Below are positions 1-32,000 of a stretch of 32,000 nucleotides of DNA, piece after piece. Source of the DNA: Candidatus Auribacterota bacterium (GTDB taxonomy: Bacteria > Auribacterota > UBA6266). The position numbers were made by a program, and so were the translations under genes. Location: positions 18,419 to 50,418 of the forward strand of contig JAGLRQ010000023.1 of the NCBI GenBank assembly GCA_023136205.1, read 5' to 3'. A model generated the notes under the pieces. The model saw only the letters and a list, made by a program, of their open reading frames with translations, was not told where the DNA came from and did not search any database. The first letter of the stretch is position 1, and every line of letters begins with the position of its first letter.

Positions 1-1017
1 TTCTTTCTGCTGTTGGGAAAATCAAGAATAAACGGTTTTGATTTACCCGATAGAATATTGCGGGAAATATCAAGAATATCCGAGACAACGGCGCTTGCGG
101 TCGGTTTCTCCCCGGCCCCTAATCCATAATAAAGGATGTTACCCACAAAATCACCTTCAACCAGCACCGCATTGTAAGCCGCACTAACCGCGGCAAGCAT
201 GCTTTTTTCCTTTACCATAACAGGAGTCACACTGACTTCAATTCCGTCCTGCTTCTCCTTATAAACCGCAAGCAGTTTAATTACCAGCCCGAGCTCCCTT
301 GCATAGTCTATATCTATCTGCTCAACATTCTCTATGCCCTTGACATAAATATCTTTTAAGTCAATCCATTTACCCGAAGCAAGAGACGCCAGGAGAGCAA
401 TTTTATGAGCTGAATCCATACCTCTAACATCAAGTTTCGGGTTCGCTTCAGCATAACCTTCTTTTTGAGCAGCTTTTAATGCTTCCCTGTAAGAAATCCC
501 CTCATCCCGCATCCTCGATAAAATATAATTGGTGGTTCCGTTAATAATCGCGTGGATAGAATAAATCTTATTAGCCGCCAGGCCTTCTCTCAATCCTTTT
601 AATACCGGAATTCCACCGCCGACACTCGCTTCAAAAAATATCTCAGAATTATTTTTCGCGGCATGTTCGAAAAGCTCTTTGCCGTGTTCAGCAAGAAGGG
701 CTTTGTTCGCGGTCACAACCCTTTTGCCTTTTGAGAGAGCCTTCTTTATAAATTCTTTCGCGGGATGAATTCCCCCAATAAGCTCAACAACAATATCAAT
801 AGAATCATCTTCCAATATCAAATCAGGATTGGAAACAAGCATCCCTTTTGCAAGTTTTATCCCTCTGTTTGATTTGATATTCTTATCAGCCACTTTTACC
901 AGTTTAACAGAAATACCAATCTTTTTACTGAAAGCAGCACTGTTCTTAAGAAGATTTTTAACAACTCCCTTTCCAACCGTTCCAAAACCAATTATTCCAA
1001 CATTTATTTTCTTCATT
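1..1017 (-). CDS. hom: homoserine dehydrogenase, N-terminal ~339 codons (C-terminus lies beyond the window start)
   Basis: My own translation of the minus strand from the ATG at 1015-1017 gives MKKINVGIIGFGTVGKGVVKNL (Rossmann GxGxxG), VVTANKALLA, FEASVGGGIPV, INGTTNYIL and AEANPKLDVRGMDSAHK. The frame is open to the window edge, so it is absent from the ORF track. Track ORF 829-1038(+) is antisense to it. Confidence 0.85.
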
Positions 1018-1172
1018 TTTTACCTCGGTTTTACTTAAAACTAAAGACTAATCGAACATTTTATCATCTTTTTTGAAGATGACAAATACTTTTTATCCCA
1101 AAATTCGCATTAGAATGCGGATGAAGAGTGCAAATTCCGGGTTGAACCAAGGGCAGAGGATTCAGAATAAAG

Positions 1173-2681
1173 TTACCTTGAGCTTGTTTTCCCTTTCTCC
1201 TTGAGAACCCTGAGCAAAACCTTGTTCAAGTCCTCAATGCTGAACGGCTTTTTTATTGCAGCCAGAAAACCCATCTTCCTGTAATGGACAAGTGCGGGGT
1301 CATATGAATAGCCGCTGGTAATAACGGCTTTCACGTCAGGGTCAATCTTCTTTAACTCTTTTACTGTTTCTTTGCCGCCTATACCTTTTGAAACAGTAAG
1401 ATCCAAAATTACCAGATTGTAGGGGTTTTTTGATTTAAGAGCGGCTTTATACTTTAGTACGGCTTCTTTACCATTTTTCACCAGGTCAGCTTTACATCCT
1501 ATATACTCAAGCATCTCGCCGGCTATTTTTCTGACTATCGCTTCATCATCCATAAAGAGAATCCTGCATTTGACAGGATAAACCTTTTTTTCCCGGGGCG
1601 CTTCTTTAACCTTTCCGGATTCATCCGCCGGCAGATAAATACAAAAAGTTGTTCCTTTTCTGGCCTTTGAATCCACAGTAATCACCCCCGCGTGGTTGAG
1701 CACAACGGAATAAGAAACCGCAAGCCCCAACCCCCGCCCATTTTCCTTCGTTGTAAAATAGGGGTTAAATATCTTCCGGAGATTCTGTTTGCTTATACCA
1801 ACACCGTTATCCTTTATGGATATAACCACATACTTGCCGGCTTTAAGCGGAAGAATCCGGTCTTTTTTCACTACAGCATTTTTAATTTTTATTAATATTT
1901 TTCCACCCGCGGGCATTGCCTGCTCGGCATTTATAACCAGATTATTAATAACCTGGCTCACCTGCCCGTCATCCACTCTGACCGGCCATAAATCTTTCTG
2001 AACTTCAAAAGAGCATTTGACATTGCCTCCCCTCACCGAAATACTCGAGGTATCCTTGACCACATGGGAAATATTAATCGTTTTTCTTAAAGGCACGCCT
2101 CCCTTGGCAAAAGTCAGGAACTGTTGGGTAATCTTTCTCGCGCTCAGAGAAGCCTTCTCCGCTTCTTCAAGCAAATCCGTAAGCTTTTTCTTTCCGCCTG
2201 ACTCCATTTTCACAAGAGAAATGTTGCCGAGTATAGCTGTCAGGATATTGTTAAAGTCATGCGCGATACCGCCCGCAAGAATACCTATTGACTCAAGCCT
2301 CTGTGCTTTTAACATCTCTCTATATTTTATCTCAGTAATATCACATGCTTTCGCTTCGACAATTTTTCCGGCATCTGTAAAACTTTTATTGATAACGGCA
2401 TCGAGAATAACCCACTTATCCTTACCCGTCCGTGTCCTGAAATGATATTCCAGTCCACGAATTTCACCTTTCTCATCAAGCAGCTTACGTATTGACTTCT
2501 CCCCCTTCACAAGAACCATTACATTTTTTATCAGCTTGCCTTCCAGCTCTTTATGGCTAATACCCAAACCAAGCATTTCTACAAATCCGGGGTTCGCGTA
2601 CAATATTTCTCCTTTATCAAAGGTATACTGACAGACCCCGCATTTTGTAAACTCGAGCAGTCTTTTGTACAAATCTTTCAT
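1173..2681 (-). CDS. soluble hybrid sensor histidine kinase / response regulator (PAS - HisKA - HATPase - REC)
   Basis: 502 aa with an N-terminal PAS-like region. H-box GGIAHDFNNILTAILG, N-box NLVINAEQAM, G1 DNGVGI, G2 GRGLGLAV, then a C-terminal receiver (ILFMDDE ... ILDLTV ... IKKPF). No obvious TM segment. Confidence 0.9.
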   Translation of the reverse strand: MKDLYKRLLEFTKCGVCQYTFDKGEILYANPGFVEMLGLGISHKELEGKLIKNVMVLVKGEKSIRKLLDEKGEIRGLEYHFRTRTGKDKWVILDAVINKSFTDAGKIVEAKACDITEIKYREMLKAQRLESIGILAGGIAHDFNNILTAILGNISLVKMESGGKKKLTDLLEEAEKASLSARKITQQFLTFAKGGVPLRKTINISHVVKDTSSISVRGGNVKCSFEVQKDLWPVRVDDGQVSQVINNLVINAEQAMPAGGKILIKIKNAVVKKDRILPLKAGKYVVISIKDNGVGISKQNLRKIFNPYFTTKENGRGLGLAVSYSVVLNHAGVITVDSKARKGTTFCIYLPADESGKVKEAPREKKVYPVKCRILFMDDEAIVRKIAGEMLEYIGCKADLVKNGKEAVLKYKAALKSKNPYNLVILDLTVSKGIGGKETVKELKKIDPDVKAVITSGYSYDPALVHYRKMGFLAAIKKPFSIEDLNKVLLRVLKEKGKTSSR

Positions 2682-2703
2682 GGGTTCCCTTTATTGAAAA
2701 TTT

Positions 2704-3372
2704 TCATTCAACTTTACCGATTGGCATAATGTATAAAGGTGTTTCTTCAAAAGGCATACCAATGATTTTCTTTACCTCTTTATCCGTAAACGCTCCAACA
2801 GCAACCGTGCTCAGGCCAAGAGACTCCGCCTGAAGATATATGTTTTCAGAAGCATGGCCTGCTTCCATATCAACATACCTTACGCCTCTTTTTCCATATC
2901 TGTTGGTAACTCTATTGTAAACAGCGGAAAATACAATAACAACCGATCCTTCCGCAACACAGCTTTGCCCGAATGATGCTGAAGACAAATCCTTCCTTAC
3001 ATCTTTTCTGCCGGTTTGTATCAATTCATGTTTTTTAGGATCGTACCTATAAATTCCCTCGGACAAACCTTCGACATTGCCGACCACCACATATACCATA
3101 AGCGGATAAGATGCTCCGGCGGACGGAGCTGCCCTGTAACCTTTCTTTTTTCCAGTAATACCCTGTGCCGCCCACAGTATCTGAGACACATCTTTAAGGG
3201 TTACGGCCCCATAAGAAAAATTTCTTACAGACCTTCTGTTAGAAATAGCTTTTTCTATGGAATGCGTACTATCAAGGGAAGGCTTTGGAAGGGTTACTAC
3301 AATCCCCGCTTTCGCGCTGCTGCCAGCCATAAAAATAACTCCCGTTATAAGAAGTTTAAAAAAAAGAGACAT
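2704..3372 (-). CDS. SagB/ThcOx-type nitroreductase-family dehydrogenase with N-terminal signal/anchor sequence
   Basis: 222 aa with a hydrophobic N-terminus (LLITGVIFMAGSSAKA). Nitroreductase-fold motifs follow: AISNRRSVRNF, ILWAAQGITG, YVDMEAGHASENIYLQAESLGL. Confidence 0.75.
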   Translation of the reverse strand: MSLFFKLLITGVIFMAGSSAKAGIVVTLPKPSLDSTHSIEKAISNRRSVRNFSYGAVTLKDVSQILWAAQGITGKKKGYRAAPSAGASYPLMVYVVVGNVEGLSEGIYRYDPKKHELIQTGRKDVRKDLSSASFGQSCVAEGSVVIVFSAVYNRVTNRYGKRGVRYVDMEAGHASENIYLQAESLGLSTVAVGAFTDKEVKKIIGMPFEETPLYIMPIGKVE

Positions 3373-3531
3373 AATATCACCCTCCTTTTTTAATAATACC
3401 TAAGCCACGTATTATATCACAAATAGATATTATTTTTCTTGAGCCCTTTTACTTTACTTATGTATGACGTCAAGACCTGACACTATTTACCCTATTGAAT
3501 TAAATAGAAACGTCCCCTTTTCCTTCCTTGA

Positions 3532-4353
3532 TCATAGTTTGTCTATAAAATTCAGCGCTTCTCTTAGGACTTTTCCATCACACAAACCATGACCCATCCC
3601 CGGAACGTCAATTAATTTGGCATTGAATTTCTTTTTGGTATAACCATTGTGGTATACATCCAGTATATCCCCATGCCGCCAATCAGATTTTCCCGTAATT
3701 AATACGAATTTTACATTCCTTTTAGCCCTGTTAGAATGTGTTGGTTTAGGAATATCATATGCATATTCACCGTTAGTTGTTGAATATGTTTGCTTAACTT
3801 TTTTATAAAAGTTTGCCCCGCAAATAGGTATAGCACCTGAGAACAAATCGGAATGTAAAAAAGCCAGAGTAGAAGCAGTTCGACCTCCTCCTGACAAACC
3901 GGAGATATAAATCCTATCCCTGTTTACCTTAAACATCTCCATCATTTTATAGACACCTACCACAGTCAAACTCATCCTATGGTCAATATCATGATTGTTG
4001 CCCACTCTTTGCGGAGCAATAAAAAGAAGTTGCTTTTCTTTTATGATATTTTTCCAACTCGCCGGAATTTTCATATTGTCATCCGAATTAATAAATGCCA
4101 GAACTCCAAACGGTTTTGTACCATCATAGTTTTTAGGGACGTAAATATAAAATTTCTCGTTTTTCAAAGTATAAGAATAATTCAAATAAGAATGCTTCTT
4201 TTTAACCTTTGGCAATTTACCTTTAAAGGAATGAACTGTATCCATCTCTGAGAAAACCAATGAGGAAAGAATAAAATACACACCTAAAAAACTTAGGCAG
4301 GGAGAAACAAGTTTATTCATTTTCTTAATACTTATCACTTTTATTGCATTCAT
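3532..4353 (-). CDS. secreted alpha/beta-hydrolase (esterase / PHB-depolymerase-like)
   Basis: 273 aa with a signal-peptide-like N-terminus (alternative ATG at 4320 gives MNKLVSPCLSFLGVYFILSSLVFS). GxSxG nucleophile elbow GLSGGG, with later acidic and His (GMGHG) residues consistent with a catalytic triad. Confidence 0.7.
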   Translation of the reverse strand: MNAIKVISIKKMNKLVSPCLSFLGVYFILSSLVFSEMDTVHSFKGKLPKVKKKHSYLNYSYTLKNEKFYIYVPKNYDGTKPFGVLAFINSDDNMKIPASWKNIIKEKQLLFIAPQRVGNNHDIDHRMSLTVVGVYKMMEMFKVNRDRIYISGLSGGGRTASTLAFLHSDLFSGAIPICGANFYKKVKQTYSTTNGEYAYDIPKPTHSNRAKRNVKFVLITGKSDWRHGDILDVYHNGYTKKKFNAKLIDVPGMGHGLCDGKVLREALNFIDKL

Positions 4354-4408
4354 AACAGCATCTCCTTAGAAAGCTAACTCCGCACCTTATCGCTACACTA
4401 TTTACTAC

Positions 4409-4942
4409 CTACCGGACTCTTTTTACAGTTAATATATCTGATGCAGTGTAATAAAATGGGAGATTCACAAATTTGCAACCTTCTTTAACGGCCTTATTGG
4501 GAAGAGCAAGAACAACTATTTGAAAGTCAACCCCTATACCCGCGCCTTCTTTTTCTCCGATATAAATTCCGCCCTCAAATCTACCATCCTGAGATACCAC
4601 AGGCTTTGATTGTGCCCACCACCATTTGACGTGAGAAAGCGGCTTTACAAAAGGGACTAACTCCACTTGCTTTTCCTGCAAGGCAAGGTTAACTCTCGAA
4701 TTAGATTCAACCTGCGCCGCCGTAGTGCGAAAATCAACATTCCCGCTAATTTTCACTATATAACCGGATACCTCAGCGCCATTTTCAGGTTCTGAAAGTT
4801 TAACATTTATTATCCAATTCTTAGCCATAGAAGCGAGTTTCTCAACTCGCTTAACCCGCAGAAAAGTATAAATAGATATAATAGAGGCAAAAATACCCAG
4901 GATTAGCCCGGACGAGCTAACAATTTCCCATAATTTCATCAT
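4409..4942 (-). CDS. hypothetical protein, N-terminal TM anchor plus beta-rich C-terminal domain
   Basis: 177 aa with one N-terminal hydrophobic helix (GLILGIFASIISIYTFL). I recognise no catalytic motif. The ORF is clean, non-overlapping and co-oriented with its neighbours. Confidence 0.6.
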   Translation of the reverse strand: MMKLWEIVSSSGLILGIFASIISIYTFLRVKRVEKLASMAKNWIINVKLSEPENGAEVSGYIVKISGNVDFRTTAAQVESNSRVNLALQEKQVELVPFVKPLSHVKWWWAQSKPVVSQDGRFEGGIYIGEKEGAGIGVDFQIVVLALPNKAVKEGCKFVNLPFYYTASDILTVKRVR

Positions 4943-4995
4943 ATTTTCTATCCCTATCCCAATTTAAATAAAAACAGTCTGGTTCCAACACAATT

Positions 4996-5045
4996 AAACG
5001 GTAAATTGGTTAATTATTTAATCACCAATTAACCATTCACCGTTT
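4996..5045. repeat. 19-20 bp imperfect AT-rich inverted repeat (possible intrinsic terminator or operator between two operons)
   Basis: Left arm aaacggtaaattggttaatt (4996-5015), 11-nt spacer, right arm aattaaccattcaccgttt (5027-5045), with one indel and one mismatch. On the minus-strand RNA the hairpin is followed by AAUUGUGUU. Confidence 0.5.
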
Positions 5046-5126
5046 TAAACGACCTGTCCACAATTATTGAACGAAGTTTGAGTTTATTTTGAAAACAATT
5101 TCCATCCTTGTCCCGTTTCGCGGGAT

Positions 5127-5456
5127 TTATGAATCAAGAGGATTAAAATTATCTCTTTTTTGCTTAATTCTTAGTTCAACACTTCGATTTATCTTCTCTT
5201 TTGTTTCTTCACCTATATGCGTAAACTTCAACTTATTAATCATTTCTTTCAAATTATGTTCTAAAACCAGTTTTCCAAAAGCTTCATCAAGAAAAGAAGG
5301 AGTCACAAGTTTAACTCCCTCAAAGGACACTTCAATATCACCCTTATCCCAATTTTCAAGAACCATCTCCCTGATAGCTTGCCCACCCTTCTTTTGAGGG
5401 CTATCAATTCGCTGAGAACAGTATTCGCCAATTATTTCTTGTATTTTTATCAACAT
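5127..5456 (-). CDS. STAS-like protein (DUF4325-type)
   Basis: 109 aa. The motif GGQAIREMV ... IEVSFEGVKLVTPSFLDEAFGKL matches my memory of the DUF4325/STAS-like signature (ld-F-gV..is.SFldE.fg). AAGGA SD lies 8 nt upstream of the ATG, and the gene starts 10 nt after the stop of the upstream kinase gene. Confidence 0.7.
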   Translation of the reverse strand: MLIKIQEIIGEYCSQRIDSPQKKGGQAIREMVLENWDKGDIEVSFEGVKLVTPSFLDEAFGKLVLEHNLKEMINKLKFTHIGEETKEKINRSVELRIKQKRDNFNPLDS

Positions 5457-5466
5457 AAAACAATCC

Positions 5467-6423
5467 TTACCTAATTAACTTATAATCTTCAGGAATAGGC
5501 TCTGACTTAAAAAATATCTTACTTCCCGGCTTGCTGTTTATTGTAGCATCAATGAAAGTTCCAGGGAATTTAAAATCCAGCCTTTCAATGTTTTTTACAA
5601 CTTTTGATTTAGCCCCGCTATATGTAATTATCTCTTCATAAAACCCGTTACCGGAAATTATTATGAATTCTCCTCCAACAAAGTTAATAAACTCTCTAAA
5701 CTCTGACAATCCAACTCCGGAATTTTCACGGCCTAAAGTTCCGGTTACCCCTCTAACTAAGGCTCTTTTAATTGCAAATGTAGAATCTAATTGTATCAAA
5801 TCATTAAATTTTCTTGCTAAATGATTCTTTATGCCTATTCCCAAATCGCTTATGCAGACTCTTACTCTGTGAGTTTTTTGATATCCCTGCCCCAAAACAA
5901 AACAACCGGTTTTGGAACCACTATGCTGTTGAACATTTAAAATTAATTCAGCTAAACTTTCATGTATATGGTTACAAACATTAGAAGATAATTTTAATTC
6001 CTTTTCAATAATATTAATGAGCTGCTCTATTTCATAGTCATCAGGAAAATCAAACCGTCTAATTTTATAAATATACGTTCCATTATGCTGCGGCGCCTTG
6101 CCATTCAAATAGGATTTAACTCCAACAAACTCACAAAAGCCGCATTCTGAAAGGAAATTTGATACTTCTTTGTCTTTTGGATATATATGGGATATCTTAG
6201 ACTCTCGAACAGCCATTAAATATTTGCCCACCGCGGATAAAATATTTACACCAGAAGGATATATAAACTCTAATTCCGAAAAATTCAGACAAATTTCTTC
6301 CCCATGTTCGACACTTAACATTTCTTTTATACAATTCATTACTTGTTTAGTGTCAGCATTTAAACCTAATCCGAATCTACCAGATAACTTTAATTCCATT
6401 TTTTTGCCTTTATAACAATGCAC
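5467..6423 (-). CDS. STAS-like domain fused to SpoIIAB/RsbW-type GHKL serine-protein-kinase/ATPase domain
   Basis: 318 aa in the track (GTG start). ATG at 6399 (MELKLSG..., preceded by AAAGG) is more likely. The N-terminus has LNFSELEFIYPSGVNIL (STAS-like). The C-terminus has N-box AELILNVQQH (E-x3-N-x3-H), G1 ISDLGIGI and G2 NSGVGLSEF. There is no H-box/DHp, so this is not a histidine kinase. Confidence 0.75.
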   Translation of the reverse strand: MHCYKGKKMELKLSGRFGLGLNADTKQVMNCIKEMLSVEHGEEICLNFSELEFIYPSGVNILSAVGKYLMAVRESKISHIYPKDKEVSNFLSECGFCEFVGVKSYLNGKAPQHNGTYIYKIRRFDFPDDYEIEQLINIIEKELKLSSNVCNHIHESLAELILNVQQHSGSKTGCFVLGQGYQKTHRVRVCISDLGIGIKNHLARKFNDLIQLDSTFAIKRALVRGVTGTLGRENSGVGLSEFREFINFVGGEFIIISGNGFYEEIITYSGAKSKVVKNIERLDFKFPGTFIDATINSKPGSKIFFKSEPIPEDYKLIR

Positions 6424-6440
6424 AAATTACAATAGCCCGC

Positions 6441-6468
6441 ATTATATGCAAAGTTTTGAAAAAAACAA
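6441..6468 (-). promoter_or_regulatory. candidate sigma70-type promoter for the STAS-kinase operon
   Basis: Minus strand reads TTGTTT - 16 nt - TATAAT (TATAAT = complement of 6441-6446). This would place the TSS about 35 nt upstream of the ATG at 6399. It is a sequence match only. Confidence 0.25.
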
Positions 6469-6597
6469 ATAATTTATTATTCATTTTTACCATTCTGCTT
6501 GCACCGTAATGAACTTTGCTTTACGTCAGGGGCTTGTGCAGAATAGCAAAATCTTTTCCCACCCCTTTTCCACTTCGCGGAATTTGATGCAAATCGA

Positions 6598-6876
6598 TTA
6601 TTCTAATTCAATTCTTTCTATTTCTCCAAGTGGAATACCAATACGGTTTTTAAGTTGAATTTCCATCTCTTCTAAGAGATACTCCGGAGCTCTTAGAACA
6701 CCAATTGTATCACTTTCTCCTTTTAAAATAATCTTATTCCCTTCTTGTTTAATTTCTCCAAGTTTTTCTCCAAAATCAGGTTGTTCAAAACCACTATTCC
6801 CTTTATTGAAAAATTTTGACCCTCTATTAAAATCAAGTTCTATTTCAGGATGATTACCAATGATATATTTCTTCAT
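6598..6876 (-). CDS. hypothetical 92-aa protein
   Basis: Clean ORF, co-oriented, sitting between the HNH gene and the STAS-kinase operon. I recognise no motif. Confidence 0.5.
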   Translation of the reverse strand: MKKYIIGNHPEIELDFNRGSKFFNKGNSGFEQPDFGEKLGEIKQEGNKIILKGESDTIGVLRAPEYLLEEMEIQLKNRIGIPLGEIERIELE

Positions 6877-6942
6877 CTTTTTTCCTTTTTGAGCTTTTAC
6901 CTATTTTTTTATGTGATATTCTCAATCTCGATCCTCAATCTT

Positions 6943-7713
6943 TTATTTTTTATAGATTTTATTGTAATGATATTCAACGTACTCTTTTTTAGGGGCAGGA
7001 GGTATAAAAGTAAATATTTTATTGTGCTCTTTGTCTACCACTGCTTCACAATCTTCAGGAAATATAGCAATCTCACCGTAGTCAAATAAAACATGATGGT
7101 TAGGGCAGAGTACCAACATATTTGCTTTTATATCTGGCCCATCATGACCCAATGGTTTAATATGGTGAGTTTCTGCATATCCCTTTCCTTCTATACTTAA
7201 TCTAGTACCACATATTTGGCACTGGCAATTCCGGTCTTCTTTAACCTTATTAGATAACGCAGTATCGCGAACCGACCTTGTAATTGTAGTAGTAGTCTTC
7301 TCAGGAGGATATTCTTCCATAAATTCTGGTTTAGGTTGTTCTATAATTTCAACATAATTAGATATTTTGTTATAAGCGTCATTAATTTTTTTGTCTGAGA
7401 TAGAAAAAGTTCCATCTCGATTCTCCGTCAATATTCCTTGTCTTTGAAGTAATCCCTGTTTAGCTGCATCAATATGATGTTTCCAAATCGAATAGTTTCC
7501 TCTATTCATAGGTTTACAATCTTCATTGTTTAAGATATTTAGTGATTTAATAACATATTTTTTAAACTTAGATGATTGGTATCTTTCATTCTTGACTATC
7601 ATGTAGATTAGAATCAGGTTTTCAAAGTAATTTGTGCGTATTTGAGAATTATGATTTCTTTGCGGATTGTTGATATATTTTTCTCCCTTTGGAGTTATCT
7701 GGTAGTTAATCAT
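6943..7713 (-). CDS. HNH endonuclease with N-terminal winged-helix-like region (McrA-like / type IV restriction-like)
   Basis: 256 aa. The C-terminus has CQCQICG ... ETHHIKPLGHDGPDIKANMLVLCPNHHVLFDYG (CxxC ... HH ... N ... CPNHH zinc-finger HNH signature). The N-terminal half has wHTH-like segments (ITPKGEKYI, QGLLQRQGILTENRDGTFSIS). Confidence 0.85.
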   Translation of the reverse strand: MINYQITPKGEKYINNPQRNHNSQIRTNYFENLILIYMIVKNERYQSSKFKKYVIKSLNILNNEDCKPMNRGNYSIWKHHIDAAKQGLLQRQGILTENRDGTFSISDKKINDAYNKISNYVEIIEQPKPEFMEEYPPEKTTTTITRSVRDTALSNKVKEDRNCQCQICGTRLSIEGKGYAETHHIKPLGHDGPDIKANMLVLCPNHHVLFDYGEIAIFPEDCEAVVDKEHNKIFTFIPPAPKKEYVEYHYNKIYKK

Positions 7714-7994
7714 TTATTCACCTGTTTATTCTTGTTAGCTGTCCTATCAGAAAAATCAAGAGGAATTAACCTGTCCTTTCTGGCCCTTGCAATCTTGATT
7801 ATACCCTTCTCCTCAAGCTCCAGCAACCCCAAAGAAATTGATTCCAAATTTAGGAATTTCAAAAATGGTTTTTTCCTGTTCACGAGTTTGGATTTTACAA
7901 CAGGTATTGTAATGAAGTTGATTAAATGTGTTTGGATGCGAGATATGCGACTGAGGGTTCCGTTTAAGAAAATAGGGACAGTCCACCCGCTCAC
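7710..7994 (-). CDS. small winged-helix-like ORF overlapping the HNH gene start (ATGA); start codon and reality uncertain
   Basis: 94 aa from a GTG start. The C-terminal part FLKFLNLESISLGLLELEEKGIIKIARARKDRLIP resembles a MarR/PadR-type recognition helix plus wing. Its stop overlaps the HNH ATG (7710-7713). The GTG lies inside the loop of the hairpin at 7967-8024. Confidence 0.4.
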   Translation of the reverse strand: MSGWTVPIFLNGTLSRISRIQTHLINFITIPVVKSKLVNRKKPFLKFLNLESISLGLLELEEKGIIKIARARKDRLIPLDFSDRTANKNKQVNK

Positions 7995-8024
7995 TACGCT
8001 CGCTTGGGACAGTCCCTATTTTCT
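7967..8024 (-). terminator. probable intrinsic terminator of tRNA-Pro (long hairpin with flanking A- and U-tracts)
   Basis: agaaaatagggac (7967-7979) pairs with gtccctattttct (8012-8024). After one a/a mismatch, gtcc (7981-7984) pairs with ggac (8007-8010), leaving a 22-nt loop. On the minus-strand RNA the GC core GGGACUGUCC/GGACUGUCCC is followed by UAUUUUCUU. It lies 68 nt downstream of the tRNA 3' end. Confidence 0.5.
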
Positions 8025-8091
8025 GTAACGAAGCAGGCAAGCGCATATAAGCAACTGGAATAGATATCTGGTGTAAATTTCAAACTAAAAA

Positions 8092-8168
<77 letters not shown>

Positions 8169-8263
8169 ACATATCAAAATTTTAATGCGTTAACCAATTT
8201 GATTAGTATCTCGTATTTAGTGAATAGTATCTAGTAAAAATTTTTTATTCGTGTTCTTTGTTG

Positions 8264-8608
8264 TTATTCGTACTTGGTTGGTTGAAACAGCTTCTTCAAC
8301 GCGACAAGCTGTTTTTTTACATCAAGCAGAACTGCCTTATCCACTGCAGTAACCTTATCCTCTTTACGCAGCTCCTTTAACCTCTTCCTCGCCCCGTCAA
8401 TAGTAAACTTCTCTTCATAAAGCAGTTTCTTAATACGCAGAACAGCCTCAATATCTTTCTTTTGATACATCCTCTGTCCGCGGGGGCTCTTGGAAGGCCG
8501 CAGCTGGCCGAATTCAGTCTGCCAGTACCTGAGAACAAACGGTTCAAGGCCGCAGAGATCACTGACTTCACCAATGGTAAAATACATCTTATCAGGAATC
8601 TTAACCAT
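8264..8608 (-). CDS. MerR-family transcriptional regulator
   Basis: 114 aa. N-terminal [48 protein letters not shown], followed by a coiled-coil tail. Confidence 0.85.
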
Positions 8609-8629
8609 GATATACCATCCTATTTTTTT

Positions 8630-9625
8630 CTATAAACTTTCCGGTTTTACACTTCTGGCCATTAAATCTTTAACAGCCTGAAGAGGATCCTTTCCTTTAT
8701 ATAAAATATTATAAACTTCCATGCTAATAGGAATTTCAACGTTATACCGCTTTGCAAGCTCTACGGCTGATTTGGCAGTTTTAACCCCTTCGGCAACCAT
8801 ACAGGTCTTAGCCTGAGCTTCTTCAAGGCTCAGCCCTGAACCGATTTCCCGGCCCAGCCTTAAATTCCGCCCGAATTTACTTATACAGGTTGTTATCAAA
8901 TCTCCCATACCGGCAAGGCCGAAAAAGGTTTCTCTCTCGGCTCCCATTTTAACACCAAGCCGGGAAATCTCACACAAGGACCGAGTGAGAAGAGCTGCTT
9001 TACTGTTATCCCCAAACCCCAGAGAATCACAAATACCCGCGGCTATAGCTATAACATTTTTTAAAGCGGCGGCAATCTCCACGCCGATAACATCTCTACC
9101 GGTATAAACCCTGAAACTTTCCGTATGAAAAAGATTTTGAACCTCTTTAGCGATCGCGGTATCAGAAGATGCCGCGACAACAGTTGAAGGCATATTCTTC
9201 ACAACCTCCTCAGCATGGCTGGGGCCCGACAACACCGCAATCCTGGAAATTCCTGTTTCTTCACTTATAATTTCAGACATTCTTTTTAAGGTATCGTTTT
9301 CGATGCCTTTAGAAAGACTGACACATGTCACGCCGGACTTAATAAAATCCTTACACTTAATACAAACCTCGCGCATAACATGAGAGGGCACAACAAAAAT
9401 AACAAACGAAGCATCCGAAAGCACCAAGGCAACATCATCGGTTACCAAAATATCAGCGGGAACCTTAACCCCCGGAAGAAACTTCTTATTCTCCCCGGAT
9501 TTTTTTATATCGTTAATATTATCGGGAAAAGCGCCCCACAGCCTGACATTATTTCCTTTCGAATGCAGCATCACCGCAGCCGCAGTCCCCCAGCTTCCAT
9601 CTCCCATTATCGCTATATTGCTCAT
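8630..9625 (-). CDS. gpsA: NAD(P)H-dependent glycerol-3-phosphate dehydrogenase
   Basis: 331 aa. N-terminal Rossmann IAIMGDGSWGTAAA, plus SLSKGIE and GLAGMGDLITTC motifs. Sits directly upstream of the MerR regulator gene (8264-8608) and downstream of plsY, in the usual lipid context. Confidence 0.95.
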   Translation of the reverse strand: MSNIAIMGDGSWGTAAAVMLHSKGNNVRLWGAFPDNINDIKKSGENKKFLPGVKVPADILVTDDVALVLSDASFVIFVVPSHVMREVCIKCKDFIKSGVTCVSLSKGIENDTLKRMSEIISEETGISRIAVLSGPSHAEEVVKNMPSTVVAASSDTAIAKEVQNLFHTESFRVYTGRDVIGVEIAAALKNVIAIAAGICDSLGFGDNSKAALLTRSLCEISRLGVKMGAERETFFGLAGMGDLITTCISKFGRNLRLGREIGSGLSLEEAQAKTCMVAEGVKTAKSAVELAKRYNVEIPISMEVYNILYKGKDPLQAVKDLMARSVKPESL

Positions 9626-10236
9626 TTTCCTCTCCTGGGAAAACTAAACTTATTTTCTGTCCCTTTTAAAAGACGCTTTATATTTTCCCTGTGGGTATAA
9701 ATAGCCACAAGAGCCGCAACAGCAGTAAACAAAATAACACTCAGCGGCTCATCCAAATACCACATAACAACCGGAAGTACAGCGGCAGAAACAATCGAAC
9801 CGACAGAAACAAATCGAGTCAAACACAATATAATAAAAAACAAAACAAACACCGCAATAGCAGCAATATAATTCAAAGCTACAATAACACCTACGCCCGC
9901 GGCAACACCTTTACCCCCTTTAAACCGCAGAAAGACAGGCCAGATATGGCCTGCTATAACAGCAGCGCCCGAAAGAACAACATAACTGTCAAAATAAAGG
10001 CCGCAGATAAAAACAGGCAAAAACCCTTTCAACACATCCAGTAAAAGGGTTACAACACCATAGCCTTTTCCGGCAACACGAGCCACATTCGTAGCGCCCA
10101 CATTACCGCTGCCGGACAGCCTTATATCAACACCTTTAAAAAGCCGGCAGATTACATAGGCCGTAGGAAAAGAACCGACAAGATAAGAGACAAACACAAA
10201 AAACAGAGCTTCCTTCACAAAAACCACCCCATACAC
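9622..10236 (-). CDS. plsY: acyl-phosphate:glycerol-3-phosphate acyltransferase
   Basis: 204 aa polytopic membrane protein with the GSGNVGATNVAR signature. Overlaps the gpsA start by 4 nt. Confidence 0.95.
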   Translation of the reverse strand: MYGVVFVKEALFFVFVSYLVGSFPTAYVICRLFKGVDIRLSGSGNVGATNVARVAGKGYGVVTLLLDVLKGFLPVFICGLYFDSYVVLSGAAVIAGHIWPVFLRFKGGKGVAAGVGVIVALNYIAAIAVFVLFFIILCLTRFVSVGSIVSAAVLPVVMWYLDEPLSVILFTAVAALVAIYTHRENIKRLLKGTENKFSFPRRGK

Positions 10237-10292
10237 TTTATAAATACATCATAATTTCTGCTATAATAACAGGTTATAACTAATAAACCTAA

Positions 10293-11618
10293 CTATTTAT
10301 AAATGGATTCCCTGTTGCGAAACTTAAGAATAATAGGAACACCTATTATCCCGAAAGATTCCCTTATACAGTTATAAAGATAACGCTCATAACTCTTTCT
10401 AAGATGCCTTTTATTATTCACAAAAAGCAAAAATGTCGGCGGGCATGTACCGCATTGAGTTGTATAATATATTTTCGCCCGGACTTTCTTAACCAGAGGA
10501 GGATTATGCCTTTCAACAGCGCTTTGAACCACACGGTTTATATCGGACGTAGATACCTTTATCTTCCGGAAATTATCCATCGCTTTAAAAAGGCTCACAG
10601 TCTCATCAATATTCCTGCCCGTCAAAGCGGATATAAATATCACCGGAGCATAAGACAAAAAAGGAAGCTTATTATAAAGCCTTTTTTTATAATCTTCCTG
10701 AGTAACCCCTTTAACAAGATCCCACTTGTTAACGCCTATCACACAGGCCTTTCCCTTAGAAGCAACAAGCCCAGCTATCTTAACTTCCAGAGCGCCCAGC
10801 CCCCGCTCAGCATCAATGAGGACAAAGGCTATGTCACACCTGCTCATGCTTATTTCAGCCCTCATAACGCTGTAATGCTCCACGGCATCTTTTATTTTTT
10901 TCTTCTGCCGTATCCCGGCAGTATCAATAAAAGTAAAAGCGTCCTTACCTTTATGAAAAAGGATATCCACAGCATCCCTCGTTGTCCCGGGAACATTATC
11001 AACAATAACCCTGTCCTCAGAAAGAAGCTTATTGATATAGGAGGACTTGCCTGAATTGGGCCTTCCCACAACAGCTACCTTTATAGAATTGTCATCATAA
11101 TCTTCTACATCCAGCAGAGGTAAATATGAAAGAGTTCTTTCAACAAGCTCACCTATACCATGCCCGTGAATAGAGGAAACACCAATAATGGGGTCTATCC
11201 CCATCTTATAAAAAACAACCATATCCTGCATCAACTCTTCATTGTCACATTTATTAACGGCAACAATAATCGGTTTGCCCGAACGCCTCGCGTGCTCGGC
11301 AACCTCAAGGTCAAGAGGAACACAGCCAGCCATAACATCAACAACCAGTATCAGTACATCAGCAGCCGATATCGCCACATCAGCCTGTTTCAGGATATCC
11401 GATTCTACTTTGGACCTGGCATCAGAATGTATTCCACCCGTATCAATAAGCTCAAAAACAGTATCATCATATTTAACAACCGAAGAGAGCCTGTCTCTCG
11501 TAACACCCGGTTCAGGATTAACAATAGCAATCCTCTTTTTAACGATCCTGTTAAAAAGAGATGATTTGCCGACATTAGGCCTGCCGATTACCGCTATTTT
11601 TTTTATATTTTTTTTCAT
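10293..11618 (-). CDS. der: ribosome-biogenesis GTPase Der (EngA)
   Basis: 441 aa with two tandem GTPase domains (GRPNVGKSS/DTGG/NKCD and GRPNSGKSS/DTAG/NKWD) plus a KH-like C-terminus. Confidence 0.95.
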   Translation of the reverse strand: MKKNIKKIAVIGRPNVGKSSLFNRIVKKRIAIVNPEPGVTRDRLSSVVKYDDTVFELIDTGGIHSDARSKVESDILKQADVAISAADVLILVVDVMAGCVPLDLEVAEHARRSGKPIIVAVNKCDNEELMQDMVVFYKMGIDPIIGVSSIHGHGIGELVERTLSYLPLLDVEDYDDNSIKVAVVGRPNSGKSSYINKLLSEDRVIVDNVPGTTRDAVDILFHKGKDAFTFIDTAGIRQKKKIKDAVEHYSVMRAEISMSRCDIAFVLIDAERGLGALEVKIAGLVASKGKACVIGVNKWDLVKGVTQEDYKKRLYNKLPFLSYAPVIFISALTGRNIDETVSLFKAMDNFRKIKVSTSDINRVVQSAVERHNPPLVKKVRAKIYYTTQCGTCPPTFLLFVNNKRHLRKSYERYLYNCIRESFGIIGVPIILKFRNRESIYK

Positions 11619-11626
11619 AAGAATAT

Positions 11627-12217
11627 CTATTTCCTTTTTCCCGCATCTTCCTCAGCGCTCACAGCCTGTTTTGCCCCTTCAAGCAGATAGCCAATCCCGG
11701 AAACAACGGTAAACAGCGTCGCCAGATAGACAGGTATCAAAGGGCGTGGAAATATAAACAGAAGCCAGATAACCGCGGTCATCTGTAAAAATGTTGTAAC
11801 TTTACCCAGCATACTCGGCTTAACGTTAACATCTCCGACAACCATCCACATCAGCAGCGAACCGGCAATAATAAGAGCATCTCTTGTTATGACAAGAACA
11901 GCATACCAGTAGGGAAAATGAAAATTCATCGAGGTTCCTGCCATGCTCGGAAAGGTCAATATTATAACAGCGGACATCAACAATAGTTTGTCCGCTATGG
12001 GATCAAGGATAATGCCAAGCCTGCTTTTTTGATTATAGTTTCTCGCTATAAAACCATCCAGCGCGTCAGTTATCACCCCTATAACAAAAATAACAATAGC
12101 AAGAAACCTGTAAGTCTCGGCCACGGCAGGCTCCGATACCCTGAAGTAATGGAGCATAGCCACAAAAAGCGGCACCAGGAGTATCCTTAAAACTGTTATT
12201 CTATTCGCCCAATTCAT
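11627..12217 (-). CDS. CDP-alcohol phosphatidyltransferase family protein (PgsA-like paralog)
   Basis: 196 aa membrane protein with the motif DALDGFIARNYNQKSRLGIILDPIADK (D-x2-DG-x2-AR ... G-x3-D-x3-D). Confidence 0.8.
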   Translation of the reverse strand: MNWANRITVLRILLVPLFVAMLHYFRVSEPAVAETYRFLAIVIFVIGVITDALDGFIARNYNQKSRLGIILDPIADKLLLMSAVIILTFPSMAGTSMNFHFPYWYAVLVITRDALIIAGSLLMWMVVGDVNVKPSMLGKVTTFLQMTAVIWLLFIFPRPLIPVYLATLFTVVSGIGYLLEGAKQAVSAEEDAGKRK

Positions 12218-13550
12218 ACGGAAACTCCCCGCTTTTTATAAAAGACATCGCGTCTTTAATTCTTTTTATACACGCATCCTTACCGACAGCCACAATGGTT
12301 TCAAAGATCGGAGGGCTGGCAGCTATCCCCGTAATAGAAACCCTCACAGGATGAATCAACTTCGCATTAGAAACATTCAAGGACTCTTTTAATGCCACAA
12401 AGGCTTTTTCCAGATTCTCAATACTGAAATCATCCGCGTCTTCTATAACAGAAAGAACCTTATCAAGAACATCCAAAACCCCGTCCTTTAAAAGGTATTT
12501 TTTAACAGCCTTCCGGCCATATTTAATTTCCTTCGCGAAGAAAAATTTGGTAAGAGGCACTACCTCGGCAAAAGTTTTCAACCTTTCCTGAACAAGCGCA
12601 ATAACAAATTCATATTTTTGTTTATTCTCTTCCGTATCCAGCAGGCTCTCCAAATACCCCCTGCAGTAAGAGCAAAGCTCTTTAACATCCATCTCCCTTA
12701 TATAAACACCGTTTAACCACTGCAGTTTCTTAAGATCAAATATAGCGCCTTTCTTCCCTATCCTATCAAGGCTGAATGCTTCAATTATCTCATCAATACT
12801 CATCTTCTCCCTGTCATCCCCCGGAGCCCATCCCAGCAAAGAAAGAAAATTCACAAAAGCTTTATCCAGATAACCTTCTTTGCGATAATGTTCAACAGAA
12901 GTAGCTCCATGTCTTTTACTCAGCCTGGAGGCGTCAGGCCCCAGTATTAAAGGAACGTGAGCGAATTGAGGGACTTTAAATCCAAGAGCTTTATAAAGTA
13001 AAAGCTGTTTCGGTGTATTGGAAAGATGGTCATCTCCCCTGATCACGTGAGTTATGCCCATAAGACAGTCATCAACAACACACGCAAAATTATACGCGGC
13101 AGTTCCATCGGACTTCATCAAAACAATGTCCTTTATAAAAGAACAGTCAAACTCCACCTTATCATGAATAATATCCTGAATAGCTACTTTGCCCGATTCA
13201 GGAACCTTGAAAATTATAGCTTTATGATTTCCCTTCACTTCATCCGATTCATACGCCAGGCCTTTAGCAAGCAGATCTTCCGCGTGCTTGCGGTAGATCT
13301 CTTTTCTCCCGGATTGAAAGAAAGGCCCCTCATCCCAATCTATTCCAAGCCACTTAAGGCTTTCAAAGATTGCTTTTGTAGATTCCTCAGTGGATCTCAC
13401 AGCATCCGTATCTTCTATCCTTAAAACAAGCTTTCCTTTGTTTCTTCTAACATACAGCCAGTTAAAAAGAGCCGTACGCGCTCCGCCCACATGAAGATAT
13501 CCTGTCGGAGCGGGAGCAAATCTGGCCTTAACTATTGTGGTATCGTTCAT
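12201..13550 (-). CDS. gltX: glutamate--tRNA ligase
   Basis: 449 aa. RFAPAPTGYLHVGGARTALFNW (HIGH-type), LSKRHG (KMSKS-type), and class I Glx core motifs. Confidence 0.95.
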   Translation of the reverse strand: MNDTTIVKARFAPAPTGYLHVGGARTALFNWLYVRRNKGKLVLRIEDTDAVRSTEESTKAIFESLKWLGIDWDEGPFFQSGRKEIYRKHAEDLLAKGLAYESDEVKGNHKAIIFKVPESGKVAIQDIIHDKVEFDCSFIKDIVLMKSDGTAAYNFACVVDDCLMGITHVIRGDDHLSNTPKQLLLYKALGFKVPQFAHVPLILGPDASRLSKRHGATSVEHYRKEGYLDKAFVNFLSLLGWAPGDDREKMSIDEIIEAFSLDRIGKKGAIFDLKKLQWLNGVYIREMDVKELCSYCRGYLESLLDTEENKQKYEFVIALVQERLKTFAEVVPLTKFFFAKEIKYGRKAVKKYLLKDGVLDVLDKVLSVIEDADDFSIENLEKAFVALKESLNVSNAKLIHPVRVSITGIAASPPIFETIVAVGKDACIKRIKDAMSFIKSGEFPYELGE

Positions 13551-13610
13551 TTCATCCTCTTTTCCAGTAATTTAATCTTTCTCCATTCACGAGATAGTGC
13601 GGAGCGGAGC

Positions 13611-13633
13611 ATAGCCTCCCCGGAGGGGGCTAT
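13611..13633. repeat. GC-rich near-perfect palindrome/hairpin overlapping the stop codon of the oxidoreductase gamma subunit
   Basis: In atagcctccccggagggggctat, 9 of 11 positions pair plus one G-U. No U-tract follows on the minus-strand RNA. Confidence 0.4.
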
Positions 13634-14151
13634 TCACTGTTTCTTAATCCCGCATTAAGAGCCTGAACATTCAAACGCAAAATCTTTTCACATCTTCCTT
13701 TTAAAACAACAGGAAGAGCATCTTTAATATCTTTTACAGAAAGAAATTCTTCCCGCGCAAGCAAAGCGCCCAGAGCAACAACATTAGCGATCTTCTTTTC
13801 TCCGAGCGAAACAGCTATCTCAGTAGCCGGAATATTAACAGCCCCGGGCTTTGCCGCGGCAAGCGAAGTGTTAACCACAATCAGGCCTCCTGTAACAACA
13901 TTGCCGCAAAACCTGTCAAACGAAGGCTGATTCATCGCAATAAGAATATCCATATCTTCAATACACGGAGACGCAATCTCTTCATCAGAAATTATAATCT
14001 GGCAATTCGCTGTGCCACCCCTCACCTCCGCCCCGTAAGAAGGAAGATAAGTTACATGCTTATCAGAATTCATTGCAGTCAATGCAATGAATTTACCAAG
14101 GGCAATAATCCCCTGCCCTCCAAAACCGGATATGACTATTCTTTCTTCCAT
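13630..14151 (-). CDS. 2-oxoacid:ferredoxin oxidoreductase, gamma subunit
   Basis: 173 aa. ISGFGGQGII N-terminal motif typical of POR/KOR gamma subunits. It is the last gene of a four-gene cluster. Confidence 0.85.
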   Translation of the reverse strand: MEERIVISGFGGQGIIALGKFIALTAMNSDKHVTYLPSYGAEVRGGTANCQIIISDEEIASPCIEDMDILIAMNQPSFDRFCGNVVTGGLIVVNTSLAAAKPGAVNIPATEIAVSLGEKKIANVVALGALLAREEFLSVKDIKDALPVVLKGRCEKILRLNVQALNAGLRNSE

Positions 14152-14879
14152 TTTTTTATTTCACCAAGGGGAAATGTTTTCACCAGCTCGGTTTCAATAT
14201 GTTTTACGCTTTCACAAGGCGTCATGCCCCAGTACGTAGGACATTGTGCAAGAATCTCAACAAGAGAAAACCCTCCGCCCGCAAGCTGTATTTCAAAACT
14301 CTGCTTTATTGCTTTCTTTACGGTATTAATCTTGGAAGGACTGCTGACAGCCCCTCTATATAAATACTTAACGCCTTCAAGAGGAGCAAGAAGCTCACAC
14401 ACTTTAACGGGATTGCCGGCCGTGCAAGAACTTCTCCCACCGGGAGAAGTAAGAGTCTTCTGCCCGACAAGAGTAGTAGGGGCCATCTGGCCGCCCGTCA
14501 TTCCGTAAACAGTGTTATTAACAAAAACAACAGAAATATTTTCAGACCTGTTTGCCGCGTGAATTATCTCGCCGGTTCCTATAGCCGCAAGGTCCCCGTC
14601 TCCCTGATAAGAAAAAACAAAGTTATCCGGAAGAGCCCTTTTTATCCCTGTCGCGACAGCAGGAGCCCTGCCATGAGCAGCCTCCGTAACATCAAAATTA
14701 AAATAATTGTAAGCAAGAACGGCACACCCAACCGGAGCTACCCCGATTGTTTTCTCACGGATATTAAGTTCATCTATAACTTCCGCGATAAGGCGATGCA
14801 CAATACCATGGCCGCACCCCGGACAATAATGAGTAACAATATCATTAAGAGATTCAGGTTTTTTATATAAAGTTTTCAT
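14136..14879 (-). CDS. 2-oxoacid:ferredoxin oxidoreductase, beta (TPP-binding) subunit
   Basis: 247 aa. HYCPGCGHGIV, GDGD...AIG and NN.VYGMTGGQ TPP-binding motifs. The small subunit sizes resemble the 2-oxoglutarate (Kor/Oor) type, but substrate cannot be fixed from sequence. Confidence 0.9.
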   Translation of the reverse strand: MKTLYKKPESLNDIVTHYCPGCGHGIVHRLIAEVIDELNIREKTIGVAPVGCAVLAYNYFNFDVTEAAHGRAPAVATGIKRALPDNFVFSYQGDGDLAAIGTGEIIHAANRSENISVVFVNNTVYGMTGGQMAPTTLVGQKTLTSPGGRSSCTAGNPVKVCELLAPLEGVKYLYRGAVSSPSKINTVKKAIKQSFEIQLAGGGFSLVEILAQCPTYWGMTPCESVKHIETELVKTFPLGEIKKWKKE

Positions 14880-15916
14880 TTGGCAAACTCAACAATCTTG
14901 GAAACCGACGGAATCCCTCCGCCCGTCCTTCCAAAAAAACTTACCTTTTCAGGATTAGAAACAGAAAGCCTGACATCCTCAACCATCTGCCCCGCATTCA
15001 TCTCAACACAGACAATCTTTTTCACATTTTCTGCAACCTTAAAAAGTTTATCCCCCGGAAAAGGCCACAATGTTACAGGCCTGAAAAGTCCCGCAGCTAC
15101 ACCCTTTTCCCTTAACAAATCAACTGCCTTCCTGCAAAACCTCGCGCATATACCAAAAGATGTCAGAAGGACTTCGGCATCTTCTGTTTTATATGTCTCA
15201 TACTTAAGCTCTGTTTCCTCTGCCTTTTTATATTTCTCCTGAAGCTTTTTATTATGATCTTCAAGAACCCCTCTGCCTAAAAACAACGACCTCACAAGCC
15301 TGGGAGCCCTGCCTTTACATCCCGTAATAGACCAATCACTTTTAATTCCTTTAAACTCCACCATCTCAGGAAAGACAACCGGCTCCATCATTTGGCCCAG
15401 AAGCCCATCCATTAAAATCATGACCTGCATCCTGTATTTCTCCGCGACTGAAAAAGATTTATAAGTATAATCAACAACCTCCTGAACCGTTGAAGGAGCA
15501 TAAACTATAAGCCTGTAATCCCCGTGGCCTCCCCCTTTAACCGCCTGAAAATAATCAGATTGAGCAGGAGCAATGTTCCCCAGTCCGGGGCCGCCCCTCA
15601 TAACATTTGCTATTACAGCGGGAAGCTCACATGCCGCGAGATAAGAGATACCTTCCTGCATCAAACTTATCCCCGGACTTGAAGAAGAAGTCATAGCCCT
15701 GGCACCCGTCAAAGCAGCGCCAAAAACCATATTAATGGAAGCAATTTCACTCTCAGCCTGAAGAAAAACACCGCCAACTTCATCCATCCTCGAGGACATA
15801 TAGGAGGTTACTTCATTCTGAGGAGTAATAGGATAGCCGTAATAATACCTGCAGCCTCCGCGAATAGCCGCTTCAGAAAAAGCAATATTACCGCAAACTA
15901 ATTCCTTATTCTTCAT
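14876..15916 (-). CDS. 2-oxoacid:ferredoxin oxidoreductase, alpha subunit
   Basis: 346 aa. GNIAFSEAAIRGGCRYYYGYPITPQNE N-terminal signature. 4-nt overlaps with the flanking subunits. Confidence 0.9.
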   Translation of the reverse strand: MKNKELVCGNIAFSEAAIRGGCRYYYGYPITPQNEVTSYMSSRMDEVGGVFLQAESEIASINMVFGAALTGARAMTSSSSPGISLMQEGISYLAACELPAVIANVMRGGPGLGNIAPAQSDYFQAVKGGGHGDYRLIVYAPSTVQEVVDYTYKSFSVAEKYRMQVMILMDGLLGQMMEPVVFPEMVEFKGIKSDWSITGCKGRAPRLVRSLFLGRGVLEDHNKKLQEKYKKAEETELKYETYKTEDAEVLLTSFGICARFCRKAVDLLREKGVAAGLFRPVTLWPFPGDKLFKVAENVKKIVCVEMNAGQMVEDVRLSVSNPEKVSFFGRTGGGIPSVSKIVEFAK

Positions 15917-16122
15917 TTATCATCCTCAAAAACTTCTATCACACAATCCGGACACATGAGCACACACATCTTGCATCCTCTGCATTTTTCTCCTTCATAA
16001 ACAATATAGGAATAACCTTTTTCATTAAACTTTTCGGAAAGTTTAATCGCATTATCAGGACAGACGCCGACGCAAAGGCCGCATCCCTTGCATTTTTCAG
16101 TTTTTATTTTAATATAAGCCAT
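15913..16122 (-). CDS. 2-oxoacid:ferredoxin oxidoreductase, delta subunit (2x[4Fe-4S] ferredoxin)
   Basis: 69 aa with two CxxCxxCxxxCP clusters (CKGCGLCVGVCP, CRGCKMCVLMCP). Confidence 0.85.
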   Translation of the reverse strand: MAYIKIKTEKCKGCGLCVGVCPDNAIKLSEKFNEKGYSYIVYEGEKCRGCKMCVLMCPDCVIEVFEDDK

Positions 16123-16124
16123 TT

Positions 16125-16991
16125 TTATTTTTGAGAAGTCTTAAAACTTCCGCTCCAATTCAGTTTCTCCCTCAAAATCTCAAAATACGATTTTTCGCGG
16201 GGACGCACCAGCTTAACCGAATCAACATTCTTTTCCACAACAACACTATCTTTAACATCCAACCCAATCTGTCCGTCAACAGTCAATTTCGCGCTCTCGC
16301 GAGAACCTGACAAAGAAAACTCCACCCTGGAAGATGAAGGAACAATAACAGGCCTGTTGCTTAAACTATGAGGGCATATCGGAGTAATAATCATCGCTTC
16401 CATTTTTTGGACAACAATCGGGCCTCCCGCTGAAAGCGAGTGAGCCGTCGAACCTGTCGGAGTGGAAACAATCAAGCCATCGGCATAATACTCATTTAAA
16501 ACCTCGCCATCCACAGTTACCTTAATTTCCACAGCCCTCGAAAAAGCGCCCCTGTTTATCACAACATCATTGAGGGCCTTATACTTGTTAACCACTTTAC
16601 CTTTATCCATAACGCTTATTTTAAACATCATAAGCTCAGCTATCTGATAATCACCCGATAAAATCTTGCCAATACCTTTTTCAAAATCACTCTTTGTAAA
16701 CTCAGTCAAAAAACCCAGAGAACCGGTATTTATCCCAAGCAGAGGGACACCGGCTTTGCAACACTGTCTAGCGGCTCTTAAAAAAGTGCCGTCCCCGCCA
16801 AAAACAAAGACCATATCAACTGCTTCAAGAAATCTTTCTATAGGCAGAACATCAGCGGAAACCCCCGTAATCTTTTCAGGGACAACTGATTTAACACCCA
16901 GGCCCGCGAAAATATCAACCGCCTTATTTACAAATTCGATATTTCCGAGCTTTTGAATGTTAGAAAAAATTCCAACAGTTTTAATTTTCAT
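16125..16991 (-). CDS. nadK: NAD(+) kinase
   Basis: 288 aa. GGDGTFLRA, NDVVI and STPTGSTAHSLSAGGPIV motifs. Confidence 0.9.
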   Translation of the reverse strand: MKIKTVGIFSNIQKLGNIEFVNKAVDIFAGLGVKSVVPEKITGVSADVLPIERFLEAVDMVFVFGGDGTFLRAARQCCKAGVPLLGINTGSLGFLTEFTKSDFEKGIGKILSGDYQIAELMMFKISVMDKGKVVNKYKALNDVVINRGAFSRAVEIKVTVDGEVLNEYYADGLIVSTPTGSTAHSLSAGGPIVVQKMEAMIITPICPHSLSNRPVIVPSSSRVEFSLSGSRESAKLTVDGQIGLDVKDSVVVEKNVDSVKLVRPREKSYFEILREKLNWSGSFKTSQK

Positions 16992-17724
16992 CTGCCTTCT
17001 CCATAAACATCAAATACTCGATATTCCCTGCCGGGCCTTTTAAAGGAGACTTAACAACACCCCTGACGTTAAACCCTTCCTTGCACGCAATATCTTTTAT
17101 CCTGTCAATAACTTTCAGCCTTACCTCCTCTGATCTTACAACACCGCCTTTAGAAACCTCAGTCCTCCCTGCCTCAAACTGAGGCTTTATCAACACAATA
17201 CATTTGCCCGACGGTTTCAGTAAACTATAAGAGACGGGTAATATTTTTTCAAGCGAAATAAAAGAAACATCCACTGTTACTAAATCTACAGGCTCACCGA
17301 TATCTTCAAGCTTCAAATAACGCGCATTGCAGCGCTCCATCACAACAACTCTTAAATCATTTCTTAAAACATAATCTAACTGGCCATAGCCAACATCTAC
17401 AGCATAAACCTTTAAGGCTTTGTGCTTTAAAAGACAATCCGTAAACCCTCCCGTTGAAGCCCCTATATCAACCGCAACAACACCGATAACATCAATATTA
17501 AATTTTTCTATAGCATGTTCAAGCTTAAAGCCGCCCCTGCTTGAATATTTAACTTCCTCTTTAACCTCTATTAAAGCATCCACAGCCGTAAGCTTTCCCG
17601 CTTTATCAACCATTACTCCGTTAACAAAAACACTTCCCCTGAGAACCAGGGCTTTAGCCTGAGATCTTGACTTAACAAGCCTCCGGCCAAAAAGCAAATT
17701 ATCTAAACGGTCTTTCTTTTTCAT
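16981..17724 (-). CDS. tlyA: TlyA-family rRNA 2'-O-methyltransferase (hemolysin A-like)
   Basis: 247 aa. N-terminal S4 domain (RLDNLL...SRSQAKALVLRGSVFVNG) plus an FtsJ-type SAM site (VDIGASTGGFTDCLL). Confidence 0.9.
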   Translation of the reverse strand: MKKKDRLDNLLFGRRLVKSRSQAKALVLRGSVFVNGVMVDKAGKLTAVDALIEVKEEVKYSSRGGFKLEHAIEKFNIDVIGVVAVDIGASTGGFTDCLLKHKALKVYAVDVGYGQLDYVLRNDLRVVVMERCNARYLKLEDIGEPVDLVTVDVSFISLEKILPVSYSLLKPSGKCIVLIKPQFEAGRTEVSKGGVVRSEEVRLKVIDRIKDIACKEGFNVRGVVKSPLKGPAGNIEYLMFMEKADEN

Positions 17725-17785
17725 ATATAGCTCTATAGCAGTATATTGCCACTTATGTCAAATGTTTTACTTAAAAAGGCGGGAA

Positions 17786-19651
17786 CTAATGGGGTACAAC
17801 AAGTGACTTCACTTTAGCCGCAATGCTTTCAGGAGCAAGCCCTGTGATATTATAAAGCTCCGCACAGCTGGCATGCTGTACAAACTCATCACCCAAAGCA
17901 ATATGCTTTATCAAATTAGAAAAGCCAAGCGACGAAGAAACCTCGGATATATACGAGCCAAAGCCGCCCCTTTCGACATTCTCTTCAAGCGTTACCACAG
18001 GCTTATTCTCTTTTAATATCCCGTTCAGCATTTCCACATCCAGAGGTTTTATGGAATAACAATCCACAAGTCCGACATCTATCCCCTCACTATTTAACAT
18101 CTTTACCGCCTCAAAAGCCGAACCGACAACAGAACCTGCCGCGAGGATATAGCCGTCTTTCCCTTCCTTAACAATCCCCCACTTACCGATCTCATATTTC
18201 ATTACGGGAACACCATTAGGAACAGAACCCTTCGGATATCTGACGGCACAGGGGCCTCCGCAATCTAAAGCCAACTTCAAAAGAGCTCTCAAAGCATCGC
18301 CGTTTGAAGGCGAAAGAACCATAAGATTCGGCAGCATTGAAAGATAAGTAATATCAAATACACCGTGATGAGTAGGCCCGTCCTCCCCAACCAAACCGGA
18401 ACGGTCCAGAGCAAACACAACAGGCAGATTCATAAGACAAACGTCATGAAATATCTGATCTATAGCCCTCTGTAAAAAAGTTGAATAAATAGCAACAACA
18501 GGTTTAAGGCCGCAGGCAGCAAGGCCCCCGGCAAAAGTTACAGCATGCTGTTCGGCTATACCAACATCAAAAAACCTCTCTGGGAATTTCTCTTTAAACC
18601 CGGTCAACCCCGTCCCAAGACACATCGCGGCGGTAATCGCGATAATCCTCTTATCTTTTTCAGCAAGCTTTACCAGCTCATCGCCAAAAACTTTAGTAAA
18701 GGTAGGAACTGATTTTTTCTTTACATTTTCACCGGTTTCAATTTCAAACGGCGCTGCTCCGTGAAACAGCTCAGGATGCTCCTCTGATATCCCATAACCC
18801 TTGCCCTTCTTTGTCACCACATGAACAATTAGGGGGCTGGAAATATTCTTAACATTTTTTATAGTCTTAATAAGCAGAGGTATATTGTGACCGTCAATAG
18901 GCCCGAAATACCTGAAACCTAATTCCTCAAACAAAGCACCGGGAACTATAAGGCTTTTAACCGCTTCCTCCACCCTTCGAGCGGCCGTAAGCATTTTTTT
19001 ACCTACCGTAGGAATCTTATCCACAACAGCTTCAATATCGTTTTTTAAGGTATTGTACAAAGGCGAAGTTATTATTTTATTAAGATAGTTTGACATAGCT
19101 CCTACACTGGGAGAAATCGCCATTTCATTGCCGTTGAGTATTACCATAACCCTTTTCCCGCTGGCTCCGATATTATTCATTGCTTCAAACGCCATCCCGC
19201 CGGTAAGAGCTCCGTCACCTATAACAGCAACCACATCATAATTTTCTTTTTTAAGATCCCTTGCCGCGGCCATCCCGGAAGCCGCGGAAATAGATGTACT
19301 CGCGTGCCCTGCCATAAAAGAGTCATATTCGCTTTCAGAGGGCTTGGGAAAACCGCTCAAACCGCCTTTTCTTCTTATTGTATGGAACTTATTTTTTCTT
19401 CCTGTCAGTATCTTATGGGCGTAAGCCTGATGCCCGACATCCCATACAATCTTGTCCCGCGGAGTGTTAAAAACATAATGCAGAGCAACAGTAAGCTCAA
19501 CAGTTCCGAGAGATGAGGCGAGATGTCCCCCGTTTTTGGAAACAACATCTATAATCAACGCCCTTATCTCGGAACAAAGTTCTTCAAGCTTTTCTATTTT
19601 TATGTTTTTCAAATCAGCAGGAGAATTGACCTGTTCAAGTATTTTTGACAT
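17786..19651 (-). CDS. dxs: 1-deoxy-D-xylulose-5-phosphate synthase
   Basis: 621 aa. GGHLASSLGTVELTVALHYVF, GDGALTGGMAFEA (TPP motif) and a transketolase-like C-terminal half. Confidence 0.97.
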   Translation of the reverse strand: MSKILEQVNSPADLKNIKIEKLEELCSEIRALIIDVVSKNGGHLASSLGTVELTVALHYVFNTPRDKIVWDVGHQAYAHKILTGRKNKFHTIRRKGGLSGFPKPSESEYDSFMAGHASTSISAASGMAAARDLKKENYDVVAVIGDGALTGGMAFEAMNNIGASGKRVMVILNGNEMAISPSVGAMSNYLNKIITSPLYNTLKNDIEAVVDKIPTVGKKMLTAARRVEEAVKSLIVPGALFEELGFRYFGPIDGHNIPLLIKTIKNVKNISSPLIVHVVTKKGKGYGISEEHPELFHGAAPFEIETGENVKKKSVPTFTKVFGDELVKLAEKDKRIIAITAAMCLGTGLTGFKEKFPERFFDVGIAEQHAVTFAGGLAACGLKPVVAIYSTFLQRAIDQIFHDVCLMNLPVVFALDRSGLVGEDGPTHHGVFDITYLSMLPNLMVLSPSNGDALRALLKLALDCGGPCAVRYPKGSVPNGVPVMKYEIGKWGIVKEGKDGYILAAGSVVGSAFEAVKMLNSEGIDVGLVDCYSIKPLDVEMLNGILKENKPVVTLEENVERGGFGSYISEVSSSLGFSNLIKHIALGDEFVQHASCAELYNITGLAPESIAAKVKSLVVPH

Positions 19652-19667
19652 CTAAAGCTTCCCTGTA

Positions 19668-19931
19668 TTATTTGCTTTTTTTTCTGATTGATGTATCAAC
19701 CTGAGGAGAATCATTTTTCTTACACTCTTCAAAAGGAACTTTTTTCTTCCCGACAAACATCTCTATCTTGTTTTCAGCTTTAGAAAGCTCTTCACCGCAA
19801 AAATTAATCAGCTTCATTCCCTCTTCATACTTGCCCGTCAGTTCTTCAAGAGACAACTCATCTTTCTCAAATTGTTCTACAATCTTCTCAAGTTTTTTTA
19901 GCGCTGCTTCAAATTTTATTTTTGGAGCCAT
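19668..19931 (-). CDS. xseB: exodeoxyribonuclease VII small subunit
   Basis: 87 aa. FEAALKKLEKIVEQFEKDELSLEE signature. Sits immediately downstream of xseA. Confidence 0.9.
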   Translation of the reverse strand: MAPKIKFEAALKKLEKIVEQFEKDELSLEELTGKYEEGMKLINFCGEELSKAENKIEMFVGKKKVPFEECKKNDSPQVDTSIRKKSK

Positions 19932-19935
19932 TTTT

Positions 19936-21129
19936 TTACTCCTTTAACACCCTCGAAACTATTTCTCCTTCATAGAGCTTTGTTGTTATTTTCTGGTCCG
20001 CTTTCACCTGATTAAACGCCCTGACAATCTTTCCGCCGGCAAAAGTAATACTAAAACCCCTCTTTAAAACCGAACAGGGATTTAAAGAGTTAAGATGATT
20101 TAAAACACCAGCTAATCTCTCTTTTAACATACCTAATTTATACCTCAGAGCTTTATACATTATATCAGAATAATCATCAAGTCTTTGTTGATACTGATAA
20201 AGCATTTCCTGCGGAGCGGTGAACAGCCTGCTCTGGCTTAACCTCAACAAAACCTCTCTTCTTCTTTCAGACTCAACCTTTATATATTTTTTAAGATAGG
20301 ATTTATAAAAAGATATTTTATCAATAAGCTCAAGCTTGTCAGCAACAATAAGCTCAGCGGCAGCGGAAGGAGTTGAAGCCCTCAAATCAGCCACAAAATC
20401 CGAAATGGTAAAATCTATCTCATGGCCGACAGCGGAAACAACCGGTATAGGGGAATGATAAATGGCCTCTGCAACCTCTCTTTCATTAAACGGCCAAAGA
20501 TCTTCTATGCTTCCTCCCCCCCTTGTAATAACAATAAGTTCCAGGCCTTTAATTTTATTTAATTCGTGGATCGCTCCGGAAATTTCAGAAGAAGCTCCCA
20601 GCCCCTGAACCCGGACGGGTTTTATCAGAACGTTAATTCCCGCAGACCTTCTCCGTGTCACATTAAGAAAATCCTGTATAGCAGCCCCGGTAGGAGATGT
20701 TACAACACCGATATTCTTCGCAAACCGCGGAACAGGCCTTTTTCTGTCAAAATAACCTTTTTGTTGAAGTTCATCCTTAAGCTTTTCAAAGGCAGCATGA
20801 AGAGAACCCACACCTTTTTCTTCAATCTGAGCAATATTTATCTGGTAAGACCCACCCCTTTCATAAACGGAAACAGAACCAAAAACCAATACCCTCATCC
20901 CGTTGGCCAGCCGCGTAGAAAGATACCGGGCATACCCTCTGTATATAACGCCCTGTATCTGAGCATTACCGTCTTTTAAAGTAATGTATATGTGGCCGGA
21001 TGCAGGCTGTCTGTAATTAGAAACCTCGCCTTCCATCCAGACAGCAGGAAAAGATTCTTCAAGGATTGTTCTTATACCCCTGGTAATTTCTGTAACCGAA
21101 TATGGCTCTTCAAATGAATTTCCTTTCAT
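19936..21129 (-). CDS. xseA: exodeoxyribonuclease VII large subunit
   Basis: 397 aa. N-terminal OB-fold (VWMEGEVSNYRQPASGHIYITLKD), catalytic core (IGVVTSPTGAAIQD, RGGGSIEDLWPFN) and a coiled-coil tail. Confidence 0.92.
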   Translation of the reverse strand: MKGNSFEEPYSVTEITRGIRTILEESFPAVWMEGEVSNYRQPASGHIYITLKDGNAQIQGVIYRGYARYLSTRLANGMRVLVFGSVSVYERGGSYQINIAQIEEKGVGSLHAAFEKLKDELQQKGYFDRKRPVPRFAKNIGVVTSPTGAAIQDFLNVTRRRSAGINVLIKPVRVQGLGASSEISGAIHELNKIKGLELIVITRGGGSIEDLWPFNEREVAEAIYHSPIPVVSAVGHEIDFTISDFVADLRASTPSAAAELIVADKLELIDKISFYKSYLKKYIKVESERRREVLLRLSQSRLFTAPQEMLYQYQQRLDDYSDIMYKALRYKLGMLKERLAGVLNHLNSLNPCSVLKRGFSITFAGGKIVRAFNQVKADQKITTKLYEGEIVSRVLKE

Positions 21130-21139
21130 TCCTTTTTCC

Positions 21140-21167
21140 CGTCATGCTGAACTTGTTTCAGCATCTT
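21140..21167. repeat. 28-bp direct repeat copy 1 (palindromic hairpin element)
   Basis: cgtcatgctgaacttgtttcagcatctt is identical to 21358-21385. It contains an 8-bp stem, atgctgaa/ttcagcat. Confidence 0.9.
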
Positions 21168-21194
21168 CTCTTTCTTTATATTCTGCACTTCTGA

Positions 21195-21218
21195 GATCCC
21201 GAAACAAGTCCTGGATGA
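21195..21218. repeat. degenerate, inverted copy of the same palindromic repeat family
   Basis: gatcccgaaacaagtcctggatgac compared with the reverse complement of the 28-bp repeat, gatgctgaaacaagttcagcatgacg. They share the gaaacaag core and the gat...gatgac/gcatgac flanks. Confidence 0.5.
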
Positions 21219-21357
21219 CATTTTGCATAGTCCTGGATGACATTTTGCATAGTCCAGGGTGACATTTTGCATAGTTCGGGATGACATTTTGCATAGTTCA
21301 GGGTGACATTTTGCATAATTCGGGATGCCATTTTACATAGTTCTGGGTGACATTTTT
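21211..21357. repeat. tandem repeat, 6.5 copies of a 22-bp unit
   Basis: Units start at 21211, 21233, 21255, 21277, 21299, 21321 and 21343 (partial): ctggatgacattttgcatagtc x2, cagggtgacattttgcatagtt, cgggatgacattttgcatagtt, cagggtgacattttgcataatt, cgggatgccattttacatagtt, ctgggtgacattttt. Confidence 0.9.
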
Positions 21358-21385
21358 CGTCATGCTGAACTTGTTTCAGCATCTT
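21358..21385. repeat. 28-bp direct repeat copy 2 (overlaps the 3' end of the epimerase CDS)
   Basis: Identical to 21140-21167. It encodes the last residues (...KDAETSSA*) of ORF 21360-22340. Confidence 0.9.
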
Positions 21386-22340
21386 TCCTCCTTCTCTCAC
21401 TGCTTTTAATCCATTCAACAAATCTTCTTACACCTTCTTCTATGCTTACTTTCGGATAATAATTTAACTCTTTTGAAGCTTTTGTAATATCGGCAAAGGT
21501 TCTTTCCACGTCACCTTCCTGCTTACTCGCAAACTTTATCTTTGCCTCTTTCCCCACAGCTTTCTCAATAATCTTAACAAGGTCAAGGATGTTAACAGGA
21601 CTGGAATCTCCCAGGTTAAATATCTCAAAGTCAAAATCTTTATCAATAACAGCAATTACCCCGTCAATAATATCATCTATATAGGTATAATCTCTTGAGG
21701 AAGAACCTAACCCAAAAATCTCTATTTGTTTGCCGCTGATAATCCTGCGTATAAATTTATGAATAGCCATCTCAGGCCTCTGTCTCGGGCCGTAAACCGT
21801 AAAAAACCTCAGACAGGCTGATTTAATACCGTAGTCCTTCCAGTACTTCCTGCATATTTCCTCACCGCGAAGCTTGGTAAAACCATATGGAGATGCAGGG
21901 GCCAAAGGAGACATATCCTCCGAAAAAGGAACTTCGGGATAGTTTCCATAAACCGACGAAGACGAGGCGGACACAATCTTTTTACAATCCGCGTCCCGGC
22001 AAGCCTCAAGTATATTGGTTGTCCCTCCAACATTAACTTCTTTATAAAGCTCGGGCTCTATAATAGAAGGCCTCACACCGGCCCGGGCCGCAAAGTGAAC
22101 AACACAATCAAATCCACCCGCACAAATAATCTTTTTTATTTTTTCAAAATCCCTTATATCAGTTTCAACCAATTTATACGACCCATTATCCAAAAAAGAT
22201 TTTATATTTTTTCTTTTAACGGCAGGGTCATAAAAATCATTGAAATTATCAACACAGACAATTTTATCGCCCCTTCTTAATAACCTTTCCGTAAGAGATG
22301 ATCCTATAAACCCGGCGGCGCCGGTAATCAAATATTTCAT
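21360..22340 (-). CDS. NAD-dependent nucleotide-sugar epimerase/dehydratase (UDP-glucuronate 4-epimerase-like SDR)
   Basis: 326 aa. YLITGAAGFIGS Rossmann motif and a YxxxK catalytic motif (SPYGFTKLRGE). Extended-SDR architecture. Confidence 0.9.
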   Translation of the reverse strand: MKYLITGAAGFIGSSLTERLLRRGDKIVCVDNFNDFYDPAVKRKNIKSFLDNGSYKLVETDIRDFEKIKKIICAGGFDCVVHFAARAGVRPSIIEPELYKEVNVGGTTNILEACRDADCKKIVSASSSSVYGNYPEVPFSEDMSPLAPASPYGFTKLRGEEICRKYWKDYGIKSACLRFFTVYGPRQRPEMAIHKFIRRIISGKQIEIFGLGSSSRDYTYIDDIIDGVIAVIDKDFDFEIFNLGDSSPVNILDLVKIIEKAVGKEAKIKFASKQEGDVERTFADITKASKELNYYPKVSIEEGVRRFVEWIKSSERRRKDAETSSA

Positions 22341-22353
22341 TATCCTCTCCTGT

Positions 22354-23670
22354 TCACCATTTTATAATACGGAAATCATTACGGCTTATCGCATCCGCTT
22401 CTTCTTCAGTAATCCATCGCTCAGCATATTCAGGGCCATAAGAATCTGATATCGCGATTTCCTTTGTTTTTTTATTATATCCGATTATTAGGCATACATG
22501 CCCGGCTTTTAATTTATCGATTATCATTCGCTTCGCGGATTTACGAACGGGTTTTAATTGCTCAATCCATTTATCCCAGTCTGAAACAGTTAAACGTTTT
22601 TTCGATCTTCGTGTAATCTCGTAATTTCTTTCTTCCCCGGAAAACATACTCCACATTACGGGCAATCCTTTATCTATATATTTTGAGAACTTATGCGCTT
22701 TTATTGAATAAAAACTAACTTGTTGAATGCTTCGGCGGTTTTTACGCACCAACTGTTCCGCGCCTTTAGCCATTGCGTCAACAGAAGTACCGCCTGTAAC
22801 CCCGGTGTCTCCCGCCATGGCAAGAACGTACATATCAGCAGGGATGCCAACATACCTCAGGTACCTTTCCCAGGTGGCAGGAACACAATAACCCTTCTCT
22901 CCCTGATTTACCATGGGGATACCTGTAATGATGACATCCCCGTTTTTTCTTCTCTTTACACGTTTTTCAAGAATTTCCCGGAGTTTGATATCCGATATTT
23001 TGTCAGGCTTTCCCATAGCATCCGCGACTTCAGCCGGCACTATCCGAAGAGCCACATATTCATTCTCCTGCATAGACAGAAGAATTGAATGCCCGTTCCA
23101 ATTCCATCTCTCAACTGCTTCCCCGACAGCTTTACCCTGCCCGAATTTATCTGTCTTGCTTTTTCCCAGTACTGATATTAGTTTTTCCCTGAGTTTTTTA
23201 CCGTCTTCAATTATTATTTTATTATAGTTTCGCCAGTTTACGCCGGAGCCGCTGAAAAGCTCTTTTATATCTCCTTTATTGGCAAAAACGATAGAGATAC
23301 ACGCGGCCTTTCCATCTTTAGCGTAAAGAGCAAAAGAATAAGCTCTTGCCCCCAGAATCAGATCCTGTTTCGACGGATACCGCCTGAAACTGGACTCTTC
23401 CGAGATAAAAAATTTTTCTTCCGGCATCAGCCTCTTTAGAAGAGGGCTGAGATTTTTGCTGTCTTCTTTTTTATCATTATTCCATAAAGTTCTGGATTCT
23501 TCCTTAAGATTAAGCCTTTTTGCTGCCTTGCTGTCATTGTCATCCCAAAGTGAATCGTCCTGCCATATCTGAACATCAAAGGCTTCATTAAGCGATTCCC
23601 AACCGGGTTCCGCGTAACAAAAACCAAAAAAAGTAAAAATCAAAAAAAACAACAGACAGTTTTTATTCAT
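22354..23670 (-). CDS. secreted protein with C-terminal papain-like (C39-like) cysteine peptidase domain; N-terminal ~250 aa of unknown function
   Basis: The track ORF starts at 23697, but ATG at 23668-23670 (MNKNCLLFFLIFTFFGFCYA signal peptide) overlaps the pgpA stop as ATGA. The C-terminal half has VNQGEKGYCVPATWERYL (Q...C), GLPVMW, and GHVCLIIGYN...IAISDSYG (H...D), resembling Peptidase_C39_2-type domains. Confidence 0.65.
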   Translation of the reverse strand: MNKNCLLFFLIFTFFGFCYAEPGWESLNEAFDVQIWQDDSLWDDNDSKAAKRLNLKEESRTLWNNDKKEDSKNLSPLLKRLMPEEKFFISEESSFRRYPSKQDLILGARAYSFALYAKDGKAACISIVFANKGDIKELFSGSGVNWRNYNKIIIEDGKKLREKLISVLGKSKTDKFGQGKAVGEAVERWNWNGHSILLSMQENEYVALRIVPAEVADAMGKPDKISDIKLREILEKRVKRRKNGDVIITGIPMVNQGEKGYCVPATWERYLRYVGIPADMYVLAMAGDTGVTGGTSVDAMAKGAEQLVRKNRRSIQQVSFYSIKAHKFSKYIDKGLPVMWSMFSGEERNYEITRRSKKRLTVSDWDKWIEQLKPVRKSAKRMIIDKLKAGHVCLIIGYNKKTKEIAISDSYGPEYAERWITEEEADAISRNDFRIIKW

Positions 23671-24128
23671 AAGGAAAAACCCCAGATAATCATCCATAAA
23701 ACCATGTTAGAATAAATCCCCGCCAGAATATCATCTAACATAATCCCCCCGGAACCCTTTATAGACTGTAATTTATCAATCCCCAGCGGCTTTACAACAT
23801 CAAAAAACCTGTTAAGGAAAAACCCCAGCAAAAACAATAACCAGAAAAACTTTCTTTCAGGATATATGCAAAACATTGTAACATACGCGCTGACCACCTC
23901 ATCAATGACTATACACCCGGGATCTTTTTCATTAAGCTCATTTTCAACTTTACCCGAAACAATAAACCCCAAAACAGCAAGCACACCGAAAACAACAGCT
24001 TGTATTAGCCGGTTACCGGAAGTTAAATAGAAAATAATAAAACCTGCCAGAGCACCCAGCGTTCCGGGCGCGGGAGGAACATACCCGACACCGAAAAAGG
24101 TAGCTATGAGCCTGTTTAATCTTTTCAG
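23667..24128 (-). CDS. pgpA: phosphatidylglycerophosphatase A (start extended beyond the track ORF; probable CTG start)
   Basis: Track ORF 23667-23984 carries IVIDEV, FDVVKPLGI and GGIMLDDILAG motifs. The in-frame upstream sequence encodes LKRLNRLIATFFGVGYVPPAPGTLGALAGF (conserved PgpA N-terminus), open up to a TAA at 24144-24146. There is no ATG/GTG/TTG in frame. CTG at 24126-24128 lies 7 nt after AAGGAG (24136-24141). Confidence 0.8.
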   Translation of the reverse strand: MKRLNRLIATFFGVGYVPPAPGTLGALAGFIIFYLTSGNRLIQAVVFGVLAVLGFIVSGKVENELNEKDPGCIVIDEVVSAYVTMFCIYPERKFFWLLFLLGFFLNRFFDVVKPLGIDKLQSIKGSGGIMLDDILAGIYSNMVLWMIIWGFSL

Positions 24129-24139
24129 AGGAACACTCC

Positions 24140-24751
24140 TTAATTAAGGAATAAATCTTTATTATCCCTAAGGTAGAAAAACCCGGAGAGCAATGATAAA
24201 ATCATCGCGATGAATACCAGAAAAAACGAGACAAAAGCGAAATAATAATCTACCCTGTTGTCCCAACTGAAAAATGTGGTTAAAACCTCTTTCGCGGCAA
24301 GAAACAGAAGTATTGTGGATATCGCGACTATCTGTGAAATTATTTTATGCTTGCCCCCTTTGCCCGCGGATATCACTTTACCCTTTGAAGCGGCAAGCAA
24401 ACGTATACCCGTAACGGCAAACTCTCTTCCTATTATCACCACAACCATCCATGCCGGAACGAAATACCTTACAATGCCATTCATAGCCACCCTGGTATCA
24501 GGCATCTGGACAAAAGAAATCAAGGCCGCTGAAATAAGAATTTTATCGGCAAGAGGATCTATGAGTTTACCAAAGTTGGTAACAATATTTCTCTCTCTCG
24601 CTATCTTTCCATCATAAAAATCTGTCAAGCAAGCAACAGCAAAAAGAACAAAGGCCATTACACCCTTAAGAGGAATTGAAGAAACCAGAACACCCATAAA
24701 TATAAATGCTACAATAATTCTTACCATGGTCAGTTTATTAGGAATATTCAT
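24140..24751 (-). CDS. pgsA: CDP-diacylglycerol--glycerol-3-phosphate 3-phosphatidyltransferase
   Basis: 203 aa. NKLTMVRI N-terminus and DFYDGKIARERNIVTNFGKLIDPLADK motif. Sits directly upstream of pgpA. Confidence 0.85.
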   Translation of the reverse strand: MNIPNKLTMVRIIVAFIFMGVLVSSIPLKGVMAFVLFAVACLTDFYDGKIARERNIVTNFGKLIDPLADKILISAALISFVQMPDTRVAMNGIVRYFVPAWMVVVIIGREFAVTGIRLLAASKGKVISAGKGGKHKIISQIVAISTILLFLAAKEVLTTFFSWDNRVDYYFAFVSFFLVFIAMILSLLSGFFYLRDNKDLFLN

Positions 24752-24757
24752 AGTTAT

Positions 24758-26110
24758 TTACATTAATTTCGCTTCCAATTCATAGGGAAACGCTTTTTCC
24801 ACAATGACTTTAACGATATCACCCGGGTTCAACCCTTTGCCTGATACTTTAACCGAACAATCTACCTCCGGCGCGTCCCACCGGCTGCGGCCATAAAAAA
24901 AATTCTTACCCTCCGCAGATCTATCAATTATAACCTCTATTGTTTCTCCTGTTAACCTTTTATTGATTTCCATGGATATTTTTTTCTGCAGTTCAGCCAA
25001 TCTCATCAGCCTGCTTTCGGCAACTTCTTTGCTTACAACGTTATCAAAGCTGTAAGCTTTTGTTCCTTCCTCCCTTGAATAAATAAAAAAGCCCAGCCTG
25101 TCAAACCTGATTTCTTTCACAAAATCCATCAATTCTTCAAACGCCTTTTCACTCTCCCCCGGAAAACCGACAATAAAAGTACTTCTTATTTTTGCCCCTT
25201 CAATCTTCCTTAATTTAACAAGGAGCTCGCGTACCTTTTCAGTAGTAACTCTTCTATCCATTTTCTTTAAAATCAAACTGTTGATATGCTGTATAGGCAT
25301 ATCAACATACTTGCATATCTTATCCGAAGACGCTATAAGCCCTATGAGCTCATCCGTTACATGCAGAGGATGAAGATACATAAGCCTTATCCATTTTACA
25401 GCATTTATCTGCTCAATTTTAGAAAGAAGCGACGAGAGTTCCTGTTTTCCCCTGTCCATACCATAAGCCGCTATATCCTGGCCCACAATAATAAGCTCCT
25501 TAACACCCCCTGACACAAGCTTCCTGACCTCTTCAATAATATCCGCCTGCTCCCTACTTTTTAAAGGGCCTCTTATGGAGGGTATAGTACAGTAAGAACA
25601 CTTGTTGTCGCAGCCGTCGCTTATTTTCAAATAAGCATAGTGAAAGGGTGTTAATAATTTTCTTGCTAATCTTTCCGGCGATACATCAAGCTTAAGCCTT
25701 CTTTTTTTAAACAAGCCTCTTTTAAACTCTTTAATTATATTTTCCAACTCGCCTATAGATTGCGGACCGATAAAACAATCCACATCTTTTATTTTGCTAA
25801 AAAGCTCACCCGCATACCTTTTAGAAAGGCACCCGGCAACAACCAGCAAACGGCATCTGCCATGCTTCTTGAAAAGGGAAGCTTCAAGAACCGCGGTTAA
25901 AGATTCCTCAACAGCCGGTTTTATAAAACCACAGGTGTTAACTATTATTATATCTGCTTTTGCAGGGTCTTTTTCCCACCCGATACCGGCAGTTTCAACA
26001 ACATAAGCCAGCTTTTCGGAATCTACTACATTCTTTGGACACCCGAAGGTTTGAAGGAAAGCTTTCATTGTTATGGGTAAATTTTTATAAGATTTTGATT
26101 CTTTTGACAT
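24758..26110 (-). CDS. rimO: ribosomal protein S12 methylthiotransferase
   Basis: The track ORF extends to 26173, but that N-terminus is encoded by a palindromic repeat. ATG at 26110 (AGAGG 11 nt upstream) or at 26068 (MKAFLQTFGCPKNVVDSE) is more plausible. HYAYLKISDGCDNKCSYCTIPSIRGPLKSR closely matches the RimO radical-SAM motif, and there is a C-terminal TRAM domain. Confidence 0.9.
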   Translation of the reverse strand: MSKESKSYKNLPITMKAFLQTFGCPKNVVDSEKLAYVVETAGIGWEKDPAKADIIIVNTCGFIKPAVEESLTAVLEASLFKKHGRCRLLVVAGCLSKRYAGELFSKIKDVDCFIGPQSIGELENIIKEFKRGLFKKRRLKLDVSPERLARKLLTPFHYAYLKISDGCDNKCSYCTIPSIRGPLKSREQADIIEEVRKLVSGGVKELIIVGQDIAAYGMDRGKQELSSLLSKIEQINAVKWIRLMYLHPLHVTDELIGLIASSDKICKYVDMPIQHINSLILKKMDRRVTTEKVRELLVKLRKIEGAKIRSTFIVGFPGESEKAFEELMDFVKEIRFDRLGFFIYSREEGTKAYSFDNVVSKEVAESRLMRLAELQKKISMEINKRLTGETIEVIIDRSAEGKNFFYGRSRWDAPEVDCSVKVSGKGLNPGDIVKVIVEKAFPYELEAKLM

Positions 26111-26126
26111 TTTTAAAAACGCCTCT

Positions 26127-26147
26127 ATTCCACCCCGGGGGTGGAAT
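26127..26147. repeat. 21-bp perfect palindrome (copy 1 of a paired hairpin repeat)
   Basis: attccacccc-g-ggggtggaat. Confidence 0.7.
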
Positions 26148-26192
26148 GGGTTCATTATATAATTAAAATACAAAAATTGTCACTTTTTTTTG

Positions 26193-26210
26193 TTCCACCT
26201 CGGGGTGGAA
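26193..26210. repeat. 18-bp hairpin (copy 2 of the paired hairpin repeat)
   Basis: ttccacc-tcgg-ggtggaa, preceded on the plus strand by a T8 run (26184-26191). Confidence 0.7.
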
Positions 26211-26242
26211 TAAGTTAAGGGGGTAATGGTTGGGAATGGTTA

Positions 26243-27904
26243 CTAAGATGAATACTGCTGGTAGTAATAATTGTGTGTACTATCTTTAAGGCAAATTCTA
26301 TTAAGAATGGCTCCAATAACTTTTATATTTGAAACTTTCAAGGATTTAGAAACCCTGAGGATAACCTTTTTTGGTGTTTTCCCGCTCTCTATAACCATGA
26401 TAAGGCCGTCTGTTAATTTTGAGAGAACAACTGTATCCGTAACAACAGCAACAGGCGGAGTATCAAACAAAACAAGATCGAACTTTTCCTTGGCGGAATT
26501 TATAAATTCCTTCATTTTATCGTTGGAAATCAGTTCAGACGGATTCGGCGGACAAGCACCGCAAGTAACTAAAAAAGTGTTTTCTATTTCTGTTTCCTGT
26601 ACTAAATCCTTAAACTCTGCCCGGCCGGAGAGAAAATCACTCAGGCCTTTCTCACTGTTCTTTCCCCTGTTTTTCTTTCTAAAAACTTTATGTAAATTGG
26701 GTTTTCTCATATCTGCGTCTACCAAAAGCACACGTTTTCCGGTATGAGCTATAACAGTACCAAGGTTAGACAGATTTGTTGTCTTTCCTTCCCCCGGGCC
26801 CGGGCTTGTAACAGCAATGCTTAAAGGTTTATTTTCCGCGGATGAAATAAGTAATCTTGTCCGGATTGATCTGTATACTTCAACTACTGAATCTTTTGGT
26901 TTGATATGCGCTAAAAAACCCTTTTCGTATTTTTTAAACCCTTTTCTAACCTTGCCAATCTCAGGGATTGCTCCCAAAAGGAGCCAGTCTGCCAGCTTTT
27001 CCGTATCCTCGATGCTTTTAACAGTATCATCCAGATACTCAAAGAAAAACGCAAGCCCTATTCCCCCGAAAACACCCATAACCGCGGCAAGTAAAATATA
27101 AAGTTTCTTCTTTGGTTTTGTTGGTATTACCGGTGTTGCAGCAATGTCCAGTATACTGACATTGTTTGCCTTAAGGCCTTTAAGTGAATGTTTGCCTCCG
27201 GTTAAAAAATCTTCTTCCTTCATACCGTATTCAAAAATTGATTTCTTTACATTCTCAATTGCCCTGACCATTTCATTCATTTCTTCTTTTAACCGTATCA
27301 TCTGGGGATGCCGGCTTTTATATGTCTTGTTGTACTCAGATAGCTTCGCGTCCAGTTTTAAATATTCATTCTTTAAGAGATTCATCATCTCATCCCTGCT
27401 GATATAGTAAAGATTACGCTCCACATATATGTCCGCTATACGATTGGCTATTTCCGCGGCAAGTTCCGGATCTTTATTGTCCACGTGCAGGTTTAAAAGG
27501 CGTGTATCCCTGACAGGCTCAACTTTAATGGTTTTTAAAAAAGCGCTTAAAGGGTCTTTTGCCTCAGCGTACTCTTCTTTCCGGGAAAGATTAAAGTCAT
27601 CAAATACGCTGCGAGCTATAGCACGGGAAGTAATAATTTCTATCTGACTCTGGTAATAGTCTTTGTAAGCATAGTAGTTCCGTGATTCCAGCGATACAAC
27701 GCCTGAGGTTGTCAAAACATCGGGATTTTCTACGTTTATCAGAAGAGTTGTAGTGGCGCGGTAAACAGGTTTCATGGTAAAACTGGCTACCGCGACAACC
27801 GAAACTACCGTAGTAAAAAATAAGGCAACAACTCCGATTCTGCGGCGTATAACATTTACATAATCTTTAAGATGAAGATCTTCTTCTATCTTTGGTGTAT
27901 CCAT
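26243..27904 (-). CDS. polysaccharide co-polymerase / tyrosine autokinase (Wzc/GumC/EpsG-like)
   Basis: 553 aa. N-terminal TM plus a Wzz-type periplasmic coiled-coil domain, then a second TM (GVFGGIGLAFFFEYL). Cytoplasmic P-loop kinase with Walker A SPGPGEGKTT, A' VDADMRKP and B LVLFDTPP. Tyr-rich tail NYYYQQY. Confidence 0.9.
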   Translation of the reverse strand: MDTPKIEEDLHLKDYVNVIRRRIGVVALFFTTVVSVVAVASFTMKPVYRATTTLLINVENPDVLTTSGVVSLESRNYYAYKDYYQSQIEIITSRAIARSVFDDFNLSRKEEYAEAKDPLSAFLKTIKVEPVRDTRLLNLHVDNKDPELAAEIANRIADIYVERNLYYISRDEMMNLLKNEYLKLDAKLSEYNKTYKSRHPQMIRLKEEMNEMVRAIENVKKSIFEYGMKEEDFLTGGKHSLKGLKANNVSILDIAATPVIPTKPKKKLYILLAAVMGVFGGIGLAFFFEYLDDTVKSIEDTEKLADWLLLGAIPEIGKVRKGFKKYEKGFLAHIKPKDSVVEVYRSIRTRLLISSAENKPLSIAVTSPGPGEGKTTNLSNLGTVIAHTGKRVLLVDADMRKPNLHKVFRKKNRGKNSEKGLSDFLSGRAEFKDLVQETEIENTFLVTCGACPPNPSELISNDKMKEFINSAKEKFDLVLFDTPPVAVVTDTVVLSKLTDGLIMVIESGKTPKKVILRVSKSLKVSNIKVIGAILNRICLKDSTHNYYYQQYSS

Positions 27905-27922
27905 TTTCTCACTAATTCCTTG

Positions 27923-28492
27923 TTAGAAAAAACTTTCCGGCACAAAAACAATATCATCCGGCCTGATAATAATATCTTTCTCTTTTTGTCCCTTCTTCGT
28001 AATATCCGTTATTTTGACTATTATAGTTTTTTTCTCCCCTTCATCCATTCGTATAATCCTTGTACTGTTTATGCTGGCATCTTCAGTAAACCCCGCCGCC
28101 ATCGCTATTGCTTCAAGGACTGTTACATCTTTCTCAGAGGGCATATCATATTTGCCGGGACGCCTTACTTCACCCATAACAGAAAACTGCCTGGGATGAT
28201 ATTCTTCAATAAAAACCAACACCTGCGCGTTGACAATATAATCCTTTTCAAGCGAATCTTTTATTTTTTTTTCAAGTTCCTGGACTGTCAGGCCTTTAAC
28301 CAACAGCCTTCCAAGAAGAGGAAAGGTTATCTGTCCGTCGGCAGTAACCCTTGTTTTCGTAGCTAAATCAAGGTGTTCATGCACAGTTATCGTCAGAACA
28401 TCTGTTGGCTGTATCCGATATTCTGAACTTTGCGCGAAAACCGCTGTATACAGAAATAACATTAAGGACAAAACGATTAAAGAACTTTTCAT
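27923..28492 (-). CDS. polysaccharide export protein (Wza-like: Poly_export + SLBB)
   Basis: The track ORF starts at TTG 28528. ATG at 28492 gives the signal peptide MKSSLIVLSLMLFLYTAVFA. Motifs YRIQPTDVLTITV, DGQITFPLLGRLLVKGLTVQELEKKI and VMGEVRRPGKY. Confidence 0.85.
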   Translation of the reverse strand: MKSSLIVLSLMLFLYTAVFAQSSEYRIQPTDVLTITVHEHLDLATKTRVTADGQITFPLLGRLLVKGLTVQELEKKIKDSLEKDYIVNAQVLVFIEEYHPRQFSVMGEVRRPGKYDMPSEKDVTVLEAIAMAAGFTEDASINSTRIIRMDEGEKKTIIVKITDITKKGQKEKDIIIRPDDIVFVPESFF

Positions 28493-28551
28493 TTTGAAAA
28501 ATGAATCTCCCCGATATTTATTTGGCAAGAAATGAGGAAGCTTAAAGCCCG

Positions 28552-29847
28552 TTAGAAACCTACTGTTCCTCTGAGTGACAACAGGTGATCTTTAAAATCA
28601 AAGACCGGAAACCGTGAATCCCTCTGCTGGTATTCATACCTGCCCTCAAATGAAACCCATTTACGCATGTCATACCTGAGAGAACCGCCTCCTCCGAACA
28701 GATGGTCGTATCTTTCACCTGTTTTTGAGCCTTCCGTGGTTTCGCTTGGATAGCGATTATACTGGTAAGCGCCAAAAAGTGTCCCGGTTATCTTTTTCCT
28801 GAACCTGTGGTTGTAGTTTAAGCTTACAAAATTAACATTATAATAATTCATGTTCTTATACGCTGATTCATATATGCTTCTTTCCAAACCAAGGCTTATA
28901 ATGTCATTATCAGTAATAGCGTAGTCAATATCTCCTCTGGCAACAAAACTCGCAAAGTCATCGTCAACTGTAAGGCGCGATTTTTTATAGTTCTGGTACC
29001 TAAAACCACCTTTCACATCAACTGTAAAATCTTTGTCCAACTCACCCCTGAGCCCTATCAAGTTTTCGGTGTACCACGAATCAGAACTTAATTTGCTCTG
29101 ATAATTAACAAAGCCAAGATAATTCTCAAAAAGAATAGATGTTTTAGGCAAAAATCTATAGGCCAGCTTTGCGTCTATTATATTCGAATACCTGTCTTTA
29201 TCTTTGTAATTCAATGTTTGAAATATACTCAGGTCTCTGAGGTAATCGTCTATTTCAAAAGTATAGCCGACATCAAAGTCTAACTGGTCAAATTCCGCTG
29301 AAATACCGGCTCTGAGGGAGTTATGCTGCTGTCTTATTCTGTTAGTATCTTCCGAACCTGATCTGTGGGTAAAGCGCCTGTATATATCACTAACCGTAAT
29401 CTTAAAATCGGTAAGGTTTATTTCAGCGAGGCCTCTGATTAAATGGTCTATATGATCTTCGTCATGCCTTGCAAAAAAGTACGCGCCTAAACTATATTCA
29501 GCAGTGAGCTTATGGTCGCAAACAGGAATTTCAACCCCTACGGAAGGGTTCAAAAGTGTTATCATGTCCGACTCTTCGTCTTCATTCGACAAATAGATAT
29601 TTGTGTCAAATGTCTCCTTTACCTTGAAAGCGCCGTGAAAAAGAAAAGGATCAACCTCTAACCCTTCTCTATCAGGCAAATCTCCCGCGCTTGTTCTCCA
29701 GCTGGTGGTAAATTTACGCATATCCGGCAAATCCTGCTGGTCGGTAAACTCGGCATTCACAGCACCGCTACACACTAATAAAAATAAGCCCGTAAAAGCA
29801 CAGGTTGCAACAACCCTTAACGTTTCTTTTTTAATATTAGTTAGCAT
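28552..29847 (-). CDS. outer-membrane beta-barrel protein (putative, EPS-cluster associated)
   Basis: The track ORF extends to 29916. ATG at 29847 (AAGGAAG upstream) gives a signal peptide ending ...CSGAVNA. The body has alternating-hydrophobic, Y/F/D/R-rich strands, and the C-terminus ends in an aromatic residue (...LRGTVGF). Confidence 0.6.
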   Translation of the reverse strand: MLTNIKKETLRVVATCAFTGLFLLVCSGAVNAEFTDQQDLPDMRKFTTSWRTSAGDLPDREGLEVDPFLFHGAFKVKETFDTNIYLSNEDEESDMITLLNPSVGVEIPVCDHKLTAEYSLGAYFFARHDEDHIDHLIRGLAEINLTDFKITVSDIYRRFTHRSGSEDTNRIRQQHNSLRAGISAEFDQLDFDVGYTFEIDDYLRDLSIFQTLNYKDKDRYSNIIDAKLAYRFLPKTSILFENYLGFVNYQSKLSSDSWYTENLIGLRGELDKDFTVDVKGGFRYQNYKKSRLTVDDDFASFVARGDIDYAITDNDIISLGLERSIYESAYKNMNYYNVNFVSLNYNHRFRKKITGTLFGAYQYNRYPSETTEGSKTGERYDHLFGGGGSLRYDMRKWVSFEGRYEYQQRDSRFPVFDFKDHLLSLRGTVGF

Positions 29848-29989
29848 TTTAACATAGCTTCCTTTTCGATTTGTTTTAGAATATTTTAGACATCTGCCAA
29901 CACTTTGACAGACCATAGGGAAATTTTAACAACAAATAGATTAATGTCAATAAAATTCTGCCGTTTGTTACTCTGTGGAATTACCCGAT

Positions 29990-30529
29990 CTAATTTCCGC
30001 TTGCCTGATCTATCCCAACCGTGCTGATCCATCCTCTGGGACGTTCCGGCGGGCTGTAAGCTTCCGCGACAATCGGGGCAAAATCAATATTAGCAATTAC
30101 TTCTGCGGCTAAACCCAGAGGCACTTTGGCATTCACATCATCAACAGGGGGCATATATTCGTTTTCAACCATGTACTGAACTTTTTCCTCAATACCGGGA
30201 TTGCCTTTTCCACCAGCCAGTTTATAAAGAATATTTACCATATCCCTGATAGTAATTACCCTCCCTGCTTCGGAATCCATAAAAGCATCTATTCCATATG
30301 ATGCTAAAATATTGGAAAGAACCTCAAAATACTCTTCGTCTGAAAGGCCTTCTGTTTCAGCCGGCATTTCTCCCTGTGCCGCATTAAGTATCGGAACCAT
30401 TAAAAGTTCGGCAAATTCCACATTTGTAATCGCACCCGCGTCCGGAATCGCGCTCGCGTTGGAAGGAGATAGAGAAATGCCCCATACCACAAATAAACTA
30501 ACTATTAAAATCGAAAATATTCTTTTCAT
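29990..30529 (-). CDS. hypothetical secreted protein
   Basis: 179 aa with a signal peptide MKRIFSILIVSLFVVWGISLSPSNASA. Two weak SLH-like segments (ITNVEFAELLMV, ITIRDMVNILYKLAG) are not enough for a call. Confidence 0.5.
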   Translation of the reverse strand: MKRIFSILIVSLFVVWGISLSPSNASAIPDAGAITNVEFAELLMVPILNAAQGEMPAETEGLSDEEYFEVLSNILASYGIDAFMDSEAGRVITIRDMVNILYKLAGGKGNPGIEEKVQYMVENEYMPPVDDVNAKVPLGLAAEVIANIDFAPIVAEAYSPPERPRGWISTVGIDQASGN

Positions 30530-30631
30530 TATACCACCCTCAATTTTATGTTTGTTCTTCTCTTAAATCCTAGATTAAAAAAATTATCATAAAAAGCCAA
30601 TTATTGCAAGTGTTTTTTTGGGATACCGTTT

Positions 30632-31243
30632 TTAATCATCCAAATGTAAGTCCACATAAGTGGCCATTAGTTCCCCGATCTTTCCAGGCAGCTTTACTAC
30701 AAAATAATGGTCAGTAATAACGTGCCCCATTTCATGCGCGATAACCGAATCGGATATATCACGTTCTGTTGTGTATATTGTTTTATACTTATGAATATAA
30801 AAAGATATATACCCGTCTTTTTTCCTAAAAATCCGATAATATTCATCATCTAATTCTTTTCTGTCCTTAAAAATTTTTATCTTTACATTTTTTGTCCGGG
30901 GATACATTTCAAGTAATTTCTTTACTCTGTTAAACAAAATATCCAGCCTGTCAGCCAGTTTCTCAGCAGGGGCAGACAAAGGGTCAACTCTAAAAGCTCC
31001 ATCAGTATAAAATCTTCTTCTTCTCAACTTTTTTTCGATTTTCTTCAGGTTAGCATCCGGCCGGCAGTATACCGTAAAATAATTACTTTCTATGGTAAGC
31101 CATTCGCCGCTTGACGCATCTCCACTGTCTTCAGCAAAAAGAGGTGATGAAACCGCGCAATAGAAAAAAAGGTACAGTAATGAGTATAGAATTACTGCAA
31201 ATCCCCTTCTAAATATTTTATCAATTAAAATGCCGGCTCGCAT
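30632..31243 (-). CDS. putative secreted zinc metallopeptidase (HExxH)
   Basis: 203 aa with a hydrophobic N-terminus. VIAHEMGHVITDHY carries an HExxH motif near the C-terminus. Confidence 0.6.
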   Translation of the reverse strand: MRAGILIDKIFRRGFAVILYSLLYLFFYCAVSSPLFAEDSGDASSGEWLTIESNYFTVYCRPDANLKKIEKKLRRRRFYTDGAFRVDPLSAPAEKLADRLDILFNRVKKLLEMYPRTKNVKIKIFKDRKELDDEYYRIFRKKDGYISFYIHKYKTIYTTERDISDSVIAHEMGHVITDHYFVVKLPGKIGELMATYVDLHLDD

Positions 31244-31251
31244 ATTTTACA

Positions 31252-31797
31252 CTATGTTGTATATTTTGAAAGAACAGACTTTGCCTGTTCAAGTTTATTT
31301 TTACGGTCTTCTGTTTCAGCACATGATTCCAGCTTAGCAATAGCCTGTTTTATTTTCCCCATATCTTCCTTAAGTGCTTTTGTCATTTCATTTAAGCTTT
31401 CAGCAAGATCTTTTCCTTCGTCTCTATGCCGCAAACTAAACTTTTTCCTTAGATTTCCCGAAGCCACTTCCTGAATATCTTTTTTCATACGGTAAATCGG
31501 GCCGACAACCCTGTTAGAAGCAACAAGTGTAATCGCGACAGTCGCTAATCCCAGCAGCAAAACCACAATTGTACTGCTGAGCAGAACCGCCGGTAATATA
31601 AACTCCGCGGTACTCTTCATGATGAGCCTGGAATTTTCAAACGTAGTTGTAACCGTAGATCTTGACATCGCGTAGATGATAGTTCCGGAAACAACCGCCC
31701 CCAATATGACAAGAGTACAAAATTTGATAACAAACCTTATCTGGAAATCCTTTTTGATAAAATAATTTTTTCTTTTATTTTTGTATTTGTCTTTCAT
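31252..31797 (-). CDS. HAMP-domain membrane protein without an output domain
   Basis: 181 aa with two TM helices flanking a ~35-aa loop, then VGPIYRMKKDIQEVASGNLRKKFSLRHRDEGKDLAESLNEMTKAL (HAMP signature) and a short coiled-coil tail. Confidence 0.7.
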   Translation of the reverse strand: MKDKYKNKRKNYFIKKDFQIRFVIKFCTLVILGAVVSGTIIYAMSRSTVTTTFENSRLIMKSTAEFILPAVLLSSTIVVLLLGLATVAITLVASNRVVGPIYRMKKDIQEVASGNLRKKFSLRHRDEGKDLAESLNEMTKALKEDMGKIKQAIAKLESCAETEDRKNKLEQAKSVLSKYTT

Positions 31798-31815
31798 CTT
31801 TCGTTCCCCTCACTC

Positions 31816-32000
31816 TCATTTAGCTCCATCAATTTTAATTTCTTTCAAAAGTTTTCTGTCAACTTTAATCAAGGCCTCTTTTCTTAAACCGAAAATCCAA
31901 TCTTCAAGAGCCCTTTCTTTCTTCCTGTTTAATATGTTTCCTTTTACCTCCATGGATATTTTCTCAAAGGGCCCGATTTCTCTATATTCTTCTTTCACTG
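31816..32000 (-). CDS. C-terminal fragment of a larger ORF running off the window end (possibly a SurA/PpiD-like periplasmic chaperone tail)
   Basis: The frame is open to position 32000, and the track start at 31998 is only a GTG. The tail ...KKERALEDWIFGLRKEALIKVD resembles C-termini of SurA/PpiC-type proteins. This is weak evidence. Confidence 0.35.
   Translation of the reverse strand, partial: VKEEYREIGPFEKISMEVKGNILNRKKERALEDWIFGLRKEALIKVDRKLLKEIKIDGAK

Follow-up and report, generated by a model that had tools for sequence, protein, structure and literature searches.

Two systems that couple the sensing of DNA damage to phage defence, CapK/CapS and the VapK/VapS/VapC toxin-antitoxin system, were described by Chambers et al., EMBO J 2026 (PMC13373217). 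[quoted passage not shown] CapS is a STAS-wHTH repressor, and CapKS precedes operons such as CBASS, Bub and Thoeris, with ~20% of capKS pairs directly downstream of restriction-modification (R-M) systems. The partner held by the STAS protein is the PIN toxin VapC in VapKSC, and its own dimer and bound DNA in CapKS. VapKSC gives 2-log phage protection, for which the PIN active site is needed; of VapK it is reported that it is insoluble, and nothing on toxicity. The experimentally proven site of CapK phosphorylation is S54 of CapS; the VapS acceptor is S48, and a Ser/Thr is absolutely conserved at that position. The STAS domain of CapK/VapK is proposed to contribute to an ssDNA-binding groove, and a conserved aromatic residue within it is the proposed ssDNA-stacking residue (VapK F54, CapK W68), with VapK F54 required for defence; the catalytic Asn of CapK was mutated as N218A. 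Each of the 443 capKS and 289 vapKSC loci reported had an obvious output, either a repressor domain or a PIN toxin (PMC13373217). Here we compare with these systems a two-gene locus, K-S, encoding a putative kinase (K) and a STAS-like protein (S) in a 32-kb window, by which we mean the whole stretch of DNA that was analysed.

Gene structure and setting of the K-S locus

A first reading of the bare sequence had placed both genes on the minus strand, and the ORF call agrees, with the frame of K spanning 5467..6423 when counted from a GTG. An alignment of homologues and independent gene calls in other assemblies of the organism both put the start of K at the ATG at 6399, as had been guessed, giving a product of 310 amino acids (Table 1). 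The TAA stop codon of K (5469-5467) is separated from the ATG of S at 5456 by 10 nt, and this spacing and the AAGGA ribosome-binding site of S, both pointed out earlier, can be read directly from the DNA. The promoter-like site upstream of K has a perfect -10 element and a -35 element with only 3/6 matches, for which reason it is missing from the scanner's list. The hairpin past the S stop codon (RNA fold of -24.4 kcal/mol, z -3.0) probably marks where K-S transcription ends, although it has no clear T-run and its role as a terminator is therefore putative. We infer that K and S form a small transcription unit of their own.

Table 1. Features of the K-S locus and its neighbourhood, in window coordinates
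Feature	Position	Strand	Basis or remark
K gene: STAS + GHKL (SpoIIAB/VapK-type) putative serine kinase, 310 aa	5467..6399	-	ORF, alignment, gene calls
S gene: 109-aa DUF4325 / VapS-like STAS protein	5127..5456	-	Pfam PF14213, S-family profile, AF2
K N-terminal STAS domain, ~residues 1-95	6115..6399	-	NCBIfam, profile, alternating beta/alpha in AF2 model
K GHKL ATP-binding domain, ~residues 140-290	5530..5982	-	Invariant columns, profile, Foldseek
K codon N155, N-box Mg-ATP-binding Asn	5935..5937	-	Counterpart of CapK catalytic Asn (N218A mutant)
K codon F45, conserved STAS aromatic	6265..6267	-	Candidate equivalent of VapK F54 / CapK W68
K codon P48	6256..6258	-	Pro where the SpoIIAA-type phospho-serine sits
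S codon S54, predicted phospho-acceptor	5295..5297	-	Start of helix 53-59, invariant
AAGGA ribosome-binding site of S	5464..5468	-	Overlaps K stop, 7 nt before S ATG; read from sequence
Promoter-like site of the K-S unit: TTGTTT, 16 nt, TATAAT	6441..6468	-	Putative; sequence reading
Hairpin, 22-nt arms, 80 nt past S stop codon	4994..5048	-	Inverted repeat I5
tRNA-Pro(GGG), bounds AT-rich stretch	8092..8168	-	Context; ARAGORN; Rfam 63.5 bits
HNH_2 endonuclease, 256 aa, resembles type IV (modification-dependent) restriction enzyme	6943..7713	-	Context; Pfam HNH_2 E 3.4e-9
orf92, 92-aa ORF between HNH and K	6598..6876	-	Context; small hairpin follows, z -3.6
Membrane protein, 177 aa, downstream of S	4409..4942	-	Context; no defence-model match

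The sequence-only reading had described the surroundings as an AT-rich accessory stretch beside an HNH nuclease and a tRNA gene, a picture upheld by Pfam, by ARAGORN and by a fall in GC content (0.32-0.34 across 5000-8000, with flanks at 0.40-0.43). The HNH protein also has a weak Mrr_N match in Pfam and matches to PADLOC mREase_IV (E 9e-7) and NCBIfam PT-DNA_restrict (E 4e-12, below cut-off); searches of Pfam, NCBIfam, PADLOC and PHROGs gave no match for orf92. K-S was probably acquired horizontally together with this restriction-like nuclease, in a ~3-kb AT-rich stretch by the tRNA-Pro gene. A classical tRNA-inserted island was considered and rejected, given that an integrase is absent and the tRNA 3' end is not repeated (att search). 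In the assemblies compared, the locus showed no presence/absence polymorphism, all contigs with an identical membrane protein carrying K-S. The organism's assemblies often break near tRNA-Pro. Two small hairpins past the stop codons of orf92 and S have the sequence CCGCGAARYGG in common; as a special motif it was rejected, being no commoner than chance in the window.

Pfam scans of the ORFs of the window yielded no sigma-70 family, PP2C/SpoIIE or PIN protein, so the absence of a sigma factor and a PP2C phosphatase remarked upon earlier stands. Three ORFs at 29990-31797 had no family match. The 177-aa membrane protein was considered as an effector in the position of VapC and rejected, as its homologues were found without K-S, either close to glnA or alongside an ECF sigma / anti-sigma pair. 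The genes around S include no partner for it.

Domains, conserved residues and family membership

The AF2 model of K (pLDDT 90.4) contains nothing beyond a STAS and a GHKL domain, and profile matches support the earlier description of the pair as a STAS-fused anti-sigma-type GHKL kinase and a DUF4325 STAS-like protein. The N-terminus of K matched the slr1659 superfamily (E 2e-6) and SpoIIAA (E 3.6e-3) in NCBIfam, and the corresponding part of the K-family profile matched two anti-sigma antagonists, TM1442 (E 2e-6) and SpoIIAA (E 4.5e-5). With the same family profile SpoIIAB was found at E 4.6e-5, and CheA/histidine kinases were also matched, via the GHKL part. Among the PHROGs, K matched phrog_3364 (E 1e-40). 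The Pfam check that had been proposed for the pair gave a divided answer: S passed for DUF4325 (PF14213; E 7.3e-14, 51.7 bits, cut-off 23) and phage homologues of K passed the STAS cut-off, but the K sequence alone fell below the cut-off for HATPase_c (E 1.3e-3, 19.6 bits against 26.4). Foldseek on the K model retrieved the GHKL folds of TopoVI-B, GyrB and SpoIIAB, with the topoisomerase-type ATPases ranking above SpoIIAB; because of this ranking and the subthreshold HATPase_c score, we treat kinase activity of K, as opposed to ATPase activity, as putative.

In some databases K carries the name of sensor histidine kinase, which we rejected because the HisKA/DHp dimerisation domain is absent: HisKA was not matched in Pfam, and in the AF2 model STAS and GHKL are not separated by a DHp or long helical hairpin, in line with the lack of an H-box/DHp noted before. 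The N-box, G1 and G2 motifs, which had also been picked out by eye, are present and conserved in 27 relatives. In the 310-aa numbering they correspond to E151/N155/H159, D185-x-G187-x-G189 and N226-x-G228-x-G230, and E151, N155, H159, D185, G187, N226, G228 and G230 are invariant in these 27 split and fused proteins. N155 is invariant in a 57-sequence set as well, and BLASTP pairs the 'ELILNVQQHS' of K with the 'ELIGNVRDHS' of CapK. In the STAS domain, F45 is invariant in the close family and aligned with W53 of the Deinococcus VapK-type kinase; by position only, it is a candidate equivalent of Escherichia VapK F54. The 'YPSG' of K had been taken for a STAS phospho-loop, a suggestion that did not survive alignment: a nearly invariant Pro48 stands at the acceptor position, the profile alignment with TM1442 pairing 'itPfG' and 'MDSAG', and the Ser that follows is not conserved. 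Because Pro48 holds the place of the SpoIIAA-type acceptor Ser, we do not regard K's own STAS domain as a phospho-acceptor.

The AF2 model of S (pLDDT 85.6) ends in a helix (residues 83-103), and a Foldseek search of the PDB with it gave nothing significant (best E 0.31). Ser54, proposed earlier as the candidate acceptor, is invariant in sets of 27 and 13 sequences, fused forms among them, and aligns with CapS S54; the match of 'PS54F' to 'TDSS54F55' is residue for residue, in an alignment that is weak (hhalign probability 38%, E 3e-4). Relative to the VapS acceptor it comes one residue later ('TPSF' against 'ASPFF' / 'ISAFL'). DUF4325 is the sole domain that Pfam detects in S, which is hence without a CapS-type wHTH.

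As single-sequence queries neither K nor S matched anything in the PDB, and family profiles were needed. The S-family profile matched 9z7o_A, the sequence of the Escherichia VapS crystal structure in the PDB (E 1.4e-10), and the S protein of a canonical HTH-K-S-PIN operon located on plasmid P5 of Deinococcus gobiensis (hhalign 98%, E 1.3e-13). With the kinase of this operon K shares 27% identity over 279 aa (E 2e-21), and VapK-type kinases are closer to it than CapK is (E 6e-7). These matches make it very probable that the pair belongs to the CapK/CapS - VapK/VapS kinase-substrate family (PMC13373217), and not to a system of unknown kind as the sequence-only reading had supposed.

Relatives and possible modes of action

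A DUF4325 gene directly follows K in 11 of the 11 split loci checked, none of which has a PIN gene, and in this small, non-random sample effector-less pairs are the rule. The two parts are obligately adjacent or fused, and no third gene is conserved. Because the pair is kept together in many unrelated genomes, its association is more than chance. Fused K-S proteins of ~420 aa occur in many phyla and in phages, and single-chain STAS-GHKL-DUF4325 fusions made up 24 of 26 proteins from species-representative genomes, a biased sample in which fused forms are over-represented, the scan having used the narrower alignment A4 and one motif (DxGIGIKxHL); the broad alignments A2 and A3 were too diverse for a genome scan. 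Relatives of 42-56% identity show the effector-less layout in no fewer than six unrelated genomic contexts, and more distant relatives show it too; with prophage copies and single-chain fusions included, forms without an output domain or toxin dominate the inspected sample. An exhaustive search with the K-family profile returned 3,657 clusters (50% identity) at E <= 1e-10, a threshold beyond which weaker matches may include unrelated GHKL proteins. The K family is patchy across phyla at ~40% identity and is found in phages and IMG/VR contigs; temperate phages that infect Streptococcus, Burkholderia and Gordonia carry K-S in accessory slots, and the module is represented among the PHROG families.

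One related locus adjoins a type III R-M-like pair and another a retron-like STM3845+RT pair, and PP2C/SpoIIE is absent from the gene lists of related K-S loci. The neighbours of fused forms are mostly housekeeping genes, and a defence role of the effector-less forms is therefore only a candidate one. The PADLOC DrmA model PDLC02567 contains an entire K-S module at its N-terminus. A link between fused K-S and MADS, raised by mad3/mad8 matches nearby, was rejected, as the cyanobacterial operon checked had no MADS match.

We consider K-S probably to be an effector-less member of the CapK/VapK-CapS/VapS family, acting as an ssDNA- or damage-sensing phospho-switch whose partner is encoded elsewhere. 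K would be off until ssDNA, arising from DNA damage, restriction or phage replication, lodges between its STAS and GHKL domains, in a groove where F45 is the candidate contact. With ATP bound through N155, D185 and the G1/G2 boxes, the ssDNA-bound kinase would then phosphorylate S on Ser54, where helix 2 begins, and phosphorylated S would release the partner that it holds. To the step from ssDNA through K to Ser54 phosphorylation we give an even chance. Since S has no wHTH and no neighbouring toxin, the partner would be a host or phage protein encoded elsewhere, or K itself. We infer ssDNA activation, S54 phosphorylation and the nature of the output alike by analogy with the characterised systems.

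Were K itself the effector, the pair would be a two-gene toxin-antitoxin or abortive-infection module in which S restrains K as a pseudo-substrate or decoy; ssDNA would cause S to be phosphorylated and released, and free K would phosphorylate or sequester an essential host or phage protein, in a partner swap like that of SpoIIAB between SpoIIAA and sigma-F. That pair and fusion stand alone in diverse contexts and prophage slots with no conserved third gene would suit such a module, SpoIIAB-type kinases, which the GHKL domain of K matches, are bifunctional binders, and the existence of kinase-substrate fusions suggests that the two proteins work as a complex. We nevertheless think it unlikely, because VapK was reported only as insoluble and VapKSC defence requires the PIN active site (PMC13373217), and K has no domain other than STAS and GHKL. 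The SpoIIAB/SpoIIAA fold and motifs, and the housekeeping genes beside many fused homologues, would equally fit housekeeping partner switching, with K as the anti-sigma of a sigma factor encoded elsewhere, S as its antagonist and the phosphatase also elsewhere. This we hold to be quite improbable: the 32 kb contain neither sigma factor nor PP2C, the family is patchily distributed and occurs in phages, the characterised relatives control immune operons or a toxin and not a sigma factor (PMC13373217), and SpoIIAB/RsbW have no counterpart of the fused, non-phosphorylatable STAS domain of K.

Control of the neighbouring HNH nuclease by the pair had been proposed from the sequence alone; in one version of this, S would keep the enzyme inactive, like VapS with VapC, until K set it free. 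K-S does lie immediately downstream of the HNH gene, in the same orientation and in one AT-rich stretch, and the frequency of capKS pairs just downstream of R-M systems (PMC13373217) and the relative beside a type III R-M-like pair point the same way. Among 40 K-containing loci fetched, however, no homologue of the HNH protein, orf92, orf94 or the 177-aa membrane protein was found, and the closest relatives of the pair sit by pur genes, lpxD, an XRE HTH gene and a protease. A nuclease upstream is also unlike the vapKSC gene order, and orf92, its hairpin (z -3.6) and a 199-nt spacer with the promoter-like site separate HNH from K, which leaves control of the nuclease very improbable. Least probable of all is a decayed vapKSC or capKS remnant, bereft of its effector and no longer functional. 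It would explain why the third gene of vapKSC is missing, but both ORFs are intact with every catalytic and acceptor residue conserved, the effector-less layout recurs in unrelated contexts among close and more distant relatives and in functional temperate phages, and K-S fusions show selection for the two-part unit itself.

If the effector-less forms are functional, then CapKS and VapKSC, the best-understood members, are a minority of the family, and the common form asks what the target is of a DNA-damage-activated kinase/STAS switch with nothing attached. A broader proposal, which we put forward tentatively and regard as possible but doubtful, is that effector-less K-S, two-gene or fused, is not broken vapKSC but forms a large and autonomous class of phospho-switches that sense ssDNA, are disseminated by phages and islands and deliver their output in trans; freed K or phospho-S might, for example, target some host or phage protein that is conserved. 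If so, sensor and switch would make up an immune or stress module that has no dedicated effector gene, a kind undescribed so far. Should K-S be inert or merely regulate a distant gene, it would count as one more ordinary member of a family described only recently. The pair is a compact, intact example, suited to synthesis and testing.

Comparison with known systems

The closest resemblance is to VapKSC. K, like VapK, is a STAS-GHKL protein of ~300 aa without HTH and has a conserved aromatic residue that may occupy the proposed ssDNA-contact position, S, like VapS, is a DUF4325 STAS-like domain with a C-terminal helix (~110-120 aa), and the genes follow in the order K then S with a tiny spacer. 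The differences are the absence of a PIN/VapC gene, here and in the 11 related split loci, the conserved serine of S, which comes one residue later than that of VapS, and an identity of just 27-30%. With CapK-CapS the locus shares the kinase-substrate logic, the register of the serine that is the acceptor in CapS and the predicted one in S ('SS54F' in CapS, 'PS54F' in S) and the N-box Asn, and restriction systems often adjoin both. In contrast to CapK, a 368-aa protein with an extra N-terminal segment, K begins at its STAS domain and has no N-terminal HTH, and S (109 aa against the 182 aa of CapS) has no C-terminal wHTH, so that it cannot act as a repressor; what lies downstream of S is a hairpin and a 177-aa membrane protein rather than an immune operon.

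SpoIIAB-SpoIIAA and RsbW-RsbV likewise pair a GHKL serine kinase, with an E-x3-N-x3-H N-box and G1/G2 boxes, with a STAS substrate whose acceptor Ser starts helix 2. K differs from these kinases in the STAS domain fused to it, where Pro takes the acceptor position, and K-S differs in its window, which has no sigma factor or PP2C, and in its mobile, phage-associated distribution. The single-chain STAS-GHKL-DUF4325 proteins (~420 aa; phrog_5816) are one polypeptide instead of two genes, are only 16-21% identical to K/S and have 'ANYQAL' in the N-terminal STAS domain where K has 'F-x-Y-P', yet they share with the K-S pair the same domains in the same order, the invariant catalytic residues and the invariant DUF4325 Ser.

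Gene structure and domains of the putative kinase and its STAS-like neighbour

The two reading frames described in the sequence-only reading were accurately called, and both genes are present on the minus strand, tightly coupled and separated by a spacer of 10 nt: one for the putative serine kinase K (STAS plus GHKL) and one for the adjoining STAS-like protein S. The longest K frame opens at GTG 6423, and we place its start at ATG 6399, from whose Met 13 homologues align; gene calls made on further assemblies of this organism likewise give 310 aa. Because a promoter-like site and a strong hairpin accompany the pair, we suggest that K-S forms its own transcription unit. The two short hairpins after the stop codons of S and of orf92, an ORF between the HNH gene and K, are alike; the latter folds well (z -3.6), and the motif common to both is not over-represented within the window.

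Features in and around the K-S pair
Feature	Position	Strand	Remarks
K	5467-6399	minus	310 aa
K stop codon TAA	5469-5467	minus
AAGGA overlapping K stop	5468-5464	minus
S	5456 (ATG) to 5127	minus	109 aa
Promoter-like TTGTTT-16-TATAAT	6468-6441	minus	read by eye; absent from the promoter scanner's list
Strong hairpin	5048-4994	minus	-24.4 kcal/mol, z -3.0
Short hairpin after S, TCCCGCGAAACGGGA	5108-5124
Short hairpin after orf92, TTCCGCGAAGTGGAA	6566-6582
orf92			92 aa, no assigned function; upstream of K
HNH_2 endonuclease		minus	256 aa; upstream of K; resembles type IV restriction enzymes
orf94	7710-7994	minus	94 aa, no assigned function; before HNH_2 endonuclease, 4-nt overlap with its start
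Membrane protein			177 aa; downstream of S
Imperfect inverted repeat	7943-8048		42 nt; just downstream of tRNA-Pro

Most of the earlier domain interpretation was right. Profile searches confirmed S as a DUF4325 ('STAS-like') protein (Pfam, E 7.3e-14). With K alone as query the GHKL assignment fell short, HATPase_c scoring 19.6 bits (cut-off 26.4), with matches to the slr1659 STAS superfamily (E 2e-6) and SpoIIAA (E 3.6e-3), whereas a K-family profile of 57 sequences upheld both domains: positions 3-98 match the anti-sigma antagonists TM1442 (E 2e-6) and SpoIIAA (E 4.5e-5), and the GHKL part matches SpoIIAB (E 4.6e-5), CheA and histidine kinases. Phage homologues of K pass the Pfam STAS threshold. 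The confident AF2 model of K (pLDDT 90.4) shows an alpha/beta domain resembling STAS with the GHKL domain after it, and lacks a DHp hairpin; Foldseek searches with it return GHKL ATPases, SpoIIAB among them.

The kinase motifs read from the sequence are real, E151, N155, H159, D185, G187, N226, G228 and G230 (310-aa numbering) being invariant in the family. The phospho-loop look-alike proposed for the STAS domain of K did not hold up. A nearly invariant proline, Pro48, occupies the position of the SpoIIAA-type acceptor serine ('YPSG' versus 'DSAG') and the serine that follows it is not conserved, so the domain does not serve as a phospho-acceptor. In S, Ser-54 is invariant across all split and fused relatives aligned, and the AF2 model (pLDDT 85.6) places it within the first turn of helix 53-59, with a long C-terminal helix at residues 83-103.

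Split, phage-borne and fused forms

At E <= 1e-3 an exhaustive search with the K-family profile gave 8,013 cluster representatives, of which 3,657 also pass E <= 1e-10. Almost all of the best 150 have a length of 280-340 aa, and they align over most of it. At every split locus inspected (11/11) K is followed directly by a DUF4325 gene, and a PIN gene occurs at none of the 11. Their contexts are diverse: one pair lies within a pur operon, another follows lpxD, a third is preceded by an XRE HTH gene that overlaps it, and others stand before a type III R-M-like pair or after a retron-like pair. The pair in the purine operon (L001:9563-11543) is closely related to that of the window (52% identity) and lies between purL and purQ, flanked by an ORF of 132 aa without assigned function and one of 57 aa that gives a weak MazE/AbrB-like match. 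The 65-aa XRE HTH gene overlapping the K start (L039:215-1662) recalls the fused HTH of CapK. The restriction-like pair encodes an N6_N4 methyltransferase and a ResIII helicase (K-S directly before it, L045:387-6051), and the retron-like pair STM3845 and a reverse transcriptase (K-S directly after it, L048:2933-6322). One S homologue (P0168, 180 aa) has an extra C-terminal region of ~75 aa without obvious domain, which may represent either a partner protein joined to S or read-through of a small adjacent gene.

The pair also occupies accessory slots of temperate phages: Streptococcus prophages carry it between lysis genes and paratox, and in one Burkholderia and one Gordonia phage it adjoins the integrase. 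K, S and the fusion are all represented by PHROG families. The slot between lysis genes and paratox usually carries virulence or defence genes. Streptococcus phage phiGBSVK-D (L006, 3956-5145) and six other Streptococcus prophages hold K-S in that cargo slot, at the prophage end, in S. agalactiae and S. dysgalactiae.

When a single genome was scanned for each species, 29 loci were returned. Of 26 proteins tested, 24 are STAS-GHKL-DUF4325 fusions, ~420-aa single chains with HATPase_c and a C-terminal DUF4325, 12 of them with a recognisable N-terminal STAS_2, and 8 of 11 IMG/VR matches are such fusions. These proteins, which appear to be uncharacterised, are ~40% identical across phyla and come from Paenibacillus, Calothrix, Nostoc, Veillonella, Alteromonas, Nitrospira, Acidobacteriota and IMG/VR viral contigs (e.g. 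L015:7554-8813, L016:7542-8810, L024:7677-8960). Their gene neighbourhoods vary and consist largely of housekeeping genes with scattered defence genes, and no neighbour is conserved across L011-L036 and L052-L061. In Calothrix and Nostoc (L016:4823-15191 and L017) the fused gene lies within a run of six or seven co-oriented, abutting genes, one for a 1,445-aa protein; none of six neighbouring genes scanned matched a PADLOC model, and the run may represent a hitherto undescribed operon organised around the module. The PADLOC 'DrmA' model (PDLC02567) itself bears the whole module at its N terminus, positions 27-382 of 1750 being matched by the window K and by fused proteins, suggesting that some DISARM-like helicases carry it as an N-terminal domain.

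Coupling of K and S is obligate, whether adjacent or fused, and there is no conserved third gene. Effector-less K-S appears to be a frequent form of the family, sometimes fused, a qualitative statement from small and partly motif-biased samples.

Neighbourhood of the pair in the window

K-S and the HNH gene lie in an AT-rich stretch (GC 0.32-0.34 versus 0.40-0.43) bordered by tRNA-Pro; outside ~4.4-8.2 kb the genes are housekeeping (gpsA, plsY, der, gltX, POR, dxs and xseA, among others). Neither an integrase nor an att repeat was found in the window. Several independent assemblies of the same organism (L041-L044, L064-L068) break near tRNA-Pro, no more than a few hundred bases upstream from the HNH gene, and one of these breaks is the end of a 538-kb scaffold. 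Variation between strains or a repeat at the boundary could account for this. No island-free contig was found among these assemblies.

No homologue of orf92, the HNH_2 endonuclease or the 177-aa membrane protein occurs at the 40 K-containing loci compared. The membrane protein was ruled out as the effector, as its homologues are found without K-S, and we regard it as a resident gene. One homologue (63% identity, L062:43-2302) directly follows an ECF sigma factor and a zf-HC2 anti-sigma gene, which hints at membership of an envelope-stress regulon rather than of the K-S module. The HNH_2 endonuclease has a weak Mrr_N-like N terminus, scores below cut-off for type IV and phosphorothioate-DNA restriction models, and could make up, with orf94, a small restriction-like unit of its own (6943-7994).

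Proposed mechanism and relation to CapKS and VapKSC

The sequence-only reading took the pair for an unknown kind of system, a view overtaken by Chambers et al. (EMBO J 2026, PMC13373217). In their work CapK, an HTH-STAS-GHKL kinase switched on by ssDNA, phosphorylates CapS (STAS-wHTH) at Ser54, and phosphorylated CapS comes off DNA, de-repressing the adjacent immune operon. The related three-gene vapKSC encodes VapK (STAS-GHKL), the antitoxin VapS (a STAS domain extended by a short C-terminal helix) and the PIN toxin VapC, and protects ~100-fold against one phage. Fusions, DUF4325 and effector-less pairs are not mentioned in that paper (PMC13373217).

By analogy with these characterised relatives, ssDNA would bind between the STAS and GHKL domains of K, K would phosphorylate S at Ser-54, and phospho-S would let go of its partner. 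Since no partner gene lies beside the pair, that partner would be either K itself or the product of a gene at another site. We consider it unlikely that the pair is a self-contained module with released K as its effector. The earlier reading also proposed that the pair may regulate the HNH nuclease; with no HNH homologue at any of the 40 loci the link is co-location only, and control of that nuclease by K-S is very improbable. Neither a sigma factor nor a PP2C phosphatase was found in the window, as that reading had stated. A conventional anti-sigma module whose sigma factor is encoded at a distance is quite improbable. Gene structure, domains, homology and conserved catalytic and acceptor residues are all observed for the pair. 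That it is a decayed remnant seems to us highly improbable.

The preferred reading, phosphorylation-dependent release of a partner by S, draws on comparison with both published systems. A profile of 13 S proteins matches deposited VapS (9z7o_A) with E 1.4e-10 and CapS (9z71_A) weakly (E 0.18). Deinococcus gobiensis plasmid P5 carries a canonical HTH-K-S-PIN operon, to whose S protein the S-family profile aligns with an hhalign probability of 98%; an Enterobacter plasmid yielded a capK-capS-Bub locus. As the window K is nearer the Deinococcus kinase (27% identity over 279 aa, E 2e-21) than the more distant Enterobacter CapK (E 6e-7), the pair is assigned, by sequence, to the VapK/VapS type. Residue F45 of the window K is paired in the alignment with W53 of its Deinococcus counterpart and, by position, probably corresponds to the proposed ssDNA contact F54 of VapK and W68 of CapK. 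A human-gut phage scaffold without annotation (Bacteriophage sp. MT837343, L050) holds a complete vapKSC-like K-S-PIN operon (1420-3192), its PIN protein 28% identical to that of the Deinococcus plasmid (E 3e-19). Ser-54 of S aligns residue for residue with the experimentally proven acceptor of CapS ('TDSS54F55') and lies one residue after the VapS serine ('ASPFF', 'ISAFL'). Helix 83-103 resembles the C-terminal helix described for VapS. In contrast to CapKS, K has no HTH and S no wHTH; in contrast to VapKSC, the window has no PIN gene. What is new here is a pair of VapK/VapS type without an effector, in a family previously known only through members with an attached output.
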